IMG/VR virus record: IMGVR_UViG_3300047476_002043
Coordinates: 1 to 64,000 of that record
Length of the DNA: 64,000 nucleotides
Strand: one strand, 5' to 3'
From: a virus
Part shown: in pieces, positions 1 through 64,000 of the stretch
How the letters are laid out: every line of letters begins with the position of its first letter
Numbering within the stretch: position 1 is the stretch's first letter
Made by a program: the position numbers and the translations under genes
Notes under the pieces: generated by a model
Database searches by the model: none
Told to the model about the DNA's origin: nothing
Seen by the model: the letters and a program-made list of their open reading frames with translations, nothing else

Positions 1-1
1 C

Positions 2-751
2 GTCATCCCGGTCCTGTCCACTCAGGTTGCTGTCAACGGCGGTGCCGCCGCCACTTCCAGTGAAGACATGTCGCTAGCCGAAGCCCTCCGTACTCGCTTG
101 GTCCTCATCCCTGAGTCGATCATCAAAGGTACCGAAGCCTTCCGTGGTGAGATCTTCATGCATGCTGGTGAGCTGAACGTCTCGATGCCGTTCACTGTCG
201 TTCCGCTGACTCTTTGGCGCGCCAAGACCCTCGCTCACGCTCACAAGACTCAAGCTCTTGGCGAAGCTCCGGAAGGCATGCCTCTCTCCGAGGTCGATCT
301 TTACAAATCGATCAACTGGGTCCCCTCCACCGAACAACTGAAAGCTCTTAGCTGGTACGCCGGTGCCAACTATGTTCAGTTCTTCACCATGACTCGACTT
401 CACGTTCCGGCTGTCCGCACTGTCTACAAGCAAGAAACCTCTTCGCTTGTTGGTGCTGAATTCGCCGCTGCTGTCGTCTACCTGAAACATGAAGCTCGCC
501 AAGTGTGGGCCATCTTCTCCGGTAAAGATCTTCCCGCCTCGGTTCTCCATTCCCAGATCAAGAAAGAAATGGATGAACGTGCCAATCGTCTACTCAATGG
601 TAAGTTCCGGTATGAAAATACCGTCTACCAGACAGCAGAAGAACAAGCGCTTGGCTTCAAGCATCACATCCAAACACGTGTCTTCAGTGGTGGTCTGTTC
701 CGCGTTGCGGAATTCGACATCATCTGCGAACGCGAAACTACCAACGGTTAA
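2..751 (+). CDS. Tail sheath protein, C-terminal part (phiKZ gp29-like); 5'-truncated by window
   Basis: Frame is open from position 2 (VIPVLSTQ...) to TAA at 751. Lies directly upstream of a tail-tube-like gene and has strongly biased codon usage typical of a highly expressed structural gene. Confidence 0.75.
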   Translation, partial: VIPVLSTQVAVNGGAAATSSEDMSLAEALRTRLVLIPESIIKGTEAFRGEIFMHAGELNVSMPFTVVPLTLWRAKTLAHAHKTQALGEAPEGMPLSEVDLYKSINWVPSTEQLKALSWYAGANYVQFFTMTRLHVPAVRTVYKQETSSLVGAEFAAAVVYLKHEARQVWAIFSGKDLPASVLHSQIKKEMDERANRLLNGKFRYENTVYQTAEEQALGFKHHIQTRVFSGGLFRVAEFDIICERETTNG

Positions 752-762
752 GGTGATCACAC

Positions 763-1593
763 ATGAACGAAAATCTCATCGCCAACGCCACCAAGCTTGG
801 TCTCGGTGAAGGTCAGGCTGCGGCCAACATGCTGGTCGGCTCTCAACTTGGTGTTGGCCTCCGTGCCAAGAACCTCGATGCTGCCACCCCGCTTGTTTTC
901 CCTCCGGCCCAGATCGTCGTCCTTCAAACTCCGACGATGTACGCCAACGAACATGAAACCGCGCAGATGATCAAGACTCTGCTCGAGACTCATGCCAAGG
1001 CCGTCACCGGCATCGACTTCGGTTACACCCTCGAGACTTCCGGTCAAGTGGTTGGTCACGACGGTCAAGAAATGCACGTTCCCACCAAGGCGAAGCGTTC
1101 CGCTGTCAACCCGTCCTTCACCTTCCACGAGGTGAGTGGTAACTTGATTTGGAACCTCTTCACTCAGTGGCTGCGCGACATCCAAGACCCGGATACCAAC
1201 GCCTCGATGACTCGTCTCCAGACTCAGGACCCTTACATGATGAGCACCTATGCCTTGAGCATGGTTGTGATTCAGTTCGACCCGTCCAACGATCCCGACA
1301 AGATCGTCGATGCTGCGTTCTATACCAACATGTTCCCCACAGACCCCGGTGGTCCCATCGGCTTCGAACGTACCATCGGTACCTCGAAAGTCATGGAGCG
1401 CGTGGTTAACTTCACTGGTATCGTCCAGCACAACCGGACTACTCGTCTCCTCGGTGTCAAGATCGCTAAGCAACTCATGCTCGCCAAGATCAGCTATGAA
1501 AAGGCTGCTACTGGTAGCTCTGAGGTCAACACCATGTTGGCTGATTCTGGTCTCCAGAAACAAGTCAACGAAATGCTCAGCGGCAAAGCCTGA
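763..1593 (+). CDS. Tail tube protein (phiKZ gp30-like)
   Basis: 276 aa with AAGGTGA RBS. Segments KTLLETHAKAVTGID, PTKAKRSAVNPSFTF, WLRDIQDPDT and FYTNMFP resemble phiKZ-like tube proteins; follows the sheath gene. Confidence 0.8.
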   Translation: MNENLIANATKLGLGEGQAAANMLVGSQLGVGLRAKNLDAATPLVFPPAQIVVLQTPTMYANEHETAQMIKTLLETHAKAVTGIDFGYTLETSGQVVGHDGQEMHVPTKAKRSAVNPSFTFHEVSGNLIWNLFTQWLRDIQDPDTNASMTRLQTQDPYMMSTYALSMVVIQFDPSNDPDKIVDAAFYTNMFPTDPGGPIGFERTIGTSKVMERVVNFTGIVQHNRTTRLLGVKIAKQLMLAKISYEKAATGSSEVNTMLADSGLQKQVNEMLSGKA

Positions 1594-1618
1594 TAAAAAA
1601 AATCAGCTTGAGAATACT

Positions 1619-1662
1619 CACCACCCTAGCCGCAAGGCTAGGGTGGTGGGTTTCTTTTTTTT
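1619..1662 (+). terminator. Intrinsic terminator with GCAA tetraloop
   Basis: CACCACCCTAGCC-GCAA-GGCTAGGGTGGTG followed by a T tract, between convergent genes. Confidence 0.9.
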
Positions 1663-1663
1663 C

Positions 1664-1918
1664 TCAGCCGAGTATCTCAATGATGCCGCTGGCTTTATCG
1701 ATAGAGAATGCCAAGATCCTGTTGTCGACGACTACATGGTCGTCAGACACAGCAATAGCTATCTCCTCATGATGAAGTGCGCCAGCATTGATATAAACGC
1801 CATGATGGTTGGGCATTACTGGCTGGTTGAGGAGGTCCTCATTGAAGCCGAGATCCCTCACGAGAGTCTCGACTTGCGCCCCAGACAACGTTTCTTTCAG
1901 GATCTTGACTTCGTTCAT
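1664..1918 (-). CDS. Hypothetical protein
   Basis: 84 aa ORF with GAGGAG RBS; last gene of a minus-strand operon. Confidence 0.7.
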   Translation of the reverse strand: MNEVKILKETLSGAQVETLVRDLGFNEDLLNQPVMPNHHGVYINAGALHHEEIAIAVSDDHVVVDNRILAFSIDKASGIIEILG

Positions 1919-1945
1919 GACTCTATCTCCTCATGTTGTTGTGGT

Positions 1946-2791
1946 TTAACTGCCGGTCTTATCGGCTATCAAATCATCGATTGAAATCCCAGGAATTTCT
2001 TCATGAGCTCTGTAAGGATGATCCGAATTAGCTCGCGCATTGAAACACTTGATCGCTTCCGTCAGGTCAGTGATGCGGAAGAATTGCGATTGATGAGAGT
2101 TGTAGGCTTTCGGATATCCCATGTCCGCATACGATTCGGTATACTCAAGGTAGCGCACAGAAAGGTGCTCAACCTCTACCGATTCGTTGGCGCCGTTCTG
2201 TGTGTTCCGGTACGTACCGGTATCGATCGACAAGCTCAGTCGGTCTTTGGTTCCTGGAAATTTGTAGTTAAGCTCCCAGCCCTTTTCATGGCGGAAAGAT
2301 TTCACAATTTTCTCGGAAAAGTCCATAGCCGATGACTTAGGTCGAACACTTCGATCGCTAAGGAACGATTCAAGACTTTGTTCGTAGTGGTAAATGTCGG
2401 CAGGTTTGCTATCACGTTGAGTACAGAAGGTCATTCTGGCCACACCGATCCTCCAATTACCGACTTCTTGTTTGAAGAATTTGTTGTAGCTCTTCATGGT
2501 GTCGAAACCGATGGCAGTTCCTTCTGCCATCGATCGGTAATCAGTGAAGAGAACGTAGCGACAGTAATCTCCCCAAAGAGCGTTGCTCAGGGAGAATTTA
2601 CCGACTGCGTAGAAGTACGCCGCCAACTCAGCTCGTTCGAGTTTCGTCATGTCATACTCTTTCGACTTTCCGGGGCGCGGATCAATGATGATGAACTCGC
2701 CACGACAGAAGACTTGCCAGCCATTCTTTTCGTCCTTCTTGAAGATGTGAGAAGATCCATTGATTCTAACTGAGACGGTAACAGTTTCCAT
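1946..2791 (-). CDS. Hypothetical protein
   Basis: 281 aa ORF with AGGAG RBS. Confidence 0.8.
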   Translation of the reverse strand: METVTVSVRINGSSHIFKKDEKNGWQVFCRGEFIIIDPRPGKSKEYDMTKLERAELAAYFYAVGKFSLSNALWGDYCRYVLFTDYRSMAEGTAIGFDTMKSYNKFFKQEVGNWRIGVARMTFCTQRDSKPADIYHYEQSLESFLSDRSVRPKSSAMDFSEKIVKSFRHEKGWELNYKFPGTKDRLSLSIDTGTYRNTQNGANESVEVEHLSVRYLEYTESYADMGYPKAYNSHQSQFFRITDLTEAIKCFNARANSDHPYRAHEEIPGISIDDLIADKTGS

Positions 2792-2826
2792 GATGATTGC
2801 TCCTTTTCTATCGCCGTAGCGATGGT

Positions 2827-3762
2827 TTATGATTTCAGTGCCGTAATGAAGGCATCCTCGAGGATGGCGACGATGTCTTGTTTAGTTGCGCTGGTTCGCA
2901 CAACCGATTTGTTCCAGGCATCGAATAACTCACTTTCCGGGATGTCGCCAGAGCAACTTCTGATTCGTGTAGTTACGCATTTCCCAACCACATGCATGAT
3001 AAGCGAAGGGTGATGCTTTTTCATGCACGGGAAGGTTACTTTGATGGCGCAGTTTCGATTGAAAGATTCGACAATTTTCGCTGCCGCATCTTGTGACGAA
3101 TTAAACGTCTCGCCTGAAGTCATTTCGCCTTCCGTGACGACAACACTGAAGATGCTGACGTGCGTCACGATCAATAAATCACAGAGTTTGATATAAGCAT
3201 ATTCACCATTGTCTAAGACGATGACTGACGACGCGAAACCTTCATTGATCTCGAGATTTTTGATAGTCCCGATCATTCCAATGATCGGGTTGTTTGATTT
3301 ATTCTTCCAGCTTTGGTCGTAGAACGGACAAGGGAAGCTGGTGTCTTTAATAAGTACTCGATCACCGAGTTTAAACTCGGTGTCCTCATCCAGTTTCACT
3401 TGGATGAATCCTTGTCCTTTTGGATCAAACGAACGCCCGTCGCTTGCGTCTCCTTCTTTGAAATGCTTGCTCCTCAGGTGCGCTGTCTCCACTTCCGATC
3501 TCGGAACTTCCTTCACTTGCAATTTAAGGGTCTCAAGCTTTGTCTCAAGCGCCAGCTTCGCCTCAATATCTGCGGCCTTACCGCGATATTCGGCAGCCAG
3601 CTTTCGCCATGACTCATGCGATTCTGTTGAACAGACTATCGGGCCGGAGCGCATCGTGAGGTTATCAGCGCTCTTGTCATCTGCACAGAGTTTACGCGCT
3701 TCGGCTGTGATATCCGTTTGAATGCGACCATTGCGGTCAATGAAGACAAGAACGTTGTTCAT
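2827..3762 (-). CDS. Hypothetical protein (possible central SH3/KOW-like segment FKLGDRVLIK)
   Basis: 311 aa ORF with AAGGA RBS. Confidence 0.75.
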   Translation of the reverse strand: MNNVLVFIDRNGRIQTDITAEARKLCADDKSADNLTMRSGPIVCSTESHESWRKLAAEYRGKAADIEAKLALETKLETLKLQVKEVPRSEVETAHLRSKHFKEGDASDGRSFDPKGQGFIQVKLDEDTEFKLGDRVLIKDTSFPCPFYDQSWKNKSNNPIIGMIGTIKNLEINEGFASSVIVLDNGEYAYIKLCDLLIVTHVSIFSVVVTEGEMTSGETFNSSQDAAAKIVESFNRNCAIKVTFPCMKKHHPSLIMHVVGKCVTTRIRSCSGDIPESELFDAWNKSVVRTSATKQDIVAILEDAFITALKS

Positions 3763-3787
3763 CGGGAGTTCCTTTATTTTTCTTGTT

Positions 3788-4354
3788 TCAGTTCTGGTTC
3801 ATGATGATATCATAATCTTCTGATCCGTACTCAGGATCGGGCATCGGGTAAGGGTCTTCAACAGCACGATCTTCGTCGTCATGATTCATCATGTCCCGTC
3901 GACAATCAGAACAGAGAGTCACATCGTTACCGTTAGGATCCTTAGTCTTTTCAGAAAACCAGCGTGATCCGCACGCATCGCATTGTTCTTGATCATTCGC
4001 GACGATGCTGTCGTCAGATTCGTTAGGTTCATCGTACCAGCGGTTGATGTGAACACCAAGGTCGCCGGCACAATTACCACATAGGAAGGGATAGGTCGCA
4101 TCAAGACTGCGACAGTAGCCAACCAGGCCTTGATTGTAGCAGCGATGACATTCGGTATCCCCATCAGCATCCCTGATCTTTTCAACAGTGACGTGCTCTG
4201 ACCCGTAGAGACTTATGCGATGCTTCATGTGCTTGGTGCACTGTTTCGTTCTCTCATCTCCGGAGACGTTCACTTTCGTGAGCCACTTCGCTTGTCGCTT
4301 ACAGGAGTCGAGATGACAACGATGTTTGATGTATTTCTTGTTGAGGTTTTTCAT
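3788..4354 (-). CDS. Cys-rich multi zinc-finger protein
   Basis: CHLDSC/CTKH, CHRC/CGNC and CDAC/CSDC pairs; acidic tail. Confidence 0.75.
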   Translation of the reverse strand: MKNLNKKYIKHRCHLDSCKRQAKWLTKVNVSGDERTKQCTKHMKHRISLYGSEHVTVEKIRDADGDTECHRCYNQGLVGYCRSLDATYPFLCGNCAGDLGVHINRWYDEPNESDDSIVANDQEQCDACGSRWFSEKTKDPNGNDVTLCSDCRRDMMNHDDEDRAVEDPYPMPDPEYGSEDYDIIMNQN

Positions 4355-4355
4355 G

Positions 4356-4958
4356 TTATCTTACTCCTCCAAAAACATCGAATTTTGTTTTCTGGATCAG
4401 GTCAAGATAGATCTTTCTATCTTTACCGATAGTCATGTAATAAGACCGCCAGTCACCTCGGTTTGTGGGCAAATCATCAATGGTTTCTCGGACGTGAACC
4501 ATGCACTGCCCTTCGGCACAATGTGCAATGATGATGCTTGGGAAAGCCTTGCCGCTGTAGGTAACATGCGCATCTCTTCCGACGAGCAGAAGATTGAGGA
4601 TGGCGTCAACAGCCTGAGCTTCGTTATCCGTAGCAAAGTTGTAAGAACGATGGGAACTTATCATTACCGGCGGTTCTTTGGATGTGATGACGTATGACGT
4701 CGCTTTGTTTTCTGTGGCCTTAGGACGCAGAACAAAGAAGCTCTGATCGAAAGCCTCAGTTGCCACCTGGCGCGATAATTCGTAGCCTTTGTTAGGCTCC
4801 ACGATCATCGCGTTGACGTAGTACTTTGACTCCAGGTTGGTGACTTCTTTACAGTATTCGTTGGCCTTCTGACGACAGTCAAAGGGGATCACTGCCATGG
4901 AGTGAGGATCGCTATCGCCTTTGCCCATGGTCACGAGAACGAGAATTTGATCTTTCAT
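4356..4958 (-). CDS. Hypothetical protein
   Basis: 200 aa ORF tightly packed in the operon. Confidence 0.75.
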   Translation of the reverse strand: MKDQILVLVTMGKGDSDPHSMAVIPFDCRQKANEYCKEVTNLESKYYVNAMIVEPNKGYELSRQVATEAFDQSFFVLRPKATENKATSYVITSKEPPVMISSHRSYNFATDNEAQAVDAILNLLLVGRDAHVTYSGKAFPSIIIAHCAEGQCMVHVRETIDDLPTNRGDWRSYYMTIGKDRKIYLDLIQKTKFDVFGGVR

Positions 4959-4968
4959 TGTGTTTTCC

Positions 4969-5562
4969 TTAGGTTGGCAGGGGTTTATTTTTCCAGTAAG
5001 TCAAGATGTTCATGACTGCTGGGATGAGATCGGGGTTATCGAACCACATGAAGAATTCGAGGTCTTTATCTATGCTAGACCAAGCATGAATGTCGGGGTT
5101 ATGTTTAGAACGTTTAACAGCTGTTAGCATATCATCAATTTCAAGGTAGGTGTTTTCCTTGAATCCGCGATCGCTAAATTTTCCAAGAAGTACGGATGCG
5201 ACCATGTTTACGACCTTGTCCTTATGGTGCGGGCGACAGGCGACATGAATGGAACTCATCAGTAAATTGAGCTGTTTGATCTTCTTGACCTGATCACCAA
5301 GATCTACGGTCGAGAATGAGAGGATGAGAATATCATCGCTGCTGGTGAAGTTTCTAATGGCCTTTGGACCAGCTCCCCACTCAAACTCAGATGATCCCAT
5401 GTAGTCCGACGACCACAGGTCACGGAATTCTTTTGCTTCATTCGGCTTAGTGTCTTTTCTGGGTCGAAGTGACCAACGTTGCCACAGCCACCATCCGTCG
5501 GTATTTTGACCAGCAATCAATTTTGCAGTGACATTTTCTTTAACGAAATTGATTTGTTTCAT
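4969..5562 (-). CDS. Hypothetical protein (DYMGSSEFEWG motif)
   Basis: Start moved to MKQINF (AAGGA RBS), downstream of the early-promoter motif at 5603-5610. Confidence 0.75.
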   Translation of the reverse strand: MKQINFVKENVTAKLIAGQNTDGWWLWQRWSLRPRKDTKPNEAKEFRDLWSSDYMGSSEFEWGAGPKAIRNFTSSDDILILSFSTVDLGDQVKKIKQLNLLMSSIHVACRPHHKDKVVNMVASVLLGKFSDRGFKENTYLEIDDMLTAVKRSKHNPDIHAWSSIDKDLEFFMWFDNPDLIPAVMNILTYWKNKPLPT

Positions 5563-5602
5563 GATTCGTCCTTGTTTTTTTTTTTGCTCAGGGGTCAAGT
5601 AA

Positions 5603-5610
5603 GTAATGTA
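5603..5610 (-). promoter_or_regulatory. Early promoter motif TACATTAC (phiKZ-type TATATTAC)
   Basis: One of nine minus-strand copies noted, mostly upstream of gene blocks. Confidence 0.7.
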
Positions 5611-5631
5611 TATCTGAATACAAAAGAACTC

Positions 5632-5663
5632 CATCCCCACCTGGCTCGCGCCAGGTGGGGATG
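5632..5663 (-). terminator. Terminator of portal gene
   Basis: CATCCCCACCTGGC-TCGC-GCCAGGTGGGGATG just after the portal stop codon. Confidence 0.8.
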
Positions 5664-5670
5664 AAGGGCT

Positions 5671-8409
5671 TCAGAACTTGAGCTCGTCAAGATTTTCAGG
5701 AGGTTCATCCGAACCGTCGGTAGGTTGACCGCCGGTGTCGTCCTGCGACTGAGAGGTAGCACCCTGATCGGCAGAACCAGGAGGAGTATCGCTAGGAGTA
5801 CCTTCCGGGGCAGGCTCACCAGAATCACCTGAAGGTGTAGCACCTTGGGTGTTCGGATCGACCGGCTTACTGAGGATATCGAGACTATTGACCATAGCCC
5901 TAAGGTTACGCGCAAACCTTTGTGTTCCTTGGAATTCGGAGAGATCAACATCATCGAGTTCCGGAATGTTAAAGTCGCGATGCATGCCAACAGCATTGAG
6001 GATAGCGCGAGCGCACTTAGCCTTGATGTGTTGACCGATAGCGACGATCATGTCGGAGTCAGTCTTAGCTTCAATCTTGATGATATCGGCATTGAAGATC
6101 TGTTCGATGACTTTGTTGAGGGATTCGAGTTGAGCCATAGTCTCTTCGTATTGCGCTTTATTGAACGCCATGTTCGGAGAGGGCAAAGTGACGTTGATAT
6201 GCTTGATCACTTTTTCGAAGAGTTGGGCCCCTTCTTCAGCGATGATGCTAGGATCTTCGGTATTGACAGCATCAACATCATTCTTGACTGTTTCAGAATC
6301 GTTGAGGATCTGGACGATCTTGTTAGTCAGAGAATAAGAAAGCCTAATGTAAGTTCTGATAAGCTCAGAGGTCTTACGTTGTGTCGGCTTTTGCTTCTCT
6401 CTGACGTTGTTGGCGAAGAACAGATTGTTCGTAGCGATGGATCGAGAGTACTCGTTCTCACTGACCTGGTTGAGCGCAGTGTAAGGAACTGTCGTCATGC
6501 TGATGATCTGTTTGGTGAGGACATCGATCATGTCGGAGTCAGGCTTAACGCTAGCTCCGGCTTGGACTTCCGTCTGAACATCAAACTCGCTAAGGCCCTT
6601 GAGTCCTTTCGGAATGATGGAGATATTCCTGGAGACGATGTCGCGCGCAACGGCCAAAGGATCTGTGCCCCATGCGGGTAGATTCTTTTGCACATACAAC
6701 TCATGCAACGTCTCGGCAACTTGTTCATGGTTGGTAGCTTCATTACCAAGGTTGAACGTAATCTTCTTGCGTTCAGCAGAAGCTTTAAGTGCTGCCATGA
6801 TGTTGGCAACATAAAGCGTAGAGCGCATAGACAGGATGAATGCGCTGTCTTCAAGGAGTGACTTACCTGTACCATCTTTACGATAGTCGAAGGCGTAGTA
6901 AACCATCAGGTCGGCAGGGACAAACACTGTCCGGATCTTCTGTCCGCGCAGGAAGCGCTGGAACATGCAGTTGCTGATGGCTTGGTGCTGACGAATGCTA
7001 ACATTGTCAAGGTCGAACTGACCTAACTCATTAGACAACATACGCTTGACGATGAGGTCGTAGACCAAGTTAGCCGCTTCGTATTTCTGCCCGTTAGTCA
7101 TGCCTTTGGTGGTGAAACCACTAATGACATTGCCACCAGATTTGATGACTTGCTTATTCAAGCAATCATCGGTACTATCCGAAACTTCATCGGCAGTGAT
7201 CGGAGTTCCTTTTTCGTCAACGAGGACGAAGTAGCCGAAGTGGGCCGAAGGATCACCAGGAATAGTGACCGGAATTACCGATTCAGCAGGTAGTGCCATG
7301 ATGCTAGGATGATCACCCTTCTCGAGCGGATCGTCTGTATGCATGACAAGCATTTTGTTGACGCCGTCGCCATAGATGGCCTTATTGATCGCATTCATCG
7401 CTTTGGAAGATTGCTTCTTCGTTGTAGCAATCGGGTCGATGATGTTGCGGTAGTCGTGGCTGACTCCAACTAAGGCTTCAGATCCAGGACTACCTTTCAG
7501 TTGAGAAAAGATCTCTTTGGCGCAAGACTCCAGTCCTGGTTTGATGTCAGCATAAAGAGATTCTTTAGTCAGATTGTCTTTGGGATCGGACATATTGAGG
7601 ATAGCCTCGATTACGCCGCCGGCTTTCTCCATCGCTTCAATGATGAGTCCATCGTTGACAACTTTGTTGACCGTAGCCGTAGCCGGAATGATCGACTCAA
7701 CACCAACAAACAAATCCGATTTCTTGGGAAGGATGCGTTCTGTAGTGAGGATGCGTCTCTTGGGCGAACCGTCAACTGTGATATCTTCGGTAGAGGGTTT
7801 AATCTTTACCTTGGAAGTCTTTCCTGAATTCATCTTCTTGTAGTCGGCAGCTGTAGCCTCAGCCAAGACTCTAACCATGGCTTTAGGAATGACAAGGACC
7901 GGCTGAGAGCCATTCTCAAAGAGGGCGTTACCGATCCATTGACTAACCTTCTCTCCGATACACAGTTCATTGTTGAAGTAGTCGTGGAGTAGTTTACTCA
8001 ATTGACTATTGGTCTCAGGGGAGAAATCCGGAACCTCAACGGAAATATTGAAGCTTTCCGATTGAAGATCGTTGGGAGACATGATCGAAGGAATGAGGAT
8101 AGACTTAGCCTTTCCTAATTCCGGGGTGAGCGATTTGAACGATTTGTTGTTGTTGATCGTCTTCGCTGTGGAGTTGGCGGTTCCTTCGAGAATCTGGCGA
8201 ACTGCGCCGATGCTGTTGTCGTACCGATTACTTTCGGTAACGTACAGCATCATGCCCATTTCAGATTTGCTAAAAGAGCCTGATGGACTATCGCCAACGG
8301 TATCGACGACAGGCTCAGGGCTGAGCTTAGAAATCGCACTGCTGCTAACTCCAAAAAGCGAATAAAGACGTTGTATACCGCGCGTCGCGGTATTGGACCC
8401 TTCAGTCAT
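5671..8409 (-). CDS. Portal protein (phiKZ gp129-like)
   Basis: About 912 aa from MTEGS (GGGAGG RBS). Segments SILIPSIMSP, GYFVLVDEKGTPI and VYYAFDYRKDGTGKSLLE match recalled phiKZ-like portal features; acidic disordered C-tail. Confidence 0.75.
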   Translation of the reverse strand: MTEGSNTATRGIQRLYSLFGVSSSAISKLSPEPVVDTVGDSPSGSFSKSEMGMMLYVTESNRYDNSIGAVRQILEGTANSTAKTINNNKSFKSLTPELGKAKSILIPSIMSPNDLQSESFNISVEVPDFSPETNSQLSKLLHDYFNNELCIGEKVSQWIGNALFENGSQPVLVIPKAMVRVLAEATAADYKKMNSGKTSKVKIKPSTEDITVDGSPKRRILTTERILPKKSDLFVGVESIIPATATVNKVVNDGLIIEAMEKAGGVIEAILNMSDPKDNLTKESLYADIKPGLESCAKEIFSQLKGSPGSEALVGVSHDYRNIIDPIATTKKQSSKAMNAINKAIYGDGVNKMLVMHTDDPLEKGDHPSIMALPAESVIPVTIPGDPSAHFGYFVLVDEKGTPITADEVSDSTDDCLNKQVIKSGGNVISGFTTKGMTNGQKYEAANLVYDLIVKRMLSNELGQFDLDNVSIRQHQAISNCMFQRFLRGQKIRTVFVPADLMVYYAFDYRKDGTGKSLLEDSAFILSMRSTLYVANIMAALKASAERKKITFNLGNEATNHEQVAETLHELYVQKNLPAWGTDPLAVARDIVSRNISIIPKGLKGLSEFDVQTEVQAGASVKPDSDMIDVLTKQIISMTTVPYTALNQVSENEYSRSIATNNLFFANNVREKQKPTQRKTSELIRTYIRLSYSLTNKIVQILNDSETVKNDVDAVNTEDPSIIAEEGAQLFEKVIKHINVTLPSPNMAFNKAQYEETMAQLESLNKVIEQIFNADIIKIEAKTDSDMIVAIGQHIKAKCARAILNAVGMHRDFNIPELDDVDLSEFQGTQRFARNLRAMVNSLDILSKPVDPNTQGATPSGDSGEPAPEGTPSDTPPGSADQGATSQSQDDTGGQPTDGSDEPPENLDELKF

Positions 8410-8522
8410 TATATGACCTCCCAATCTCATTGGTTATGGTAAGCTTACCTGTATTATGATCCCAGGTAACAATTAAAAAATAGCAGCTACCATAATCTTT
8501 GACGCAACCTCAAGGGGAACAA

Positions 8523-11500
8523 ATGCTCAGATACACACTCTCTACTGAAGAGATTTTCAGGTTCTTGAAGTCGTGTACTATCAAGAACTCTCATTTTGCG
8601 GATAGCTCAAGAAAGAAAGCCATCACTACACTCGGGCTTACAACTATCCTTAGGGCAGATTACAAAAATCTGATTCCTTACTACGCATCCATGCAAGGTC
8701 ACTACTTCATCGCTGATGGTTATGGTGGCGTCTTACCGCAAAACCTAATCAGCATCGATACAGTCTCTCCTGATGACGGCATCTCCCATGTTCCTATGGT
8801 GGTTAAATCCGTTGACACAGGTGAATCTATCCTGTTCACTAAAGCCAATCTTTTGGATCATCCTAAGACAGCTTTCGCCTACCGCATAGGTGGCGAAAGC
8901 TTCGACAGTCTTATTGAAAGATACCCGAAGCAGTCTGACCTTATCAAATCCATCCTGCATCCAGTTGACGACATTGAAGTCGCCATCAATGCACCAAACT
9001 ACACTCTCCTGAAATGGGACGAGACTCAACTTGAAGAGCAGGAAGTTGGTAGCATTATCGATGCTGTCTCCAATTTCCTGAAGATGTTCCGCAAGCGCTG
9101 GGACGTTAAAGAGTTCTCGTTCGAGGCATACTACCCGATAACGCAGTGGTCTCTCCTGTGGTCCGTTCTTCCCAATGTCATCTTCGGTCAGAGGATTAAA
9201 AACCTTAAAACCATCAATGCACATAGTGATCACATCTGGGAGTATCTCACCTCTAAAGGTTTGGGCGACTATAGAGCCGTGCTCACACACAGACAACAGA
9301 TGTTCTTGTACAGGAATATCAATTATCTGATCGCTAATCGTGGTAAACAGTCAACTCTTGAGATCTTGGCTAAGGAACTTCTTGATCCTTACCATATCAC
9401 ATTACTTGCCAAGCAGATCCTCCTCAATGCTGAAAATACCGCAGAGCGTGGCTGCCCGATAGTCGATATCGTCAGCATCGATATCAACAAAAGGGACACT
9501 CCAGCAACAGCCAAACTTAACGGCTATGAAGATCTTCAGACCATCATCTCCAGAGAAAGAGAAGGTGGATTGGAGTTTTCTCGTAGCGACATCGTTGTGG
9601 ATAACGGAGGAGAACTCACCTACAACGACACCATAATTGAGTATCAAGATAAGCAGATCGGTCATGCCAACTCTACTTGGTTGCCGACCAAGCTAGTTGA
9701 ACTCAATAGGAAGGATCTGTATACTCAATCGCACAACAACTTCGTTAAGTTCGCCATCCAGACGATCTTCTACAAACAGTCGATTAGTCAAATGGCTTAC
9801 AACATCGTTGTTCATCCGCTCGGAAGTGATCTTGAGGCTAATCTCACCATCGGTGAAGGTATCGCCTTGGCTTACTACTGCTCCAGCAAGATAATGAGCA
9901 AATCCGTTCTCGTCAGGGATAAGAACATTGTCTACTCTGTTGACGACCCGGAAGATCCGGATGATATCCCAGTTGATGTCACCATCAACATTGGTGCATC
10001 CGCTGATCTGATCGGCGAGGCCGTTATCTTGTACGAAGGTACTGAAGACGAAATCACCATAGATGTTGATGAGGGTAACCACCAGAATCTTCGTGGTAAA
10101 CTAATCCGCATCGTAGGATCTCCTACCCAGATCGTTATGGTCGACGACTTGTACAATTCGGCTAAGGCGCTAATAGGTAAAGTTGTGAAGGTCGAAGGTA
10201 ACTTCGTGGAAGTCTCGGAAGACAACTACGCGTCACTGAATAACAAAATCGTGATGGTTGCCGACCCTTACTACATACCCACATCTGCTGTTGTTACCAT
10301 GCCGCTTAAGTCCGGAAGAACGGTCCTCAATGACACCTTCTTCTACCGAGGCAACAAGCTATCCATCAAGCATACGTTGGATGTTGATGCTAGGTTCAAT
10401 CGATTTGGCGATACTTCCAAGGTCGCTCATTCTAGAACAGAACTGCTCGACATCATCGATACGCAATTTGCTGGGATGGAGCATGACCATAACTACGTCA
10501 GATCCAGAGGTGAACAAACCTACCACTTAGCGAATGACCTGTTCTACGATCAGGTCAGAGTTAAGGGAGAAATCCCTCTCAATACTCGGATCAACTACCT
10601 GACGTACAAAGACTGGTTCGACAATAGTGCCATCCTCAACTCGATCATCAATCTGATCGAGAGCTCCAAAGATGTTCGGATGGCGTACACTGATGTTGCT
10701 AACTCCATCATCAAATCGATCATCAATCTTGGAGACAGTAAGAGTACGGTGTTTAGTGATTTCACTAGCGACAACTTTGCGCTTATGCGTCAGCTGTTCA
10801 TCCAGCTGTGTAGCTACAACATCACATTCTTGGACACCGCCGCGAATCTCAGTTCTTATCATCAAGCGACCCCTATGGTTCTCAATGATAAGTCTGTCAG
10901 AGAGCAGTACACCGATTCCAAAATCAGGATCGATCCGTTCATCGTTGATACGACAACGAAGATTGAACGTGAAGGAGTTCTACTCAATACACTCAGACCT
11001 AGCGAAAGAGTTCCTAGAACCATTTCGAGTAGACGCAGAATGAAGAACCCAATCACGAGACGTGAGACAAGCGAAGTTTCAACAACCTCTCGAGTTTATG
11101 ATAGGACTAGAGTTGTTTACGATGGTAAGATTATCGGTAGAGCTGGCTCTATTGGTATGACAACTTTCGTGATCAAGTCGGTATCTCCTGTTATCAACGT
11201 TCCGCCTAAGGTTCTTAGCTCCTCCGCTACTGATCCTGAAATTCTTAGCTCGCTGATGATTGCTCATCTGAATTCTTCTGCATCTGACAGTGAGATCCTC
11301 AGTAATGTCAACATTCGCAAACTCAACAGCACGGCCACTGACGCTGAAATTCTCAGCAACCTCAATGTCTTGGCTTATCGTGGTATTCTCAACAGTAACG
11401 CTACGGACACAGAAATCCTTAGCTTCGCTGGTCACTTCAAACTCAATAGCACACCGTCGGATGCTGAAATCCTCAGTGAACTCGATGAGCATAAAGCACC

Positions 11501-12158
11501 TAACGTTCTCCATGTTACCGTTAGCGATAGTGAGATCATCTCCTTCGTTGGCGTCGGCATGCTGAATAGCGTGGCTGCTGATGGTGAGATCTTGAGTGAC
11601 AAATACGACACTGCGGCAATTCGCAAGGCTCTAACATCTACAACAACAGATAGTGAAATTCTGTCTAGCCTTGACGCTACTGTCAATGGCAAGACTCTGA
11701 ACAGCACTGCTGCTGATGCCGAAATCTTGAGCTCGCTTGGTCTGCCTGTCATTAACGGAACTGCTGCGGATAGTGAGATCCTGTCTACCATGAACTTTGG
11801 TACACTCACCGCTTCGTATCCTGTTCTTAGCGACACAGAGCGCCAACTCGTTGATGAAGCTGGCATTGTACTTACAGATGAACTCGGCAACATCCTCTAC
11901 TCGGATGCTACAGTTGAAACTGAAGTCCTTAGCTACGTTGGCGTTGGTACACCACGTGCCTTCCCGACATCCGATACTGAAATCACTAGCTCGATGGCAC
12001 CCTCTGGCGTCATGAGCGAAACGGTTGATCCTGAAATCCTGTCCGCCCTCCCGTTGGTGGGTACAGGATACCCAACATCAGATTCTGAAATCCTCTCCGT
12101 ACTACTGACGACAACAGTTAGTGGCACTCAGACTGATCCCACACTGATGGAAGGATAA
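8523..12158 (+). CDS. Virion structural/baseplate protein (phiKZ gp128-like) with C-terminal DxEILS repeat extension
   Basis: HIWEYLTSKG...QQMFLYRNINYLIANRGKQSTL and MRQLFIQLCSYNI segments; divergent from the portal gene; AAGGGG RBS. Confidence 0.7.
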   Translation: MLRYTLSTEEIFRFLKSCTIKNSHFADSSRKKAITTLGLTTILRADYKNLIPYYASMQGHYFIADGYGGVLPQNLISIDTVSPDDGISHVPMVVKSVDTGESILFTKANLLDHPKTAFAYRIGGESFDSLIERYPKQSDLIKSILHPVDDIEVAINAPNYTLLKWDETQLEEQEVGSIIDAVSNFLKMFRKRWDVKEFSFEAYYPITQWSLLWSVLPNVIFGQRIKNLKTINAHSDHIWEYLTSKGLGDYRAVLTHRQQMFLYRNINYLIANRGKQSTLEILAKELLDPYHITLLAKQILLNAENTAERGCPIVDIVSIDINKRDTPATAKLNGYEDLQTIISREREGGLEFSRSDIVVDNGGELTYNDTIIEYQDKQIGHANSTWLPTKLVELNRKDLYTQSHNNFVKFAIQTIFYKQSISQMAYNIVVHPLGSDLEANLTIGEGIALAYYCSSKIMSKSVLVRDKNIVYSVDDPEDPDDIPVDVTINIGASADLIGEAVILYEGTEDEITIDVDEGNHQNLRGKLIRIVGSPTQIVMVDDLYNSAKALIGKVVKVEGNFVEVSEDNYASLNNKIVMVADPYYIPTSAVVTMPLKSGRTVLNDTFFYRGNKLSIKHTLDVDARFNRFGDTSKVAHSRTELLDIIDTQFAGMEHDHNYVRSRGEQTYHLANDLFYDQVRVKGEIPLNTRINYLTYKDWFDNSAILNSIINLIESSKDVRMAYTDVANSIIKSIINLGDSKSTVFSDFTSDNFALMRQLFIQLCSYNITFLDTAANLSSYHQATPMVLNDKSVREQYTDSKIRIDPFIVDTTTKIEREGVLLNTLRPSERVPRTISSRRRMKNPITRRETSEVSTTSRVYDRTRVVYDGKIIGRAGSIGMTTFVIKSVSPVINVPPKVLSSSATDPEILSSLMIAHLNSSASDSEILSNVNIRKLNSTATDAEILSNLNVLAYRGILNSNATDTEILSFAGHFKLNSTPSDAEILSELDEHKAPNVLHVTVSDSEIISFVGVGMLNSVAADGEILSDKYDTAAIRKALTSTTTDSEILSSLDATVNGKTLNSTAADAEILSSLGLPVINGTAADSEILSTMNFGTLTASYPVLSDTERQLVDEAGIVLTDELGNILYSDATVETEVLSYVGVGTPRAFPTSDTEITSSMAPSGVMSETVDPEILSALPLVGTGYPTSDSEILSVLLTTTVSGTQTDPTLMEG
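11208..12155 (+). repeat. About 14 degenerate protein repeats (LNSxxxDxEILS)
   Basis: DPEIL, DSEIL, DAEIL, DTEIL, DAEIL, DSEII, DGEIL, DSEIL, DAEIL, DSEIL, ETEVL, DTEIT, DPEIL, DSEIL read directly from the translation. Confidence 0.9.
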
Positions 12159-12165
12159 TCCGTAG

Positions 12166-12198
12166 GCTGCTTCTACCCCGCAACGGGGTAGAAGCAGC
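12166..12198 (+). terminator. Long stem-loop, probable terminator
   Basis: GCTGCTTCTACCCCG-CAA-CGGGGTAGAAGCAGC. Confidence 0.8.
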
Positions 12199-12256
12199 TC
12201 ATTTCATTGAACGATATTTTATAGCTTCAACTTAACTCCTAAGTAAGGAAATAACT

Positions 12257-13027
12257 ATGCGCAGAACCACTGTTGGTACAACTGTTCGCACATTCGATGT
12301 CGACGGCCAAAACCACGTTGATGGATGGTCCTTCTCGCTTACCGGCAACGGTGCTGACGACGCCCTCTTCACCATCGTCAACAGCAGCCTCAACGTTGCT
12401 GCTAACTACGTCCCTCCCGGTCCCAAAACCGTCAATGTTCTCATGAGTAAAGTCGGCGAACCGTCGGTTATTACCAACGTTCCCTTCGTCATTCAGGACC
12501 GTGGCGTTCAGATGGATAGCACTAAAGATCTGACGATCCCTGGTAGCTTCCTTCCCAACTGGACAGCCAACAGCGAAATCCACCTGATGTTCTATCCTGA
12601 TGCTGGCACCGAAATGCTCTTCATGGTTAGCAGCCTCAACGTTGGATACGGTGCCGTTGGTGCCAACACTTCGGGTGACGTCAGTGCGTACTCTCTCAAT
12701 GGAGCTTCCGCTGCTGATCTCCTCAACACCGTTGCCAGCGTCATTGTTCCTAACCAGTGGAACAACCTGACGATCACCAACAACGGCTCCAACCAGACTC
12801 TGTTCAAAGTCAATGGTGTCTCCATTCACCAGGCCGCGACCAACAAGCTTCGCAACCAAGGTACGGACGTTCTTTCTGTCATCAAGGTTGTCACCCCTAG
12901 CAAGAATGTTGTTGTGAGCAACTTCAAAGTTAAAATCAACAACGTCTACTATCTGGCCGAGGAACTCGAGACCGTCGCAGGTTCTCTTGCCACCTCCGGC
13001 GGACCTACCTTCAACGTTCTCAAATAA
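12257..13027 (+). CDS. Virion appendage protein: cadherin-like N-terminus plus beta-rich (LamG/lectin-like) domain; distant paralog of the 40256/41096/41988 genes
   Basis: VDGQNHVDGWSFSLTGNGADDALFTI aligns with VGGQGTANGWTFTLPAGVADNDLFQI; shares the C-terminal G-x-P-T-F-N. Confidence 0.7.
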   Translation: MRRTTVGTTVRTFDVDGQNHVDGWSFSLTGNGADDALFTIVNSSLNVAANYVPPGPKTVNVLMSKVGEPSVITNVPFVIQDRGVQMDSTKDLTIPGSFLPNWTANSEIHLMFYPDAGTEMLFMVSSLNVGYGAVGANTSGDVSAYSLNGASAADLLNTVASVIVPNQWNNLTITNNGSNQTLFKVNGVSIHQAATNKLRNQGTDVLSVIKVVTPSKNVVVSNFKVKINNVYYLAEELETVAGSLATSGGPTFNVLK

Positions 13028-13040
13028 GGGATGAATCTCT

Positions 13041-13898
13041 ATGCCTAGCCCCTTCGCTACCGTGACGAGCACCAATACCCTTCTGGGTATCGTCAACCAG
13101 CTCAGCGCTCAAATGAGCATCCCCCTCACCGTTCGCCACAACACCACCATCAATCACAAGCGCAACAACAACCCTGCGCCTACATTGGCTCCTGGTGAAT
13201 ATCCGAAGCTTCAATACTTCGGCATCGGCATTAACGGTTTCTACAACATCAGTGACACCACGCTGGCTAGCCCGTACATCCCTTCGGAAGAGAACATGGA
13301 CCTTTACCTGCCCATTCCCTTCCGTGTGATCCCGGTGTCTCAGCTTGATGGCAACCCTACACTGTTCGCTTCTCTTGTTGCACCTACAGATCCGGCACTA
13401 CCGACCTACCGCATGCTCACCAAAGAGACTATCGGTGGTGTTGAGTACTACGCCTTCTGGCTCAAGAAGCTCGAATTCCCTAGCAATACCGTTGAGGTTG
13501 ACCGCGTTAACCTTGTCGACGGTAGCTCTTCCGAATACCTCTTCGACAACAGCCACCTCACTCCGGTTCCTGTCAAAACTTCCGGCATCGACACCGAATC
13601 CACAGCGACAAGCAAAGTTGTTGCCAGCGTTACCTGTCTCGCCAAAGTTACAGGTGCTGAAGTTGCTGAGGCCATCAATGTGATGTACGACGGCGACGTC
13701 CGTCTTGCTCGCGTTAGTGAACTCGGTTTCTACAGTGGCATCGAAAAATCGATCTCTCGCTTCGGCTTCACCTACACTGAAGCCATCTACACTCAGCTCG
13801 CTGTACATCGCTGCTCCACAGGCAACGATCTTAGCGATACCGGTACAACCATCTCCGAAACTCTGCACTACGAAAACGGTAGCCAGTATTTCGTGTAA
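13041..13898 (+). CDS. Virion structural protein (phiKZ gp130-like)
   Basis: PKLQYFGIGING, LYLPIPFRV, YRM...YYAFWLKKL and ARVSELGFYSG segments. Confidence 0.65.
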   Translation: MPSPFATVTSTNTLLGIVNQLSAQMSIPLTVRHNTTINHKRNNNPAPTLAPGEYPKLQYFGIGINGFYNISDTTLASPYIPSEENMDLYLPIPFRVIPVSQLDGNPTLFASLVAPTDPALPTYRMLTKETIGGVEYYAFWLKKLEFPSNTVEVDRVNLVDGSSSEYLFDNSHLTPVPVKTSGIDTESTATSKVVASVTCLAKVTGAEVAEAINVMYDGDVRLARVSELGFYSGIEKSISRFGFTYTEAIYTQLAVHRCSTGNDLSDTGTTISETLHYENGSQYFV

Positions 13899-13921
13899 GA
13901 AAAAAGAAAAACCTCTCCTAC

Positions 13922-13955
13922 CTCTACCTACCACCCGCAAGGGTGGTAGGTAGAG
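13922..13955. terminator. Bidirectional terminator with GCAA loop
   Basis: CTCTACCTACCACCC-GCAA-GGGTGGTAGGTAGAG between convergent genes. Confidence 0.85.
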
Positions 13956-13960
13956 ATGGG

Positions 13961-14464
13961 TCAGAGATCAAGAACCAAGGTATGAGACAAGGGTTTAAAC
14001 TTGAGCTTTTCAAGATAGAACTTCATGGCTTTATGGTTACAATCGTAAACCTGGAGAGTCACCGATTTGCACCTAGGCTTGTAGTCCTCGATGATCAATC
14101 TCATAGCCTCCTCACCATAACCATGAGAACGGAACTCAGGCTTAAGGTAGAGGTTACAGATATTGACCGATTCCTTGTATGTATGCCAGTCTTCTCCGGA
14201 GACATCGGCCATGATGTTGCCGACGATGACGCCATCCAGTCGGATAGTTCTCACATCCCATGAGTTCACCAAATGGTCAACGAAATACTTAGGGTCTGGG
14301 TATGCGTCGTAGTCGATTTCATTGACGGATTTGTATTTAAACCTCATGTCAATATGAAGTTCTTCATCAAGTGCGCGCATCATCTTGAAAATCTCAGCCG
14401 CTACCTCTTGGGCATCGAGATCGGTTGGATAATACTTGTTAATACTTAATCTTGACATTTCCAT
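13961..14464 (-). CDS. GNAT family N-acetyltransferase
   Basis: Motif A NLYLKPEFRSHGYG and motif B NHKAMKFYLEK. Confidence 0.85.
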   Translation of the reverse strand: MEMSRLSINKYYPTDLDAQEVAAEIFKMMRALDEELHIDMRFKYKSVNEIDYDAYPDPKYFVDHLVNSWDVRTIRLDGVIVGNIMADVSGEDWHTYKESVNICNLYLKPEFRSHGYGEEAMRLIIEDYKPRCKSVTLQVYDCNHKAMKFYLEKLKFKPLSHTLVLDL

Positions 14465-14505
14465 TTTCCTCCTCTCCAGGTTAAAAAAGATAAAGATAGA
14501 GAATC

Positions 14506-14539
14506 TCATCCGTTGCTGGATTTCTCCAGCAACGGATGA
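14506..14539 (-). terminator. Stem-loop terminator
   Basis: TCATCCGTTGCTGGA-TTTC-TCCAGCAACGGATGA. Confidence 0.8.
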
Positions 14540-14545
14540 TCACTC

Positions 14546-16132
14546 TTATCGAGTCACGATTCTCGAGTCGACGCTGATGCCGGCTTTGATGATGTGCCGA
14601 TCGTCGTCTTCGAAGCTCTTCATAACCACGACAGTGTAGGGAACGATTTCACAGAGCGATTCTTTCAGACAGAACTCGACGTCACTCGATTCCTGACCAA
14701 CGATGCGCGTAGTGTCAGCATTCCTCACTGAGGTATCAACGCAGGTGTCTGCGCTGTCCATGGTAGTGAAGATGACGTTGTCCTCATAAACGAGGATGCA
14801 ATTTTCGGATTCGAATTCTTTGATGATCGCATCTTCTTCTTCGACCTTGGCGCAAAGAACGCGATCTTTGAGGAAGGTTCCGTTGCCGAATCCATCGCCA
14901 ACATCGATGATGTCGGTGGACTGAGAAGAGATCACACAGCGTTCAGCAAATCCGACAATGACGAAGCGGACAATGGCATTGTACCGCGACTCGAAATTGG
15001 GAGCACTGAAATAGACCGAGAGCGCGGCGTTGCGGTAATCGGATGCAGTAAGCTCCAGCGCTCCTTTGAGATTGGAGATAGCCGGGGCTCCCGTACAAGT
15101 GATGTGATAGGCCTCAGTATCGATAAGACCGGCACGGAAGCAGGCATTGATTCGATCGATGAGGAGTTTCTGCACAGCGTTGAACGTTGCAACAGCAAAC
15201 GATTCGAGGACCTTAATGGTCGCGACGATCAGATCAACGGCAGAAGTTTTGTTAGTAACGGCTTGACCGATCCTCTTCTGCGCTGCGCGAATTTCAGCAG
15301 CAGGAGAGTTGACGATCTGAAGACGTTTGAACTTGCCGAGGATGAAACACTTCTTATTGACAGCAAGCTCTTCTTTGTAGAAGTTTCCAAGGAACAGCTT
15401 GATGGCGTCAAGAGAAGCGAAGGTTTGGATCGGAGAGATGGTAGACTTGAAGAATCCGGCATTGCCGAAGTAGCGAGTAGCTGCGGTCGACGCGGTAGAC
15501 AAATCACCAACATGGGCGATGCTACGCTCAACGGGACGGATCCAGCCTTCGCGCTTCTTATCCCGAGCGGAAGCCTTGGGACGATCTTCTTCTTTCTGCT
15601 GCTGAGGAGATTGGGGATTCTGATTCTGTACAGAGGCGAGCGAGGCGTAGGAGGTCGCATTCGTGGGATAGTTGGGACGATCGAACGAATTGCTAGATTG
15701 CCAGCTGTTGCCTTGCTGGAAATTCTGGGGTTGTTGACCCCAGACATTGGCGCCATAACCAGCGTTGTAGACTGGTTGCTGAGGTTGTCCCCAGCTCGGC
15801 TGCTGTTGTTGACCCCATCCGTTGCTAACCGGCTGATTCCATCCAGGATTCGCCGGCTGTTGCCACTGCCTGCCTTGTTGTGCCTGACGCGCAGCGAGAC
15901 CACTGATGTAGCTTTCGAGGTGATTGATGAACTCAAATTCATTGATCCCATTCGGATAGCCACCAATGATCTGCCTGATGAAATCAGCACTGATAGTGGC
16001 ACCTTCAGTGAGGCACATATTGGCGGCTTGTCCGGACAACATGCCTTTATTTACCATTCCGTCGAGGGTGGGTCGGAAGGAGTTGTTGAACAGGGTGACG
16101 TAGGGATGGGGGGCAGCGGAAGGATTGTACAT
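14546..16132 (-). CDS. Hypothetical protein with Q/N/W-rich low-complexity region
   Basis: 528 aa with GGAG RBS; WxQP-type repeats at about residues 83-180. Confidence 0.8.
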   Translation of the reverse strand: MYNPSAAPHPYVTLFNNSFRPTLDGMVNKGMLSGQAANMCLTEGATISADFIRQIIGGYPNGINEFEFINHLESYISGLAARQAQQGRQWQQPANPGWNQPVSNGWGQQQQPSWGQPQQPVYNAGYGANVWGQQPQNFQQGNSWQSSNSFDRPNYPTNATSYASLASVQNQNPQSPQQQKEEDRPKASARDKKREGWIRPVERSIAHVGDLSTASTAATRYFGNAGFFKSTISPIQTFASLDAIKLFLGNFYKEELAVNKKCFILGKFKRLQIVNSPAAEIRAAQKRIGQAVTNKTSAVDLIVATIKVLESFAVATFNAVQKLLIDRINACFRAGLIDTEAYHITCTGAPAISNLKGALELTASDYRNAALSVYFSAPNFESRYNAIVRFVIVGFAERCVISSQSTDIIDVGDGFGNGTFLKDRVLCAKVEEEDAIIKEFESENCILVYEDNVIFTTMDSADTCVDTSVRNADTTRIVGQESSDVEFCLKESLCEIVPYTVVVMKSFEDDDRHIIKAGISVDSRIVTR

Positions 16133-16200
16133 CTGAAAAGGACTCCATGATGATTTTGTTTTGAGGGGTGGTACTCGGAGGTGGGCGAGTTATTTTTTTC

Positions 16201-17736
16201 TTAGCGTGCGAATGCGTCATCGATTTCATCTGCCCATGAAGGACGGATGATTGAGCCATCATCTTCGATCTCCAAGAAGCCGTTGATCGAGCCGGTAACA
16301 ACTGGAGATGAGGAAGGGAAGCCAAGGGGGGATTCGACTACCAGCTGGGAGCTGTGAGCTTGAAGAAGATGAGGTGATAGTGAGGTCCCGCCTCCACCAC
16401 CGTCAGCTAATTCGACATCGTTCATAGATCTGATTCGTTTGGCACCAACGCTCAACATGAAGTTGTCGTTGTAGACTGTTGGCTTTGCACGGAACATCGT
16501 CGACGTGCTAATCCATTTAGTCTTGCGTGTAGCCTGCATGAGAGCTTTAACACTCTCTCTATTTAAACCTTGTTTGCTGTTAACGATCTTAAACAACTTG
16601 GTGTTGAAGTTCCGGACCAGGCCGGCCATCATTTGATCCAATGCGCCTATCTTCTTATCGTAGAGATTGTGAGGCTGATAATTCTTCAGCCATTTATCGA
16701 TGTTCGTGAAGACCAGGAGAAGATGTTCTTCAAGGTCCTTTGCTACAATGCCGATGCTTCTGTGTTGGCGTTTGGCCGCTTCGTCAAGCATCGTCTCGTT
16801 AGTCTGGAGGTGATTTTCAGCGTTGTTGAGGAGGAGGAGCGGTTTCTTAACCGACGGGTAGGTCATCTTACCGAGAGTGACCTTGTAGTAAACGGTATTA
16901 TTAGCATCATTGAAACTGAATCCGCGATTGGAGGCGAAGACAGCAACCAACGACACCACGACACGTCTAACGAATTGACTTCCGAGTTCGGATTCTAAAA
17001 TCTTCAAATAGATCCGATCTTCGATTTGAACGAACTTATATCCAACTTCAGCTGGAATAATTTCAGAATAGATCATTGAAATCTTATCTCCAACACCATA
17101 GTACTCCATGGTGCCTTTGAAGGAGAATTTAGCGAGATGATAGATGATCAATGGAGGTCGCTTGCGCTTACCACCGCTAGCCTGGTGGATCTTGCAAGTG
17201 ATGATTTCATCTTTGAATGTGAAGCCGTCAACCGTTCGGAATGCACCGCGTTCATTTCGCCAGAATTTGAGGCGAGCGCGCATCACTTGGAAGACAACCT
17301 CTGAAGAGTCATATCGATACATACCACCCTTCTCGACGATGGCGAAGAGAGGGTAATGATCGATGTCGTCGATTGTGATCCCATGGTTATTCACGTAGGG
17401 AATGTCAACGATCATTTCGAACAGTTCATGTTCGAAACGGAATACGTATTTCATTACTCGAATGTCTGACACTCGAATGTCGAATTTCTTACCCTGAACG
17501 CTACGCTGATTCATGTGATCGCATCGCTCTTCAGGTGTCATCTCACTGTAGGTGAGATATTCCAATCGTGGTTTCTCTGGGGTAAGCGTGTTATGCAGGA
17601 TTCCGATTGATTGCCGGAAAAGCTCGTCGAGATATTGAGGGATTTCCCCAATTTTGTCTTCTCTGAAGTCGATGAGAAGCTTGTCGTTGAAGTTCGGCAT
17701 CTCATCAATGATTTCGCCTAGTAGTTCTTTCCACAC
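16201..17736 (-). CDS. Non-virion RNA polymerase beta subunit, N-terminal part (phiKZ gp123-like)
   Basis: GTG start with GAGGTGA RBS. C-terminal LLQAHSSQLVVES...SSSPVVTGSINGFLEI resembles the beta-subunit rifampicin-region equivalent. Confidence 0.75.
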   Translation of the reverse strand: MWKELLGEIIDEMPNFNDKLLIDFREDKIGEIPQYLDELFRQSIGILHNTLTPEKPRLEYLTYSEMTPEERCDHMNQRSVQGKKFDIRVSDIRVMKYVFRFEHELFEMIVDIPYVNNHGITIDDIDHYPLFAIVEKGGMYRYDSSEVVFQVMRARLKFWRNERGAFRTVDGFTFKDEIITCKIHQASGGKRKRPPLIIYHLAKFSFKGTMEYYGVGDKISMIYSEIIPAEVGYKFVQIEDRIYLKILESELGSQFVRRVVVSLVAVFASNRGFSFNDANNTVYYKVTLGKMTYPSVKKPLLLLNNAENHLQTNETMLDEAAKRQHRSIGIVAKDLEEHLLLVFTNIDKWLKNYQPHNLYDKKIGALDQMMAGLVRNFNTKLFKIVNSKQGLNRESVKALMQATRKTKWISTSTMFRAKPTVYNDNFMLSVGAKRIRSMNDVELADGGGGGTSLSPHLLQAHSSQLVVESPLGFPSSSPVVTGSINGFLEIEDDGSIIRPSWADEIDDAFAR

Positions 17737-17740
17737 AGAT

Positions 17741-18886
17741 TCACCTCTTTTTGTTAATGAGTGCTGGGATAAGGACGCCGACCAAAAAGCCACCGAGCGC
17801 TTTACCAATCGTCATTATCAGATTGATTGTTTCTGCTCTAGAGGCTTCTTCCGCTTTTCTGGTTCGATACTCCTGCTCAACTCTTCTCTCCATTTCTGAA
17901 TGGAGTTTAGCTGACGCATTAGCTTGATCCACGCGGGCTTCGTAAATTGCTTTCCATTCTGCGGCTTCCGCCTTAACTCTCCTGTTTTCCATCAGAATCT
18001 TCTCTTGGTTTAATTCTGATGTAGCGATTTTGTTTTTGAATTCTAGGATTTCGTTGGCCTTTGAATCTTCGAGCAGCTTGACCTTTCTTTCGAGAGCGCT
18101 GTATCGAGTCTTGAAATCATCGCGTTCGGCCGCCATCCTTTTGCCGACGCTTTCAACAACTGCCGCCTCTTGGGCGCTTTGAAATTTCTTATGGGCAGTA
18201 ACAGCTTCATCGGCCGTTAACCCAAGGGCAATCAATGATTCGGTTTCGCTATGCACAAAATTTCCGTCTGTGAATAGTGATTCTATATTTAGAGATGCGG
18301 TCATATAAGACACGTCCCCATTATTAACAACTAGATTCATCGTAGCTTCCGGCGCTTTTACATTGGTTACCGAGATCGGTACTGTAGCACCTGCGAAATA
18401 AGCAAAGACATTGCCAGCCCTTGCTTTTGGATCATTGATTACACAAGAGATGAAGAACTTGCTATGAGCATTTTTGATGCTAAGCATTGCCTTCTCAACT
18501 GCATCATTCAAGATATCCATTTTGAATGGATGATCAACTTTTGAACCGATGATGGAACTTGAGAACAAGTAGTTTGTCTCGACGTCGTAAAAACTACGAC
18601 GTTCAATTTCCATCTGTGGAATCTCTATGACGATTGTCTGAAGAGGGATTCCAGAGTAGTACCTCTGGTCCTTCGATGCTCTAGAACCTATGTGATGCCT
18701 GACGGTAATCACTAGGTATCCATGTCTGATCGGATAGGTATCCACAGGAAGTAGTTCTGCTTTGTTGTTGCAGTCTACAGCGTGAATGGGGAGCGGAGTG
18801 CCGTTAGAGATGAGGATCTCTTTGTACAAGCCATTGTGACATAGCGCGACGGCATCCGAGGAACATGTATATTTGAATACTCGCAT
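17741..18886 (-). CDS. Hypothetical protein with coiled coil and C-terminal membrane anchor
   Basis: 381 aa; charged heptad-like region and terminal ALGGFLVGVLIPAL; early promoter upstream. Confidence 0.8.
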   Translation of the reverse strand: MRVFKYTCSSDAVALCHNGLYKEILISNGTPLPIHAVDCNNKAELLPVDTYPIRHGYLVITVRHHIGSRASKDQRYYSGIPLQTIVIEIPQMEIERRSFYDVETNYLFSSSIIGSKVDHPFKMDILNDAVEKAMLSIKNAHSKFFISCVINDPKARAGNVFAYFAGATVPISVTNVKAPEATMNLVVNNGDVSYMTASLNIESLFTDGNFVHSETESLIALGLTADEAVTAHKKFQSAQEAAVVESVGKRMAAERDDFKTRYSALERKVKLLEDSKANEILEFKNKIATSELNQEKILMENRRVKAEAAEWKAIYEARVDQANASAKLHSEMERRVEQEYRTRKAEEASRAETINLIMTIGKALGGFLVGVLIPALINKKR

Positions 18887-18932
18887 GATCCAACCTTAGT
18901 TATGTCTTCTTGCATTTCGGGGTTGCAAATAG

Positions 18933-18940
18933 GTAATATA
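18933..18940 (-). promoter_or_regulatory. Early promoter TATATTAC
   Basis: Exact phiKZ early consensus, upstream of the operon containing the nvRNAP subunit. Confidence 0.75.
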
Positions 18941-19017
18941 GATCTAAAACGATCTTGAAATAACCGGTCTTGCGAGATATAGAGATGGTACGGCAGCGTA
19001 AAAAATAAAAAGAACTA

Positions 19018-19049
19018 GCCACCCTAGCGGCTCATGCCGCTAGGGTGGT
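19018..19049 (-). terminator. Intrinsic terminator
   Basis: GCCACCCTAGCGGC-TCAT-GCCGCTAGGGTGGT with an A tract on its left (U tract on minus). Confidence 0.85.
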
Positions 19050-19053
19050 TTAG

Positions 19054-20121
19054 TCACTTAGGTTTGCTTTCAGGGACAGTCTTCTCTCGAAGATCCAGTA
19101 TCTTGACGACACCAAATGTTGTAGCTTGTCTGGCAGTAGGTATCGATGGAGAATAACCAGGAGATGCCAATGTTCCAACGCCCTGGAGGACATTGTTATT
19201 GGAGCTTGTAGCAACGATATTTGTCGCTTTAGCCATTCTCTGCTGATTTGTATCGATAGCTCCAATCTCTGTCAGAACAGAACTCGATTTAGAGTAGCGA
19301 TCTGTAGTCGCCACGTTTATCATCGGATCGAATGTCTGTCCAACAGATGCTGATCTTGGTTGTTGGATGACGGACGAGAAGATATCGACGCCAACTGATC
19401 CATATTGCTTTATGGTGTCTCCGGTCACTGTATCTTTAGCCTGAACACCAACAACAGACTTAGCTGCTGCTATGTTCTCGTCTGTTCCAGGCATGGCAGC
19501 AAGACAGTTTTCCGTATTCTCCTCCAGGTCAGGATTGAATTCGGCAGGATTGTTTTCTGATGCTTCCTTGAAGATGTCCATCGCTCCAGACTTAGCTACG
19601 GTATCGAACACGTTACCAAGAAGAGTTGGTGAAGCCTGAGCTACCGCTAAGGGATCGCCGGAGATGATTCCTTCGGCGTTGTTCCTATCTACTCCTGAGT
19701 ATTCTAGAACATCACCAATTTTGTTGATGACGTACTGACCACCAGATTTAGTTTTGTCCCAAACCGTAGCACCGACATCTTTTGTCTTTTCCCAGAAAGA
19801 AGGTTCTGGGTCAAAATCTGGAGCGTCATCGGTTGATGCGGCGCCGTCTTGATTAGGAGCGACGACGTTGATATCTTCGATCGCTCTATACTGATTCGAC
19901 GTTAATGAAGTCTTGTCTGAGTAGAAATTAGAGAATGCATCAGATTTGGCTCTTGCCAATTCTGTATCATTTGTAATTGCGTATGGCGTGTTGGCCTGAA
20001 GCGCCTTCAGTGTTTTGGGATCAACTTGACTCAGATAGGTGGTATCCGACGAAGTTGTCTTGGCGACTTGAGGAGACGAGACGGGCTTTTGAGTTTCGGT
20101 AATGAATAGACCGTTTGGCAT
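19054..20121 (-). CDS. Hypothetical protein, possibly virion-associated
   Basis: 355 aa, S/T-rich, AGGAG RBS. Confidence 0.7.
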   Translation of the reverse strand: MPNGLFITETQKPVSSPQVAKTTSSDTTYLSQVDPKTLKALQANTPYAITNDTELARAKSDAFSNFYSDKTSLTSNQYRAIEDINVVAPNQDGAASTDDAPDFDPEPSFWEKTKDVGATVWDKTKSGGQYVINKIGDVLEYSGVDRNNAEGIISGDPLAVAQASPTLLGNVFDTVAKSGAMDIFKEASENNPAEFNPDLEENTENCLAAMPGTDENIAAAKSVVGVQAKDTVTGDTIKQYGSVGVDIFSSVIQQPRSASVGQTFDPMINVATTDRYSKSSSVLTEIGAIDTNQQRMAKATNIVATSSNNNVLQGVGTLASPGYSPSIPTARQATTFGVVKILDLREKTVPESKPK

Positions 20122-20197
20122 GTGAATCTCCTTGAATTAAACATATAATCGTCTAAGACCTACCAGCTGGCCGCTAAGCCAGCTGGTAGATTTAGAG

Positions 20198-20875
20198 TCA
20201 TTCATCGATGAGGTTGCTATCAATGTGCATACCCGCAAGGAGCACACTTGCAACTTGAGCCGTTCTGCTGACCGAACCACCAGGGATGTTCTTGAGGCTG
20301 GCGCTGCCAGTCTCTTCCAACATAGCTCGGAAACTACCGTAGGCATTGATATCACCACCACGAACTGTAACCAATTCATTGAGTGTGTTTTTCAATCCTT
20401 TAGCACTAAGAGCCTGAATCTCGGGAGCAGTAACAGACGAAGCTCTGTCCTTACCTGTAACCTGACCAGTGATCATATCGATCCGGCGGTCACTATCAGG
20501 AACACTGAGCTTCTTATCCAAGAACTGCTGCATCCTTCTCAGTGGAAGCCTGAGGATAGGGAGCTTATGTCTCGATCTGTAGTGCGTCTTGAGTTCTTTG
20601 TCGTAGAACCATACGTAATCGAACAACTTAACGTCGACCTTTTTAGCCGTAGCCAGGATTTGGTCGAGCGAGATTCGTTTAGTCATGTTTGGAACGGAGA
20701 AGTTGAATTGCACTCTTCCTTCTCGCATATTGGTCATGAAAGTTGTTAGCTCTTTGTCGGACATGTTGGTAAACATATCGACATATCGCTTGACGTTTGT
20801 TCCGTTAGGATCGATTCCAGAAAGACTCTGGACATAAGAGATGAGCGCCTTGCGTTTGCTCGCCATGTCAGCCAT
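20198..20875 (-). CDS. Virion RNA polymerase beta subunit, C-terminal piece (phiKZ gp149-like)
   Basis: RRMQQFLDKK, DMITGQVTG, PEIQAL and LNELVTVRGGD parallel the RpoB C-terminus (..TQQP..EMEVWAL..LQEMLTVKSDD). Confidence 0.8.
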   Translation of the reverse strand: MADMASKRKALISYVQSLSGIDPNGTNVKRYVDMFTNMSDKELTTFMTNMREGRVQFNFSVPNMTKRISLDQILATAKKVDVKLFDYVWFYDKELKTHYRSRHKLPILRLPLRRMQQFLDKKLSVPDSDRRIDMITGQVTGKDRASSVTAPEIQALSAKGLKNTLNELVTVRGGDINAYGSFRAMLEETGSASLKNIPGGSVSRTAQVASVLLAGMHIDSNLIDE

Positions 20876-20921
20876 GATAGACTCCTTTTTGAATTAGATG
20901 TATACGATGACTGACATCTAT

Positions 20922-21152
20922 TCATCTAAAGATTGCGTTACTAAGATCTTTAAGTTTTTGTCTGAGCTCTTCTTGTGTAGTGTCATCAAGAACGATACGC
21001 TGTGTTTCTGTTGATTTGAATACATACGAAGTATCTCTGTTCTTAGCCATTTCTTCTCTAAGTTCAGCGATCTTCTTCGCACATATTTCTGTGTCAGTCC
21101 CATCTAAAGAAATGAGTGTTTTAAGACTGACGATGGTCTCTTTTTTAGACAT
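20922..21152 (-). CDS. Small hypothetical protein
   Basis: 76 aa with GAGGAG RBS. Confidence 0.6.
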   Translation of the reverse strand: MSKKETIVSLKTLISLDGTDTEICAKKIAELREEMAKNRDTSYVFKSTETQRIVLDDTTQEELRQKLKDLSNAIFR

Positions 21153-21232
21153 AGGTTTATCTCCTCAAAAAAAAAATTAATACACTGGACACAACCTCCG
21201 GGAGCGATGAGCTCCCGGAGGCAACTTGTTCT

Positions 21233-23473
21233 TTATTTCAAATGCATCAGGTGTGTTCCATACTTACTCAGGGATCTTCCATCGCTGGATGATCTCTTGG
21301 AAAGATCGATAATGATCGACCCGGCCGTTTCGGAAGAATGGATTAGAACGTGCGCGATAGAAATGCGATTCAAGTGGGATTCGGGAACAGAGATGATCGA
21401 ATCTTCACCAGGCTTCCAAACAGTCAAGATTGTCGTCTCGCCAAGTGGCGACCGTCTCAACCTACCGCTAGTTTCGAGTTTCACAACACGCACGACATTT
21501 TTCTCGTTGGAGTTGATGTATGCGATGTAGACCTCATTACTAACGATCGGGTATACGTTTTCGATATCACTTAAGATACCGGTGCTATCCGCACTTTTAC
21601 GTACGGCCAAATCGTTGGGAGTCAGGATCTTGAGACAACCGTCTTTGTCAATTGTCAAGAATTGCTCACTGACGTGAACGTACTTAACATCCGGTTCATC
21701 CCTATAGTGTAGTCCCTTAACCGCAAAGATAGTTGTCGGGTTCTTGCGAATACCGACTGTAAATTTGTGTTTCCGGTTGGACACTTGGAAATGTTTCGTA
21801 ACGAATTCTTTAGGGAAGCTGAGTTCACTCTCATCGTCCAATCCGTCGTCATGGTGACGAACCTTATTCTTAACTCCATTGGGGTAGAGCCGAATATCGG
21901 TATCGATACCGAAGCGACTAATGATCATGTCGGCTTCGGTCAAGGAATTGAATTGGATACGTCCCTGGCCGATCGTAGCACATCCGATGAACGAAGGAAC
22001 GGCACTGCGTCTATGCCCGAATTCTCCGCCGAATTTCTTGCGGATGTTTTCAGCAGCTTCGCAGATGACCGCATCGATCATGAACATCTTCTTCTGAACT
22101 TCCACGCTTTCTGTGTGGATACGTTCGAGGTCAAGCTTAAGCTTTTCCACGTTGATGTTGGTAATACTACCGAGTGTGATCTCGCTCAAGTATTTAGCCT
22201 GGAACTGAGTCATACCAAATCGCTCAATGAGCGGTTGGATAGTGTCCTCAGGTTTCTTTGCATTCTTGAAGATTTGGAAGACGGCATCCATGTCAGTGTG
22301 TGCCATGAGGATAGCCTCAAAGCGACGCATAGCGATGGTGAGATGCCTCTGGGTATTCTTGAAGCCAGCGAGAACTGATCGCTTGCGCTCTTGGTACCAC
22401 ATATCGAGAACATCGAAGGGTGATAACTCAGGGCACTTACGCTCCTTTGTGAAGAAGCGGTTGCAAGGAGTGTAGCGACCAGTGAACTCGATCAGTTTCT
22501 TGAGGGGTTCGATGACATCCCAGGGAGATACGCCACGCTTGAGTGTGAATTCAACCCTGCTGTCCATACATCCCTTAGATGCATTGGTAATCCCGTCGAT
22601 GTTCAGGTTGACGAAGTTTTCTTTTTTGTCAACGATCATCTTACCAACATTCTTTTCTGCTTGAGAAAAGTTCTTGAAGTACGGAAGGGTTCTGAGGATG
22701 ATGGATTTTGGAGTAACTTCCATTGCACCATCCTGAACGATGGAGCATTTGAAATCACCACTCCGATAAGCTTCAAGAAGTTCGGCTTCATTTCTCAGGA
22801 GACCGTCTGTTGGAGTATCCGGGATGAGGAAGTGTCCAAGTTGCTCATTCAGCTCTTTGGCCGGTGGGCGGAAACCGAATTTGTTGTAGAGATTGACATA
22901 AGCGACAGTCAGTCTACAAAGTGCATCGAGATTGAGGGTGGTTGGTGAAGTCTTGAACCCGATGGACATACCAAAGCCGCCAGTGATCAAAGCCATAGGC
23001 AGAGCAGGGATGAGATAATCCGGCTCTTTGGTAGTTTCAGTATCCGACGTAACCATGTTGAGTGTGCCCAACTCGGTATTGTCGAAGTACACAGCTCTTG
23101 TGAACTTATGTTCCTGAACTTCAAGATAACGCGGCTGAGCTGGTTTACCGCCACCGTAGTCACCTACGTTAGTCTCAGCGTAAAGCAGAGGCACGATGAA
23201 GTTGAAGGGTTGACAGAGGTGAGAGATCGCTTCGTTCACGGATGAGTCACCACTAACGTGGTATTTCTCAAGCACATCACCACCAAGAACGGTAGCTTTA
23301 TGCTTTCCAGGATTGCGATGATAGATAGTCCAAAGGATCCTTTTCTGGATCGGCTTCAGTCCATCGATGACGTGCGGGAGTTTGGTGGCAACCGTGTGTA
23401 GACCATAGTCTCGGTAGTCCGAGACAACGGCTTCATCGGCGTTCATTTTTCCATTTACTGTATCTTCTGCCAT
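21233..23473 (-). CDS. gyrA: Type IIA topoisomerase subunit A (GyrA/ParC-like)
   Basis: LPHVIDGLKPIQKRIL, YHVSGDSS and catalytic PAQPRY; start MAEDT with GGAG RBS. Confidence 0.9.
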   Translation of the reverse strand: MAEDTVNGKMNADEAVVSDYRDYGLHTVATKLPHVIDGLKPIQKRILWTIYHRNPGKHKATVLGGDVLEKYHVSGDSSVNEAISHLCQPFNFIVPLLYAETNVGDYGGGKPAQPRYLEVQEHKFTRAVYFDNTELGTLNMVTSDTETTKEPDYLIPALPMALITGGFGMSIGFKTSPTTLNLDALCRLTVAYVNLYNKFGFRPPAKELNEQLGHFLIPDTPTDGLLRNEAELLEAYRSGDFKCSIVQDGAMEVTPKSIILRTLPYFKNFSQAEKNVGKMIVDKKENFVNLNIDGITNASKGCMDSRVEFTLKRGVSPWDVIEPLKKLIEFTGRYTPCNRFFTKERKCPELSPFDVLDMWYQERKRSVLAGFKNTQRHLTIAMRRFEAILMAHTDMDAVFQIFKNAKKPEDTIQPLIERFGMTQFQAKYLSEITLGSITNINVEKLKLDLERIHTESVEVQKKMFMIDAVICEAAENIRKKFGGEFGHRRSAVPSFIGCATIGQGRIQFNSLTEADMIISRFGIDTDIRLYPNGVKNKVRHHDDGLDDESELSFPKEFVTKHFQVSNRKHKFTVGIRKNPTTIFAVKGLHYRDEPDVKYVHVSEQFLTIDKDGCLKILTPNDLAVRKSADSTGILSDIENVYPIVSNEVYIAYINSNEKNVVRVVKLETSGRLRRSPLGETTILTVWKPGEDSIISVPESHLNRISIAHVLIHSSETAGSIIIDLSKRSSSDGRSLSKYGTHLMHLK

Positions 23474-23527
23474 GAGGGTCTCCAAAAAATAACCGCAGCC
23501 AGTTTTCACCAGCTGCGGTTGTTGAGG

Positions 23528-23998
23528 TTAGAGTTGAACTTGTCGATGAGCTGAGGTGTTGATGTTGGAATAAGTGAAGCTACGGACCGTGGCCTTCTTA
23601 TCAACAAGAGTCACACTGATGTCGACGGAATAGCCGAGGATACATTCAAGAATTTCAACGAACTTCTTGTACGTGATTTCATTCCTGGCCAAAGTTGAAA
23701 GGAGATTCCCTCTACCCGATGAGATCCTACTTGGGGTTTCACCAAGAACAACTCTGGCGTACTCAGCATATCGATCGGTGATGTACTCTTTGCTAACCTT
23801 GTCGTCAACTAGAATTCTTCTGAGGATTTTCATCAGTGGGTGCGATGTGTTATGAACATCCTCTTCTCTAAAGAGGGGATCACCATCCATAGCATCCGAC
23901 CGATCAAAGTTGACCCCTTCTTCCATCAACTGATGGAACGATTTGTAGGCTACGTCTTTTGACGGTGGAAATTGCATGTCACTATGACTCCTTGACAT
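23528..23998 (-). CDS. Hypothetical protein (possible HTH)
   Basis: 156 aa; early-promoter motif at 24024-24031. Confidence 0.7.
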   Translation of the reverse strand: MSRSHSDMQFPPSKDVAYKSFHQLMEEGVNFDRSDAMDGDPLFREEDVHNTSHPLMKILRRILVDDKVSKEYITDRYAEYARVVLGETPSRISSGRGNLLSTLARNEITYKKFVEILECILGYSVDISVTLVDKKATVRSFTYSNINTSAHRQVQL

Positions 23999-24091
23999 GG
24001 GTTGAGGTTGAGGTTACCTTAAGGTAATGTATGTCTGAATGTCTTCTCATCTCTTTTCATCCTGGGGAGGTGGGCGATGAAAGATTAAGAG

Positions 24092-24165
<74 letters not shown>

Positions 24166-24174
24166 AATGTATCG

Positions 24175-26679
24175 TTACTCTGCGTCGATGTAATCATCAT
24201 CCTTAGCGCCCTTGAACTTGAGAACTTGCTCAAGATCTTGGAGGTTTTCTTGGATGAGCATCTTACGCAGTTTCGTTGCAACACCAAAGATTTCGTGGAT
24301 GATGTCAACATCACCGACGTTCGTGATCTTGGTGTAACTACGAGTGAGCGGGTCCAAACAAACATGCACAAGCTGGGCAGGAGGAACCTGAGCCAACCCT
24401 TTGAGTCTGCTAGGAACAAAGTATTCGTTGATGGTCTGGAAGACTTGATAGAGCTGGAGATAAGTCATCATCCTCTCGTTGTAAAGGGGCGAATGTCTTG
24501 TTGTCACAGTCACGTAAATCCTGTTGTGCTTAACTGCCCGCAAGGTAGGCAACACATTCATGCGGATTTCAGTAGCCAAGTCTTTGCACTGAATAACAGT
24601 GTCAACATTACCTACGGTAAGGATGAGACTGTCGCTTTCTTTTCGGTATTCGCAGTGGTCAAGTGCAAGACCTTCTTTGATCTTCTCAGGATTGATAGGA
24701 TCAAGATGATCGACAACACTCACCAAGCTTTCAAGGATATGCGGATCGATGATCAGTTTGGTGGCAACCGCATTGATGATGCGACCAACCTCATAGATCA
24801 GATAGCAGAAGTCTCTGAATGCTGCGCCGGACAGTTCATGATGAGCGACCTCACCATAGACCTTGATGCGAAGAAGGGAATTGTACATGTCAACTCGCTG
24901 ATCCATCAATGCATGTGCATCTCTGGCAAAAATCCGAAGCTTCTTGTGAAGCAGTAGATACAACGGCGGGTTGATCATGATAACGCGACCGGAAGTGACA
25001 ATCAGAGGATTGATCTTGTAGAGCGTACCGATGCAGAGTGACCGGATATGATAGCCGTCACAGTCAGCGTCAGCCAGCAAGCAGATCGTCGCGAAGTTCA
25101 TGTTGTCAAGATTGGTATCAGTTGGGCTAACACCAAGGATCTTGCTCAAGTCTTGATACATTTCGCTAGAGCGAAGCTGGCGCGTTTCTTTCTTGAACGG
25201 ATTGGTAGGCTTGCCACGACACTTGTACACAGCTTGAGTCTGTGCATTGCGGTGTTGCTTAATGTAGTCACCGGACGAGTCGCCTTCAGCGAAGAAGATC
25301 TCGGTGATGGTCTTGTCACGAGAAACACATTCAAGGTAACAATCAGGGTTATTGAGTGTATACTTGAGGTTCTTGAGGCCGTTGTTGGATTTGAGGTCGC
25401 GATTGAGGAATCGCTTGTAGCGCTCTTCAACATCCTCAAAGATTTGAAGAAGGTAATCCTTCCAGAAGTCGTCACCAAGACGTTCGCATGCTTTGATGAG
25501 GCTAGCCGTGAATTGCTTCAAGAACTCATTGTCGCTGAAGTTATTCTTGGCTTGGTCATCAAAGTTGGCTCCTTGCCATTCTGCCATGATGATGATACCA
25601 CCAGGTAGTTGGTAGAAGTTCTCGAAGTAGTCTCGCATTTCAACATCTGCGATCTTCTTCATGAGCATCTTTTTGATAACGGAAATTGTACCGAAGACAT
25701 GTGATGCCTTAGGGTTTTGGATGCGGACCATGTTAACCGCAGCAACCATCATCTGACTTCTTTTACCGAAGTCTTTCTGAAGGAAGGTTTGAATCGTGTA
25801 TCCAAGGCGACCATCAACATTGATGTCTTGTTCGATGATGGGCGATTCCCAAAGAACAGGAGCATTGATGCCGTTGGAGCGAAGAACATAGCTACTGAAA
25901 CTTACGTTCTCCGGGGAGAGGTAGATTTCTCTAGCGCTATTGGTTTCGCGTTTGTAGTAGAGTGAGCGCCAGATGTCTTCGATCGGAGCCCCAATGTGGT
26001 AATCAGGATCTTCTGCGATTGAACAGGCTTTGACTGAGAATCTGATGTTCCTAACGAAAGTTGCTTCGAAGTCGAGGTAGTCCAAGAGCAGCTTGATGCC
26101 GCTATCAGGAGTGTCCTCAAAGAAATCGCCAGCGTCTTTGTAGACTGTCCAGTCGGGCTCATAAATGACTGTAACACCATCAAGTGAACGGTCTTCTGGA
26201 TGCATCTCAAGAACCTCGCTCCTCATGGTCTTACCAAGACGAGAATGAACGATGGCGAAACCATCACGACGACGAGAGATGACAGTGATGAATTTCGAGA
26301 GAGCATTGGTGGCCTTAACGCCAACACCGAATGTACCGATGGATGTAGTGTAGGAAGAGGGTGACCACTTACCGGATGTACCATACTTGGTGTACGATGC
26401 GTCAAGTTTGTGAAGTGGGATACCGCGACCTGTGTCGGTGATGATGACTTGGAATCGACCTTCGGCTTTCAGAACGAAAGTGATAGAGATCAAATGCTTC
26501 TTATCTTTCGTGATTTTGGCTTCATCGATAGAGTTGTCGATGATTTCCTTGAGCAACTGATACATCCCCTTTTGGTTGGGAGAAAAGCCATACATCGTAG
26601 GCTTAAGGCGGATGTGATCGAGTACCGTTTCAACTGATTCAATGTCTTTAGCTTCGTAAGACTTGGTATTCACGCTCAT
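24175..26679 (-). CDS. gyrB: Type IIA topoisomerase subunit B (GyrB/ParE-like)
   Basis: GHKL motifs EIIDNSIDE, DTGRGIP and GTFGVG; TOPRIM motifs EGDS, RGK and DADCDG; C-terminal RLKGL. Confidence 0.92.
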   Translation of the reverse strand: MSVNTKSYEAKDIESVETVLDHIRLKPTMYGFSPNQKGMYQLLKEIIDNSIDEAKITKDKKHLISITFVLKAEGRFQVIITDTGRGIPLHKLDASYTKYGTSGKWSPSSYTTSIGTFGVGVKATNALSKFITVISRRRDGFAIVHSRLGKTMRSEVLEMHPEDRSLDGVTVIYEPDWTVYKDAGDFFEDTPDSGIKLLLDYLDFEATFVRNIRFSVKACSIAEDPDYHIGAPIEDIWRSLYYKRETNSAREIYLSPENVSFSSYVLRSNGINAPVLWESPIIEQDINVDGRLGYTIQTFLQKDFGKRSQMMVAAVNMVRIQNPKASHVFGTISVIKKMLMKKIADVEMRDYFENFYQLPGGIIIMAEWQGANFDDQAKNNFSDNEFLKQFTASLIKACERLGDDFWKDYLLQIFEDVEERYKRFLNRDLKSNNGLKNLKYTLNNPDCYLECVSRDKTITEIFFAEGDSSGDYIKQHRNAQTQAVYKCRGKPTNPFKKETRQLRSSEMYQDLSKILGVSPTDTNLDNMNFATICLLADADCDGYHIRSLCIGTLYKINPLIVTSGRVIMINPPLYLLLHKKLRIFARDAHALMDQRVDMYNSLLRIKVYGEVAHHELSGAAFRDFCYLIYEVGRIINAVATKLIIDPHILESLVSVVDHLDPINPEKIKEGLALDHCEYRKESDSLILTVGNVDTVIQCKDLATEIRMNVLPTLRAVKHNRIYVTVTTRHSPLYNERMMTYLQLYQVFQTINEYFVPSRLKGLAQVPPAQLVHVCLDPLTRSYTKITNVGDVDIIHEIFGVATKLRKMLIQENLQDLEQVLKFKGAKDDDYIDAE

Positions 26680-26703
26680 GAAAATCTCCTTGGTTGGGGT
26701 GGG

Positions 26704-27096
26704 TTAAAAGAAACCGAGCTCATGCGCAAATTCGAGGCAGGCTTGAGCATCGATCTGGGTGATGTTTTCAACAGTAGCCAAATCAGCCAATGTAAAATCC
26801 GGGTTATCGACGTGCAGGGTGGCAACCGAATACGCCTTATCTTGATTGGTCTGAATACTGTTGTAAGTGTACTTGGAGCAGATATCGAAATCATACTCCT
26901 TGAGTCTGATGCTCTTAATGATGTTCGCTGGGACATGGGAGAAGTAGAAAGCTATCCGCTCATCACTCCACCCATCCAGCATGTGATGACAGATGTCAAC
27001 TATGTCTTCATCCTGAAGAATTTGTACACATCCATCCACATCTTTTCTGCGTGGGAGATAGATTATGCTTGGCGCTTTGACATGTTCATCATACAT
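26704..27096 (-). CDS. Putative HTH DNA-binding protein
   Basis: GWSDERIAFYF and FTLADLA helix-turn-helix-like segments. Confidence 0.6.
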   Translation of the reverse strand: MYDEHVKAPSIIYLPRRKDVDGCVQILQDEDIVDICHHMLDGWSDERIAFYFSHVPANIIKSIRLKEYDFDICSKYTYNSIQTNQDKAYSVATLHVDNPDFTLADLATVENITQIDAQACLEFAHELGFF

Positions 27097-27111
27097 AATC
27101 CATCTCCTATG

Positions 27112-27753
27112 TTAAGCTTCTACTGGCACCAGGCCGGTTTTATCTCTAAGCCAGAAGTTGTGGTCGCCGAATTTGATTCCCGACAACTCTTCAACCTTCT
27201 GATGAATCTTGTAGCAGAGGTCGTCAGGTGTTCCGTCATTGACAACATCAGCATCACTACCAGGGAGGTAGAGATAATTGCGTGAGTCGCCGGCGAACGA
27301 TTTACCTTCTCTGTGAATCCGAATGACGATGAGTTTCGAGTCTTTGACTTCTTTAAGACACTCGATCTCTTCCATGAAACCACCATCACTGAAGAAGTAG
27401 AAGGTGTTGGTCGTCCATGGGATATCGTTGTCAGTGTCGATGACAGACTTAACTGCCATGTGACCGAAGTAATCTTTTCCGAAAATAGGCTTGCACCATT
27501 CTTCCGAGATCTTGATCATGAACTGGCGCTGACTTAATCCGCCGAGTTTATCCCAAGGTTGACTCTTGAGTGTCGGACACTCGTAGCGTTCGTCCCATTC
27601 TTTCTCACTGAAGGGGATGATAGACTTGGCGATTTTGAAAAGCTGTCGCTTCATTTCCAAATGCTCGCAGCAATGGTACCAGCGATTGAACGCAGATGCC
27701 GCAGTGTCCTTACCACATGAAGGAGGTCCGCTCAAAACAATGATAATTTTCAT
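27112..27753 (-). CDS. Deoxynucleoside monophosphate kinase (phage type)
   Basis: P-loop GPPSCGKDT, RQFMIKISE and FSDGGFMEE. Confidence 0.85.
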   Translation of the reverse strand: MKIIIVLSGPPSCGKDTAASAFNRWYHCCEHLEMKRQLFKIAKSIIPFSEKEWDERYECPTLKSQPWDKLGGLSQRQFMIKISEEWCKPIFGKDYFGHMAVKSVIDTDNDIPWTTNTFYFFSDGGFMEEIECLKEVKDSKLIVIRIHREGKSFAGDSRNYLYLPGSDADVVNDGTPDDLCYKIHQKVEELSGIKFGDHNFWLRDKTGLVPVEA

Positions 27754-27790
27754 TCGATTTTATCCTTATGGAAAGTGGTTGCTCTTATAA

Positions 27791-27798
27791 GTAATGTA
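27791..27798 (-). promoter_or_regulatory. Early promoter motif TACATTAC
   Basis: Upstream of the kinase-HTH-gyrB-tRNA operon. Confidence 0.7.
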
Positions 27799-27883
27799 GA
27801 TCTCAAGCTTCACTGAGATGCCTCTACTTACTCGATATAAAATCAGTGAGTCCTCTAGTTTTTAATCGCTGAAAAAAGAAAGG

Positions 27884-27919
27884 AAGCTACACCAGGGCCG
27901 CGAGGCCCTGGTGTAGCTT
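27884..27919 (-). terminator. Intrinsic terminator
   Basis: AAGCTACACCAGGGCC-GCGA-GGCCCTGGTGTAGCTT with an A tract on its left. Confidence 0.8.
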
Positions 27920-28187
27920 ACCTCGAACAAGTATTTCTCTCATCTCCCACCCCTGAGGATGAAAGAAACTACGGGCATGATTGGGGAGCCACCAACCACA
28001 TCCACTCGCTCAACGACATTGCAATTAACGATGTGCCTCACGCATCGCCAACTACAACTGCTCAATTCATCAACAGAAAAGGATCAATTCCACCTGCCCA
28101 CTGTTGAATGACGAATTGTGTTGTCGTATACAATCATATGACCAACACTACAAAATTACGGATTAATTCCGTTTGGAGAACTTATTT

Positions 28188-28673
28188 ATGAGCAAGCAAG
28201 TTGATGACCGCATCGATGCAGTTGTTGCACTCTCTGCAAAGAACAACGAAATCCGCAGAGCTATGGCTGAGAAGCTTAGCGCAGCGGCTAACAAACTCAA
28301 CTTCGACGACATCGATAAGATGCGATCGAGTGAACTTGAGAGTAGACTCGGTGTTTTCACCACCGTAGACAGTATCCTCAAGAGCATGGAAAGTTCCGAA
28401 ATCAACAACGTTAAGATCATGCTCAGTAAGCAAAATACTGAGGCTAACGTCGGTACCGCCGAAACCGTTGCTAACCTCCTCAGGGCCGTTAAGGTTGGTG
28501 ACATCATTCCGCCCAGACATGGCGATGCCACTGAAGATGACATCGATAACAAGCTCGATGGGGTCATCAGTGGTAATGCTGAAATTCGTCCTGTCTCGGC
28601 AGGGGAACTTGGTGCCAATGAACAACAAGATGTGATCAATCTTAGCGATAAAAAAACTGATGTGGAAGAATGA
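28188..28673 (+). CDS. Hypothetical protein
   Basis: MSKQ start with GGAG RBS; TATG late-type motif upstream. Confidence 0.75.
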   Translation: MSKQVDDRIDAVVALSAKNNEIRRAMAEKLSAAANKLNFDDIDKMRSSELESRLGVFTTVDSILKSMESSEINNVKIMLSKQNTEANVGTAETVANLLRAVKVGDIIPPRHGDATEDDIDNKLDGVISGNAEIRPVSAGELGANEQQDVINLSDKKTDVEE

Positions 28674-28678
28674 AAGAC

Positions 28679-28710
28679 CACCTACGTCACCCGCAAGGGT
28701 GACGTAGGTG
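28679..28710. terminator. Bidirectional terminator with GCAA loop
   Basis: CACCTACGTCACCC-GCAA-GGGTGACGTAGGTG. Confidence 0.85.
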
Positions 28711-28719
28711 TATCTTCTA

Positions 28720-29328
28720 TCACTCGATGCGAGTGGCAAGGAAGCTGACGATCTCTTCGCGATGGAGGGTCTCGCGCACGATATCAAGGTTGGGCTTGAC
28801 GCGGCTGAGGTTCTTCTTGTAGTCGATGGTCATGTTGATGGCGGTGTACAGAACGCTCATCTGACGACGAGTTCCAGCACTGATGCTGTCATTAATGCCG
28901 TAGATCACGCTGGCATCGATCATGAGACCACGATTCTTCAGGAAGAAGTCGTAGAAGATGACCAGGTTCTCGATGTCCGGATGTTCGATCAGGTAGACGG
29001 TAGCCTTCTTGAGCAGGTCAACGAGGACGGCACGAGAGGCATCGGTGTGAGCCGGGGTAGCTTTGAAGGCCTTTTCGAAATTGGCAAGGAGTTCAGCTTG
29101 CTTGGTGCCGGTCTTGACAACATCGACAGGAGCCGCGAGTTTCGGCTCTCTTTGCGGTTCCGGGATGATCGGAGCCGGAGCAGGTTGAGTCTCGACAACA
29201 GGAGCTTCACTAACGACGACCGTTTCGGTGGCGGTAGCTTCAGGAGTGGGTTGGGTTTCATTCATGGGAGGAGTTCCTTGGTTGACAACACCAGTGACGG
29301 TGGTCGTGTTCTTTCTGGGTCTAGCCAT
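28720..29328 (-). CDS. Hypothetical protein with P/T/E-rich N-terminus
   Basis: MARPRK start with AAGGA RBS. Confidence 0.75.
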   Translation of the reverse strand: MARPRKNTTTVTGVVNQGTPPMNETQPTPEATATETVVVSEAPVVETQPAPAPIIPEPQREPKLAAPVDVVKTGTKQAELLANFEKAFKATPAHTDASRAVLVDLLKKATVYLIEHPDIENLVIFYDFFLKNRGLMIDASVIYGINDSISAGTRRQMSVLYTAINMTIDYKKNLSRVKPNLDIVRETLHREEIVSFLATRIE

Positions 29329-29378
29329 AAGTAATTCCTTTGTAGTTGATCTTTGACAGAAGCAAGCATACAATAGTT

Positions 29379-29993
29379 TTACCCGGCGAACTTGAGCTTC
29401 TTAAGGTACATGGCATGTTCTTGTTTGCTCATCCAGGCCAGATTATCTGGTGTTGGTGGCAGAGTTTTATCGACGACTACAACAATCATGGTTTTCCATG
29501 CTGTGGGTTTTGGAAGGAATGCGAGAGCCACCAATCTAGCCACGGAGACACCATAAGCCTTACCACGAAATGAGTATGTAATTTCCTTTTTATGTCTAAG
29601 GAAGCGAGTGGAGTTTGATCTATAGACCGCTCCATCTCTAGTTACTCTGATTCCAGGAAATTCGGGAACTTTAACAGCATCCTTAGGGATTCTGTAATCC
29701 TCATCATCAACCCAGAGAAGGTTGGTCAGTTTGCAGTTCATTTCATCGCCATCGCGATGAATCAACCGTGTAGCCCCAGCCGGTTTAGGGTAGAACATTT
29801 CTGCAACCAATTCAGCAACGGATCTCATCTCGGCCTTCTTTACAGAACCAATGAATCGGTAAAGTTTGACCTTGGCTCGACCTCGACTACTGATGATATC
29901 ATGTGGCCAGGTTGATGCAGTATCGAACACTTGACCAGCTTCGTTAATCGAATCTCGAATGTATCCTAATGATTTCAATGAAGCAACTTTCAT
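29379..29993 (-). CDS. HNH (NUMOD4-type) homing-endonuclease-derived protein with two tandem HNH-like units
   Basis: VAELVAEMF...IHRDGDEMNCKLTNLLW and VARLVALAFLP...PDNLAW. Confidence 0.75.
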   Translation of the reverse strand: MKVASLKSLGYIRDSINEAGQVFDTASTWPHDIISSRGRAKVKLYRFIGSVKKAEMRSVAELVAEMFYPKPAGATRLIHRDGDEMNCKLTNLLWVDDEDYRIPKDAVKVPEFPGIRVTRDGAVYRSNSTRFLRHKKEITYSFRGKAYGVSVARLVALAFLPKPTAWKTMIVVVVDKTLPPTPDNLAWMSKQEHAMYLKKLKFAG

Positions 29994-30131
29994 TGCTAAC
30001 CTCGACTGTTTTTTTGTTTTCTTCCTCCTAACTGGCGTTAATATACCAGCTCAAATATGTAATGTAGATGTAACTTTATTTTGAAATGGCACCCATCGTC
30101 GTGGCTAACGCCACGACGATGGTTACGCTTC

Positions 30132-31568
30132 TCAAGTTCCAGTACTCTCTTCTGCCTCAGTATCGTCGCTGATTCTAAGAACAGATTTCTTCTTGTCGAC
30201 GGTTCTGATGTACGTCATCGGCTGAAGTCTCACGGTACTAATCTTGCTACCGTGCATATTCTTCATCTGAAGACCTTGGAAGGTTGATCCAATGTCGACC
30301 GCCTGCGCACCAATGAAGTTGAGGCCGAGACTCTTGATCTTACTGCCGATACAGGCATAACACAGTCCGCCCTCAGCTTTGCAATAAAGCGGGGAACGGA
30401 TGTAGACATCTTTATCGGTATAAGCTGCGGCAGTCTCCGAGTTGATCGGGGTTAGGCCAGAGGGGCCGATGACGAATCTTCCTTGGTACCTACCGAGCTC
30501 TTCCTTGCTAAGGTTGATGCGAATTCCTTTGGTGGTTTTACAGTCGTCCATAACAACCTTCACATCCTGGAAGATGCGTAAGAGTGTTTTGGCCATGGCA
30601 CCACCTAGGGCGGTCAAGATACCACGAGAGTAAGAACCTTTGCGGATCTCGTTAGCGATGGCATCGAAGTTATTCTTGTTCCATCCTTCAGCAAGGCTGT
30701 TGGGGATGTTGACATATCCAGATGTTGCGCCGGATGTGAAGTCTTCGATAGCACCGACTGTAAGGAAGAGTTTCTTCCTGTGGATAGCCAAGGACTTGGT
30801 CGGGTTAACGGCCAAGTGGAAACCAAGACTATCATCACCCTTGAGGTACTCTCTATCCATCTTGAGCAACTCATTCTCGATCTTGTCAAGAACCAACGGA
30901 TCACTGAGCTGATCCTTGTGTTCCTCAAAGAGTTCCTTTTTACGGGCTTTGATTTTTGGATCAGTAGTGAAGCTGCGTTCTGTGATTGTAGGGACGGAGA
31001 TTTCCGCTAAGTGACCGATGAAGTATCCATGATCGATATACTTCCTGTACTCGACCATAGTAATCGTCCCGGCAAGGAGTCCGGCTGCGATCAGATCTTC
31101 AGTCTTACCGATATTCCAGACCGTGTTGATGTATGGGATCTTGTCGCCGAAGACACTAGCACCTACGATATAGTTCAAGACGAAACGACCGATGGTGGTT
31201 GTGGTTTCAGCTCCCTTGAAGTTAGCGATATCGCCTTCCTTAAGAACGATCTGGTCATAGATATCGAAGAGAGGTCCATCATCATCTTCTTTGATGTTCC
31301 ATAGAACGTCATCGCCGCCGTAAATGGTTAGGTACGATCTATGATTGGAAACGACCTTAATCACATCACCGACAGTGATCGGCGTTTGTGACATCAGCGT
31401 CTGAAGTGCAGTTGGGTCGACTTTCCAGTTACCATCAGGTTGAGCAGTTACCATCTCCACTACCTTGTTGTGCACAATGGCAGTGAAGTAGCTCAGAAGG
31501 ATCTTCCGTTCAAGCAACCGAGGCATCACTGCCGGAAGCTTAACGCACTTGGAAAAGGCTTCATTCAT
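30132..31568 (-). CDS. Virion RNA polymerase beta' subunit, C-terminal part (phiKZ gp80-like)
   Basis: TTIGRFVLN, DDCKT, IRSPLYC...LCYACIG zinc site and MKNMHG trigger-loop-like motif. Confidence 0.88.
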   Translation of the reverse strand: MNEAFSKCVKLPAVMPRLLERKILLSYFTAIVHNKVVEMVTAQPDGNWKVDPTALQTLMSQTPITVGDVIKVVSNHRSYLTIYGGDDVLWNIKEDDDGPLFDIYDQIVLKEGDIANFKGAETTTTIGRFVLNYIVGASVFGDKIPYINTVWNIGKTEDLIAAGLLAGTITMVEYRKYIDHGYFIGHLAEISVPTITERSFTTDPKIKARKKELFEEHKDQLSDPLVLDKIENELLKMDREYLKGDDSLGFHLAVNPTKSLAIHRKKLFLTVGAIEDFTSGATSGYVNIPNSLAEGWNKNNFDAIANEIRKGSYSRGILTALGGAMAKTLLRIFQDVKVVMDDCKTTKGIRINLSKEELGRYQGRFVIGPSGLTPINSETAAAYTDKDVYIRSPLYCKAEGGLCYACIGSKIKSLGLNFIGAQAVDIGSTFQGLQMKNMHGSKISTVRLQPMTYIRTVDKKKSVLRISDDTEAEESTGT

Positions 31569-32587
31569 GACGGTTGCCCTTGATTAGGATTAATGGTTGA
31601 TCCCACAACAGGTTGAGAAAGTTTCGTGAGAACGGCAACGATTCTTTCTTTGAATGCTTGGTTGATATTGAGTCGTGTGCACTCTTTCTCAAGTTCGACC
31701 AAATTCTTATCCAGACCCCACTCGGCCCTGTAGAACATGGAAGAAACACCAAGGATCGCGGTGTCATCGTATCCTTCAGCATTCAGACCGACGTAGTGAT
31801 CTAGGAAGAACTTGCATGATTTGCGATAGGCGACAACGTTACCATCCTCAACAGTTTGGCAGTACCAAGGATTGGAATCGTTTGAGGCTAGGTAGTACGG
31901 GAGGAATGAATCATCGATGATGTTGAGAATGTGAGGAGCAACGGCAGCCGTTGCTAAATCAACAGTGGTGACATAGACGGCACCGTTATCAGCCTTAGAC
32001 ATAGTTCCAATGCGGTTACTGACGACTGTGGTGTAGGCGACTACCTTGTTGGTGAAGTCACTCATCAGAACCGAGTTGTTGCTGTAGTGCTGTTCGATCA
32101 TCGCTCCTGTGAGCATGCTGTCGATGTGAGCATGGAAACTTTCATTGTTGCTGAAATGTTCCATGTATGTTTCCAGGTAGGAATAAACCGGAGATAGCGG
32201 GAATGTTCGGTTGAGTAAGCTAACGATCTCGTGGATCAGGTTAGACTCATCGTAGTCGTCTCCGATAAGAAGCGCACCAAGGATTTCTTTCAGATCCTGA
32301 TTGCCTCTGAGCAGCTCAGGGAAGTGATTGATGTCGAATACCGTGCGGAGATGGTAAATGACTTTGATGATGTTGGAGTCGGTGTACATGTCATCGCCAC
32401 ATTCCAGCATGATACCCATAGTGATCAATTCTTGGTTGACCTTGTTCAGGACCAGATTGAAGATTGTAGTATCACTAAGAACGTCTACGGTTTCGACTTC
32501 TGCCAGGTAGCTCTGTTCGTTGAGATAAGCTCGAACCATCGGGCTAACATCTCTGATGTTGAGGAGAAACTGCTCTCTTGCGTTCAT
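31565..32587 (-). CDS. Hypothetical protein coupled to the gp80-like gene
   Basis: 340 aa from MNARE with AGGAG RBS; ATGA overlap with the next gene. Confidence 0.75.
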   Translation of the reverse strand: MNAREQFLLNIRDVSPMVRAYLNEQSYLAEVETVDVLSDTTIFNLVLNKVNQELITMGIMLECGDDMYTDSNIIKVIYHLRTVFDINHFPELLRGNQDLKEILGALLIGDDYDESNLIHEIVSLLNRTFPLSPVYSYLETYMEHFSNNESFHAHIDSMLTGAMIEQHYSNNSVLMSDFTNKVVAYTTVVSNRIGTMSKADNGAVYVTTVDLATAAVAPHILNIIDDSFLPYYLASNDSNPWYCQTVEDGNVVAYRKSCKFFLDHYVGLNAEGYDDTAILGVSSMFYRAEWGLDKNLVELEKECTRLNINQAFKERIVAVLTKLSQPVVGSTINPNQGQPS

Positions 32588-32696
32588 GAGAACTCCTGAG
32601 GTTGTTGAGTGTGTAAACATAGGATGGTTTTACCGCCTCAAGTACAAATGAAACAAAAAAAAAGATCTAGCTTGGCCTGGGCCAAGCTAGATCTAA

Positions 32697-33182
32697 CTAA
32701 TCACCACCGAAGTCAACGACGATGATCTCTCTTTTCGGACACCAATCGTTGGCAATGTTTCGTATTGTTTCGGCATAATCTTCCCAGTTGCCTTTGGCCA
32801 AGCCACTACCGATATTCTTCGGTATAGCCAAGCTATCGACATCCGAGGTTGCTGTGGTGAGTTCAATGAAAGCCTCCCTGAATTTCTCAAGTCGACTGAC
32901 CGCACTATCCGGCCCAAAGAGAGCTGGCTTCCCTGGGTAGATTTGTGCGTAGAGATTAGCAACTCGTACTTTGACACCGAAGGGCATGTTCATTTCTCCT
33001 ATCAGGCATCTTCCGTATAACTCAACACATCGACGTCCTTGTCTAGTGTCGGTATCCGGATATTGTCTGTAGATTTTTTGAGCCAGTCCTTTCAGGTCTT
33101 CGCTGACGCAGTTGCATTGTTGAACGATGATGTGAGAATTGGCGTAGGAGAAGATGTTTCCCTTAACTAGCCTTAGTGACAT
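32697..33182 (-). CDS. Macrodomain (Appr-1''-p/TARG1/DarG-like) protein
   Basis: VKGNIF, IVQQCNC..GLA, VANLYAQ and AIPKNIGSGLAKGNW. Confidence 0.88.
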   Translation of the reverse strand: MSLRLVKGNIFSYANSHIIVQQCNCVSEDLKGLAQKIYRQYPDTDTRQGRRCVELYGRCLIGEMNMPFGVKVRVANLYAQIYPGKPALFGPDSAVSRLEKFREAFIELTTATSDVDSLAIPKNIGSGLAKGNWEDYAETIRNIANDWCPKREIIVVDFGGD

Positions 33183-33424
33183 GTTGCCACCTTGAGTCTG
33201 CTGAAAAATGTACGCATCTTGCCCATTCTCCCGGTTCTGTTGTAGGATATCGTGATATCGGCAAGGTAACGCAGTAAACCATTAGGGCTATCGATGCGGC
33301 GCTTTCCGATCACAGACATCACGTTGTTGAGGTGCTTCCTTCTCGTAGCCAACTTGACCACATGTCTAGCGGCAATGATTTGACGAAATTCATCAACCAA
33401 AGGTCTAAGCTCTTTGTACTTCAT
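33173..33424 (-). CDS. Small basic hypothetical protein
   Basis: 83 aa with overlapping stop/start. Confidence 0.6.
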   Translation of the reverse strand: MKYKELRPLVDEFRQIIAARHVVKLATRRKHLNNVMSVIGKRRIDSPNGLLRYLADITISYNRTGRMGKMRTFFSRLKVATCH

Positions 33425-33622
33425 CGGCGCTTTCTCCTTTTGATCACGCGTTTGAATTCACGCATGAGTTTTCGGCCTGGGTACATGGCGTAGTAAAAGT
33501 CTCCAGTAATGACGAAGGCATCGTCACAAGGGAGGGCTTCGGTGAAGATGTACTTCTGCCTAATGTTGACCGAGGCGTTAGTGCATTCCTCGGCCATCCA
33601 TTTAGCAGTCAGCTTATCCAAT

Positions 33623-33997
33623 TCAGTGCTGACCATAGCGCATCCTTCGGTAGACGTTTTCCTTGGCGCTTTGCATGAATGCATCCCAAGCGGCTTGACC
33701 GATATTTCTTCTGGCATGATCTTGTAGTACCGCCTCAAAATCGACACCGGTCGTCTCAAGGTCGACGGTGAGATTTCGCTTGGTTGGATAGAAGCTCTCC
33801 ACCAGAAGGCCAGTCACAAGCTTCTCAAAGAAAGTCATCCTGACAGACAACTTATTCCTGATGAACTCGCGAAACGTAAAGGGCGCTAGCCGGTTGCGGA
33901 TGGATTCCAAGGATGGGATAACCTGTATCGGCGGACCTTCGTCCTGCGGAAGTTCAGAGTCTGGAATGACTGAGATTGTAAGTTTGCTCATCGTCAC
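33623..33997 (-). CDS. Hypothetical protein
   Basis: 124 aa with AGGAG RBS. Confidence 0.55.
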   Translation of the reverse strand: MTMSKLTISVIPDSELPQDEGPPIQVIPSLESIRNRLAPFTFREFIRNKLSVRMTFFEKLVTGLLVESFYPTKRNLTVDLETTGVDFEAVLQDHARRNIGQAAWDAFMQSAKENVYRRMRYGQH

Positions 33998-34142
33998 TTT
34001 CTCCTTGTAGCGAAGAATGCTGGACGCTTGATGATGGGGATTGTGATGTTGTTCAGTGTGGCATCGATGAGCGTTGTATGACGCTCGTGGATGAAGGGTG
34101 AGTGGATGCGGATTTGGCGTGATGCTTTCGAATGCTTGACGA

Positions 34143-34715
34143 TCATGAGATTAATCCTTCTTCTCTTTGTTTTTGGACGGTCCGAACATCTTCGATGGCG
34201 AGATGTGTTTTGTAGCGCTCCTCTAAATCACTGAGGATTTTGTGAACGAGTGGTCGGATTGTCTTGGTGGATTCTGGACGTGTGTATCCGAAGACGTTCT
34301 CCACCTTATCCTTCAGTGCTATGTTTTTATCCTCGAAGTTGTTAACGACACAGTTGATCGTTAGGAGGAGTTCTCCTGGATAGATGACGCTTTTCTTATG
34401 GCTGAAGGTGCAAAAACTGTGCATGTGCCTACCGAAGTTGACTGATGCTTCGAATGGCTGGGAAACCAATTGCATCAGGAAGTCCGATATCTCAGCAATA
34501 TCGTCAGTTTCTAAGTAGCAATTCCTGTCAGTTGAAACAATGAACTTAGCCTGCTGACGCTCGTCGGGCTTGTTATACATCCTCCCGAGATTAGAACAGT
34601 TCGTGCATTGCTGCGCGAAGCCAATGGAGCGTTTATCATTACCGTCCTGGATGAAGACGCGAGTGCGAGGAGAAGTGAGTGTGAATTGGCAATAGGCACA
34701 GATTTCTAATTGCAT
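34143..34715 (-). CDS. Hypothetical protein with N-terminal zinc ribbon
   Basis: CAYC...CTNC. Confidence 0.7.
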   Translation of the reverse strand: MQLEICAYCQFTLTSPRTRVFIQDGNDKRSIGFAQQCTNCSNLGRMYNKPDERQQAKFIVSTDRNCYLETDDIAEISDFLMQLVSQPFEASVNFGRHMHSFCTFSHKKSVIYPGELLLTINCVVNNFEDKNIALKDKVENVFGYTRPESTKTIRPLVHKILSDLEERYKTHLAIEDVRTVQKQREEGLIS

Positions 34716-35298
34716 GATTTGCTCCTATTCATTTCGGTGGTTGGATCGGTTTGGGTTCTGTCGCCTCTTTGAGGAGGGCGAGGATAGTTTCGAAGTCTTC
34801 CTTGGAGCAGTTGATGTCATGACTAAGGTCGTTACATCCGGTAACACGAACGTTGAGACCGAGGCCTTTTACGATCGCGTCGAATGTATTCCAGAGGTAG
34901 TTACCTTTAGACGTTTCAGCGATCTCGTTGGGAACAACTTCTTCTTGGGCGAAGGGATGTCGTCTCACGACCCGTTTCCTTTGATGAGGGTTTGTATATG
35001 AGGTTGAAAAGGAATTTGCCAATATCCTCGTTAGTGAGTGTTGTATCTCTACTCATTTCCACAAGGTACCTGACAGGGTATTCATATCCTCCAAGTTCAA
35101 CCAACATTAGGCCACCAGGGCGATGCTTATCGGACAGGACGCTCTGTTGCTGTCTAATCAAGGCTAGGACAAGTCTTCTGGCGCACTTAGCCGCCTGTTC
35201 CTGATCTTCAAGACCCTCAATCAGTTGCATTACGCGACACAGTGCAGTGTCGTATAGGCATCCTTGCTCATGTAGGATTTCCCGAAGTCTTTTGAATT

Positions 35299-35547
35299 TC
35301 ACTTGTCCTCCTCCTTGATGACTGACGCATCCTGCCGCCAATTACAGTGGATGCAGGTTCGGCTTTGCTTTCCTGGATTACCAGGAGATGATTCCCAGCA
35401 TCCGTAACGATGCCGCCCCTCTGCGCAATCTTTCTTTTCGCGTTGGTACTTGTCGTAGGCGGATTGGTTGGCCCCGGCAAGAATGGCCAAACAAAGCGCC
35501 AGGATGGCAATGCCGAAAAGAGCCGGGAGAATTTCTTTGAATTTCAT
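35299..35547 (-). CDS. Membrane-anchored small C-H-C-C protein (paralog 1)
   Basis: TM helix followed by CAEGRHRYGCW...QSRTCIHCNWRQD. Confidence 0.75.
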   Translation of the reverse strand: MKFKEILPALFGIAILALCLAILAGANQSAYDKYQREKKDCAEGRHRYGCWESSPGNPGKQSRTCIHCNWRQDASVIKEEDK

Positions 35548-35813
35548 TTGCCGACTCCTTTGACTGCTTCGGTATCTTGCCGAAGATTGCAGTGTTTACA
35601 GAATCGCATTTGCTGACCCATGCTGAGTCCTGATGTGCACCAGGATCCGTACACATGGTGACCAGCTTCGCACTGAGCTCTCTCATCGGCTCGCTTCTTG
35701 TCGACGGTTCTGATGATGATGGCGGAACTGCACGCCACGACCGCTGTCCAGATAATAAACACCTGGACAACTTTTGCGCGGCGCGAGGTGAGAATTTCAA
35801 TCAGTCTTTTCAT
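35544..35813 (-). CDS. Membrane-anchored small C-H-C-C protein (paralog 2)
   Basis: TM helix followed by CEAGHHVYGSW...QMRFCKHCNLRQD. Confidence 0.75.
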   Translation of the reverse strand: MKRLIEILTSRRAKVVQVFIIWTAVVACSSAIIIRTVDKKRADERAQCEAGHHVYGSWCTSGLSMGQQMRFCKHCNLRQDTEAVKGVGK

Positions 35814-36121
35814 TTGTTGTCCTGTATTTTGAGTTTGTGGACTCGCGAATTCCATTTCGCAACGCTTTGATGAACATCTTCTCCGACGGGACCCAAAGAT
35901 CCACAGGAACCGCAACCTACGGCATTCTTGTAGATATTGAATTTCTTCTCATTCACGTTACCGCAGAATGGACAGAAGACGAGAGAGAAAGTCAATGTTC
36001 CTTTTTTGGATTGATCTTCTTGAACTGGAGGCTCCTCAGTCTTGACTTCCAAGGTTTTATTCCTGTTGACGAATCCGCCGAACAAGAACGATCCGATGAC
36101 GTCACCAATTTGCTTGAACAT
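35810..36121 (-). CDS. Lar family (restriction alleviation-like) zinc-ribbon protein
   Basis: CPFCG...CGSCGSLGP...VAKWNSR. Confidence 0.7.
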   Translation of the reverse strand: MFKQIGDVIGSFLFGGFVNRNKTLEVKTEEPPVQEDQSKKGTLTFSLVFCPFCGNVNEKKFNIYKNAVGCGSCGSLGPVGEDVHQSVAKWNSRVHKLKIQDNK

Positions 36122-36123
36122 GA

Positions 36124-37098
36124 TTATTCTCCGAATTCTTGTTTAGCGATCATGGTGATGAGTTTCTTGCAGGCTTCGTGATCATCGTAGAGATTGTTGT
36201 CGAAGTCGGTAACGCTTCGGTATCCAACCTTAGCACGAAGTTCTCGGTTGCTGCGGATTTTGATGAACCCAGGAACAAGGTGTGCCGGTTCCAGGATAGT
36301 GAAGTGCGCATCTTTCACAGACGAATTATAGACGGGGATAACCCATCCATATTCACCCTCGAGTGCTACAGCAACGCTGATTGCGCTCGGTTTGATGTGA
36401 TGCATGTATCGGTCAATGATGCACTTATGGAAAACTTCAGCGAACTCATCGCTGTAGAACTTCCTCAGCATGCTGTAGGCATTAGACCTAGCGGTCAGAA
36501 TAGCATCACGCCCACATGGGAGGTTCGCTTTGTGGCAGATTGTGTGGCATCTGGCCAGGGCTAATGGATCTTTGGTGCAAGCATCCGCAACTTCTACCAC
36601 ATCGATAATGCCATCGAAGGTTGGATAGATCAGAGCGTAATGACTAGGGTCACCGAACTCAATCATTCTCAACAATGTGAGATATATCTCGAGAAGGATG
36701 TCTTCATTCTTACTCCCGACTGAGGCCCAAGCGATACCACCGCGATGCACACTATTCAGAGATGTCACGCTGAATACGTCATTGATAGTCAGTTTGATAT
36801 CAAGTCGCGGTTCCATCGGACAGTTGGTTGGATTCAACATGTCGGTGATGATGGATGTGACGATGGATCGCATAGCGGAGCGATAACGTGTATCATCCAT
36901 GCTGAAGTCTTTGGGAGGAAACTTCTGTTGCATGTAACTTTCGATGAGGAACACAATAACGTTCTTATTCTCTTCGAGGTTGTTCTTATTAAGGCTTCTG
37001 GAATTGAGGAATGTCATGTGTGTCATGGGATTATCCTTTTGTGTTTTTGATGTTGAGATACGGGGCTCTTGACGTCCGTAAGTTATTCGAGGCCTCAA
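36124..37098 (-). CDS. Hypothetical protein (start uncertain)
   Basis: Long ORF; likely start at MTHMTF. Confidence 0.7.
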   Translation of the reverse strand: MRPRITYGRQEPRISTSKTQKDNPMTHMTFLNSRSLNKNNLEENKNVIVFLIESYMQQKFPPKDFSMDDTRYRSAMRSIVTSIITDMLNPTNCPMEPRLDIKLTINDVFSVTSLNSVHRGGIAWASVGSKNEDILLEIYLTLLRMIEFGDPSHYALIYPTFDGIIDVVEVADACTKDPLALARCHTICHKANLPCGRDAILTARSNAYSMLRKFYSDEFAEVFHKCIIDRYMHHIKPSAISVAVALEGEYGWVIPVYNSSVKDAHFTILEPAHLVPGFIKIRSNRELRAKVGYRSVTDFDNNLYDDHEACKKLITMIAKQEFGE

Positions 37099-37264
37099 GC
37101 AGGTGCTCGGTGGTTATGATCTCTCGCATAAGTATGAGACGGAGTTTTCCATCCTGATCAGGAACAACCGCCTTAAGTTCCCATCCCTCGAGGCCATGTC
37201 CTTTCAATGATGCTGTAGCATTTATAGGAGCAACGACCTCCTCGCAGTAATCGAAACGTCTCAT
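37031..37264 (-). CDS. DUF4177-like small protein
   Basis: FDY...LKGHGLEGWELKAV. Confidence 0.55.
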   Translation of the reverse strand: MRRFDYCEEVVAPINATASLKGHGLEGWELKAVVPDQDGKLRLILMREIITTEHLLEASNNLRTSRAPYLNIKNTKG

Positions 37265-37539
37265 GTTGTTTTCCTTAAAATTTCAAGATTGATTTCGGGT
37301 GAGGATCTCATGATTCCGCGCATGGCGCTAGCTTCATCACTACAGATGAGATCGGAAAGATCAGAATCTGCCGCAGGCTCGTAGTCGATCTTAAGTAAGT
37401 CAGATAGAGGATACTTCCTGATCTCATCTCCAGGGAATCTGTCGAAAATGAACGTCTCAGTCTTGTGGTAGAGATCGCGCAACTTTATATCACCTTTGAT
37501 GTAACCATAAGCATCCTCTACGGACACCGGTATGATCAC
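37261..37539 (-). CDS. Hypothetical protein
   Basis: 92 aa, packed operon. Confidence 0.6.
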   Translation of the reverse strand: MIIPVSVEDAYGYIKGDIKLRDLYHKTETFIFDRFPGDEIRKYPLSDLLKIDYEPAADSDLSDLICSDEASAMRGIMRSSPEINLEILRKTT

Positions 37540-37779
37540 CTATCTATGACATACGTTGTCTTGATCTACCCAAGAGAAAATGAAAAACGCATCGTCCTTT
37601 TTGTACAGTCTTTCCATTATTCCTTCGAACTCTATCAAGTCAACAACTTTCTTGTAGCTGCTCATGCGGTCAACGACCGGCGTACCAACTAAAGCTTGCA
37701 TGGAAATCTCCTTATTTTTTTTCTTGACTTCATCACTTAAGTAATGTATATCTACAAGATCTTCGAGTACAGCATCCAC
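37540..37779 (-). CDS. Hypothetical protein (start uncertain)
   Basis: 79 aa; the internal promoter motif at 37741-37748 and AAGGAG before MQALVG suggest a shorter product. Confidence 0.5.
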   Translation of the reverse strand: MDAVLEDLVDIHYLSDEVKKKNKEISMQALVGTPVVDRMSSYKKVVDLIEFEGIMERLYKKDDAFFIFSWVDQDNVCHR

Positions 37780-38436
37780 CTACCTGGCCGATGCCAGGTA
37801 GGTGGATGGTATATCTCCCATCGCAACGTAATGTCTACTGTTCTGATTGCGCTTGTAGCGCCACTCTGGAGAGATCTTGAATTTACCGTACATCATGGCG
37901 GTATTGTTGGGATAGACAGCGTTTACAGCGCAAGCGCGTTTAAGCTCCTTGTACTGCGGCATTTCGAACATCTGTCTAATCACTTGCTTATCGCTAAATG
38001 TAGAGAATCCACTACCGTCATGAACATTGCCCTTAATCATGAATTTACCGCGAAGCTCGATCACATCAGCTATGTCACTAAAGTGAGTACGAGCTTCTTT
38101 GCTGTGAGTTCCCCATGCGATGCAGTAACCTCTGGCTATAGTTACTCTGCTTCTTATCGATTTGCATCTTGCATAGAAGGCATGAATGAATTGCATGTCT
38201 TGATCATCGAGGATCGATTCGATGGTTAGGATCTTACCATTCCTCGTCTTGCTACTGATCTTGATGGTATTATCAACCTGTTCAAGAATCAATTCATCAT
38301 TGTTCCAAACATCATGAAGGTCTTGTGTTGTAGCTCGTCGAGAGATGATGATTTCATCATCCTTGCATAGAAGCTGCTTAACGGCTTCGAAAAACAGAGA
38401 GAATAATTTGGTTGGATCAACCGATTCTAAACTCAT
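37780..38436 (-). CDS. Hypothetical protein
   Basis: 218 aa with AAGGAG RBS. Confidence 0.75.
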   Translation of the reverse strand: MSLESVDPTKLFSLFFEAVKQLLCKDDEIIISRRATTQDLHDVWNNDELILEQVDNTIKISSKTRNGKILTIESILDDQDMQFIHAFYARCKSIRSRVTIARGYCIAWGTHSKEARTHFSDIADVIELRGKFMIKGNVHDGSGFSTFSDKQVIRQMFEMPQYKELKRACAVNAVYPNNTAMMYGKFKISPEWRYKRNQNSRHYVAMGDIPSTYLASAR

Positions 38437-39005
38437 TAGATTCTCCTTCGTTGGTTTGGGTGGCTCATAGAGTGATAACGACTACATTTACTTTAAATAT
38501 CTCTAAGGTCTCAATCCTCAATTTAAGAGTTTGTGATGTTCCCTACTCAGTGTTCTTTGTAATTCATTCCTTCGGCTTTAGAGTGTAGAATAACTTTGAG
38601 TTTTAGTTGATGATTTTTGCTTCGCCATCTTTTTTGAAAGATTCTTGATATCGATGAAATCTTACTTTGTTGTTCTACCCTTCCACTCAGGGAAGGGTAT
38701 AAGTTATGATATCTATAAATATTTTTTTAGTTGTTCTCGTGCGCGCTTGCGCGTATAGATACTAGTATTAAGATTACTTAATACTAGTTATATCTTTATT
38801 TATCTATTATTATTTCTTATATAAGAAGAAGTATTTATTAATATCTTCTTATACTCTTTAGAGTATAAGTTTATATTTATAAGTATCTTACGTAGTAAGA
38901 TACTTCCTTCTAGCAACGCAGGCCTGCGCGCGCGTATTTATAGTTGTCAAATTTAATTCCTAAGGGTAGTCATCTTATACCTAACCAATTTCAAGGAGCT
39001 CCCTA
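38437..39005. other. AT-rich, palindrome-dense intergenic region (origin candidate)
   Basis: No ORF; inverted repeats at 38676-38699, 38761-38788, 38814-38827, 38848-38869 and 38881-38905; flanked by GCGCGTA motifs. Confidence 0.6.
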
Positions 39006-39653
39006 ATGCCCGAAGATCCCAAAATCCACACCATCAGAGCTGAGGAAGATCCAACATTACCTCCTCCCGACTTAGCTATGCACTACGTCAACACAGTAAC
39101 CAAAGCCATCTGGCTCTCAGCAGGCATTGATACTGTTGATGACTGGATCCTGATCGTTCCTGCATCAAGAACAGTTACAGTTGGACCTGGCTTAGTTGGT
39201 GGTGGGGCACTGGATGACGATATCAGTATATCCATTGCCGATACCGATGTCACTGAGGGTACCTACCGTAACCCGCTCATGACAGTCAACTCAAGAGGTC
39301 AGGTTACTGATATCTCTGAAGGGCTAACTGGTAATGACGTTGTGCGTCGGTTGACGATCGGTATTGATGCTATCACTGATTCAACTTTCGATATACCGGA
39401 CCTCGTTCGAGTCATCGAAGTTAGAGTCGTCATCACAACGGCCTACGACAACAATGCTCGTATCTCTGTTGGTAAAGCTTCTAGTCCATCGTGCTATGCA
39501 ACGGACAACAAGAGCTACCCAGCTGCGATTGGCACTTATGTCTTTAGGCAGGATGTGTTTAGTGGTCTTGCTGCCGCTCCGCTACGAGTTAGCATCAGTA
39601 ACAATCCTACGGTTGGTGCTGGTGAAGTTGTGATCAAATACCTCCTTCCGTAA
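39006..39653 (+). CDS. Tail fibre-related protein
   Basis: GPGLVGGG...VTEGTY...TVNSRGQVT tail-fibre repeat motif; AAGGAG RBS. Confidence 0.65.
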   Translation: MPEDPKIHTIRAEEDPTLPPPDLAMHYVNTVTKAIWLSAGIDTVDDWILIVPASRTVTVGPGLVGGGALDDDISISIADTDVTEGTYRNPLMTVNSRGQVTDISEGLTGNDVVRRLTIGIDAITDSTFDIPDLVRVIEVRVVITTAYDNNARISVGKASSPSCYATDNKSYPAAIGTYVFRQDVFSGLAAAPLRVSISNNPTVGAGEVVIKYLLP

Positions 39654-39658
39654 GTTGA

Positions 39659-39693
39659 CGTTCTACTCCTCCCATGATGGGAGGAGTAGAACG
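39659..39693 (+). terminator. Intrinsic terminator
   Basis: CGTTCTACTCCTCCC-ATGAT-GGGAGGAGTAGAACG followed by a T tract. Confidence 0.85.
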
Positions 39694-39747
39694 CTTTTTG
39701 ATCATCCTATGGAACCATAATAATTCACCACCCAAGGGGTAACCTTT

Positions 39748-40233
39748 ATGCCCGATAGTACAGACATCATTGAAAATATCGTCGGTTTCATGACCGCCGA
39801 TGGTAAGGTGTGGCGACTTCCGACTGGAGTGGCTACAACCCTGAAGCAAGTCCTGGCCGTCACGAACGCATCGACAGGTCAGGTTGAATTCGTTACATTG
39901 ACCAAGACTGATCTTGGCTTAGGTAATGTGAGCAATGTTGACCAGTTACCAAGAAGTGCTGAATACGAAATGACAACAGCCGGAGTCGCTTACATGGTAG
40001 TTCAAGCCGACAACGGGAAGACTAAAGGCTGTGACACTGGAGTTGTTCTCGACGACCTCTTACCATTCACTCAAATCGTTGTGTTCAATGAAGCTAACGT
40101 TGACATCCCGTACACGCTTCCCGTTGGATACACCCAGAAAGGCGGTAATACGGATTCTAAAATCCGTAAACACACCTACGCCTCTTTCCAATGGATTTCT
40201 TCAACAGAGCTCCGCATTGCTTGCTCACCTTAA
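39748..40233 (+). CDS. Tail fibre-related protein
   Basis: VTLTKTDLGLGNVSN fibre motif. Confidence 0.6.
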   Translation: MPDSTDIIENIVGFMTADGKVWRLPTGVATTLKQVLAVTNASTGQVEFVTLTKTDLGLGNVSNVDQLPRSAEYEMTTAGVAYMVVQADNGKTKGCDTGVVLDDLLPFTQIVVFNEANVDIPYTLPVGYTQKGGNTDSKIRKHTYASFQWISSTELRIACSP

Positions 40234-40255
40234 CAACTAACATGGAGATGTTCTT

Positions 40256-41080
40256 ATGGCACTAGCCTTAGATGTTGTTCAGAACATCTTGCAATGTTCT
40301 GTTAACGGTCAGGGTACAGCCAACGGCTGGACCTTTAGTTTGCCAGCTGGAGTGCTGGACAATGATCAATTCCAGATTAGTGGAGATTATGTCCAGCCTA
40401 AGTCTACTGGGACATTTAGATGTGCTCATATGGTCGTTAGGATAATGGCTGTTAATGGCGGTACAACGGTTTATGCCAACAGGCTTATAAACGTTGTCGA
40501 CTTTGGTATGAAGATGACTGCCCTAGGGCAGGGAATATCCTACAACAGCACCATCTATTCGTCATTCGCTATTAACAACAGCGGACAAAATTCCTACACC
40601 ATCTCCTTCAATTTCTACATCAATGCGACACCATCGATCAACCATGAGTTTGCTATATTTGGTAAGTCCTCTGCGGCCACTTACTACATGTACATATACG
40701 TCACTACAACATCAGGCGTTATCTTGTACTGCAAAACCGGTGCTGGCGCATCTAACACGATGGTTCTAACGAGCACGAACACATGTAGACGTGGACAATG
40801 GAATCAGTATTCGATATCCATACCAGCTGGATCTTCGGTATTGTGGTCAACTACGCTCAATGGTGTAGTGACTACATCAGGTAGCAATGTGGCATTCCCT
40901 AACTTAAACTTTTCAACAGGCTTAGATTCGTACGGTGGACCATCAGGATCGGGAAACACGATGATCATTTCTGATCTTAAGGTTATTGAGAACTCAACAA
41001 CAAAGATCGATGAAAAACTCCAATCATTGCCGACCAATGCGTCAGCTTTAGGATCACCAACATTCAATCAATCCTCTTAA
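40256..41080 (+). CDS. Appendage paralog A (cadherin-like plus LamG/lectin-like)
   Basis: GQGTANGWTFSLPAGVLDNDQFQISGD; beta-rich C-domain with GQWNQY. Confidence 0.75.
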   Translation: MALALDVVQNILQCSVNGQGTANGWTFSLPAGVLDNDQFQISGDYVQPKSTGTFRCAHMVVRIMAVNGGTTVYANRLINVVDFGMKMTALGQGISYNSTIYSSFAINNSGQNSYTISFNFYINATPSINHEFAIFGKSSAATYYMYIYVTTTSGVILYCKTGAGASNTMVLTSTNTCRRGQWNQYSISIPAGSSVLWSTTLNGVVTTSGSNVAFPNLNFSTGLDSYGGPSGSGNTMIISDLKVIENSTTKIDEKLQSLPTNASALGSPTFNQSS

Positions 41081-41095
41081 CCCCAAGGTAACAAG

Positions 41096-41968
41096 ATGGC
41101 TATCTATGCGACAGCAGGACAGACTATCTTCAACTGCTCAGTTGGTGGACAAGGTACAGCCAACGGCTGGACTTTTACTTTACCTGCTGGAGTTGCAGAT
41201 AATGACCTTTTTCAAATCAGTGGTGATTCCGTCCAGTTCAAATCAGCCACAGCTTACTACTGTAGACAATACGCAGTGCGCGTCAACGGCGTTAATGGTG
41301 GCAACACGACACTGATTGCGCAAACGTTTATCGTTGGCGAGCGTGGGATGCGACCTAACCTAACTAGTGTATCGGGTTTGAGTTATAACTCAGCGATTTA
41401 CAACAGTCTGGTTAATACTAGCGCTTCCATGGACTGTACAGTTGAATTTGCGGCCTACATTCCTCCGGCAGGATCTAACTCGCTGTATTCGATCATGGCA
41501 AGGGGCACATCGTACCTCAGCAGTTCATCACCAACAGGAACTTCACACATTCTAGCGCTGATGATCTCCAACGTAGCGACTCCGACCGTAAGTCTATACG
41601 CACTCAACACGTCAGGAGCCCTCCAATCTTTAATTACTGCATCATCTGCATTCGGCCTTACTCGATCGGTGTGGATTAGTGTCAAGATAACGTGGACAGC
41701 AGCCGCAGCAACAACAGTCACGCTTGATATCAACGGTACTCAAGTTGTTGCTGGTACATCTTCATCCTATCACCTCAATTTACAACAGGCAGCTATTGAT
41801 GGAGGTATGTGGACAGGGTGTTCCAATGGAGTTGCTAACTCAGGTGCTCCTTTGATGGCAGATTTGGTTATCACTCAAAACAGTTACAACGTCCTCACCG
41901 ATCCTATGACGTCCCAACACGCCAACGCCACTCTTGTTGGCACCCCAGTCTTCAACCTACTCAACTAA
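41096..41968 (+). CDS. Appendage paralog B (cadherin-like plus LamG/lectin-like)
   Basis: GQGTANGWTFTLPAGVADNDLFQISGD; WISVKITW...LDING. Confidence 0.75.
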   Translation: MAIYATAGQTIFNCSVGGQGTANGWTFTLPAGVADNDLFQISGDSVQFKSATAYYCRQYAVRVNGVNGGNTTLIAQTFIVGERGMRPNLTSVSGLSYNSAIYNSLVNTSASMDCTVEFAAYIPPAGSNSLYSIMARGTSYLSSSSPTGTSHILALMISNVATPTVSLYALNTSGALQSLITASSAFGLTRSVWISVKITWTAAAATTVTLDINGTQVVAGTSSSYHLNLQQAAIDGGMWTGCSNGVANSGAPLMADLVITQNSYNVLTDPMTSQHANATLVGTPVFNLLN

Positions 41969-41987
41969 CACAACAAGGATCATCATC

Positions 41988-42863
41988 ATGTCTATCTACG
42001 CAACAGCAGGGCAGACTATCTTCAGCTGCAACGTCGGCGGTCAGGGTACAGCCAACGGCTGGACCTTCACCCTTCCGGCAGGCATCCAGGACAACGATAG
42101 CTTCCAGATCAGCGGCGACAACGTTCAATTCAAGTCAGCCATCACCTACTACTGCAAAACCTACAACATCCGTGTTCAGGGCGTTAACGGTTCCAGCTCC
42201 GCGCTCATTCTTCAGCCGATCACCATCAAGGAACGTGGCATGAAGTCTAGCGCTGCTACCGGTACTGGCGTTAGCTACAACTCAACCATCTGCAACGGCT
42301 GGGTCAACTCCAGCGCTACTGTCGATACCACAGTCGAATTCGCATTCTACATCCCGACTACAGCAGCGGCGACTGTCGCTTACTGCCTCTGTGCTAGGAC
42401 ATCTGGTACCAACATCACAACAACTGTTCCAACACAAGCGACAACAGTTCTCTCGATGCTGCTCGATACGACAACCAGTCCTAACGTAACGCTTTACGTC
42501 AGGAACCCCGCCGGTACCTTGATCACAACCCACTCAGCCATCTCTTCCTTCGGCTTGGTTCGTGGTAACTGGTACAGCTGCAAAATCACTTGGTCGGCCG
42601 CTGCCTCCACTGTCGTTACTCTCGACATCAATGGCATTCAGTCCAACGCCACTGCCTCTGCCAACAACCACATCGGCGGAGCCACCATCCAGACTGACGG
42701 TATCGTGTATACCGGAAGCGCCATCTCTAGCGGTACCAACTACCCGATCATCGCTGACCTTCGCGTCATCCAGGCCGGCTTCGGTGTTATCACTGACCCG
42801 ATGACCGCACAGCATTCTCAGGCTACACTTGTGGGTACACCTACCTTCAACCAAGTTAGCTGA
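41988..42863 (+). CDS. Appendage paralog C (cadherin-like plus LamG/lectin-like)
   Basis: MSIYATAGQ start with AAGGA RBS; GNWYSCKITW...LDING. Confidence 0.75.
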   Translation: MSIYATAGQTIFSCNVGGQGTANGWTFTLPAGIQDNDSFQISGDNVQFKSAITYYCKTYNIRVQGVNGSSSALILQPITIKERGMKSSAATGTGVSYNSTICNGWVNSSATVDTTVEFAFYIPTTAAATVAYCLCARTSGTNITTTVPTQATTVLSMLLDTTTSPNVTLYVRNPAGTLITTHSAISSFGLVRGNWYSCKITWSAAASTVVTLDINGIQSNATASANNHIGGATIQTDGIVYTGSAISSGTNYPIIADLRVIQAGFGVITDPMTAQHSQATLVGTPTFNQVS

Positions 42864-42879
42864 TAGGGCTGATTAAGTA

Positions 42880-44916
42880 ATGCGTACGGCCATCTCAACT
42901 GCGATGATTAGCAGCTTCGCGGCTTCGGTGGCCGTGTTGTCTGTAACCTTCGCTGATGAAGATATACTCCTCAATAACTTCAGTGAAACTACTCCTGCGG
43001 TTATTGGGGTAACCTTCGTCGATAACGATGTTCTTAGAGACAATATGGTCGATGAGGTTATGCCTATATCGACCAACTTCGTCGACCCAGATATCTTGTT
43101 GAAGGATGTTGATGAAGAGCCCTTTTACGGGAGTACCGCATTTGTTGATAGTGAAATCTTGCGCACCGATATGCAAGATATCACCAATCCAATAAACGCT
43201 TATTTCGCGGATGGAGACATCCTAGCAAGAAACCTTTCTGAAGCATACCCAGGAACAATAACTGCGGTAGAAACGGATAGTGATGTCTTGCTGAATAACT
43301 GGAACGAAACCATCCTCACGGGATCAACATCTTTTACCGATAGCGATATCCTTTTAACGGGACTCACCGCTTCGTACCCAGCTCTAATATCGGCAGTCAT
43401 TGTCGATGCCGACATCTTACTCGCGAACATGTCCGATGGCGTCGCCACGATCGTCACATCGTTCGCCGATAACGACATCCTTTTACGAAGCCTAGCTGAG
43501 GCCCCAAGTTACGGAAGCGCATCAATAGCCGATAGTGACATTCTCAGCAAAAACTTAACTGAAAGCTACAGCACAGCCATAAGTGCTTCGTTTGCTGATA
43601 GTGATGTTTTGTTGAGAGTGCTTAATGAAGGTCCCGCCTCCGGATCGGCCTCTGTAGTTGATAGTGATGTGATGCGCGCGGCGCTTTCCGAGAGCTACCC
43701 AACATCAGTCTCGACTAGCTTCCCGGATACAGACATCCTGCTCGTTGTTCGCGCAGAAGCCCCAACATCGGGATCCACGAACATACCAGATACGGATATC
43801 CTTCTGATCAATATGCCCTCCGGGCCGACGATTGGAAGTACCAACATCCCAGACTCGGATATGCTGCTTAACCAAGTTACAGCAGGCCCTTCGATCGGTA
43901 GCACCACGATACCTGATAGCGACATTCTTCTCAAATCTCTCACTGCCAACGGCGGCACAACCATCACCACATCCTTCCCAGATAGTGATATCCTTAGAAG
44001 GAGTCTTGCAGCTGAGCCTACCATGGGTAGCACAACCATACCCGATAGTGACATACTACTCAGATCCTTGGTTGAACTCCCACTTACCGGTAGCACCACG
44101 ATTCCAGACACAGACATCCTCAAAGCTAACCTTGTTGAAAATGGTGGCGTAGCCATCTCTACAACATTCGCCGATGCGGATATCCTCAATCGAAATCTCA
44201 CCGCTGGTCCGACAATCGGATCGACTACAATCCCTGATAGCGACATCCTTGTTGCTAACAACACGGCGACCTACCCAGGTGTTGTTACAACCTCGATTCC
44301 CGATGCGGATATACTCCTCAATAACCGAACAGCCGGACCAACTAACGGTTCGACATCTATTCCGGATAGCGATATCTTGCTTAGATCTCTTACCGCTTCT
44401 GGAGGCACACTCGTCACTGCTACGTTCGCTGATGCTGATGTTCTCCTTAGGTCGCTCACAGCCTCCGGTGGTACCCTCATTACAGCCACATTCGCGGATG
44501 CCGACATCTTGCGCATGTCCCTTGCTGAATACTACCCGACACCCGGTTCGACTTCGTTTGCTGATAGTGATGTCTTGCTCAAAGATATGCCTGCGACAAC
44601 AGTTCTCGCCGGTAGTGCAAACTACCCCGATTCTGACATTGAAAGACTCAACCTTACAGGTTCCGCTGGTAACGGTGGGTTGGCAACATTCCCTGACTCC
44701 GACATCGAAAGACGTAATCTCACCGGCTCTGCTGGCAATGGCGGTCTCGCTACCTTCCCGGATAACGATATCGAGAGAAGGAACCTTACAGGTTCCGCTG
44801 GTAACGGTGGGTTGGCTACCTTCCCCGACAGTGATATCGAACTTAAAGTCGCTACTGCTCCTGCCTACCAGGCAACGATCACCGACCTTGATTCGGTCTA
44901 CACTATCAACACATAA
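42880..44916 (+). CDS. Repeat protein made of 30 units of 21-22 aa (xDxDIL)
   Basis: Units such as PDSDILLRSLVELPLTGSTTI counted in the translation. Confidence 0.85.
   Translation: MRTAISTAMISSFAASVAVLSVTFADEDILLNNFSETTPAVIGVTFVDNDVLRDNMVDEVMPISTNFVDPDILLKDVDEEPFYGSTAFVDSEILRTDMQDITNPINAYFADGDILARNLSEAYPGTITAVETDSDVLLNNWNETILTGSTSFTDSDILLTGLTASYPALISAVIVDADILLANMSDGVATIVTSFADNDILLRSLAEAPSYGSASIADSDILSKNLTESYSTAISASFADSDVLLRVLNEGPASGSASVVDSDVMRAALSESYPTSVSTSFPDTDILLVVRAEAPTSGSTNIPDTDILLINMPSGPTIGSTNIPDSDMLLNQVTAGPSIGSTTIPDSDILLKSLTANGGTTITTSFPDSDILRRSLAAEPTMGSTTIPDSDILLRSLVELPLTGSTTIPDTDILKANLVENGGVAISTTFADADILNRNLTAGPTIGSTTIPDSDILVANNTATYPGVVTTSIPDADILLNNRTAGPTNGSTSIPDSDILLRSLTASGGTLVTATFADADVLLRSLTASGGTLITATFADADILRMSLAEYYPTPGSTSFADSDVLLKDMPATTVLAGSANYPDSDIERLNLTGSAGNGGLATFPDSDIERRNLTGSAGNGGLATFPDNDIERRNLTGSAGNGGLATFPDSDIELKVATAPAYQATITDLDSVYTINT
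44626..44841 (+). repeat. 66-nt tandem repeat, 3 copies plus a partial
   Basis: PD(S/N)DIER(L/R)NLTGSAGNGGLATF x3 with synonymous divergence. Confidence 0.9.
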
Positions 44917-44928
44917 GGAACCTGCACA

Positions 44929-45273
44929 ATGTTACCCAACGAAAGAATGTACAAGGTCACGTTCAAGGATGGAACGGTTAATAACGTTCCGTTCGAGATC
45001 CCGCCTGAACCGAGTGATGCAACTGGTATCGTTTCAGTCGTTCTGAAAGATCCGACGCCAACTACCGATGTTGTACAAGTTAGCGCCAGTTTCTGGCGCA
45101 GCTTACCCGATGAAATCAGAGGAGCGTTCTTGGTTTATCGATCATCGATAACTCAGGCTCTCGAAGAAGGCGATTATGTCGCCGCTAGACTCTGTATAGG
45201 CAACGTTACGGTACCTCCAGAATTGGAAGCCGTTAAACAACAGTTGCTTGATTTGATACCAACAGGGCCTTGA
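44929..45273 (+). CDS. Small hypothetical protein, possible fibre assembly chaperone
   Basis: 114 aa ending the appendage operon; AAGGA RBS. Confidence 0.6.
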   Translation: MLPNERMYKVTFKDGTVNNVPFEIPPEPSDATGIVSVVLKDPTPTTDVVQVSASFWRSLPDEIRGAFLVYRSSITQALEEGDYVAARLCIGNVTVPPELEAVKQQLLDLIPTGP

Positions 45274-45276
45274 TCC

Positions 45277-45308
45277 ACCATCCCATCTCCAAAAGGAGAT
45301 GGGATGGT
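45277..45308 (+). terminator. Stem-loop terminator
   Basis: ACCATCCCATCTCC-AAAA-GGAGATGGGATGGT. Confidence 0.8.
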
Positions 45309-45350
45309 TATTCTATGCCGTCATAAAAAACAACAAAAGGAACCAAAATC

Positions 45351-45881
45351 ATGCGATCGTTCTTAATCCTCCTCATTACACTCATCCTTACCTCGTGTGG
45401 TATGGTTGGGTTCGAAAACAAATCCGCCGTTGCTGCCAGAGAACATACGGCACCTATCAACGATGGTGAGTACGACAATATCACTTCAACCGAAGGTAAG
45501 GTTGTCATTCGTCGGACAACCTCCTATCGTGCATTGATCAAAGCCGATACTCATGTGGACACCAAGCAACAAGGTGTTGATGCATCGAGTAAAGTTGATG
45601 TCAATCTTGCGGTTAGTAAGTACCTCGGGACCATCTTCACTGGAGGAGCTGGTTCGGCTATGATGGCCCTCGATGCTTTGGTTGCTAAGCCTAGCGATGC
45701 ACTTACTTCGGAGGAAGCTCTGGCTCTTGCCGTTTCTGCCAATAAGAAAAACGGCGGGGTTCAGCCTGGTAAGGAGGAGATCCTTGCTGCTGTTGAAAAG
45801 TATTTACCATCGGCTTCTACGGATAAAGCTAAAGAAGCAGCCATGGCGCTTATCAACGACTTGAAATCCAAAAAGGAATAA
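45351..45881 (+). CDS. Lipoprotein
   Basis: Signal peptide MRSFLILLITLILTS-C. Confidence 0.75.
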   Translation: MRSFLILLITLILTSCGMVGFENKSAVAAREHTAPINDGEYDNITSTEGKVVIRRTTSYRALIKADTHVDTKQQGVDASSKVDVNLAVSKYLGTIFTGGAGSAMMALDALVAKPSDALTSEEALALAVSANKKNGGVQPGKEEILAAVEKYLPSASTDKAKEAAMALINDLKSKKE

Positions 45882-45884
45882 GTT

Positions 45885-46142
45885 ATGAAAAAATTAAACC
45901 TTCTCTTCCTCATCCTGTTGTTTGCTAGCTGCGCTAGCGTCTTCAGCCCTACCTCCAGCTCTACCGGCACCGTCAAAGACAAAGGTCAGATGCGTGGCGA
46001 TTATGCCAACATCAGCGGTAAGCGAGGTGTTGAGATCATCGAAGAAACAACTGTCGTTTATGAAGGCGACCTGAAGTCAGTTCAGGAAGCCTTGCAGAAG
46101 GACGTCACTGCTAAGCAGGGCGCAAAAACAAAAGGCGAATGA
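45885..46142 (+). CDS. Lipoprotein
   Basis: Signal peptide MKKLNLLFLILLFAS-C. Confidence 0.75.
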   Translation: MKKLNLLFLILLFASCASVFSPTSSSTGTVKDKGQMRGDYANISGKRGVEIIEETTVVYEGDLKSVQEALQKDVTAKQGAKTKGE

Positions 46143-46148
46143 GATCCA

Positions 46149-46184
46149 ACCCTACCAAGCTACCTTGCGGTAGCTTGGTAGGGT
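46149..46184. terminator. Bidirectional terminator (GCAA loop on minus strand)
   Basis: ACCCTACCAAGCTACC-TTGC-GGTAGCTTGGTAGGGT. Confidence 0.85.
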
Positions 46185-46191
46185 GTTCTGT

Positions 46192-46623
46192 TTAGAGCTC
46201 ACCGTCAAGTAGCTTTCTAATAAGATCTTCAAGATTGCTAATAACTGTCTTGGTAAGGATATCGCGATGGAAGAACGGGAACTGATGAATGAGCACGCTC
46301 AGCTTGTAAATATGCACCTCACCGCCAACGATTTTAATATCGATAAACGGTAACGGTAATGCACTATCTCCTCTCTTGGTTGAGATGCTGACAGTGGAGA
46401 TGTTGAAATTGGCCACGACCAACATGTCGACGGCAGCAGCTGCTGCTTCATGCGCGCTGCTGGTTTCGAGAGACTGGTTTAGAGCGGTCACTTTGAGTGT
46501 GACTACAGCTTTAGACTCATCCATCGATCCATCGGCGATAAGCTTCTCGATGTAGGCATCGTACTTGTCCATGACGGCCTTGATTTCAGCATCGCGCTGC
46601 GCGAAGATTTCTTTGAGGTTCAT
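46192..46623 (-). CDS. Hypothetical protein
   Basis: 143 aa. Confidence 0.7.
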   Translation of the reverse strand: MNLKEIFAQRDAEIKAVMDKYDAYIEKLIADGSMDESKAVVTLKVTALNQSLETSSAHEAAAAAVDMLVVANFNISTVSISTKRGDSALPLPFIDIKIVGGEVHIYKLSVLIHQFPFFHRDILTKTVISNLEDLIRKLLDGEL

Positions 46624-46919
46624 GTCTGATCTCCCTGCTGTTGTTTTGGTGCTTTGACGAATGTAAATCCAAACCCTCTTCCTGTTATAGGCTTGCGATT
46701 GACTAAGGATCCAACTAGAATTATGACTGACCCGTCAGAAAGCTTCACGGGTACAGCTTTATCTTTAATCCAGCGATCTTCAGAGGAAGCTTTCACATCT
46801 TGATTCACCGGATCACGACAGGTCAATTGAGCAACAGTCACAAGAATCTTGTAAAGATCATTGTAGCTGTATCTTAACTCATCATCTTCTTTGCTCATAA
46901 GCTTCTCCCAGTTGTTCAT
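46620..46919 (-). CDS. Hypothetical protein
   Basis: 99 aa; TATATTAC at 46924-46931. Confidence 0.65.
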   Translation of the reverse strand: MNNWEKLMSKEDDELRYSYNDLYKILVTVAQLTCRDPVNQDVKASSEDRWIKDKAVPVKLSDGSVIILVGSLVNRKPITGRGFGFTFVKAPKQQQGDQT

Positions 46920-47001
46920 GAAAGTAATATACTTCCAAGTAACTAATGAAATTGTAGTTGATATAGTTCATTGAATGCGATAGTTAATTCAACAGAAAAA
47001 G

Positions 47002-47544
47002 ATGGAGATTACTAAGATGCCAGAAGAAACTCAACAACAGGGCCTGAAATCTCTCCCGACCTCCTGGTCCAAAGATGACGGCGAAAAGACCGCGAAGACT
47101 TTCCCAATTCCGAATAGCAAAGAAGTCGCTCTCGACTACGCGTATGAAAACGATACCGATGAGCGCGACCGCATTGATGATGAACAGGATGATACCGAGT
47201 CCAAAGAACATGTTGAAAAGGCCATCAAGCTCTCCAGGAAGCAGGACATCCTCGAGCGTAAATTGGCTATCGAGGAACTCAAGACTAAGATAGCCAAACT
47301 CAAACATGAGAGAGTTATTCTTGAACATACTGAGCGTCGCTTGGAAGTGGCCACTCAAGCCATGGAAGAAGATTGGGACTACTCGCCTGAGGTTCGGATC
47401 AAACCTCCAAGTATTCTCGACCTTGTCAAAGAAAACAATGAAACCGCGCTAGCCAGCAAGAAAACTGCAACAGAAACAATGATCGTTCTGACTTTCATTG
47501 TTGGTGTAGCTGTTGTGTTGTCGCTCTGTGCCATCTTCCAGTGA
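47002..47544 (+). CDS. Coiled-coil protein with C-terminal TM helix
   Basis: Acidic/coiled region and terminal MIVLTFIVGVAVVLSLCAIF. Confidence 0.75.
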   Translation: MEITKMPEETQQQGLKSLPTSWSKDDGEKTAKTFPIPNSKEVALDYAYENDTDERDRIDDEQDDTESKEHVEKAIKLSRKQDILERKLAIEELKTKIAKLKHERVILEHTERRLEVATQAMEEDWDYSPEVRIKPPSILDLVKENNETALASKKTATETMIVLTFIVGVAVVLSLCAIFQ

Positions 47545-48194
47545 AAACCAAACAGTTTTTAATCGTCATCTACTCTTGTAAACACTACGAGGATACAAGA
47601 GTGAGGTGGCAGATAGATACCTGGACTAAGCGACTACCTGAGAACATGAAGCTTCTTGTCATGACTGGGTCAGGAAATGATCGGATCGATGATGTCGGAG
47701 TACTGAGGCTCAACTGCCCAGATGATTACTACGGTCTCATAGATAAGACACAGGCTCTGTTCGACTGGTTCACCAAAGAAAGGTCTGAAGATTATTTGAT
47801 CAAGGTGGATGATGACGTGTGGTTATCCGATCAATCAATCGAGAAGATAGCCAACTTTAGAGATCTGTACGGAGGACTTTATTTGTCCGGATCATGGGCA
47901 TCAGGACCTCTCTACGTTCTCGATAAAGACGTCATTAAATCCCTACCACGTTTGAGATCTTTTGATGTACCTGGTGTTAGATGGTCACCTGAGGATGTTG
48001 CTGTTGGGGCCGCCTGCGCTTCAACTAACGTCTATCCAGTATGTCTAAATTTAGGTCACGTCGAATGGCTAAAGGATGATACATCGTTTGATACATGCAA
48101 ATCTTGGGAAGCGGTTTTCTGTTTCCAAAGAAGCAGACATCAGGAGATGTTCGAGACCATGGAGAAAAGTAGATCTTCACTTATTTTTAAGTAG
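47541..48194 (+). CDS. GT31/Fringe-like glycosyltransferase
   Basis: DDYYGLIDKT, YLIKVDDDVW, WASGPLYVL and EDVAVG. Confidence 0.8.
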   Translation: MKTKQFLIVIYSCKHYEDTRVRWQIDTWTKRLPENMKLLVMTGSGNDRIDDVGVLRLNCPDDYYGLIDKTQALFDWFTKERSEDYLIKVDDDVWLSDQSIEKIANFRDLYGGLYLSGSWASGPLYVLDKDVIKSLPRLRSFDVPGVRWSPEDVAVGAACASTNVYPVCLNLGHVEWLKDDTSFDTCKSWEAVFCFQRSRHQEMFETMEKSRSSLIFK

Positions 48195-48772
48195 GTCTAT
48201 TATCTTATGCGTCAAAACCGCTTAAGTGATACTCTGGATAGTTGGCCCAGACTTCGCGGACATAAAGAACAACGAGGATCTATTCATGCACTGCATGGAT
48301 TATCTTGACACGGAGCCTAAGACTCTCCGGCAACAAAAGGTCTACTCCAACACAACTGATAGCGATGCAAAGACACAAACACTTTTCTTGGTAGCCATCA
48401 CGGCGAATTACCAACGGACCTGTTAGCAATCATCGCTTTAGCTCTCCTGATGTTATCAGGAAGCATCGTCGCTATCCTTATGTGTTGAATCCTGCCGTCA
48501 TCTACAGGTAACTGTTGGGCATGATGATGGTGTGCCAAAATGACTAGATTGAAGTCACCTAACTTCGTCTAGCTAGCTCTGTCGTACTCGGGTCTTTCCT
48601 AGACCTCACTTGAGCCGAATCAAAATAGGCTCAAGTAGAAACTCATTCTGACGTACGCAGATCTACTCTTTCATCAGGAATAAGAGAGAAGAAATTGACG
48701 AATGAGTATATGTGTTGGTGTAATAGAAAACTTGCGGTGATGAAACCAACGTAAACCGCACCCTTTCAAGGA

Positions 48773-48848
48773 TCCACGATAGCTCAGTTGGTAGAGCTCG
48801 GTGCTGTTAACACCGCTGTCCTAGGTTCGAGTCCTAGTCGTGGAGCCA
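48773..48848 (+). tRNA. tRNA-Asn(GUU)
   Basis: 76-nt cloverleaf TCCACGA...CGGTG CTGTTAA CACCG...TTCGAGT...TCGTGGA GCCA. Confidence 0.95.
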
Positions 48849-48854
48849 GATCAT

Positions 48855-48895
48855 GCCCTCTTAGCTCAGATGGTAGAGCAGCTGTTTTTGTGATT
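48855..48895 (+). pseudogene. 5' half of a tRNA (truncated)
   Basis: GCCCTCT TAGCTCAGATGGTAGAGC AGCTGTTTTTGT with no adjacent matching 3' half. Confidence 0.7.
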
Positions 48896-48897
48896 AA

Positions 48898-48985
48898 GCC
48901 AGCTTCCGTTAGTGGTCGAGACGACAGGACTTGTAACCCTGCGAGGGATACCTCCGCGTGAGTTCGAATCTCACAGCTGGCTCCA
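48898..48985 (+). tRNA. Atypical tRNA, anticodon UGU (Thr), with long variable arm
   Basis: GCCAGCT/AGCTGGC acceptor, T arm GTGAG TTCGAAT CTCAC, loop CTTGTAA, 16-nt variable arm with GAGG-GATA-CCTC, ends TCCA. Confidence 0.8.
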
Positions 48986-49083
48986 AGATTCTCGCTGGCT
49001 GCGAGGACAGAGTGTCTGACAGTATGCACTATAAATAATCTGTTGCATGCACATTGAGTTCTCCACCTCACGTAGATCAGTGA

Positions 49084-49173
49084 TCAATCATCTTCTAGAC
49101 GACCTCGCGTCGCACTTGGTAAGAACTGCTCTTTAGAGCAGGAATGATGGTTCAAATCCGTCTGGTTGATCCG
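49084..49173 (+). ncRNA. tRNA-like element with expanded D loop and 6-nt anticodon loop
   Basis: TCAATCA/TGGTTGA acceptor, GATGG TTCAAAT CCGTC T arm, CTGCT-CTTTAG-AGCAG arm. Confidence 0.6.
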
Positions 49174-49492
49174 TTACAATTTTCAACGGCCTACTCGGAG
49201 CTATGTTCGACATGACCATGACCTCTATGTCGAAAGACAGACGTCGGTGGTGTGCGATTATCTGTGGGTAATAGCTATTATCGATAGCTAGGGCAACCTG
49301 AGAGGCTGACATCAAGCTAGGCTTAAAAATTCTCAGTACAACCTTAGACGGTGCGCAACGTCAACGGATCGATAGTCGATAGCCAGGTTAGTCTGTCATG
49401 AACCCTATTGTTGGCCTACGCTAGCGGTAGAGCGACATCGTCCCAAGATGGTGTACAGGTTAGTGATCATCACCTAGCAAATTCGTCGAAGG

Positions 49493-49530
49493 AACCACCT
49501 AGGCCCCAACGGGCCTAGGTGGTTTTTTTT
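49493..49530 (+). terminator. Intrinsic terminator closing the RNA cluster
   Basis: AACCACCTAGGCCC-CAAC-GGGCCTAGGTGGTT followed by a T tract. Confidence 0.88.
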
Positions 49531-49595
49531 ATTTTATCTTTTCTCCCTATAGTAAGCGTAGCCGCACCAACCAACAAAAAACAAGAGGTAGAATC

Positions 49596-50558
49596 ATGGG
49601 AACAATCCAGCTCAAGAAAGAGAATGATCAGAACGATGGTCTCGTTGCCGACAACATCATCCGTATCAACAAGCCTGCCAACCTTGCTCATTTGGCTATC
49701 GACTGCACCAAGCCTGGTGGCAGCAAAATCTGTAGCACCAACCTCATCGAGCGTAATGTCAAACTGACACACGTTCACTTCCTTGTTGATGATGTTGGAG
49801 AGGACGGAAATAAAACCAAAAGTCTTGCGGCTCAAGAATGGCCGACCAATGCTCGCCTCACCGTTGAGGACATCTCCTCAGGCGATCAAAACATCGTCTC
49901 CTATCGCGGCATCGCCGAAGTCACGGTGCCGGTTTACTACGAGATCACCTTCGTTAAAGTTACGATCGATCTGTGCGTTCGTGTCGACCTCCGTTCCGGA
50001 CATGTTGAGTCTCAGGTGACTGTTGTGGACGGATTCAAAGACATCGAACTCGTTGGGTACACCCTCGATGCATCCTTCACCACCGAAGAAGTTAAATTCA
50101 AGGTCAACGATCCTTTGACAGGCGTTGGCTATCGAGAAATGAATGACCTTCAGAAATTCATCAGTTCACGTGTGCGTGAAATGAATAAAAGGTTGGCGAG
50201 ACTCATCAGAGTCGGCAATGATGGTGATAACATCATTAATGACAACAACACCCTCATCGTCGCATGTGGTCGCCAAGTTGGACATACCACATACATTTAC
50301 AATGTTGCTACAGAAAACGATATCGTCTTCTGCCATAGTGACTTTCTCAAAAACGAGATGATCGGCTGCGGCTGTAAAGCTACAATCGTCGCTAAGGTCA
50401 ATGGTGTTTTCACCATCCCCAAGGAGCTTGCCGATAAAGGATTCACCAACTTCTATGTTGATGGCTTCTCTTCAGCTAAGCTTCCCAATTCGTTTAAGAC
50501 TGATCTGATCGCAGCGTTCAAACCGAAAAAAGACGCCCTCTTCATCTTCCTTGGGTAA
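49596..50558 (+). CDS. Hypothetical protein (degenerate P-loop-like GRQVGHTT near C-terminus)
   Basis: 320 aa with GAGG RBS. Confidence 0.75.
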   Translation: MGTIQLKKENDQNDGLVADNIIRINKPANLAHLAIDCTKPGGSKICSTNLIERNVKLTHVHFLVDDVGEDGNKTKSLAAQEWPTNARLTVEDISSGDQNIVSYRGIAEVTVPVYYEITFVKVTIDLCVRVDLRSGHVESQVTVVDGFKDIELVGYTLDASFTTEEVKFKVNDPLTGVGYREMNDLQKFISSRVREMNKRLARLIRVGNDGDNIINDNNTLIVACGRQVGHTTYIYNVATENDIVFCHSDFLKNEMIGCGCKATIVAKVNGVFTIPKELADKGFTNFYVDGFSSAKLPNSFKTDLIAAFKPKKDALFIFLG

Positions 50559-50655
50559 CCAAGGTTCTACCTCATGGGCACACGCCCATGAGGTAGCAGA
50601 CGATTTTATTTCAGGTGACTGAGCTAGTATATAAACCCTAAAAAGGAACAGTCAA

Positions 50656-51153
50656 ATGAATCCAATCCTTACCAGACACGCCGCCCTCAAGAAAAAGATC
50701 AAGCCTTCTTACGTGAGTCTTTTTCTGACCAATCAAAAAGTTACCCAACCAGAAATCGATACCACCATCAGTCTTCTCGAACATCAAGGTGGGTACGATG
50801 CGCTTGTTGAGCTCGCGCTACATGGACCTATCCCTTACGACGATGGTGTCATCAGCCGCCTGTTCAAAATCCCACTAACTAATCTGACAACAACTACTGT
50901 TGTTAAATCTTCGTCCTCAAAAAAGCTAGTCCTTGCTGAAGGGATAAGCGAACTAGGACTTAAACTTCTTGCCGCACACTACGGCTTCCAGGCTTCAAGG
51001 GGTAATCAGTACCTCAAAGATACACTAGACTACATATTCTGCCTTGATGCCATCAAGCAAGATGAAGAAGCTGGTGATGGCTGCGTCAGATGCGGGGGAC
51101 CTAGTGATGTATGTAAGTTCTGTGGAAAACTCCAGAAGGTAGCACATGCTTAA
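50656..51153 (+). CDS. Hypothetical protein with C-terminal CxxC..CxxC
   Basis: CVRCG...CKFCG. Confidence 0.7.
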   Translation: MNPILTRHAALKKKIKPSYVSLFLTNQKVTQPEIDTTISLLEHQGGYDALVELALHGPIPYDDGVISRLFKIPLTNLTTTTVVKSSSSKKLVLAEGISELGLKLLAAHYGFQASRGNQYLKDTLDYIFCLDAIKQDEEAGDGCVRCGGPSDVCKFCGKLQKVAHA

Positions 51154-51592
51154 GACTATCGATAATGATACAGAAGGATGCCTGCGGAAGGTATCTCAAC
51201 CCATCGTCTTCGATGATACATCAGCTGAGTTCCTTGAACGTCTTGTCAAGGTTATGATGAAGACGGTTATTGATTCTGGAGGCATCGGCTTAGCCGCTCC
51301 ACAGGTTGGTATCTCCAAACGCGTTATCATCATCAAGCGAAGAGCACACAGCGACTTCTTGGTTATGATCAATCCCAGCATAATCAGACGAGTAGGCAAA
51401 TTGGTAGCCTGCGAAGAAGGCTGTCTCAGCGTTCCCGGAAAAGCTGTGCTCAAAAAGAGACATGCATCTGTCCTGGTTGCCTATCAAACTGTTGATGGCA
51501 AACATCTGACTAAAACCTTCGATAACGTTGACGCCCGATGCGTTCAACACGAGATCGACCACTTAGATGGCGTTCTCATATCGGATGAGTAA
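51146..51592 (+). CDS. def: Peptide deformylase
   Basis: All three motifs present: GIGLAAPQ, EGCLS and QHEIDH. Confidence 0.96.
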   Translation: MLKTIDNDTEGCLRKVSQPIVFDDTSAEFLERLVKVMMKTVIDSGGIGLAAPQVGISKRVIIIKRRAHSDFLVMINPSIIRRVGKLVACEEGCLSVPGKAVLKKRHASVLVAYQTVDGKHLTKTFDNVDARCVQHEIDHLDGVLISDE

Positions 51593-51619
51593 AAACAAAA
51601 AAAACAAACACGAGGATTT

Positions 51620-52804
51620 ATGGAACAAGAAATTCACACAACTAGCGCCGACCTCACCATCAAAATTGATTTCATCAACACCATGATGGAAGTTTCGGGG
51701 AAATTCAAAGGCAATGAGAAACTTGCGCACCACGCAGCCAAGATCTTACGTAAGGTCATCTTTGCACACAAAGAAAGAAGCCTCAGTGAGAATGAAGGGT
51801 TTATCACTACAACCATCGAATACCTCACCGGTAAGATCGGCAACAATAGAGTTACTCACTACGCCTTCTCAAATGGAGTTTGTGAGCGCTTTGGTATCAC
51901 CCCATCCGACACTCCTGAAGTTGTCAAACGCGCGGAAGGTTCTGAACGCAAAGAACTTATCATCACACTCAGAGAGCGAGAGCTGAGCTTTGTTTCCTTC
52001 ACTAAAGACTGTCTGAAACTGGCCGAATTGGCAGCAGATCTCTGGCTAGATTTTGTCTACCTAAACTCTAATAGTAATTTCAACCCTCGCAAAGACTCCA
52101 ACCAGCATAAGCTCAACTTCGAGTCTCAGTTGCAGGCCTTTACCAACGTAGATGGTAGGACTCTGACAACCCATCTCGTACACAAGGCCGCCGGTAGATT
52201 AGGTCTTATTCAGAATGAAAAACTCAATGTCAAAATAGACTTCCGCTCGAAGAGCATGGATATTTCTGGCGAGTTCCATCATGACGAAAAGATGTCTAGA
52301 CTTGCTGCTACCATCCTCAAAATTGTCATGTTTGGTCATAACGATATGAACCAAGAAGAGACCGATGAATTTTACGCAAAAAATATCGAGTACTTCATGC
52401 ATAAGCTGAAAAGTGGGTATAGGGCAACTTATGTCTTCCACCACGCTGCTCTCACAAGATTCAACATCCCCATGACTTCTGAACAATCGATGGATCAAAT
52501 CATTAGTGAGAAATTCAATCCCAACGGTGGTAGACAAGATATCACCATTCGGATCAATGAAGATGGGACTATGGCGTTTGAGAGTTTCATTCGCGACAAC
52601 ATCTATCTTGCCTACATCGGTGCAGCGATTTGGGAAGCCATCGAGATCGATCTTGGAATCTACGATCACGCCTGCAACAAAGAGGCCTACATTTGTGGAC
52701 TTGTTGAAAAGTTTGCAACCGGTAGTCGGGCTACTATCAATCCTAGCTTCGAGCACTACTCCAAAATGACCACCGCAACTCCGAGGATCAAGTGTGCGGA
52801 TTGA
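51620..52804 (+). CDS. Hypothetical protein with internal domain duplication
   Basis: LTIKIDF..MEVSGKF..EKLAHHAAKIL..VIFAH versus LNVKIDF..MDISGEF..EKMSRLAATIL..VMFGH. Confidence 0.8.
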   Translation: MEQEIHTTSADLTIKIDFINTMMEVSGKFKGNEKLAHHAAKILRKVIFAHKERSLSENEGFITTTIEYLTGKIGNNRVTHYAFSNGVCERFGITPSDTPEVVKRAEGSERKELIITLRERELSFVSFTKDCLKLAELAADLWLDFVYLNSNSNFNPRKDSNQHKLNFESQLQAFTNVDGRTLTTHLVHKAAGRLGLIQNEKLNVKIDFRSKSMDISGEFHHDEKMSRLAATILKIVMFGHNDMNQEETDEFYAKNIEYFMHKLKSGYRATYVFHHAALTRFNIPMTSEQSMDQIISEKFNPNGGRQDITIRINEDGTMAFESFIRDNIYLAYIGAAIWEAIEIDLGIYDHACNKEAYICGLVEKFATGSRATINPSFEHYSKMTTATPRIKCAD

Positions 52805-53015
52805 TGTAGGAGAGCTCAGAGTCTTGCTAGCAAGACTCAAGAGTCTAAATTCTGTCTCACTTGATCAGATCGAGTGGGTTGAGAACGATGTTCTAATAGA
52901 AGTTGACAAGAAGGATATCGATGGGTGGAAGTACATTGGTCTTAGTAACCAATACTTCTTCACGGACTTCCTTGAGCCAGAACTTCTCAAACGAGCTAAA
53001 CAGATTAAGTCTTAG
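52794..53015 (+). CDS. Small hypothetical protein
   Basis: 73 aa with GAGGA RBS. Confidence 0.6.
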   Translation: MRIDVGELRVLLARLKSLNSVSLDQIEWVENDVLIEVDKKDIDGWKYIGLSNQYFFTDFLEPELLKRAKQIKS

Positions 53016-53242
53016 TTTGGTTTACCATAATAAGCGAGAAGAATCTTGCTGATGAGCTAATCCCTTGTCGAGCTGCTTCATAAGATGCAGAATCAAATAG
53101 GGCAACCTAGTACTAGAAGTAGTGCGAAGTCTATCCGACTCAAGATGAGCTGGATAGTGACATCAGATACATTGCTGGTAACCAGGATATCGTCCTTAAG
53201 GACTGATCCTACTTCCTGACTGAGAAAAAACTTAAGTCTGAT

Positions 53243-53292
53243 AACCACCACCTGCTACCTTGCGGTAGCAGGTGGTGGTTGTTTTTTTTTTG
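53243..53292. terminator. Terminator between convergent blocks
   Basis: AACCACCACCTGCTACC-TTGC-GGTAGCAGGTGGTGGTT followed by a T tract. Confidence 0.88.
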
Positions 53293-53351
53293 TTGCTTAA
53301 GCGATATTGTAGGCGCGCGCTCGATGTGAACCCATGAGAGGTTCTCCTTTC

Positions 53352-53672
53352 TTATTTCGTTGAGTTTATAGGTCCTGCATCCTGTAGAGATGTGATATCA
53401 ATGCAAGCGTCACTGTGTGGTGCAGGAGGATTTTTGATATCGCTGGCCCATCTGGTAAAGACGACTTCGATGTTGGTAGGTTTGCCCTTTACTTCATACT
53501 CGAGCTTCTTGATCGATGGTACCTTGTCGGTCTTCTCAGTAAGATTAACGTTGCCGATAGATACCGGATAGATCTCTTTAGGACCTGGACCCATCGCTTT
53601 AATCGCCTCATTGACGAATGCTTTATCAAGTTTCATCCCACGGAAGCGGTTTCTTAATTCTTGGTATTTCAT
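53352..53672 (-). CDS. Hypothetical protein
   Basis: 106 aa. Confidence 0.6.
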   Translation of the reverse strand: MKYQELRNRFRGMKLDKAFVNEAIKAMGPGPKEIYPVSIGNVNLTEKTDKVPSIKKLEYEVKGKPTNIEVVFTRWASDIKNPPAPHSDACIDITSLQDAGPINSTK

Positions 53673-54475
53673 TTTGGTTCCTCGCGTTTCGATTGGTTGA
53701 TGTTGTGAAGTTTGACGATGAGGTCGAAGGTCTCTTCCTCCGTCATTTTGAAATCCAATGTCGCCAATCTTTCATGTTCCTTACGCCTAGTGAGCGCAGG
53801 ACTGTCGAAGAATGGCAAGAGTGACTTATCGCGCACCGAAATTCGAACAGAAATTGAAGGGTTGATGTTGGTAAGCGAGAACGTCCTGCGACATAGAACA
53901 CCAATCTTAAGATCCTTGAAGTAAGGTTTCCAGAATGAAGTTATCTCCATTCGTGGATTAAGAAGGAATGTCACCCTGTCGTCGAATTTAGATCCGATAG
54001 CCCTGGCATATGTGAATGCTGGACCGAGCCACTCAGGAAGAGTAAGTATGGTTTCGATATACTTAACAATCTCAGTTGTGGTATAGCTTACCTTCTTGTC
54101 CGGGCTATCTTCAGGGGCAGAATCTGATTCGTTAAAGTGAACCCACTTCCCGGTACCAAGATTGCACGCAACTATGTGATCGCCGGTGATCGCATATGGA
54201 TAGAGCTTTTTCGCTTCTCTTGGGACAGTATACGAGAAAGCGAAATCCGACACGTAGGTCACCTTAACTACAAGCGCTACATCGAAGGTGGAGGTAAATG
54301 CTACGATGGCGTTAACCGCCAGTTTGTCGGCAATGCGCTTGAACATTTCGTCAAATTCGTTCAGGATGAGTTTCATCTGAGGAGGCACATTCTCCTTTTC
54401 CAAGTCGTAGGATCCGGAAGCGATTCTGTGAGCCTCAATGTAAAACGTCTTGTGAAGTGAGTATCCTTGTTGCAT
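53669..54475 (-). CDS. Hypothetical protein
   Basis: 268 aa with AAGGA RBS. Confidence 0.75.
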   Translation of the reverse strand: MQQGYSLHKTFYIEAHRIASGSYDLEKENVPPQMKLILNEFDEMFKRIADKLAVNAIVAFTSTFDVALVVKVTYVSDFAFSYTVPREAKKLYPYAITGDHIVACNLGTGKWVHFNESDSAPEDSPDKKVSYTTTEIVKYIETILTLPEWLGPAFTYARAIGSKFDDRVTFLLNPRMEITSFWKPYFKDLKIGVLCRRTFSLTNINPSISVRISVRDKSLLPFFDSPALTRRKEHERLATLDFKMTEEETFDLIVKLHNINQSKREEPK

Positions 54476-54580
54476 CTGGTGTTCCTTTCTCTTTTCGGCT
54501 ACGCGGTAAATGTTGCTCGCCGTTTTGTTTTGATTGATCCATTTTGATTAGGCTAGGACGGATCTTAAACCTAGCATCAA

Positions 54581-54781
54581 TTATTTTTGCCGGTCGTCCT
54601 GCGTGAAGCGCTCATGGCTACATTTATCACAGAGAAGAAGACCAGGTAAACCTTTTAGAGGACCGGTTCGTCCGCATCCATCACAAGATCCCAGACCCTT
54701 TTCCAACTTACGACCTGAGACGTTTATGGGATCAGGGCGGATTCCAACCAAGCTCAGGAATTTTGAGAGTAAGCCGCTCAT
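54581..54781 (-). CDS. Small zinc-ribbon protein
   Basis: CDGC...CDKC. Confidence 0.6.
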   Translation of the reverse strand: MSGLLSKFLSLVGIRPDPINVSGRKLEKGLGSCDGCGRTGPLKGLPGLLLCDKCSHERFTQDDRQK

Positions 54782-55161
54782 GGTTTGTTCTCGGTGTCCA
54801 ATTCTTTCTCATCATGAATATAACTATCCTTCGATGAGAAGACTTCCACGCTAGAGTTTACATGTCCACATGGGGCGGCCATGAGGAGTGCGCGTTCTTC
54901 GCCGCAGTGGATGATAACCTTGTCGAAGTCGCTGTCAGTGGTGATGTTGGTTATCGTCTTACCAACAAGACGTCGCTTCAAATCCTTCAAGTTTTCTTCA
55001 GTGCTCATTTGTGATTTTCCTTTTTCGGTTGAGTGAAGTCTTATCGCGGTATGATGAGCGGATCTCTTTTCCATACCAAGGAAGGCGAGGGATAGAGAAA
55101 CTCCCGCGATCATCCCGCCGATAAGTATTTTTTTACTGAGTCGATCATAGTAGTCTTGCAT
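54778..55161 (-). CDS. Hypothetical protein with N-terminal TM segment
   Basis: 127 aa. Confidence 0.55.
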   Translation of the reverse strand: MQDYYDRLSKKILIGGMIAGVSLSLAFLGMEKRSAHHTAIRLHSTEKGKSQMSTEENLKDLKRRLVGKTITNITTDSDFDKVIIHCGEERALLMAAPCGHVNSSVEVFSSKDSYIHDEKELDTENKP

Positions 55162-55725
55162 TTAACTTCTCGCGGATTTCAATTTCTTGTGGGTTGATGG
55201 CTGCGCCCTGACAAGTGCATCGGGCGTAGCCAGTTTCTTGGCAACAAAATCATGAAGACCAGCACTGAACTGATGTAGGTATTTCATTCTTTGTTGCAAG
55301 ATATTTTCAGGACCAGACTTAAGTCCTTCAAGATGCGTGATCAGTTCGTAAATGATCACGTGTTCTCGTGTGGTCAAACACGTGCATTCCGGATCTTTTG
55401 GATTGAACACCAGAGCCGCCGACATGACGAGATGCGGGTAAGTCATAAGCTTAGTCGGTCGCGACTTTTTAAGCATTTCATCTGTCCTCACGAGAACGTT
55501 ACCGGCAAAGGTTCTCTGATTGTCGATCTCGCGATTTAGACGATTGATCCTTGATGCAGCGATGTTGCCGACGTTAGTAAGTACCTTGTTGAGAAGTTCG
55601 TCATCATTGGATTTGAGAAGGAATGCAACTAGTCCTGAGCGGAAAGCCTCCTTCTCAGACTCACGACAAGAATCGTTGAGTGTATTGATAGCATCGAGAA
55701 AATCATTAGCTGTGCGTTGACTCAT
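55162..55725 (-). CDS. Hypothetical protein
   Basis: 187 aa with AAGGAG RBS. Confidence 0.7.
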   Translation of the reverse strand: MSQRTANDFLDAINTLNDSCRESEKEAFRSGLVAFLLKSNDDELLNKVLTNVGNIAASRINRLNREIDNQRTFAGNVLVRTDEMLKKSRPTKLMTYPHLVMSAALVFNPKDPECTCLTTREHVIIYELITHLEGLKSGPENILQQRMKYLHQFSAGLHDFVAKKLATPDALVRAQPSTHKKLKSARS

Positions 55726-55742
55726 ATCGAAGCTCCTTGTTA

Positions 55743-56375
55743 TTACTCTTGTTCGATTGGGTCGTAAACCGTCACGGTCACTTGACGAGGTTTAACGGGT
55801 TTGAGCTCGACGAGATTGGAGCAATTAGCGAAATCTCCATTGCGGCAGGAAGCTTCGTAGAGATTACCTTGAGTATCTTTCAGTATGAACTTAGAGCAGT
55901 CTTCAAGGTCGGAATCGACAGGCAACTCCGTAACTACACAGTCGTAGTTGTACCCAACAAAGGGGATATCAGGATTGAGCGTGATTCCAAAGAAACGCTC
56001 AAATTCGGCTTTGTGAATAAGTACCTGACGCTTGCTAAGATTCGCGAAGCGAAAGTGAACTTCGGTAACATTGCTTAACACTTCACACATTTTTGCAGTG
56101 ATGTGCTTTGCTACGTCGAAGGAAATCTCAGGACATTCGAACCTCAGAGTGAGGTAGAGAGACTCGACTAACGAATCTAAGCACGCGCGCAAATTGACCG
56201 TTGCGGTGAATTGCTCGACTGATCTAGATTCTAGCGTTGCACGGCGCTCGAGCCATCTGATCTTGTAGGCGTCGCAGACACTGGATAAAAGTGCTGCATT
56301 GCTGTTTCTGCGACTAACGTCGAGAGTGAATGTGAATGTCTTATCACCTTCGACCAAATTGAATTCTTGCTTCAT
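55743..56375 (-). CDS. Hypothetical protein
   Basis: 210 aa with GGAGG RBS. Confidence 0.75.
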   Translation of the reverse strand: MKQEFNLVEGDKTFTFTLDVSRRNSNAALLSSVCDAYKIRWLERRATLESRSVEQFTATVNLRACLDSLVESLYLTLRFECPEISFDVAKHITAKMCEVLSNVTEVHFRFANLSKRQVLIHKAEFERFFGITLNPDIPFVGYNYDCVVTELPVDSDLEDCSKFILKDTQGNLYEASCRNGDFANCSNLVELKPVKPRQVTVTVYDPIEQE

Positions 56376-57031
56376 CGAGCACCTCCGGGTTTGTTGGTTT
56401 CTTCTGGTGAGGTCTGTACGAATTCGTACGTCACTCGTCTTACGTAGCGATAGAATCTAATGATGCCGTGATCTGAGTCCAACCCACAAGTTGTTCCTTC
56501 TGTCTTTAGGTAGACGTCGTTGAATGTATCGTAAGGAAGGTACACTTCCCCGTCAGAGAACGTTGCGTTGCCGTTCATGATCAGATCGCGGACATTCTTA
56601 GTCCCTTCATCCGTTCTTCCTGGGAACAGGAGGTGGAGATGGTCTTCATGAATCGGTATGAAGCTACCATGGAACATGTTGAACATCAGTCTGCCGCCAG
56701 AGGCTTTGTTTAGAAACATATCCGTTGAAGTACCAATCTGTCGCAGCTCAGCTAGCAAGTTTGGACTAAATATGTGGTTATCGACCAGTAAGCGGAACAG
56801 CTGAGCCGAAGCGGTCCTCCTGATTTGAGTTGACTCATAACCAGCTATCATTAGATCCTTACACTTGTGCAAGGTGATGTTCAGATCATCTATGTATCTA
56901 ACGATAGTTGGATTCGGGATATGGTTCCGAGTATTGACAAGCCTGAGGAACTGATTGCTCCCATCGTCTGCTTGAAGATTGAGCTCTAGCACATCGATGT
57001 CTGCATCGATTTCTCCTAAGAAAATTTGCAT
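56372..57031 (-). CDS. Hypothetical protein
   Basis: 219 aa. Confidence 0.75.
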   Translation of the reverse strand: MQIFLGEIDADIDVLELNLQADDGSNQFLRLVNTRNHIPNPTIVRYIDDLNITLHKCKDLMIAGYESTQIRRTASAQLFRLLVDNHIFSPNLLAELRQIGTSTDMFLNKASGGRLMFNMFHGSFIPIHEDHLHLLFPGRTDEGTKNVRDLIMNGNATFSDGEVYLPYDTFNDVYLKTEGTTCGLDSDHGIIRFYRYVRRVTYEFVQTSPEETNKPGGAR

Positions 57032-57057
57032 GAGTTATCTCCATTTTTTGATTGACA

Positions 57058-57675
57058 TCAATCCGTGATGATAACGGAAGTGAGGATGAGCGATGAATCG
57101 TTGTAGAAGATGAACGGAGAGATTACGCTGTTATGATCCGTGCTGTACTCATGATCTTTCATTGTTTCTAGATTACAGACCGAGCCAACAGGGAAAGATC
57201 CACGAAGGATCGCAACATTACCGATTTCTTTCTTGATCATATCAGCATGCCGATCGATCTCAATCAAGAATGCTGGATCACAATGTAGAATACCGAGCAA
57301 GTAAAATTGACGATTTGGGATATTAATTTCCATCCTCGCCTTCGCTTGCTCAATGAGCTTGTCGACATGGCTTAAAAGCTCCTGCTTGAATGATTTAAAC
57401 ATGTTAGACTCCTCCGGCTCGGCAACTGCCATATTCGCAATGAGAAGTTTGATGTCATCCGAAGGAACGGGGTTTAGGAATTTAATGTCCATCACGCGAA
57501 TCGTTTGTGGGCTACTTAGGTCGCAACAGGAGAATTCGATTCTCCCATTATTGATAATAATCGATCGTTCGCGATCCAAGAATCTGTTCAGTTTGACGTC
57601 GTTAAAGTTTAGCCACTCTTGAAGGACTTTCTTTCCTGCGTCATTGAGGATTGAATTTAACTTAGGCATGATCAT
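57058..57675 (-). CDS. Hypothetical protein
   Basis: 205 aa. Confidence 0.7.
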   Translation of the reverse strand: MIMPKLNSILNDAGKKVLQEWLNFNDVKLNRFLDRERSIIINNGRIEFSCCDLSSPQTIRVMDIKFLNPVPSDDIKLLIANMAVAEPEESNMFKSFKQELLSHVDKLIEQAKARMEINIPNRQFYLLGILHCDPAFLIEIDRHADMIKKEIGNVAILRGSFPVGSVCNLETMKDHEYSTDHNSVISPFIFYNDSSLILTSVIITD

Positions 57676-58193
57676 TCCTCCTCATTTTCTTCAAGTGAAT
57701 CTTCCTCGACCGGTTCACCGATAGCAATCGTCGTCTTGGTGTCGATGAAGACCGCCGGTGTAATTGTCACACAACAGAAGGTTCCGTTGGTTTCAGCGAA
57801 GACGCTAAAATTGTCTTGCCAATTCTCTTCAGTGCTATCCTTCTCGATGCCGATAGAAAGAGTAACGATCTCTCCAGAATCGCCAGATAGAAGGAAATCC
57901 CACGTGAGATTTCTCTCTCCTCCAGAAATCGCCGAAGAATCGATCTCGTCGAAATTGAAGATCTCGCAACTAGCGACAACACCATGATCATCGGCGTTGA
58001 CTCGGAAGTCGTAAATATCAAGTTCGATAGGAAGAAGATGAGATACATCTTCAGTCATGGTAAAGACAAATTTGGCAACGAAATTGAAACCTTTGAATTC
58101 GAACGGAGCAGACGTAACTGAGATTTTCTTCATGATGATTTCCTTGGTTGGTTTTGCGAGGGCAATAAAGTAATATATACTCATTATGATCAT
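57672..58193 (-). CDS. Acidic hypothetical protein (start likely MKKISV)
   Basis: TATATTAC at 58170-58177 and an AAGGA RBS favour the later start. Confidence 0.7.
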   Translation of the reverse strand: MIIMSIYYFIALAKPTKEIIMKKISVTSAPFEFKGFNFVAKFVFTMTEDVSHLLPIELDIYDFRVNADDHGVVASCEIFNFDEIDSSAISGGERNLTWDFLLSGDSGEIVTLSIGIEKDSTEENWQDNFSVFAETNGTFCCVTITPAVFIDTKTTIAIGEPVEEDSLEENEEE

Positions 58194-58196
58194 GAG

Positions 58197-58778
58197 TTGA
58201 TTCTAAGAAATAAGTCCACCAACTCCATATTAAAACATTCAACCGCTCAGGAGAATAACATGAGTAAAAGAGTCACGTTAGCTAAATCAAACGATAACAA
58301 GAACCTTCTCCTTGAAGATAACATCATCATTAGTCAAAAAGACACGATGATCAACTTGCATCTTCTAGTGAATCCGGATAGTGCTTTTGATAAGGACAAG
58401 CCAAAGATCTGCATAAAGAACACGAGGCCGCGTGGGGTTATTGTGGCTTTTGATGTTATTAGAGGTGAGGAAAAAGAGAAAGAGGAGCTACGATTGGCGA
58501 TCGAGTTGAAGGAGTATGAGGTTATGCTTCTTCCGGCAAACTGCTCCACTTATAAGTGTGCCACTTATACACTTGGTCCTAACGCAAGCATTGTTACGGC
58601 CTTTGGGTTCATTAAGATCACGGGTATCTTTACTCTGTTGCTCGATGAGAATTCTGGCATACTCACTGTCAAGATTGACGACAATGCGTGGATTGGCGGT
58701 AACTTACTTGGCGAACCGGTTAAGCGCGGGAAGATAAAGACGTTAGGCTTCATCTTTGATCTTTGGTACGAAGACTAA
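58197..58778 (+). CDS. Hypothetical protein (start likely MSKRV)
   Basis: AGGAG RBS before the ATG at 58260; terminator at 58800-58831. Confidence 0.7.
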   Translation: MILRNKSTNSILKHSTAQENNMSKRVTLAKSNDNKNLLLEDNIIISQKDTMINLHLLVNPDSAFDKDKPKICIKNTRPRGVIVAFDVIRGEEKEKEELRLAIELKEYEVMLLPANCSTYKCATYTLGPNASIVTAFGFIKITGIFTLLLDENSGILTVKIDDNAWIGGNLLGEPVKRGKIKTLGFIFDLWYED

Positions 58779-58835
58779 AAAAAGATTTGAGCAAAGAACC
58801 CCAAGTAGACGGCGTACGCCGTCTACTTGGGATAT

Positions 58836-59285
58836 TCATGTGAATCGACAGAAATGAGAATCGAAATCCTTGACATCATCTAGTTCTTTTGTGTCAAGAA
58901 CATCGATGCGTCCATAATGAGGAAGCTCAGTGTACATTTCATTGTAACACTGTGCACAGATATCGACGTATTCCACGAACGGTATCTGAAGATCCTCACC
59001 GCATCTATCACATCTACCGTGACTCATGTAGGAATCCCAAGATCCTTCATCAGGGTTAAGAACAGAAGGGCGATCATTGATGGAGAACACTTGTTCGCAG
59101 CCATCAGGTGCCTCTATCTCATTCTGATACAGGACAGATTCGCTGCGTATTCTTTCTATCGCAGGGTAGAACACCCGTAAGATTTCATCTATCCTTTCGG
59201 ATACCGAAGTCGTACTTAGGAGGCGTGCGTGCGCCGGAAGCCCTAAGGTGTTATTCTGAGATAGATCGATAGGGTTGTGTTCCAT
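58836..59285 (-). CDS. Hypothetical zinc-ribbon protein
   Basis: CDRC...CAQC. Confidence 0.7.
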   Translation of the reverse strand: MEHNPIDLSQNNTLGLPAHARLLSTTSVSERIDEILRVFYPAIERIRSESVLYQNEIEAPDGCEQVFSINDRPSVLNPDEGSWDSYMSHGRCDRCGEDLQIPFVEYVDICAQCYNEMYTELPHYGRIDVLDTKELDDVKDFDSHFCRFT

Positions 59286-59300
59286 ATCGACCTCACTTGA

Positions 59301-60128
59301 TCATTTGAATAGAGAGATGATTTTCTGGAGGAATCCAGGGTTCTTGATCTCCATTTCTTTGAGCTCAACGATCTCGCGACTCTCCCTCGCAGCATCTTCA
59401 CGTTGCTTGATGAGCTTACGTTTTGCAAGCTCGGTTACCATGAACTTATTAGCTGCATCGGAGAACTTATCGTCACTGGTCAATGTTGGTTGACCATCAC
59501 CGATGCGAAGATCTTTCATTTCATCGAGCAATACGCTCAGTGTGAGGTCGCAGTGTTCATCGACCCAGTCTGCTATGAAGTAGAATCTTTCCACTACATA
59601 GGTCTGGGTTCGATAAACACCGAAAATGATAGGGTCTTTCTTCCTGTCTTCCTGCTTGACTTGCTTTGTGATTTTGTTGGTGTAGTCGGTGAACAGAACG
59701 TAGAACTCGTCCCACAGGTTGAGGCTTTGAGCTAAGGTAATCTTCTCCCTAACCTCAGGAGGAATAGGGCGAGGGTAGCGTTTGAGTTCGATGAGTTTGA
59801 CGACTCGCTTGTCCACCTTTTCGATGTACTTAGCGATGTGCTCTCGCATGACAAACTTGTCGAACCCATGACGGACAGCTAGCTTTTCTCTGCGGATAGC
59901 CTCGAGGTGGGTGACCAGGTTTTTAGCCAAGTCAGTTTGACCACAAGCGACCGCATCATCGAGAAGATTTTTGGACAGATCGAATAGGCCATTGAGGGAC
60001 TCGTCGGTTTGAATACCGACGCTGTCTTTGATCTTCATGAAGTATGTGTCAGGATCGAGCACAGCCTCTTGGGTTGCTTTGTCGATGATGGAATTGGATA
60101 TCTGATCAATCCGTAAGTCGTCGGCCAT
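59301..60128 (-). CDS. Hypothetical phage protein
   Basis: 275 aa; KDPIIFG...FYFIADWVDEHCDLT. Confidence 0.75.
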   Translation of the reverse strand: MADDLRIDQISNSIIDKATQEAVLDPDTYFMKIKDSVGIQTDESLNGLFDLSKNLLDDAVACGQTDLAKNLVTHLEAIRREKLAVRHGFDKFVMREHIAKYIEKVDKRVVKLIELKRYPRPIPPEVREKITLAQSLNLWDEFYVLFTDYTNKITKQVKQEDRKKDPIIFGVYRTQTYVVERFYFIADWVDEHCDLTLSVLLDEMKDLRIGDGQPTLTSDDKFSDAANKFMVTELAKRKLIKQREDAARESREIVELKEMEIKNPGFLQKIISLFK

Positions 60129-60129
60129 G

Positions 60130-60501
60130 TTAACTCATCCTCCGATTGCGCATTTCGTTTTCTTTTTTCCAATAAGCCAGACTATGCCTCCGTTCCGATT
60201 TATGATCTCGGATGGCGAAGAAGGGCTTGCGTTTGAGATACTTTGCGTCATCGGAATTAAGTAGTGATTCATGATCCGTCACGACCACAGACTTGATCGG
60301 TTCGAAGACGCAGTTGAGCATCGTCATGTCTGGAGAAATGAGGGTCATCTTGGATGCCATCACTTGCCCACGAATTCCCAGGTCGACAAACTCGAACATG
60401 GTGTATGAAAACCAGAGGTAGTAGCCGCAGATCTGCCCGGCCTTGTTGGTTACATACAGTCGGGCTTCGTAGGTGGCTAAGTTCTTTTTGGACTTACTCA
60501 T
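60130..60501 (-). CDS. Hypothetical protein
   Basis: 123 aa. Confidence 0.65.
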   Translation of the reverse strand: MSKSKKNLATYEARLYVTNKAGQICGYYLWFSYTMFEFVDLGIRGQVMASKMTLISPDMTMLNCVFEPIKSVVVTDHESLLNSDDAKYLKRKPFFAIRDHKSERRHSLAYWKKENEMRNRRMS

Positions 60502-60504
60502 GAG

Positions 60505-61290
60505 TTATCCTTTATTCTTAGGAGTTGGAAGGTTGATCATGTAACGTTCGAGAACGTCGACAGCGTATCCGTACGCTGACTTGTTCATGAGGATGCGAGG
60601 ACCGATATCGGCAAGAGCATAGATGTATGCCTTGTGTTTGGTGTCTCCGACATACTTCATTGCGCCGCGCTTTTTGTTCAAAGTGAATGTTACTTCGCAG
60701 TGCCATTCTTCTCCAACTTTAACGTTGGTGATTTCAAGATCGGTGAGTTTACCGTCAATGATTTCATTGATCCAAGCACACGGGCATCCTTTGAATGCTT
60801 TGGACAGCATCATCGCTGTTGAGATAGAGGATTTCCTACCGCAGGAACACTGGACGACGTAGCGAGTGGAGACGGCTCTGTTGGTATCAACTTCAGATAC
60901 AACAACGCGCCCGTCGATGATCTTGTTGCCCACCGAGAGGTTGGCTCGACGGAGACCGCTTTCCAGAATTTCTTTGTACTCAACCAGACCTTTGACCATG
61001 AGTTCTTCGTACTTCTCGATGATCTTGGAAGTTTTGTTGTAGTACATAGATGAACCGCGAGGATTCATGATGTAGAAGCTGCTGAACTCAGCAACGAAGT
61101 GACTGTGCTTGAGTCCGGAGAAAGACAGGATCTCTTCTTGCGAGACCGACTGCTTCGTCCGAAGAAGAACGTATGCGAGCAGCTTTTTGTATTTCGGAGT
61201 GTTACCGAACCAGATTTGGACGTACTCCTTGAATTTGACCAACTCATCTTTTTTCATGTTGCTTTCCTTTTTTTGCGTTAGAAGACCCAC
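60505..61290 (-). CDS. Hypothetical protein with homing-endonuclease-associated Cys module
   Basis: GRVVV...VQCSCG...KGCPC. Confidence 0.65.
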   Translation of the reverse strand: MGLLTQKKESNMKKDELVKFKEYVQIWFGNTPKYKKLLAYVLLRTKQSVSQEEILSFSGLKHSHFVAEFSSFYIMNPRGSSMYYNKTSKIIEKYEELMVKGLVEYKEILESGLRRANLSVGNKIIDGRVVVSEVDTNRAVSTRYVVQCSCGRKSSISTAMMLSKAFKGCPCAWINEIIDGKLTDLEITNVKVGEEWHCEVTFTLNKKRGAMKYVGDTKHKAYIYALADIGPRILMNKSAYGYAVDVLERYMINLPTPKNKG

Positions 61291-62015
61291 TCTGTTGCAC
61301 CGACCATTTTTCTATGCTCAACTGCCATATCGTACATGAGCATCCAGTTACCTTTGAACGTTTTGTACTCCAGACTCGTAAATGTCACTTTAGTACAATC
61401 GCACGTAAGGGTCCAGATGCACGGATCCGGATCAGGGTGACATGCGATGAAGTTATCATCCCAATCAGCCTTCCCACACTTATGACATTTGTAGCGCCGG
61501 CCGTAAGTTGTTGCCAACTCTTCAGCCATTGATTCCGTGACATTGCGATACGCGTCAGCGAATGTGAATCCTCTTTCGCCGATACACTCACCGCTATCGT
61601 TAGACCATGCAAGAGCGATCTCTCTTTCTTTGGGAGTATCGCAGCACATCTTGATGAACTCTTTATCGAATCCACCCTTGAGCCACCAGCAGCAGATGTT
61701 TTTATCCTTACACTTCCAGTCGTCGTTAGGGAAGTCCTGACGGCGGACGATTAGGAAGTTGCTCAAGAAAGGATACTTTTCCACCAAGTGTTCTGGGAAT
61801 GGTTTGTAAGGCTGCTGTTGTTGCGCTAGGAATTTCTCTTTGCGCCATTTATCTCTGATTTGTTTCATTCTTATCCCTTTGATGTTGATGAGGGTTATAT
61901 GTAGGTAATATATCGCTGATACATTGATGAAAAAAAATAACTCTAGTGCTCCGTTATGGAGCACTAGAGGCGTGAATCGATTATGTCGGATCTTCATTAA
62001 ATCATCGAGTACCAC
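61278..62015 (-). CDS. Cys-rich hypothetical protein (start likely MKQIRD)
   Basis: CHKC...CDC; TATATTAC at 61905-61912 lies upstream of the later start. Confidence 0.65.
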   Translation of the reverse strand: MVLDDLMKIRHNRFTPLVLHNGALELFFFINVSAIYYLHITLINIKGIRMKQIRDKWRKEKFLAQQQQPYKPFPEHLVEKYPFLSNFLIVRRQDFPNDDWKCKDKNICCWWLKGGFDKEFIKMCCDTPKEREIALAWSNDSGECIGERGFTFADAYRNVTESMAEELATTYGRRYKCHKCGKADWDDNFIACHPDPDPCIWTLTCDCTKVTFTSLEYKTFKGNWMLMYDMAVEHRKMVGATEWVF

Positions 62016-62040
62016 GAATGGTATTTTCTTGAGGAGGAAG

Positions 62041-62658
62041 CTAGTTTTTGTGATCAGCTTCAGGTAGTTCGTTCATGCCGCCTTGATTGGAAGCACCCCA
62101 GCGGTCCTTCCTGACCTCGGCCATGATTTTAGGCCGAGAATCCGGAGTGACTTGGATACTCATGATGTGGACAACAAAGGGGAGGATGACCAATCGGAAG
62201 AACGACTCCATGCTCCCACCAACAGGGACTGTTTCAGTCTTGATGATGGTTGCTCCCTTGTACGGTTCGATGTGATCGAGATGGAAAGATGTGTCAATGA
62301 CGAACAGAGTCTTAGTGATTTCTTCCGTCGGGATAACGCGCTTGACGAAGTCGTTAAACTCCTCCATCGAGGTGATACCATCAGCAACATGCCATAAGCC
62401 AATATTCTTACCTTTCGGCCGGTATTCCGACAAGATAGTCAGAAGAGCTTCCGATGAATGATCTTGCGTTACGAAAACGCACTGCTCGAATTTGTGTTCA
62501 TTGTTCGCCATGATGGTAACGGCGGCGATAACTGCTGCCCTGGTTTTACCAGAATTGGAGCGACCGATGAACATGCTAAGCTCACCTTTGGGGATAACCA
62601 GCGTGCTGGTGTAGTCGCGGAGCTGGATGTCGGTATTGATGTATTTCTGTTCACTCAT
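62041..62658 (-). CDS. P-loop NTPase (RecA/DnaB-like, divergent)
   Basis: GELSMFIGRSNSGKT, LFVID and VRKDRWG. Confidence 0.65.
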   Translation of the reverse strand: MSEQKYINTDIQLRDYTSTLVIPKGELSMFIGRSNSGKTRAAVIAAVTIMANNEHKFEQCVFVTQDHSSEALLTILSEYRPKGKNIGLWHVADGITSMEEFNDFVKRVIPTEEITKTLFVIDTSFHLDHIEPYKGATIIKTETVPVGGSMESFFRLVILPFVVHIMSIQVTPDSRPKIMAEVRKDRWGASNQGGMNELPEADHKN

Positions 62659-62858
62659 GATTTATTTTCCTTGTTTTCGGTGTGACAGTTGATTTTTTCA
62701 AGCAGCTTAAGCATCTGTGTTGGGATCGGGGTCGGATCCTTTTTGTTGACGCGGAGAGAGAAAGTCGTCTCGCAGCCAAGGCATTTGATTGTCGTTTTTG
62801 CGATCGTCACCTTAAGGTTGGTGTTGTCGCAGAGCGGGCATCGCGGAGGATTACTCAT
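62655..62858 (-). CDS. Small zinc-ribbon protein
   Basis: CPLC...CLGC. Confidence 0.6.
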   Translation of the reverse strand: MSNPPRCPLCDNTNLKVTIAKTTIKCLGCETTFSLRVNKKDPTPIPTQMLKLLEKINCHTENKENKS

Positions 62859-62882
62859 GATGAGTTTCCTTTAAGCGGTTGG

Positions 62883-63998
62883 TTACGATCCGGATTGTTT
62901 GCGGCTAAGACTGGCATTATAACCAACATCGCGGAACGCGATGCAGGTCTTTCCCCCGTAGGAGAATGTCAATCTGTCATGATTCTTGGACACCACGGCA
63001 GTGAGCTCAGGGATTTCTGGATGGACGAAAGAAGCGCGGTCATCGCCTACGAGCATGTCTTGAACATGATCCCATTCGACACCAAGTTTACGCTCAACCC
63101 AGTTACAGGTTCTGAGTTGAAGAAATTGGTCCATGGCTGTAATGATTACGTTTGTGCCGCGAAGAATGAATGAATTGTATTTTCGAGGAGCGAGAATAAC
63201 CTTCTTACGCTTAGTCCTCGTCGAAGATTCGTCTTTCGATTTCGCCGCCAAACTCACACCATCTACCATGTCCCGCTCATCTCTAAATCCTTTAAAGATT
63301 GGGTGTCTGGGACGATCTTTGTTGCCCACTGGGAGGTAGCTGTAGTGAGCTATCTTCCCAATGTACTCTTTCTGGTTTTCCCAGATATCTTTTCTTTGCT
63401 TAGCGTTGAACCCTGAGCCGATCTTGATATCACCCCATTTACTAGAGTGACAGAGTAAAGCTCCAAGTTCACCTTTAGGCGTTAAGCCGTTTTTGTCATC
63501 GCTCCTTTCTGTTAAACCAAGTTCGTTTACAACAGCCTCATTGTTGTTGTGATAAGCTTCAACCATAGAGACGATGGTCGCTTCATCAGTTTCTACAGGC
63601 TTAAGCTTATACAAGTAACCCTCTTTAGGTGTCACCTTGCCGAACTTGTATGGACCATCAAGTGTTCTGATCATGATGCCCTCATAACCAAGAGACAAGA
63701 ATCTATCGTAGTAAAACTTAAGCTCCTTCTCGTTGTAGATGAGCTTTTGTGGAACTAGACAGATCCGTGAATCTCTAGCCTTTCTGATCATCCCGACCAA
63801 TGTGTTATACCTCTCGGAGAACGGGACAGTATCTGATATGAGGTCAAAAACATGAAAAGTGAAATTTGGTTTCCCATCTTCACTCATCACAGCAGAGGTG
63901 ACATCCTGAAAATTACCAGGCACCATCAACTCCCCGTCAAGGAGGTTGACATTAGCCTTGGTTAGATAATCGCAGATGAACTTGTTAGGTATGGGCTT
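62883..63998 (-). CDS. ATP-dependent DNA ligase, 5'-truncated by window, with extra C-terminal domain
   Basis: LLDGEL, FHVFD, GYEGIMIR, YKLKP, IGSGF and RPRHPIFKGFR; the frame is open to the window end. Confidence 0.92.
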   Translation of the reverse strand, partial: KPIPNKFICDYLTKANVNLLDGELMVPGNFQDVTSAVMSEDGKPNFTFHVFDLISDTVPFSERYNTLVGMIRKARDSRICLVPQKLIYNEKELKFYYDRFLSLGYEGIMIRTLDGPYKFGKVTPKEGYLYKLKPVETDEATIVSMVEAYHNNNEAVVNELGLTERSDDKNGLTPKGELGALLCHSSKWGDIKIGSGFNAKQRKDIWENQKEYIGKIAHYSYLPVGNKDRPRHPIFKGFRDERDMVDGVSLAAKSKDESSTRTKRKKVILAPRKYNSFILRGTNVIITAMDQFLQLRTCNWVERKLGVEWDHVQDMLVGDDRASFVHPEIPELTAVVSKNHDRLTFSYGGKTCIAFRDVGYNASLSRKQSGS

Positions 63999-64000
63999 CA

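Follow-up and report, generated by a model that had tools for sequence, protein, structure and literature searches.

A repeat-tailed baseplate wedge protein and an adjacent cadherin-lectin gene in a phiKZ-like giant phage

The Wedge Locus and Its Genes

The window analysed here is a stretch of 64,000 nucleotides (positions 1 to 64,000 of IMG/VR record IMGVR_UViG_3300047476_002043) from an uncultivated freshwater giant phage of the phiKZ-like group (chimallivirus). One of its genes encodes a baseplate wedge protein that continues into an acidic repeat tail, and a lectin gene (lectin4) lies between this gene and that of a baseplate spoke protein. The features of the locus are listed below.

5671..8430, minus strand: portal-like virion protein, encoded next to the wedge gene and divergently from it (phrog_3004, E 2.8e-99)
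8499..11201, plus strand: wedge protein core, phiKZ gp128 / Goslar gp35 / T4 gp7 class (PDB and PHROG matches)
11202..12095, plus strand: C-terminal extension of 14 D-x-E-I-L units in the same ORF (regular expression, translation)
11804..11818, plus strand: 15-nt word, identical to 43362-43376, encoding LTASY in frame in both genes
11847..11897 (aa 1117-1133), plus strand: LVDEAGIVLTDELGNIL, matching LxDExGxxLxDExGxxL, inside an irregular 49-aa gap
12096..12158, plus strand: final 20 residues past the last unit and stop codon (translation)
12165..12199, plus strand: terminator-like hairpin directly past the wedge stop (16 pairs, 10 of them G-C, loop of 3, T-rich tail after it)
12219..12243, plus strand: TTATAG-N12-TCCTAAG element upstream of lectin4
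12257..13027, plus strand: lectin4, 256 aa, cadherin-like N-domain and ConA-like/LamG lectin domain, fourth paralog of its family (BLASTP, hhalign, AF2)
13041..13898, plus strand: spoke protein, phiKZ gp139 / Goslar gp32 / T4 gp8-like, DUF7208 (PF23838, PDB 9xpg_A)

The wedge ORF is a single continuous frame (8499-12158) with a 1219-aa product, in which ATG 8523 appears a more likely start than TTG 8499. The first-pass annotation had called this protein gp128-like, and the label holds: the core matches PHIKZ128 (PDB 9xqs_C) with a phmmer E of 6.5e-26 and phrog_3222 with an E of 1.2e-67, and the family profile finds PHIKZ128 in the PDB at E 7.9e-72. The wedge and spoke roles are taken from cryo-EM studies of phiKZ and Goslar, in which the equivalent of T4 gp7 extends outward as far as the first spoke dimer, of gp139/gp32 (PMC13250141, PMC13742148). 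The gene after lectin4 had been labelled gp130-like. Its product matches PF23838 at E 5e-32 and PHIKZ139 (9xpg_A) at E 5.5e-13 and is better named gp139-like, as PHIKZ139 is the sole PDB chain at E<=1, in a bank from which a gp130 chain is possibly absent. Across 80 related IMG/VR wedge loci, the divergent portal-like ORF lies upstream in 79 and a gp139-like ORF was found in 73 (57 at most 89 nt downstream, 13 beyond a gap of 347-2718 nt and three elsewhere).

The Repeat Tail

The tail spans aa 902-1219. A regular expression for [DE]x[DE][IVLM]x returned 14 units within aa 912-1199 of the 1219-aa product, in agreement with the estimate of about 14 repeats made earlier. Aspartate is first in 13 of the 14 and glutamate stands at +2 in all of them. 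The units are spaced 18-23 aa apart save for the 49-aa gap, which holds one or two more degenerate units as well as the LxDExGxxLxDExGxxL motif that had been pointed out before. Residues 896-1219 carry a net charge of -32. Translation reveals no head domain after the array, only 20 residues and a stop, and Pfam assigns the tail to no RTX or other solenoid family. Since the array is part of a homolog of PHIKZ128, a baseplate wedge protein whose place in the virion structure has been determined, it is covalently tied to the virion, as had been proposed.

Could the extension be an artefact, produced by chimeric assembly or by chance readthrough of low-complexity sequence that is non-coding? In favour one can say only that the window was assembled from a metagenome and that repeats easily misassemble. 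On the other side, a contig from another study bridges the junction of core and repeats (10878-11614) with 0 differences, and a contig from a further study covers 11037-12171, to past the wedge stop codon, with 23 substitutions and 0 gaps. In this natural variant 21 of the 23 substitutions are synonymous. A six-frame scan for periodic arrays of at least four units, run on the window and 83 stored loci (84 sources), returned four places only: the wedge tail (as 10 + 4 units), the gene at 42880-44916 and a second phage, L086. An artefact is thus exceedingly improbable. By these sequence comparisons the fusion is judged to be real and translated, and its tail of ~315 aa to be selectively conserved.

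The Slot Between Wedge and Spoke Genes

None of the 80 related loci carries a DxE-type array, and none has a lectin4-type gene in the slot that separates the wedge gene from the spoke gene. Inspection by eye of 10 sequences out of 64 database relatives revealed no DxEIL units either. The conserved CSYN motif was found in 71 of 145 relatives, and the tail past it measures 69-449 aa, that of the window being the longest; in one relative (P0003) a PA14 domain closes the protein (47.5 bits, cut-off 24). Inserts between wedge and spoke genes occur at 13 of the 80 loci. DUF7941 was detected in 7 of 9 insert proteins tested, which came from 6 of the 13 insert-bearing loci. Pfam finds no DUF7941 in lectin4 or the arrays. 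The 82-kb record as a whole has none either, which says little because the record is only 31% complete.

Lectin4 had been described as a fourth, distant member of a cadherin-lectin family, and the alignments confirm this. BLASTP aligns it over its whole length with the product of 40256-41080 (24% identity, E 5e-8) and also with that of 41096-41968 (E 3e-6). In the profile-profile comparison of the two subfamilies, homology with the paralogs at 40-42 kb was found over 252 columns (hhalign Prob 99.6%, E 1.7e-24). In giant proteins, the N-domain of the lectin4 profile matches as many as 27 stretches that Pfam labels Cadherin. The AF2 model (pLDDT 88.4, pTM 0.83) has ConA-like/LamG folds as its Foldseek neighbours, phage tail proteins among them.

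The wedge and lectin4 genes are not one translational unit, as the hairpin between them and the promoter-like element of lectin4 itself show. The TTATAG-N12-TCCTAAG pattern has two matches in the window against 0.01 expected, and two were reached in 0 of 100 shuffles. The second match precedes 39006, the first gene of a fibre/lectin/array cluster.

A Second Locus and a Second Phage

The cluster contains the following features.

38938..38964, plus strand: second copy of the TTATAG...TCCTAAG element, upstream of 39006
39748..40233, plus strand: 161-aa fibre-motif protein (translation)
40256-41080, 41096-41968 and 41988-42863, plus strand: three tandem cadherin-lectin paralogs (translation, hhalign)
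42880..44916, plus strand: stand-alone 678-aa protein, 30 DxDIL units, net charge -64 (regular expression, translation)

The pairing of repeat array and lectin paralog, noted in the first-pass annotation at two loci about 30 kb apart, is present as adjacency at both. Each of the record's four lectin genes lies in a block that directly abuts an array-bearing gene. The order is array then lectin at the wedge locus, and lectins then array at 40-45 kb. The N-domain is near-constant among the three 40-42 kb paralogs, and divergent in lectin4. The 30 units of the 678-aa protein have a period of 21-22 residues, with D at +2 in 29 and E in one.

This pairing recurs in L086, in which a lectin gene is followed after 7 nt by a DxDI-array gene (10922-12106) whose product is a homolog of the 678-aa protein (BLASTP E 5e-27). 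The L086 array protein reads DxDIQ in its units and continues into a weak LamG-like domain. By eye, the 161-aa fibre-motif protein of the window resembles the product of a 273-aa ORF of L086 (9167-9988) that immediately precedes the lectin gene. In L085, a lectin4-type relative belongs to a tail-fibre cluster, and no such array occurs within 9 kb of it.

The tail and the lectin may also be independent parts. The tail would be a whisker or spacer on the wedge in its own right, acidic and possibly Ca2+-binding, and the lectin an unrelated receptor-binding cassette in a permissive slot, attached elsewhere, for example to the co-transcribed gp139-like spoke. That 13 of 80 relatives have foreign genes in the slot suits this reading, as do the mere 13 nt between the lectin4 stop and the spoke gene, the hairpin separating lectin4 from the wedge gene, the L085 lectin family without arrays, and the lack of demonstrable homology between wedge tail and L086 array (BLASTP E 3.8). 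It is nevertheless rather unlikely, given that a wedge array and a slot lectin, both rare, co-occur here and in 0 of 80 relatives, that a similar pairing lies 30 kb away and in L086, and that both window loci share the upstream element.

Two Repeat Types and Their Predicted Fold

The first-pass annotation had read the DxE and DxD variants as two docking codes. BLASTP of the wedge tail against the 678-aa array gives an E of 0.021. In the profile-profile comparison of the repeat types by hhalign, the real score was reached by 0 of 200 column shuffles with the core kept, and was equalled or beaten by 173 of 200 with the core removed; HMMER unit profiles of the two did not rise above shuffles. The likeness between the two repeat types is confined to the five-residue D-x-[DE]-I-L core. 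The 15-nt identity reported earlier exists, in frame and within LTASY, but is chance-level as a signal in the window: 23 same-strand exact repeats of at least 15 nt occur there, and of the 10 that are exactly 15 nt long seven join unrelated genes. A blastn comparison limited to the 1 kb x 2 kb pair gives the word an E of 0.004. In the natural variant the word carries a synonymous C>T change at position 11810.

The AF2 model of the wedge tail has two strands per unit, with a pLDDT of 58-77 over the first ~6 units, falling below 50 beyond (residues 193-340 of the 340 folded; mean 47.2). Its closest structural neighbours are all beta-solenoids, namely 3p4g (Z 15.0), two-partner-secretion domains and tailspikes, although among repeat proteins a Z of ~13-15 may reflect merely a common arrangement. 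An ESM Atlas model of the 678-aa array (pLDDT 0.61) has ice-nucleation and beta-strand-repeat proteins as neighbours. In both arrays the units fall into fixed length classes and the linkers are conserved within the array. On this low-confidence model, the wedge-tail repeats look like an acidic beta-solenoid stalk rather than loose docking peptides. A folded stalk is a better match than free peptides on a string, both for the fixed lengths of the units and for the beta-solenoid character of the model.

Under the docking code, each DxE or DxD unit would dock a cadherin-lectin paralog, the E or D of the core and the divergent N-domains would set specificity, and the result would be a multivalent lectin brush. 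The adjacency of array and lectin genes at both window loci and in L086 speaks for it, as does the N-domain that is near-constant at 40-42 kb and divergent in lectin4. Cadherin domains use acidic Ca2+ sites, which is a further point in its favour. A precedent in kind, from the same virus family, is the docking of a DUF7941 linker on a neighbour's N-domain, as proposed in one study (PMC13742148). The code is quite improbable all the same, since fixed unit lengths and conserved linkers are the behaviour of folded repeats and the two repeat types have only the five-residue core in common. The DxDIQ units and own C-terminal domain of the L086 array, and the L085 lectin without any array, also count against it. 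Moreover, strongly acidic arrays and near-neutral lectins show no obvious charge complementarity.

A Proposed Stalk and Lectin Device at the Baseplate

The best explanation, to which we give a probability of about 0.5, is that the junction of inner and peripheral baseplate has been remodelled, specifically in this lineage, with a stalk and lectin device. The order is a wedge gene with an acidic tail, a hairpin, a separately promoted lectin4 and, 13 nt on, the spoke gene. The tail would fold as an acidic beta-solenoid-type stalk in which each unit makes about one coil. If a beta-solenoid coil is taken as 0.48 nm, a stalk of ~7 nm would stand on each of six wedges. Lectin4 would be a late virion protein with affinity for glycans on the host surface, and the two together a short baseplate-proximal adhesion device, filling the slot, and perhaps also the role, of the DUF7941 filaments of other chimalliviruses. 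The wedge tail and lectin4 are probably an extra host-attachment device. More tentatively, and at somewhat less than even odds, lectin4 may be physically held by the stalk, for example via its cadherin-like N-domain. A link between lectin and array is suggested by the four lectin genes abutting arrays, the upstream element common to two loci and the L086 gene order. Counted against the best explanation were the low confidence of the stalk model, the lack of the extension in every relative compared, the L085 lectin without an array, the gene order that differs between the window loci, and the hairpin with its separate promoter-like element.

Comparison with Known Systems

The DxDI(L/Q) array proteins of the window (42880-44916) and L086 (10922-12106) resemble the wedge tail in a periodic acidic D-x-[DE]-I core, a period of ~18-23 aa and an adjacent cadherin-lectin gene. 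They are free-standing, whereas the DxE tail is fused to a baseplate protein; the flanks are unrelated and homology is not established (BLASTP E 0.021 and 3.8). The Ca2+-dependent antifreeze protein 3p4g, ice-nucleation proteins and two-partner-secretion beta-helices are alike in predicted fold class only, without sequence relation to the wedge tail. Branched phage systems with multiple receptor-binding proteins use a shared N-terminal anchor domain. They resemble the window in paralogous heads, a conserved N-domain and variable binding domains, and differ in that the presumed anchor here is a repeat array rather than a known adaptor domain.

The chimallivirus DUF7941 filament proteins (Goslar gp22/gp23/gp33/gp34, phiKZ gp126/gp127) are unrelated to lectin4 and the arrays in fold and repeat chemistry, and share the genomic slot beside the wedge gene. 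One study proposes that they anchor at the peripheral baseplate, carry carbohydrate-binding domains for host recognition and chain through a linker docked on the neighbour's N-domain (PMC13742148). The wedge protein itself differs from the phiKZ gp128 / T4 gp7 class in its tail past the LCSYN block (449 aa versus 69-357 aa in relatives) and in 14 DxEIL units carried by 0 of 80 IMG/VR loci. With phiKZ gp128, Goslar gp35 and T4 gp7 it shares homology across the N-terminal half, conserved motifs up to the LCSYN block near aa 770, and the same gene order beside the portal and spoke genes.

The wedge protein and its neighbours

The gene with the repeat tail has an uninterrupted reading frame of 1219 aa. 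By sequence, its product (the wedge protein) is assigned to the phiKZ gp128/T4 gp7 class of baseplate wedge proteins, matching phrog_3222 in PHROG (E 1.2e-67). Against PDB sequences, phmmer returned PHIKZ128 (9xqs_C, E 6.5e-26) together with two chains whose deposited name is "Virion structural protein", and a profile of the window's protein with 11 relatives lifted PHIKZ128 to E 7.9e-72 over positions 3-439. The gene lies in the following neighbourhood:

5671-8430, minus strand: portal-type protein (phrog_3004, E 2.8e-99)
8499-12158, plus strand: wedge protein with its C-terminal DxEIL array (the wedge tail)
12257-13027: lectin4, a cadherin-lectin family protein of 256 aa
13041-13898: spoke protein, gp139-like (Pfam DUF7208, E 5e-32; PHIKZ139, E 5.5e-13)

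The last of these had been labelled gp130-like in the first-pass annotation; since its product matches DUF7208 and PHIKZ139, the label should be gp139-like. An ATG at 8523, nine codons into the wedge gene, has an AGGGG just before it and fits the N-termini of relatives (MIQ.../MVQ...) better than the TTG at 8499 does. Translation more likely starts at this ATG than at the TTG, which would give 1211 aa.

The position of such a protein in the virion has been described for related phages. In phiKZ, each of the six baseplate wedges is reported to be built from gp128 and two gp87 chains, and dimer A of gp139 contacts gp128 as the first unit of a band tying the outer baseplate to the wedges (PMC13250141). 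The Goslar counterpart, gp35, has been equated with T4 gp7 (PMC13742148). Cryo-EM of both phages is reported to place a wedge heterotrimer with two gp6-like chains in touch with the first spoke dimer (PMC13250141, PMC13742148).

The window is the leading 64 kb of an 82-kb IMG/VR record estimated to be 31% complete, and the runs containing its DNA are labelled as freshwater, freshwater sediment or aquatic metagenomes. The portal-type and wedge matches of its proteins place the phage among the phiKZ-like giant phages. Megablast of 8499-13898 gave no match, and an IMG/VR related-locus search with the wedge core as a single protein found no relatives. With tblastn, the wedge protein matched 269 phage records, all below 60% identity and covering only its N-terminal third to two-fifths.

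Relatives of the wedge protein

A database search returned 64 relatives of 712-1542 aa, and no DxEIL array was seen by eye in the ten of these sequences inspected. The closest relative of the wedge protein, P0002, has 754 aa and is encoded on an 81.9-kb contig. The homolog in Erwinia phage PhiEaH1 is annotated with 771 aa, and a virion protein of 282 aa starts 17 nt later. A pattern scan of IMG/VR gave 119 wedge relatives, from which 80 loci were retained. All 80 have a wedge-like ORF, mostly of 690-800 aa with ten at 856-1408 aa, these lengths being upper bounds counted from the earliest possible start codon. A divergent portal-like ORF lies upstream in 79 of them. A gp139-like ORF is present in 73: at most 89 nt downstream in 57, beyond a gap of 347-2718 nt in 13, and elsewhere in three. 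The window carries both neighbours, as its relatives do. None of the 80 loci has a repeat array, and hmmsearch with the family profile found no cadherin-lectin ORF within 7 kb in any of them.

The end of the protein varies among relatives. In the 71 of 145 proteins in which the conserved CSYN motif was located, the tail behind the motif measures 69-449 aa, the window's being the longest. One relative of 962 aa (P0003) ends in a PA14 domain (residues 860-945, 47.5 bits), so the wedge C-terminus can, judging from this domain match, bear a carbohydrate-binding module in other phages. Eight other long wedge forms tested had no Pfam domain.

The repeat tail

The first-pass annotation had described about 14 repeats and an LxDExGxxLxDExGxxL motif at the end of the wedge protein. 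Both are there. A regular expression finds 14 D/E-x-E-I/V-L units at aa 912-1199, spaced 18, 22 or 23 aa apart except for a single gap of 49 aa; this gap contains the motif, as LVDEAGIVLTDELGNIL, and also TLTASYPVLSDTERQ. The second array in the window is a stand-alone protein of 678 aa (42880-44916) with 30 DxDIL-type units of 21-22 aa each. The net charge is -32 for the wedge array and -64 for the 678-aa array, and the four lectin-type proteins of the window are near neutral. When the six frames of the window and 83 stored loci were scanned for arrays of at least 4 units at 16-25 aa spacing, periodic arrays appeared in four places only: the wedge tail (counted as 10 + 4 units), the 678-aa gene and one gene of the related IMG/VR locus L086. 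Behind the 678-aa gene, an ORF of 176 aa (45351-45881) begins, by eye, with a signal peptide and a lipobox-like stretch (...LTSCG...). Its product may be a phage lipoprotein, a candidate from sequence.

Searches of the databases with the arrays were empty. Residues 880-1219 of the wedge protein had no match at E<=0.01 among 8000 candidates in the protein database, GenBank phages gave no tblastn match to the wedge tail or to the 678-aa protein, and an IMG/VR related-locus search with the latter returned no relatives. That the fusion or extension is an artefact is hardly credible in view of contigs from other studies. Contigs from four runs were aligned to 10700-13200; uncovered stretches in two of the runs (X3, X4) are uninformative. 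An X4 contig from a different study spans the core-repeat junction (10878-11614) with 0 differences. An X5 contig from another study covers 11037-12171, and with it the whole tail and the stop codon, with 23 substitutions and 0 gaps; 21 of the 23 are synonymous, and the other two replace residues (N936K and S1092G), with S1092G falling at a free x position of a unit. This pattern indicates that the tail is translated in its frame and under purifying selection, and that unit number is stable between variants. Contigs from a freshwater metatranscriptome (X6) cover 11514-11779 in the tail, 12250-12413 at the 5' end of lectin4 (from 7 nt before the ATG) and 12962-13200 in the spoke gene, a hint that all three are expressed, given that RNA libraries can contain DNA.

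Relation between the two kinds of repeat

The DxE and DxD units have a common pattern, h-x-S/T-rich-D-x-[DE]-I-L, and a similar period. In hhalign, alignments of D-anchored units gave a probability of 75.6% (E 2.4e-5), a score attained by 0 of 200 column shuffles. This signal comes from the five-residue core alone: without those five columns, 173 of 200 shuffles equal or exceed the real score. BLASTP of the wedge tail against the 678-aa protein gave E 0.021, and HMMER unit profiles of one array against the other did not rise above shuffles. Common descent of the two repeats is thus plausible from sequence, and convergence on a short structural motif could also account for the likeness.

A 15-nt identity had been put forward as a further tie between the arrays. 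It is present at 11804-11818 and 43362-43376, in frame in both genes. As evidence it adds little, because similar repeats join unrelated genes and the word itself changes in a natural variant: the window holds 23 same-strand exact repeats of at least 15 nt, ten of them exactly 15 nt and seven of those ten linking unrelated genes, and the variant carries a synonymous change within the word.

Structure predictions were of low confidence. The AF2 model of the wedge tail has a mean pLDDT of 47.2, with two strands per unit at pLDDT 58-77 in the first six or so units, from an alignment (A5) in which the shifted pieces of the 678-aa protein in effect add one sequence, MAFFT having re-stacked the overlaps. 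The closest solved folds to this model are beta-solenoids, namely the Ca2+-dependent antifreeze protein 3p4g (Z 15.0), two-partner-secretion domains, pectate lyases and tailspikes; Z below about 13 may mean only an arrangement common in repeat proteins, and the values here are barely higher. For the 678-aa protein, the ESM Atlas supplies a model (pLDDT 0.61) similar to ice-nucleation proteins and to "beta strand repeat" proteins; feature matches there are all below 0.9 and serve as leads only. Pfam at E<=0.1 gave no RTX or other named solenoid family, and its only hit was a sub-threshold DUF4431 outside the tail. On the fixed unit lengths and the solenoid-like neighbours of these low-confidence models, we infer that the arrays are acidic stalks of beta-solenoid type.

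The cadherin-lectin gene behind the wedge gene

The lectin4 gene was held to be a distant paralog of three tandem genes at 40256-42863, and this stands: hhalign of the subfamily profiles gave a probability of 99.6% (E 1.7e-24, 252 columns) and BLASTP E 5e-8. Among the three tandem paralogs themselves, 30 nt are identical at 40306 and 42038, and 20 nt are common to all three (blocks 40306-40335, 41153-41172 and 42038-42067). A database search with the single lectin4 sequence returned itself alone, and neither an IMG/VR locus search with lectin4 nor two metagenome scans with lectin alignments (A9, A10) found relatives. The four-paralog profile reached 166 proteins at E<=1e-3, some of them giant and about 20 of them small relatives with two domains. 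In two of the matched proteins, P0069 and P0070, its N-domain part (positions about 7-85) matches 27 and 15 stretches, and Pfam Cadherin is found there 27 and 15 times; lectin4 itself has no Pfam Cadherin match. Laminin_G_3 falls below the cut-off for lectin4 (E 0.0014) and above it for the relative P0072 (29.7 bits against 27.6). The AF2 model of lectin4, from 29 sequences, has pLDDT 88.4 and pTM 0.83. Its PDB neighbours in Foldseek have LamG/LNS, L-type lectin and carbohydrate-binding-module folds, and its neighbours among viral models are ConA-like tail proteins. Botulinum-toxin rows among the PDB neighbours were rejected as meaningful and reflect the generic ConA-like jelly-roll. The family name given in the first-pass annotation is therefore kept, on the Cadherin profile matches of the N-domain and the ConA-like/LamG fold of the C-domain. 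The predicted fold alone does not demonstrate carbohydrate binding by this putative lectin.

Several signals surround the gene:

12165-12199: hairpin of 16 pairs with a T-rich tail, seven bases 3' of the wedge stop codon
12219-12243: TTATAG-N12-TCCTAAG element, upstream of the lectin4 gene
38938-38964: second copy, TTATAG-N12/14-TCCTAAG, upstream of 39006, the leading gene of the fibre/lectin/array cluster

The TTATAG...TCCTAAG element occurs exactly twice in 64 kb against 0.01 expected, and may be a common late promoter or leader element. A sigma-70 promoter scan stayed at chance level (7 found, 6.8 expected). Since the hairpin and the upstream element separate it from the wedge gene, the lectin4 gene appears from sequence to be a unit of its own, and its leader resembles the one at the sister cluster. 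The spoke gene begins 13 nt after it.

This layout bears on the reading in which the repeat tail and the lectin gene are independent parts. The two genes are separated by their own signals; a lectin gene and an array also stand together at the sister cluster. Independence is, in our assessment, rather unlikely. A complex prediction of lectin4 with wedge residues 890-1219 gave ipSAE 0.00 in both runs, which speaks neither for nor against binding.

Arrays and lectins in other phages

An alignment of the three paralogs with two database relatives (P0067, P0068) led to a single IMG/VR locus, L086, whose 87-kb record has no wedge gene in the fragment. Here a cadherin-lectin gene of 304 aa, 43% identical to a window paralog, stands 7 nt ahead of a gene of 394 aa (10922-12106). 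In the product of the latter, eight YPDADIQRRNL units of 23 aa precede a C-terminal domain of about 220 aa, which has a weak Laminin_G_3 match (E 0.012) and no relation to the cadherin-lectin profile (hhalign probability 0.1); its sequence suggests a stalk carrying its own head. The relation of this protein to the 678-aa protein is clear (BLASTP E 5e-27), and none to the wedge tail is detectable (E 3.8). The gene order over 9167-12106 is fibre-motif protein, cadherin-lectin, DxDI-repeat protein, the leading gene resembling window 39748-40233 by eye. On these comparisons, at least two phages share a conserved module in which a DxDI array follows the lectin, and this recurring neighbourhood lends weight to a functional link in general.

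The sole IMG/VR relative of the lectin4 subfamily, L085, belongs to a tail-fibre cluster, and no array of this kind lies within 9 kb of it, which counts against an obligate link between lectin and array. Beside the lectin4-type relative, its stretch 5581-8934 encodes a protein of 184 aa with "xPxTxQYTPxxF" repeats of about 12 aa and four paralogous proteins of 161-170 aa starting MxDLxF, another cluster of small repeats and paralogs in a tail-fibre region. The first-pass annotation had read the DxE and DxD arrays with their adjoining lectin paralogs as two docking codes. With the module of L086 on one side and L085 on the other, a code by which arrays dock lectins seems unlikely.

The slot between wedge and spoke genes was also compared. 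ORFs were catalogued in all 13 wedge-spoke gaps, and seven of the nine proteins tested against Pfam, from six gaps, matched DUF7941 above the cut-off. This family comprises Goslar and phiKZ filament proteins, among them Goslar gp33 and gp34; PMC13742148 proposes that the filament proteins are anchored on the peripheral baseplate as a "cloud" serving host recognition. The slot 3' of the wedge gene is therefore a known site for accessory adhesion genes, and the window phage fills it with a different gene. DUF7941 (PF25613) was matched by none of lectin4, the wedge protein and the 678-aa protein, nor anywhere across the 82-kb record (31% complete).

Proposed function and comparison with known systems

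The reading we prefer, held at even odds (about 0.5), is that of a general adhesion device. Six short acidic stalks would project from the inner baseplate at the points where the spokes depart, lectin4 would be a late virion protein binding host glycans, and the two would work jointly as a baseplate-proximal device. A more elaborate reading makes both arrays modular rails on which cadherin-lectin heads would be mounted, possibly through Ca2+-bridged acidic ladders, with one rail on each of six wedges and one free-standing; where other chimalliviruses have the DUF7941 filament cloud, this lineage would have a multivalent, programmable brush of lectins, in which rail and head specificities would co-evolve. 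This reading is decidedly unlikely. If stalk and lectin do associate in an adhesion device, they would offer a compact, testable case of adhesion diversification in giant phages. If true, this would also give a first lead to the function of a repeat family without a match in the GenBank phages or IMG/VR collections searched.

The peripheral baseplate of phiKZ-like phages is the least understood part of the virion, and much of it has no model in the 2026 cryo-EM work (PMC13250141, PMC13742148). The accessible text of the literature on chimallivirus baseplate lectins, gp7 wedges and jumbo-phage wedge extensions describes no such tail. By sequence, what appears to be new is the repeat family without a match in GenBank phages and its fusion to the wedge protein, unique among the relatives examined. 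The other components are of known kinds: the gp7-class wedge, ConA-like receptor-binding domains, beta-solenoid stalks and, in the relative with PA14, a wedge-borne accessory domain. The accessory parts differ by phage: one relative has a PA14 domain, others have DUF7941 filament genes, and the window phage has a putative acidic stalk of orphan repeats together with a cadherin-lectin gene.

Follow-up and report, generated by a model that had tools for sequence, protein, structure and literature searches.

Branched tail fibres whose receptor-binding proteins (RBPs) have a shared N-terminal anchor are exemplified by Klebsiella phages. In jumbo phages, the fibre base of phiKZ (gp131, gp133, gp134 and gp135) is presented in the phiKZ atlas as a multi-RBP system, likewise with a shared N-terminal anchor, and the fibres themselves are said there to have escaped modelling (PMC13250141). 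Host recognition by jumbo phages is poorly understood. The locus described here resembles both systems in its adjacent genes, whose products combine a common conserved N-terminal part with divergent C-terminal binding domains, and it can be compared with the phiKZ fibre base in that it likewise appears to belong to the baseplate and fibre region of a jumbo myophage.

The locus is found in positions 1 to 64,000 of the IMG/VR virus record IMGVR_UViG_3300047476_002043, the whole 64,000-nucleotide stretch being referred to as the window. The record (82,023 bp, estimated completeness 31%) derives from an uncultivated phiKZ-like jumbo phage of freshwater metagenomes, and a match to an RNA polymerase beta subunit (phrog_2962, E 2e-92) and one to a virion protein (phrog_3004, E 3e-99) provide its phage context. 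On balance, though only just, the genes in Table 1 are best read as a host-adhesion module of the tail fibre and baseplate periphery, in which solenoid stalks would be combined with interchangeable cadherin-lectin heads. Only one related contig was found, IMGVR_UViG_3300043425_001190 (hereafter L005).

Table 1. Genes and protein regions of the putative adhesion module, with positions in the window.
Feature	Coordinates	Strand	Basis
Operon-opening gene, 215 aa, tail-fibre-like N-part	39006..39653	+	Weak PHROG matches only
Fibre-like protein, 161 aa	39748..40233	+	C-part resembles a 273-aa protein of L005
Paralog A, 274 aa: truncated cadherin-type N-domain and ConA-like domain	40256..41080	+	Alignments, cadherin profile
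Paralog B, 290 aa: N-domain ~1-80, ConA-like domain ~81-277, conserved C-tail 278-290	41096..41968	+	Profile, AF2
Paralog C, 291 aa	41988..42863	+	52% identity to B; cadherin profile
Repeat protein, 678 aa, 30 repeats	42880..44916	+	Repeat counts, consensus
114-aa protein, role unknown, conserved neighbour	44929..45273	+	Similarity to a 292-aa protein of L005
phiKZ gp128-like baseplate wedge protein, 1219 aa	8499..12158	+	PDB chain matches
Wedge-protein tail repeat array, residues 912-1219	11232-12158	+	14 D/E-x-E-I/V-L-type repeats
Paralog D, 256 aa, distant fourth member, directly after the wedge gene	12257..13027	+	BLASTP, cadherin profile

All the genes of the cluster at 39748-45273 lie on the + strand. 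The 215-aa product is encoded directly 3' of a 569-bp gap without genes and matches phrog_5181 (unknown function, E 1.7e-6) and phrog_38058 ('tail fiber protein', E 0.0067). The C-part of the 161-aa protein is 39% identical (E 2.8e-18) to its L005 orthologue, which in turn matches phrog_22284, a 'tail fiber protein' (E 1.2e-7). The first 44 residues of the 114-aa protein share 41% identity (E 1.8e-7) with the 292-aa protein, whose gene follows the L005 repeat gene, and downstream of the cluster, at 45351-46142, two ORFs with lipobox-like N-termini can be found. Neither the paralogs nor the 678-aa repeat protein match any PHROG or Pfam family above threshold.

Overall, paralog B shares 52% identity with C and 34% with A. 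A core of the N-domain (residues 16-50) is 80-89% identical among the paralogs, against 26-45% in the C-domain. For identical residues of this core, 48-71% of the codons differ, which indicates an old segment kept by selection rather than a recent copy. Paralog D is linked to B with E 6.3e-5 and, by BLASTP, to A (E 5e-7) and to the L005 paralog (E 1.7e-10). For paralog C, the start considered here is the homologous ATG (41988), the ORF list giving a longer TTG form from 41934.

The N-domain is of cadherin type. Its profile matches six bacterial proteins for which precomputed Pfam lists report PF00028, from P0008 (E 5e-41) to P0017 (E 4e-7), and PF00028 was confirmed on three of them (P0008, P0013 and P0017). 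A reverse profile of 99 positions, built from 36 domains of these bacterial proteins, retrieves C (E 1.2e-8), B (E 1.3e-8), A (E 3e-6) and D (E 3.2e-5), while among all six-frame ORFs of the record (82 kb) the next-best reaches only E 0.39. Profile positions 18-96 are aligned in A and 15-86 in B; residues 5-8 of A, B and C align from positions 15-18, and D aligns from position 9. Met1 of the paralogs consequently falls at about position 11-12 of the profile, so that the first ~10 positions, i.e., strand A, are absent; upstream of A, B and D, the reading frame stays open for no more than 5-7 codons. These alignments do not yield a complete seven-strand sandwich including strand A, and in the AF2 model the pLDDT of the N-domain (38-75) is too uncertain for a strand count. 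With Pfam, no cadherin family is found in the N-domains even at E<=10, and no gathering score is passed; the search with whole paralogs returns only PF12733 'Cadherin-like' (E 0.15), in the C-domain of B. Acidic Ca2+-binding motifs are defined for the edges of cadherin domains. In the profile alignments they are absent from the paralog N-domains, 'tDqdagd' of the profile being aligned to G-G-Q-G-T-A-N and 'Dfet' to non-acidic residues.

The C-domain is, as modelled, a ConA-like lectin jelly roll. The AF2 model of paralog B is of low confidence (mean pLDDT 61, alignment of 6 rows), with blocks across residues 111-230 at pLDDT 57-88 and values above 74 for 151-220. Foldseek gives 76 PDB matches to it at E<=1e-3; those listed are ConA-like folds, namely CBM40 of sialidases, PL7 lyases, laminin LG and clostridial Hc lectin subdomains. 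With VIA-align, residues 81-277 reach Z 9-11.2 to ConA-like folds, and the 97 BFVD matches at E<=1e-3 include phage 'baseplate wedge initiator' and LamG proteins. Laminin_G_3 of Pfam has no match in A, B or C and a match below the gathering score in D (E 0.0014, 19.2 bits for a cut-off of 27.6). The divergence of these lectin domains would give the heads different specificities, probably for glycans.

In the 678-aa protein, the motif D-x-D/E-I/V/M occurs 30 times between residues 26 and 650, at a spacing of 21 (14 times) or 22 residues (15 times). The consensus unit is approximately [F/I][P/A]-D-S-D-I-L-L-x-N-L-T-...-G-S-T, with the first D conserved in 30/30 units, the second in 29/30 and the L at +4 in 25/30. 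Mean pairwise identity between units is 36% for the protein and 45% for the DNA, and Tandem Repeats Finder detects only the final three copies at the DNA level. The stricter pattern D.[DE]I[LMI] is found 19 times in this protein and 12 times in the wedge protein, whereas the remaining 355 six-frame ORF segments from the window contain only 4 instances in all, a concentration that argues against chance. A single relative of the repeat family was found among 1.84 billion representative proteins. The N-terminus is hydrophobic and, judging by its sequence, could be a signal peptide. A head domain is absent from the protein.

Alone, the 678-aa protein may fold as a beta-solenoid, a prediction of low confidence. 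The AF2 model (single sequence, monomer; pLDDT 57, pTM 0.42) is all-beta and assigns two strands to each repeat; it represents a monomer, whereas trimers are the usual form of phage fibres. VIA-align relates it to right-handed beta-helices (Z 16-18), to phage tailspikes (Z 14-17) and to the Ca2+-dependent beta-helical antifreeze protein 3p4g (Z 16.5, with 229 residues aligned at rmsd 2.9 A). Foldseek finds no PDB match to it at E<=0.001, the best being at E 0.68. The ESM Atlas model (pTM 0.49) is nearest to solenoids: a TM above 0.5 (by query) is reached with eight of the ten neighbours listed, which include beta-strand-repeat and ice-nucleation proteins (0.53-0.63; 0.56-0.63 for ice-nucleation proteins) as well as a bacterial cluster without a name (0.80). 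In each predicted coil, the D-x-D is a probable binding site for a cation, for example Ca2+.

A second array is carried by the wedge protein. This protein matches PHIKZ128 (PDB 9xqs_C, E 6.5e-26) and the 'virion structural protein' chains 36za_sR and 11lx_Bh (E ~1e-31), the PDB matches covering residues 99-330, which confirms the gp128-type homology of its N-terminal part. In the phiKZ atlas, gp128 is given a baseplate wedge role and is a virion component (PMC13250141). The N-part of the wedge protein is found in 269 phage records, none of which reaches 80% query coverage, and among the matches listed none extends past residue 471. The units of the tail array are mostly spaced by 18 or 22 residues; their profile and that of the 678-aa protein do not match each other (E above 1), and only a 5-residue core is common to the two arrays of this genome. 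In L005, one paralog is paired with P0003, a single chain in which 7 repeats are followed by a LamG-like domain (Laminin_G_3 E 0.012, below the gathering score) with no cadherin domain between them. At each of the three loci covered by the analysis, the two of this genome and that of L005, an array adjoins a paralog; the two genomes are both fragments. The gene order of the fibre-like operon is kept between them, and the paired types differ from locus to locus: DxDILL with A/B/C, DxEILS with D and DxDIQRRNL with the L005 paralog.

The original prediction had described three tandem paralogs with near-identical N-termini, read as a cadherin-like fold beginning after the first strand, and with divergent, lectin-like C-termini, followed by a 678-aa protein of 30 repeats, and had named the co-occurrence of the two gene types as a check. 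Its anatomy stands: the paralogs were recovered by alignment, the late-starting N-domain by profile searches in both directions, the C-domain by Foldseek and VIA-align, the repeats by pattern count and the co-occurrence at every locus examined. The part that found no support concerns the repeats as donors of the missing strand and is considered below.

According to the adhesion-module reading, paralogs A-C, and D near the wedge gene, would be small RBPs located on the virion, each head consisting of a cadherin-type beta-sandwich without its first strand, followed by the ConA-like jelly roll, with the constrained N-domain as the common anchor. The 678-aa protein would be a long solenoid rod with one 21/22-residue unit per coil, some 14 nm in length if its 30 coils each rise by ~0.48 nm, and would act as a stalk or spacer, while the shorter second array, with the same core motif, would extend the wedge protein itself. 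A tail setting is suggested by the tail-fibre PHROG of the 161-aa orthologue and by the presence of the second array on a gp128-like wedge protein. It is probable that the rods bear the heads, since array and paralog are adjacent at every locus seen, and P0003 looks like a stalk carrying a head. Against a pure stalk role speaks the lack of a head domain in the 678-aa protein, which would leave the stalk in need of a cargo.

How the truncated N-domain is completed, if it is, has several possible answers. It seems unlikely, if worth considering, that the missing strand comes from the C-tail of the paralogs themselves (…G-x-P-x-F-N…), either folding back to give a permuted, closed domain or inserting into the next paralog to give a head-to-tail chain, the repeat protein then being an independent rod. 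G282, P284, F286 and N287 are invariant in the six aligned family members, the distant paralog D included, residues 268-290 are modelled as disordered (pLDDT <50), and most of the structural alignments to ConA-like folds do not reach the tail, the majority stopping between 262 and 278. A tail that is conserved yet unstructured fits a docking or strand-donating role, and by eye it is similar to the 'SPFN(L/V)LLS' with which some of the cadherin repeats in P0008 begin. However, the strand-A profile misses the tail in all seven family members, its best matches lying elsewhere (E at least 0.27), tail and N-domain are left unpaired in the AF2 model, and the tail could as well be the final strand of the jelly roll, for which an alignment of 6 rows gave a poor model.

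Still less probable is the mechanism initially proposed, in which each D-x-D-I-L unit would be accessible and donate a beta-strand to the cadherin domain of one paralog, so that many interchangeable lectin heads could be borne by one repeat protein or wedge tail. Strand A exchange is a known behaviour of classical cadherins, the N-domain truly lacks the ~10 first cadherin positions, array and paralog are neighbours at 3/3 loci, N-domain type and repeat type vary together between loci, and the core motif of the repeats is nearly invariant. The resemblance of the repeats to the missing strand, however, is limited to a 'DIxL' core: with cadherin columns 1-30, the repeat protein obtains 1.3 bits, a value reached by 88 of the 175 shuffles that scored (200 made), and for columns 1-16 the observed value is reached by 99 of 181 scoring shuffles. 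Furthermore, the AF2 and ESM Atlas models, independent but both of low confidence, bury the units in a continuous solenoid formed by the chain alone, an outcome that the original prediction had itself counted against strand donation, and in P0003 the repeats are joined to a LamG-like head with no cadherin domain. Residues 16-50 are also the most conserved stretch in cadherins generally, so that their conservation need not mark an interface. The profile tests identified no donor for strand A in either the repeats or the paralog C-tails. Taking both donors together, it is doubtful that the domain is completed in trans, by array units or by a neighbour's C-tail, into a wedge-anchored multivalent string of lectin heads; if it were, the assembly principle, comparable to that of cellulosomes or pili, would be new for phage adhesins, and no description of it was found in a literature search.

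Least probable of all is that the repeat protein is not part of the virion but is exported by the infected cell to serve, with the two downstream lipoprotein-like genes, at the envelope (for instance in superinfection exclusion or surface masking), as its N-terminus (one Arg, a stretch of ~20 residues that are for the most part small or hydrophobic, then a T-F-A/D junction ahead of the first repeat), the lipobox-like ORFs and the secreted bacterial adhesins and ice-nucleation proteins among its top structural analogues might suggest, because P0003 has a homologous N-terminus of lower hydrophobicity, residues 19-25 belong to the first solenoid strand in the AF2 model, the gene lies within a fibre-like operon of conserved order and the sister array is on a baseplate wedge protein, a virion component in phiKZ.

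The adhesion-module reading adds to phage host recognition a new type of head, in which a lectin domain follows a truncated cadherin domain, and a new repeat family nearly without relatives. The recurring pairing of array and paralog suggests that a repeat rod and exchangeable heads are physically linked, one rod seemingly growing straight from the baseplate wedge. If the heads dock on the repeats, the module would be a compact natural multivalent-display system; if not, it would still be a clear case of receptor-binding diversification in an uncultivated freshwater phage.

Several known systems share part of this architecture. Like the cellulosome scaffoldin (cohesin-dockerin), it has a repeat array beside several proteins with a common module, and like chaperone-usher donor-strand complementation, an Ig-like fold without one strand. 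However, Pfam detects no cohesin, dockerin or pilin families here, no donor strand is identifiable in the phage module, and the N-domain lacks its first strand, unlike pilins, in which the last is missing. Bacterial cadherin adhesins (PF00028; e.g., P0008 and P0013) share the domain type, the N-domain being aligned to repeat positions ~15-96 (E 1e-8 to 3e-5), but these adhesins have domain arrays where the phage paralogs have a single domain, without the first ~10 positions, with the acidic positions after strands B and D replaced and with no threshold of the Pfam cadherin model reached.

The repeat protein, as modelled, shares with the Antarctic antifreeze domain (3p4g), ice-nucleation solenoids and tailspikes a long single-chain beta-solenoid of short repeats, and a conserved acidic pair in every coil can be counted as a further likeness. 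In contrast, it has no sequence similarity to them, its period of 21/22 residues is neither that of the antifreeze repeat (19 residues) nor that of the ice-nucleation repeat (16 residues), and its fold is a low-confidence prediction, with putative cation binding. As for the multi-RBP systems of phiKZ and the Klebsiella phage, to which no sequence similarity was found, their heads are propellers or depolymerase beta-helices and the phiKZ anchor is a gp131-like N-domain with a helix bundle, whereas the module described here has a cadherin-type anchor without strand A, small ConA-like lectin domains in head proteins of only 256-304 aa, and a dedicated repeat-only protein that accompanies them.

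The window spans positions 1-64,000 of an IMG/VR virus record (82,023 bp, estimated to be 31% complete) and encodes a multisubunit RNA polymerase beta subunit of the phage type, a topoisomerase II and virion proteins of the phiKZ type, which identifies its source as a phiKZ-like jumbo phage. A gap of 569 bp without genes precedes a tightly packed run of seven genes (Table), none of which gave a match above threshold in Pfam and PHROG scans; likewise, blastn with 39000-46000 as query found no match in the phage collection. The orthologue of the 161-aa protein in the only related contig matches a tail-fibre PHROG (E 1.2e-7), and the 215-aa protein has weak matches of the fibre type. The cluster has the appearance of a fibre module. 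Directly downstream, two small ORFs on the + strand (45351-45881 and 45885-46142) have lipoprotein-like N-terminal signals, with N-termini reading …L-T-S-C-G… and …F-A-S-C-A…, and could be spanin-type or exclusion lipoproteins.

Table. Genes of the candidate fibre module and their positions in the window.
Feature	Coordinates	Strand	Remark
215-aa gene	39006-39653	+	First of the tightly packed run, after the gap
161-aa gene	39748-40233	+	In the tightly packed run
Paralog A, 274 aa	40256-41080	+	
Paralog B, 290 aa	41096-41968	+	
Paralog C, 291 aa	41988-42863	+	
Repeat protein, 678 aa	42880-44916	+	
114-aa gene	44929-45273	+	

The locus recurs almost without change in freshwater metagenomes: seven runs from six studies contain all or some of it, and two of these runs may be the source; parts left uncovered in any run carry no meaning. 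Pieces at ≥99% identity occur in runs X3 and X4, and a variant of ~98% in run X6. Contigs of the freshwater metatranscriptome library X5 match parts of 40657-44236 at ≥99% identity and reach into all three paralogs and the repeat gene, which is only a hint of expression because DNA can occur in such libraries.

Regarding the repeat protein, motif counts and the gene map confirm the original observation of a 30-repeat protein beside the paralogs. Its 30 D.[DE][IVM] motifs lie 21 residues apart in 14 cases and 22 apart in 15, with an invariant first Asp (30/30), a second Asp in 29/30 units and a Leu at +4 in 25/30. For the stricter motif D.[DE]I[LMI], there are 19 copies here, 12 in a single other protein and four across the other 355 six-frame ORF segments. 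Mean identity between units is 36% for protein and 45% for DNA, and Tandem Repeats Finder detects the last three copies only, which argues for an old array maintained by selection on the protein. While a word-based search yielded no relatives, HMMER run over all 1.84 billion representatives produced five matches, one of them a true relative, P0003, in which seven 'PD-x-DIQRRNL'-type units precede a stretch of ~210 residues that matches Laminin_G_3 below threshold (E 0.012). On reading, the other four (P0004-P0007) proved to be low-complexity repeat proteins of no relation and were set aside. A match to the 'P22' repeat region of chlorella virus PBCV-1 (PDB 8h2i_cU, summed E 2e-5) was treated as repeat-on-repeat noise, since it is made up of 12 pieces, each with an E of ~7 or worse alone.

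Single-sequence AF2 modelling predicts, with low confidence (pLDDT 57), an all-beta repeat protein with two strands per unit. Foldseek found nothing significant with this model; VIA-align placed residues ~13-310 onto right-handed beta-helices, phage tailspikes included, with Z of 16-18, and a Ca2+-dependent beta-helical antifreeze protein matched with Z 16.5 (229 residues aligned, rmsd 2.9 A). For the model of the ESM Atlas itself (pTM 0.49), the nearest neighbours are ice-nucleation and beta-strand-repeat proteins. These two predictions, independent but weak, agree on a self-contained solenoid.

The three paralogs share 52% (B vs C) and 34% (B vs A) overall identity. Residues 16-50 are 80-89% identical and the C-domains 26-45%; where paralogs share a residue within 16-50, the codon nevertheless differs in 48-71% of cases, pointing to purifying selection on an old N-domain and not to recent copying. 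A 20-nt block is common to A, B, and C without differences (40313-40332, 41153-41172 and 42045-42064), although synonymous sites around it do differ, and it could serve to anchor recombination or conversion in head swapping. A 53-nt piece of the N-domain (41159-41211) recurs inside another contig in X3 and X6 (2,126 bp in X6), the flanks of which are unlike this locus, which suggests that this phage or a relative carries another paralog at a different place.

Pfam scans of the paralogs found no family, and a word-based protein search with paralog B brought up a twin at 98% and a paralog from the phage itself, and nothing else. A profile built from five N-domains matches bacterial cadherin proteins (E 5e-41 to 4e-7), and PF00028 was confirmed on three of these. 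Conversely, a 99-position cadherin profile built from 36 domains of the matched bacterial proteins finds paralogs C (E 1.2e-8), B (1.3e-8), A (3e-6) and the distant fourth member D (3.2e-5), the next-best ORF of the record scoring E 0.39. Since residue 5 of paralog B falls on profile position 15, the protein begins at about position 11, lacking 'PTDIALSNSS', i.e., strand A; the proposal that the paralogs start after the first cadherin strand is thus borne out by the alignments. In these same alignments, the N-domains do not retain the acidic positions of cadherins. An Ig V-domain reading is superseded by the cadherin result; in that search with the N-domain profile, 28/28 rows were antibody variable-domain chains, all sub-threshold (E 0.09-1.6).

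The C-domain is predicted to be a ConA-like jelly roll. Block pLDDT of the paralog B model is 57-88 over residues 111-230 and >74 for 151-220, Foldseek against the PDB gave 76 matches at E<=1e-3, and VIA-align of residues 81-277 reached Z of up to 11.2, with sialidase CBM40, pentraxins and LamG domains. Among predicted viral structures, 97 matches to the paralog model were found, including phage baseplate and LamG proteins. The short C-terminal tail, modelled as disordered, has four positions invariant across all six family members.

It can be asked what supplies the missing strand. Completion by the paralogs' own conserved C-tail is unlikely, as the tail gives no match to the strand-A profile. 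Strand donation by the repeat units, as the original prediction proposed, appears quite improbable: the supposed resemblance of each unit to the missing strand is not above chance, cadherin columns 1-30 scoring 1.3 bits on the repeat protein. Of 200 shuffles, 175 gave a score, 88 of them at least as high, and columns 1-16 did no better against shuffles. Moreover, the models bury the units in the solenoid, and the repeats of P0003 are joined to a head and not to a cadherin domain. A complex prediction of paralog B with repeat-protein residues 1-110 and 540-678 scored 0.00, which speaks neither for nor against binding.

A second array is present in the same genome. Paralog D (12257-13027), found by searching the whole record with paralog B, directly follows a 1219-aa gene (8499-12158), the product of which has an N-part homologous to phiKZ gp128 (PDB 9xqs_C, E 6.5e-26). 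In phiKZ, gp128 is the wedge protein, forming a heterotrimer with two gp87 subunits (PMC13250141). The final 308 residues of the 1219-aa wedge protein are 14 repeats of the D/E-x-E-I/V-L type, spaced mostly by 18 or 22 residues, and its middle (~440 residues, ~470-910), between the gp128-like part and this array, matched no Pfam family. Coverage of the protein stays below 80% in all 269 phage records, none of the phage-record matches listed extends beyond residue 471, and the Noxifer homologue has only 711 aa. The unit profiles of the two arrays do not cross-match (E >1), so that only a shared core motif is claimed for them. A reading of the wedge tail and paralog D as a cassette inserted between conserved neighbours was dropped, because the post-wedge gene of Noxifer, a DUF7941, has no similarity to the DUF7208 gene of the window.

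An array and a paralog are adjacent at 3/3 loci, two in this genome and one in the P0003 contig (IMGVR_UViG_3300043425_001190), where the gene order is as in the window: a fibre-like gene is followed by a single paralog, then by the repeat gene and a homologue of the 114-aa gene. This contig was the only relative found in viral contigs, JGI metagenomes and species genomes, so the co-occurrence is based on very few genomes; it has neither a wedge gene nor any wedge-tail match. At its positions 9992-10003, paralog and repeat gene are in one reading frame with only TAA and two codons between them; a 705-aa open frame has been reported at this place, at odds with the TAA. In the window, paralog C and the repeat gene are in different frames.

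Our best reading, which we consider somewhat probable, is a tail or baseplate adhesin module in which beta-solenoid rods would serve as stalks, one free-standing and the other growing from the wedge protein, while the small cadherin-lectin proteins, with their common anchor domain, would be alternative binding heads. Gene adjacency alone suggests that the heads are attached to the rods. Export of the repeat protein, which would then be no part of the virion, seems very improbable.

On the searches made, the paralog family and the repeat family both appear nearly orphan. The logic of such an adhesin module is the same as that of multi-RBP systems with shared N-terminal anchors. Klebsiella branched fibres, reportedly one such system, follow this shared-anchor logic, although their building blocks differ. 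The gp131 paralogs of phiKZ (PMC13250141) are another example of it, again with building blocks different from those found here.
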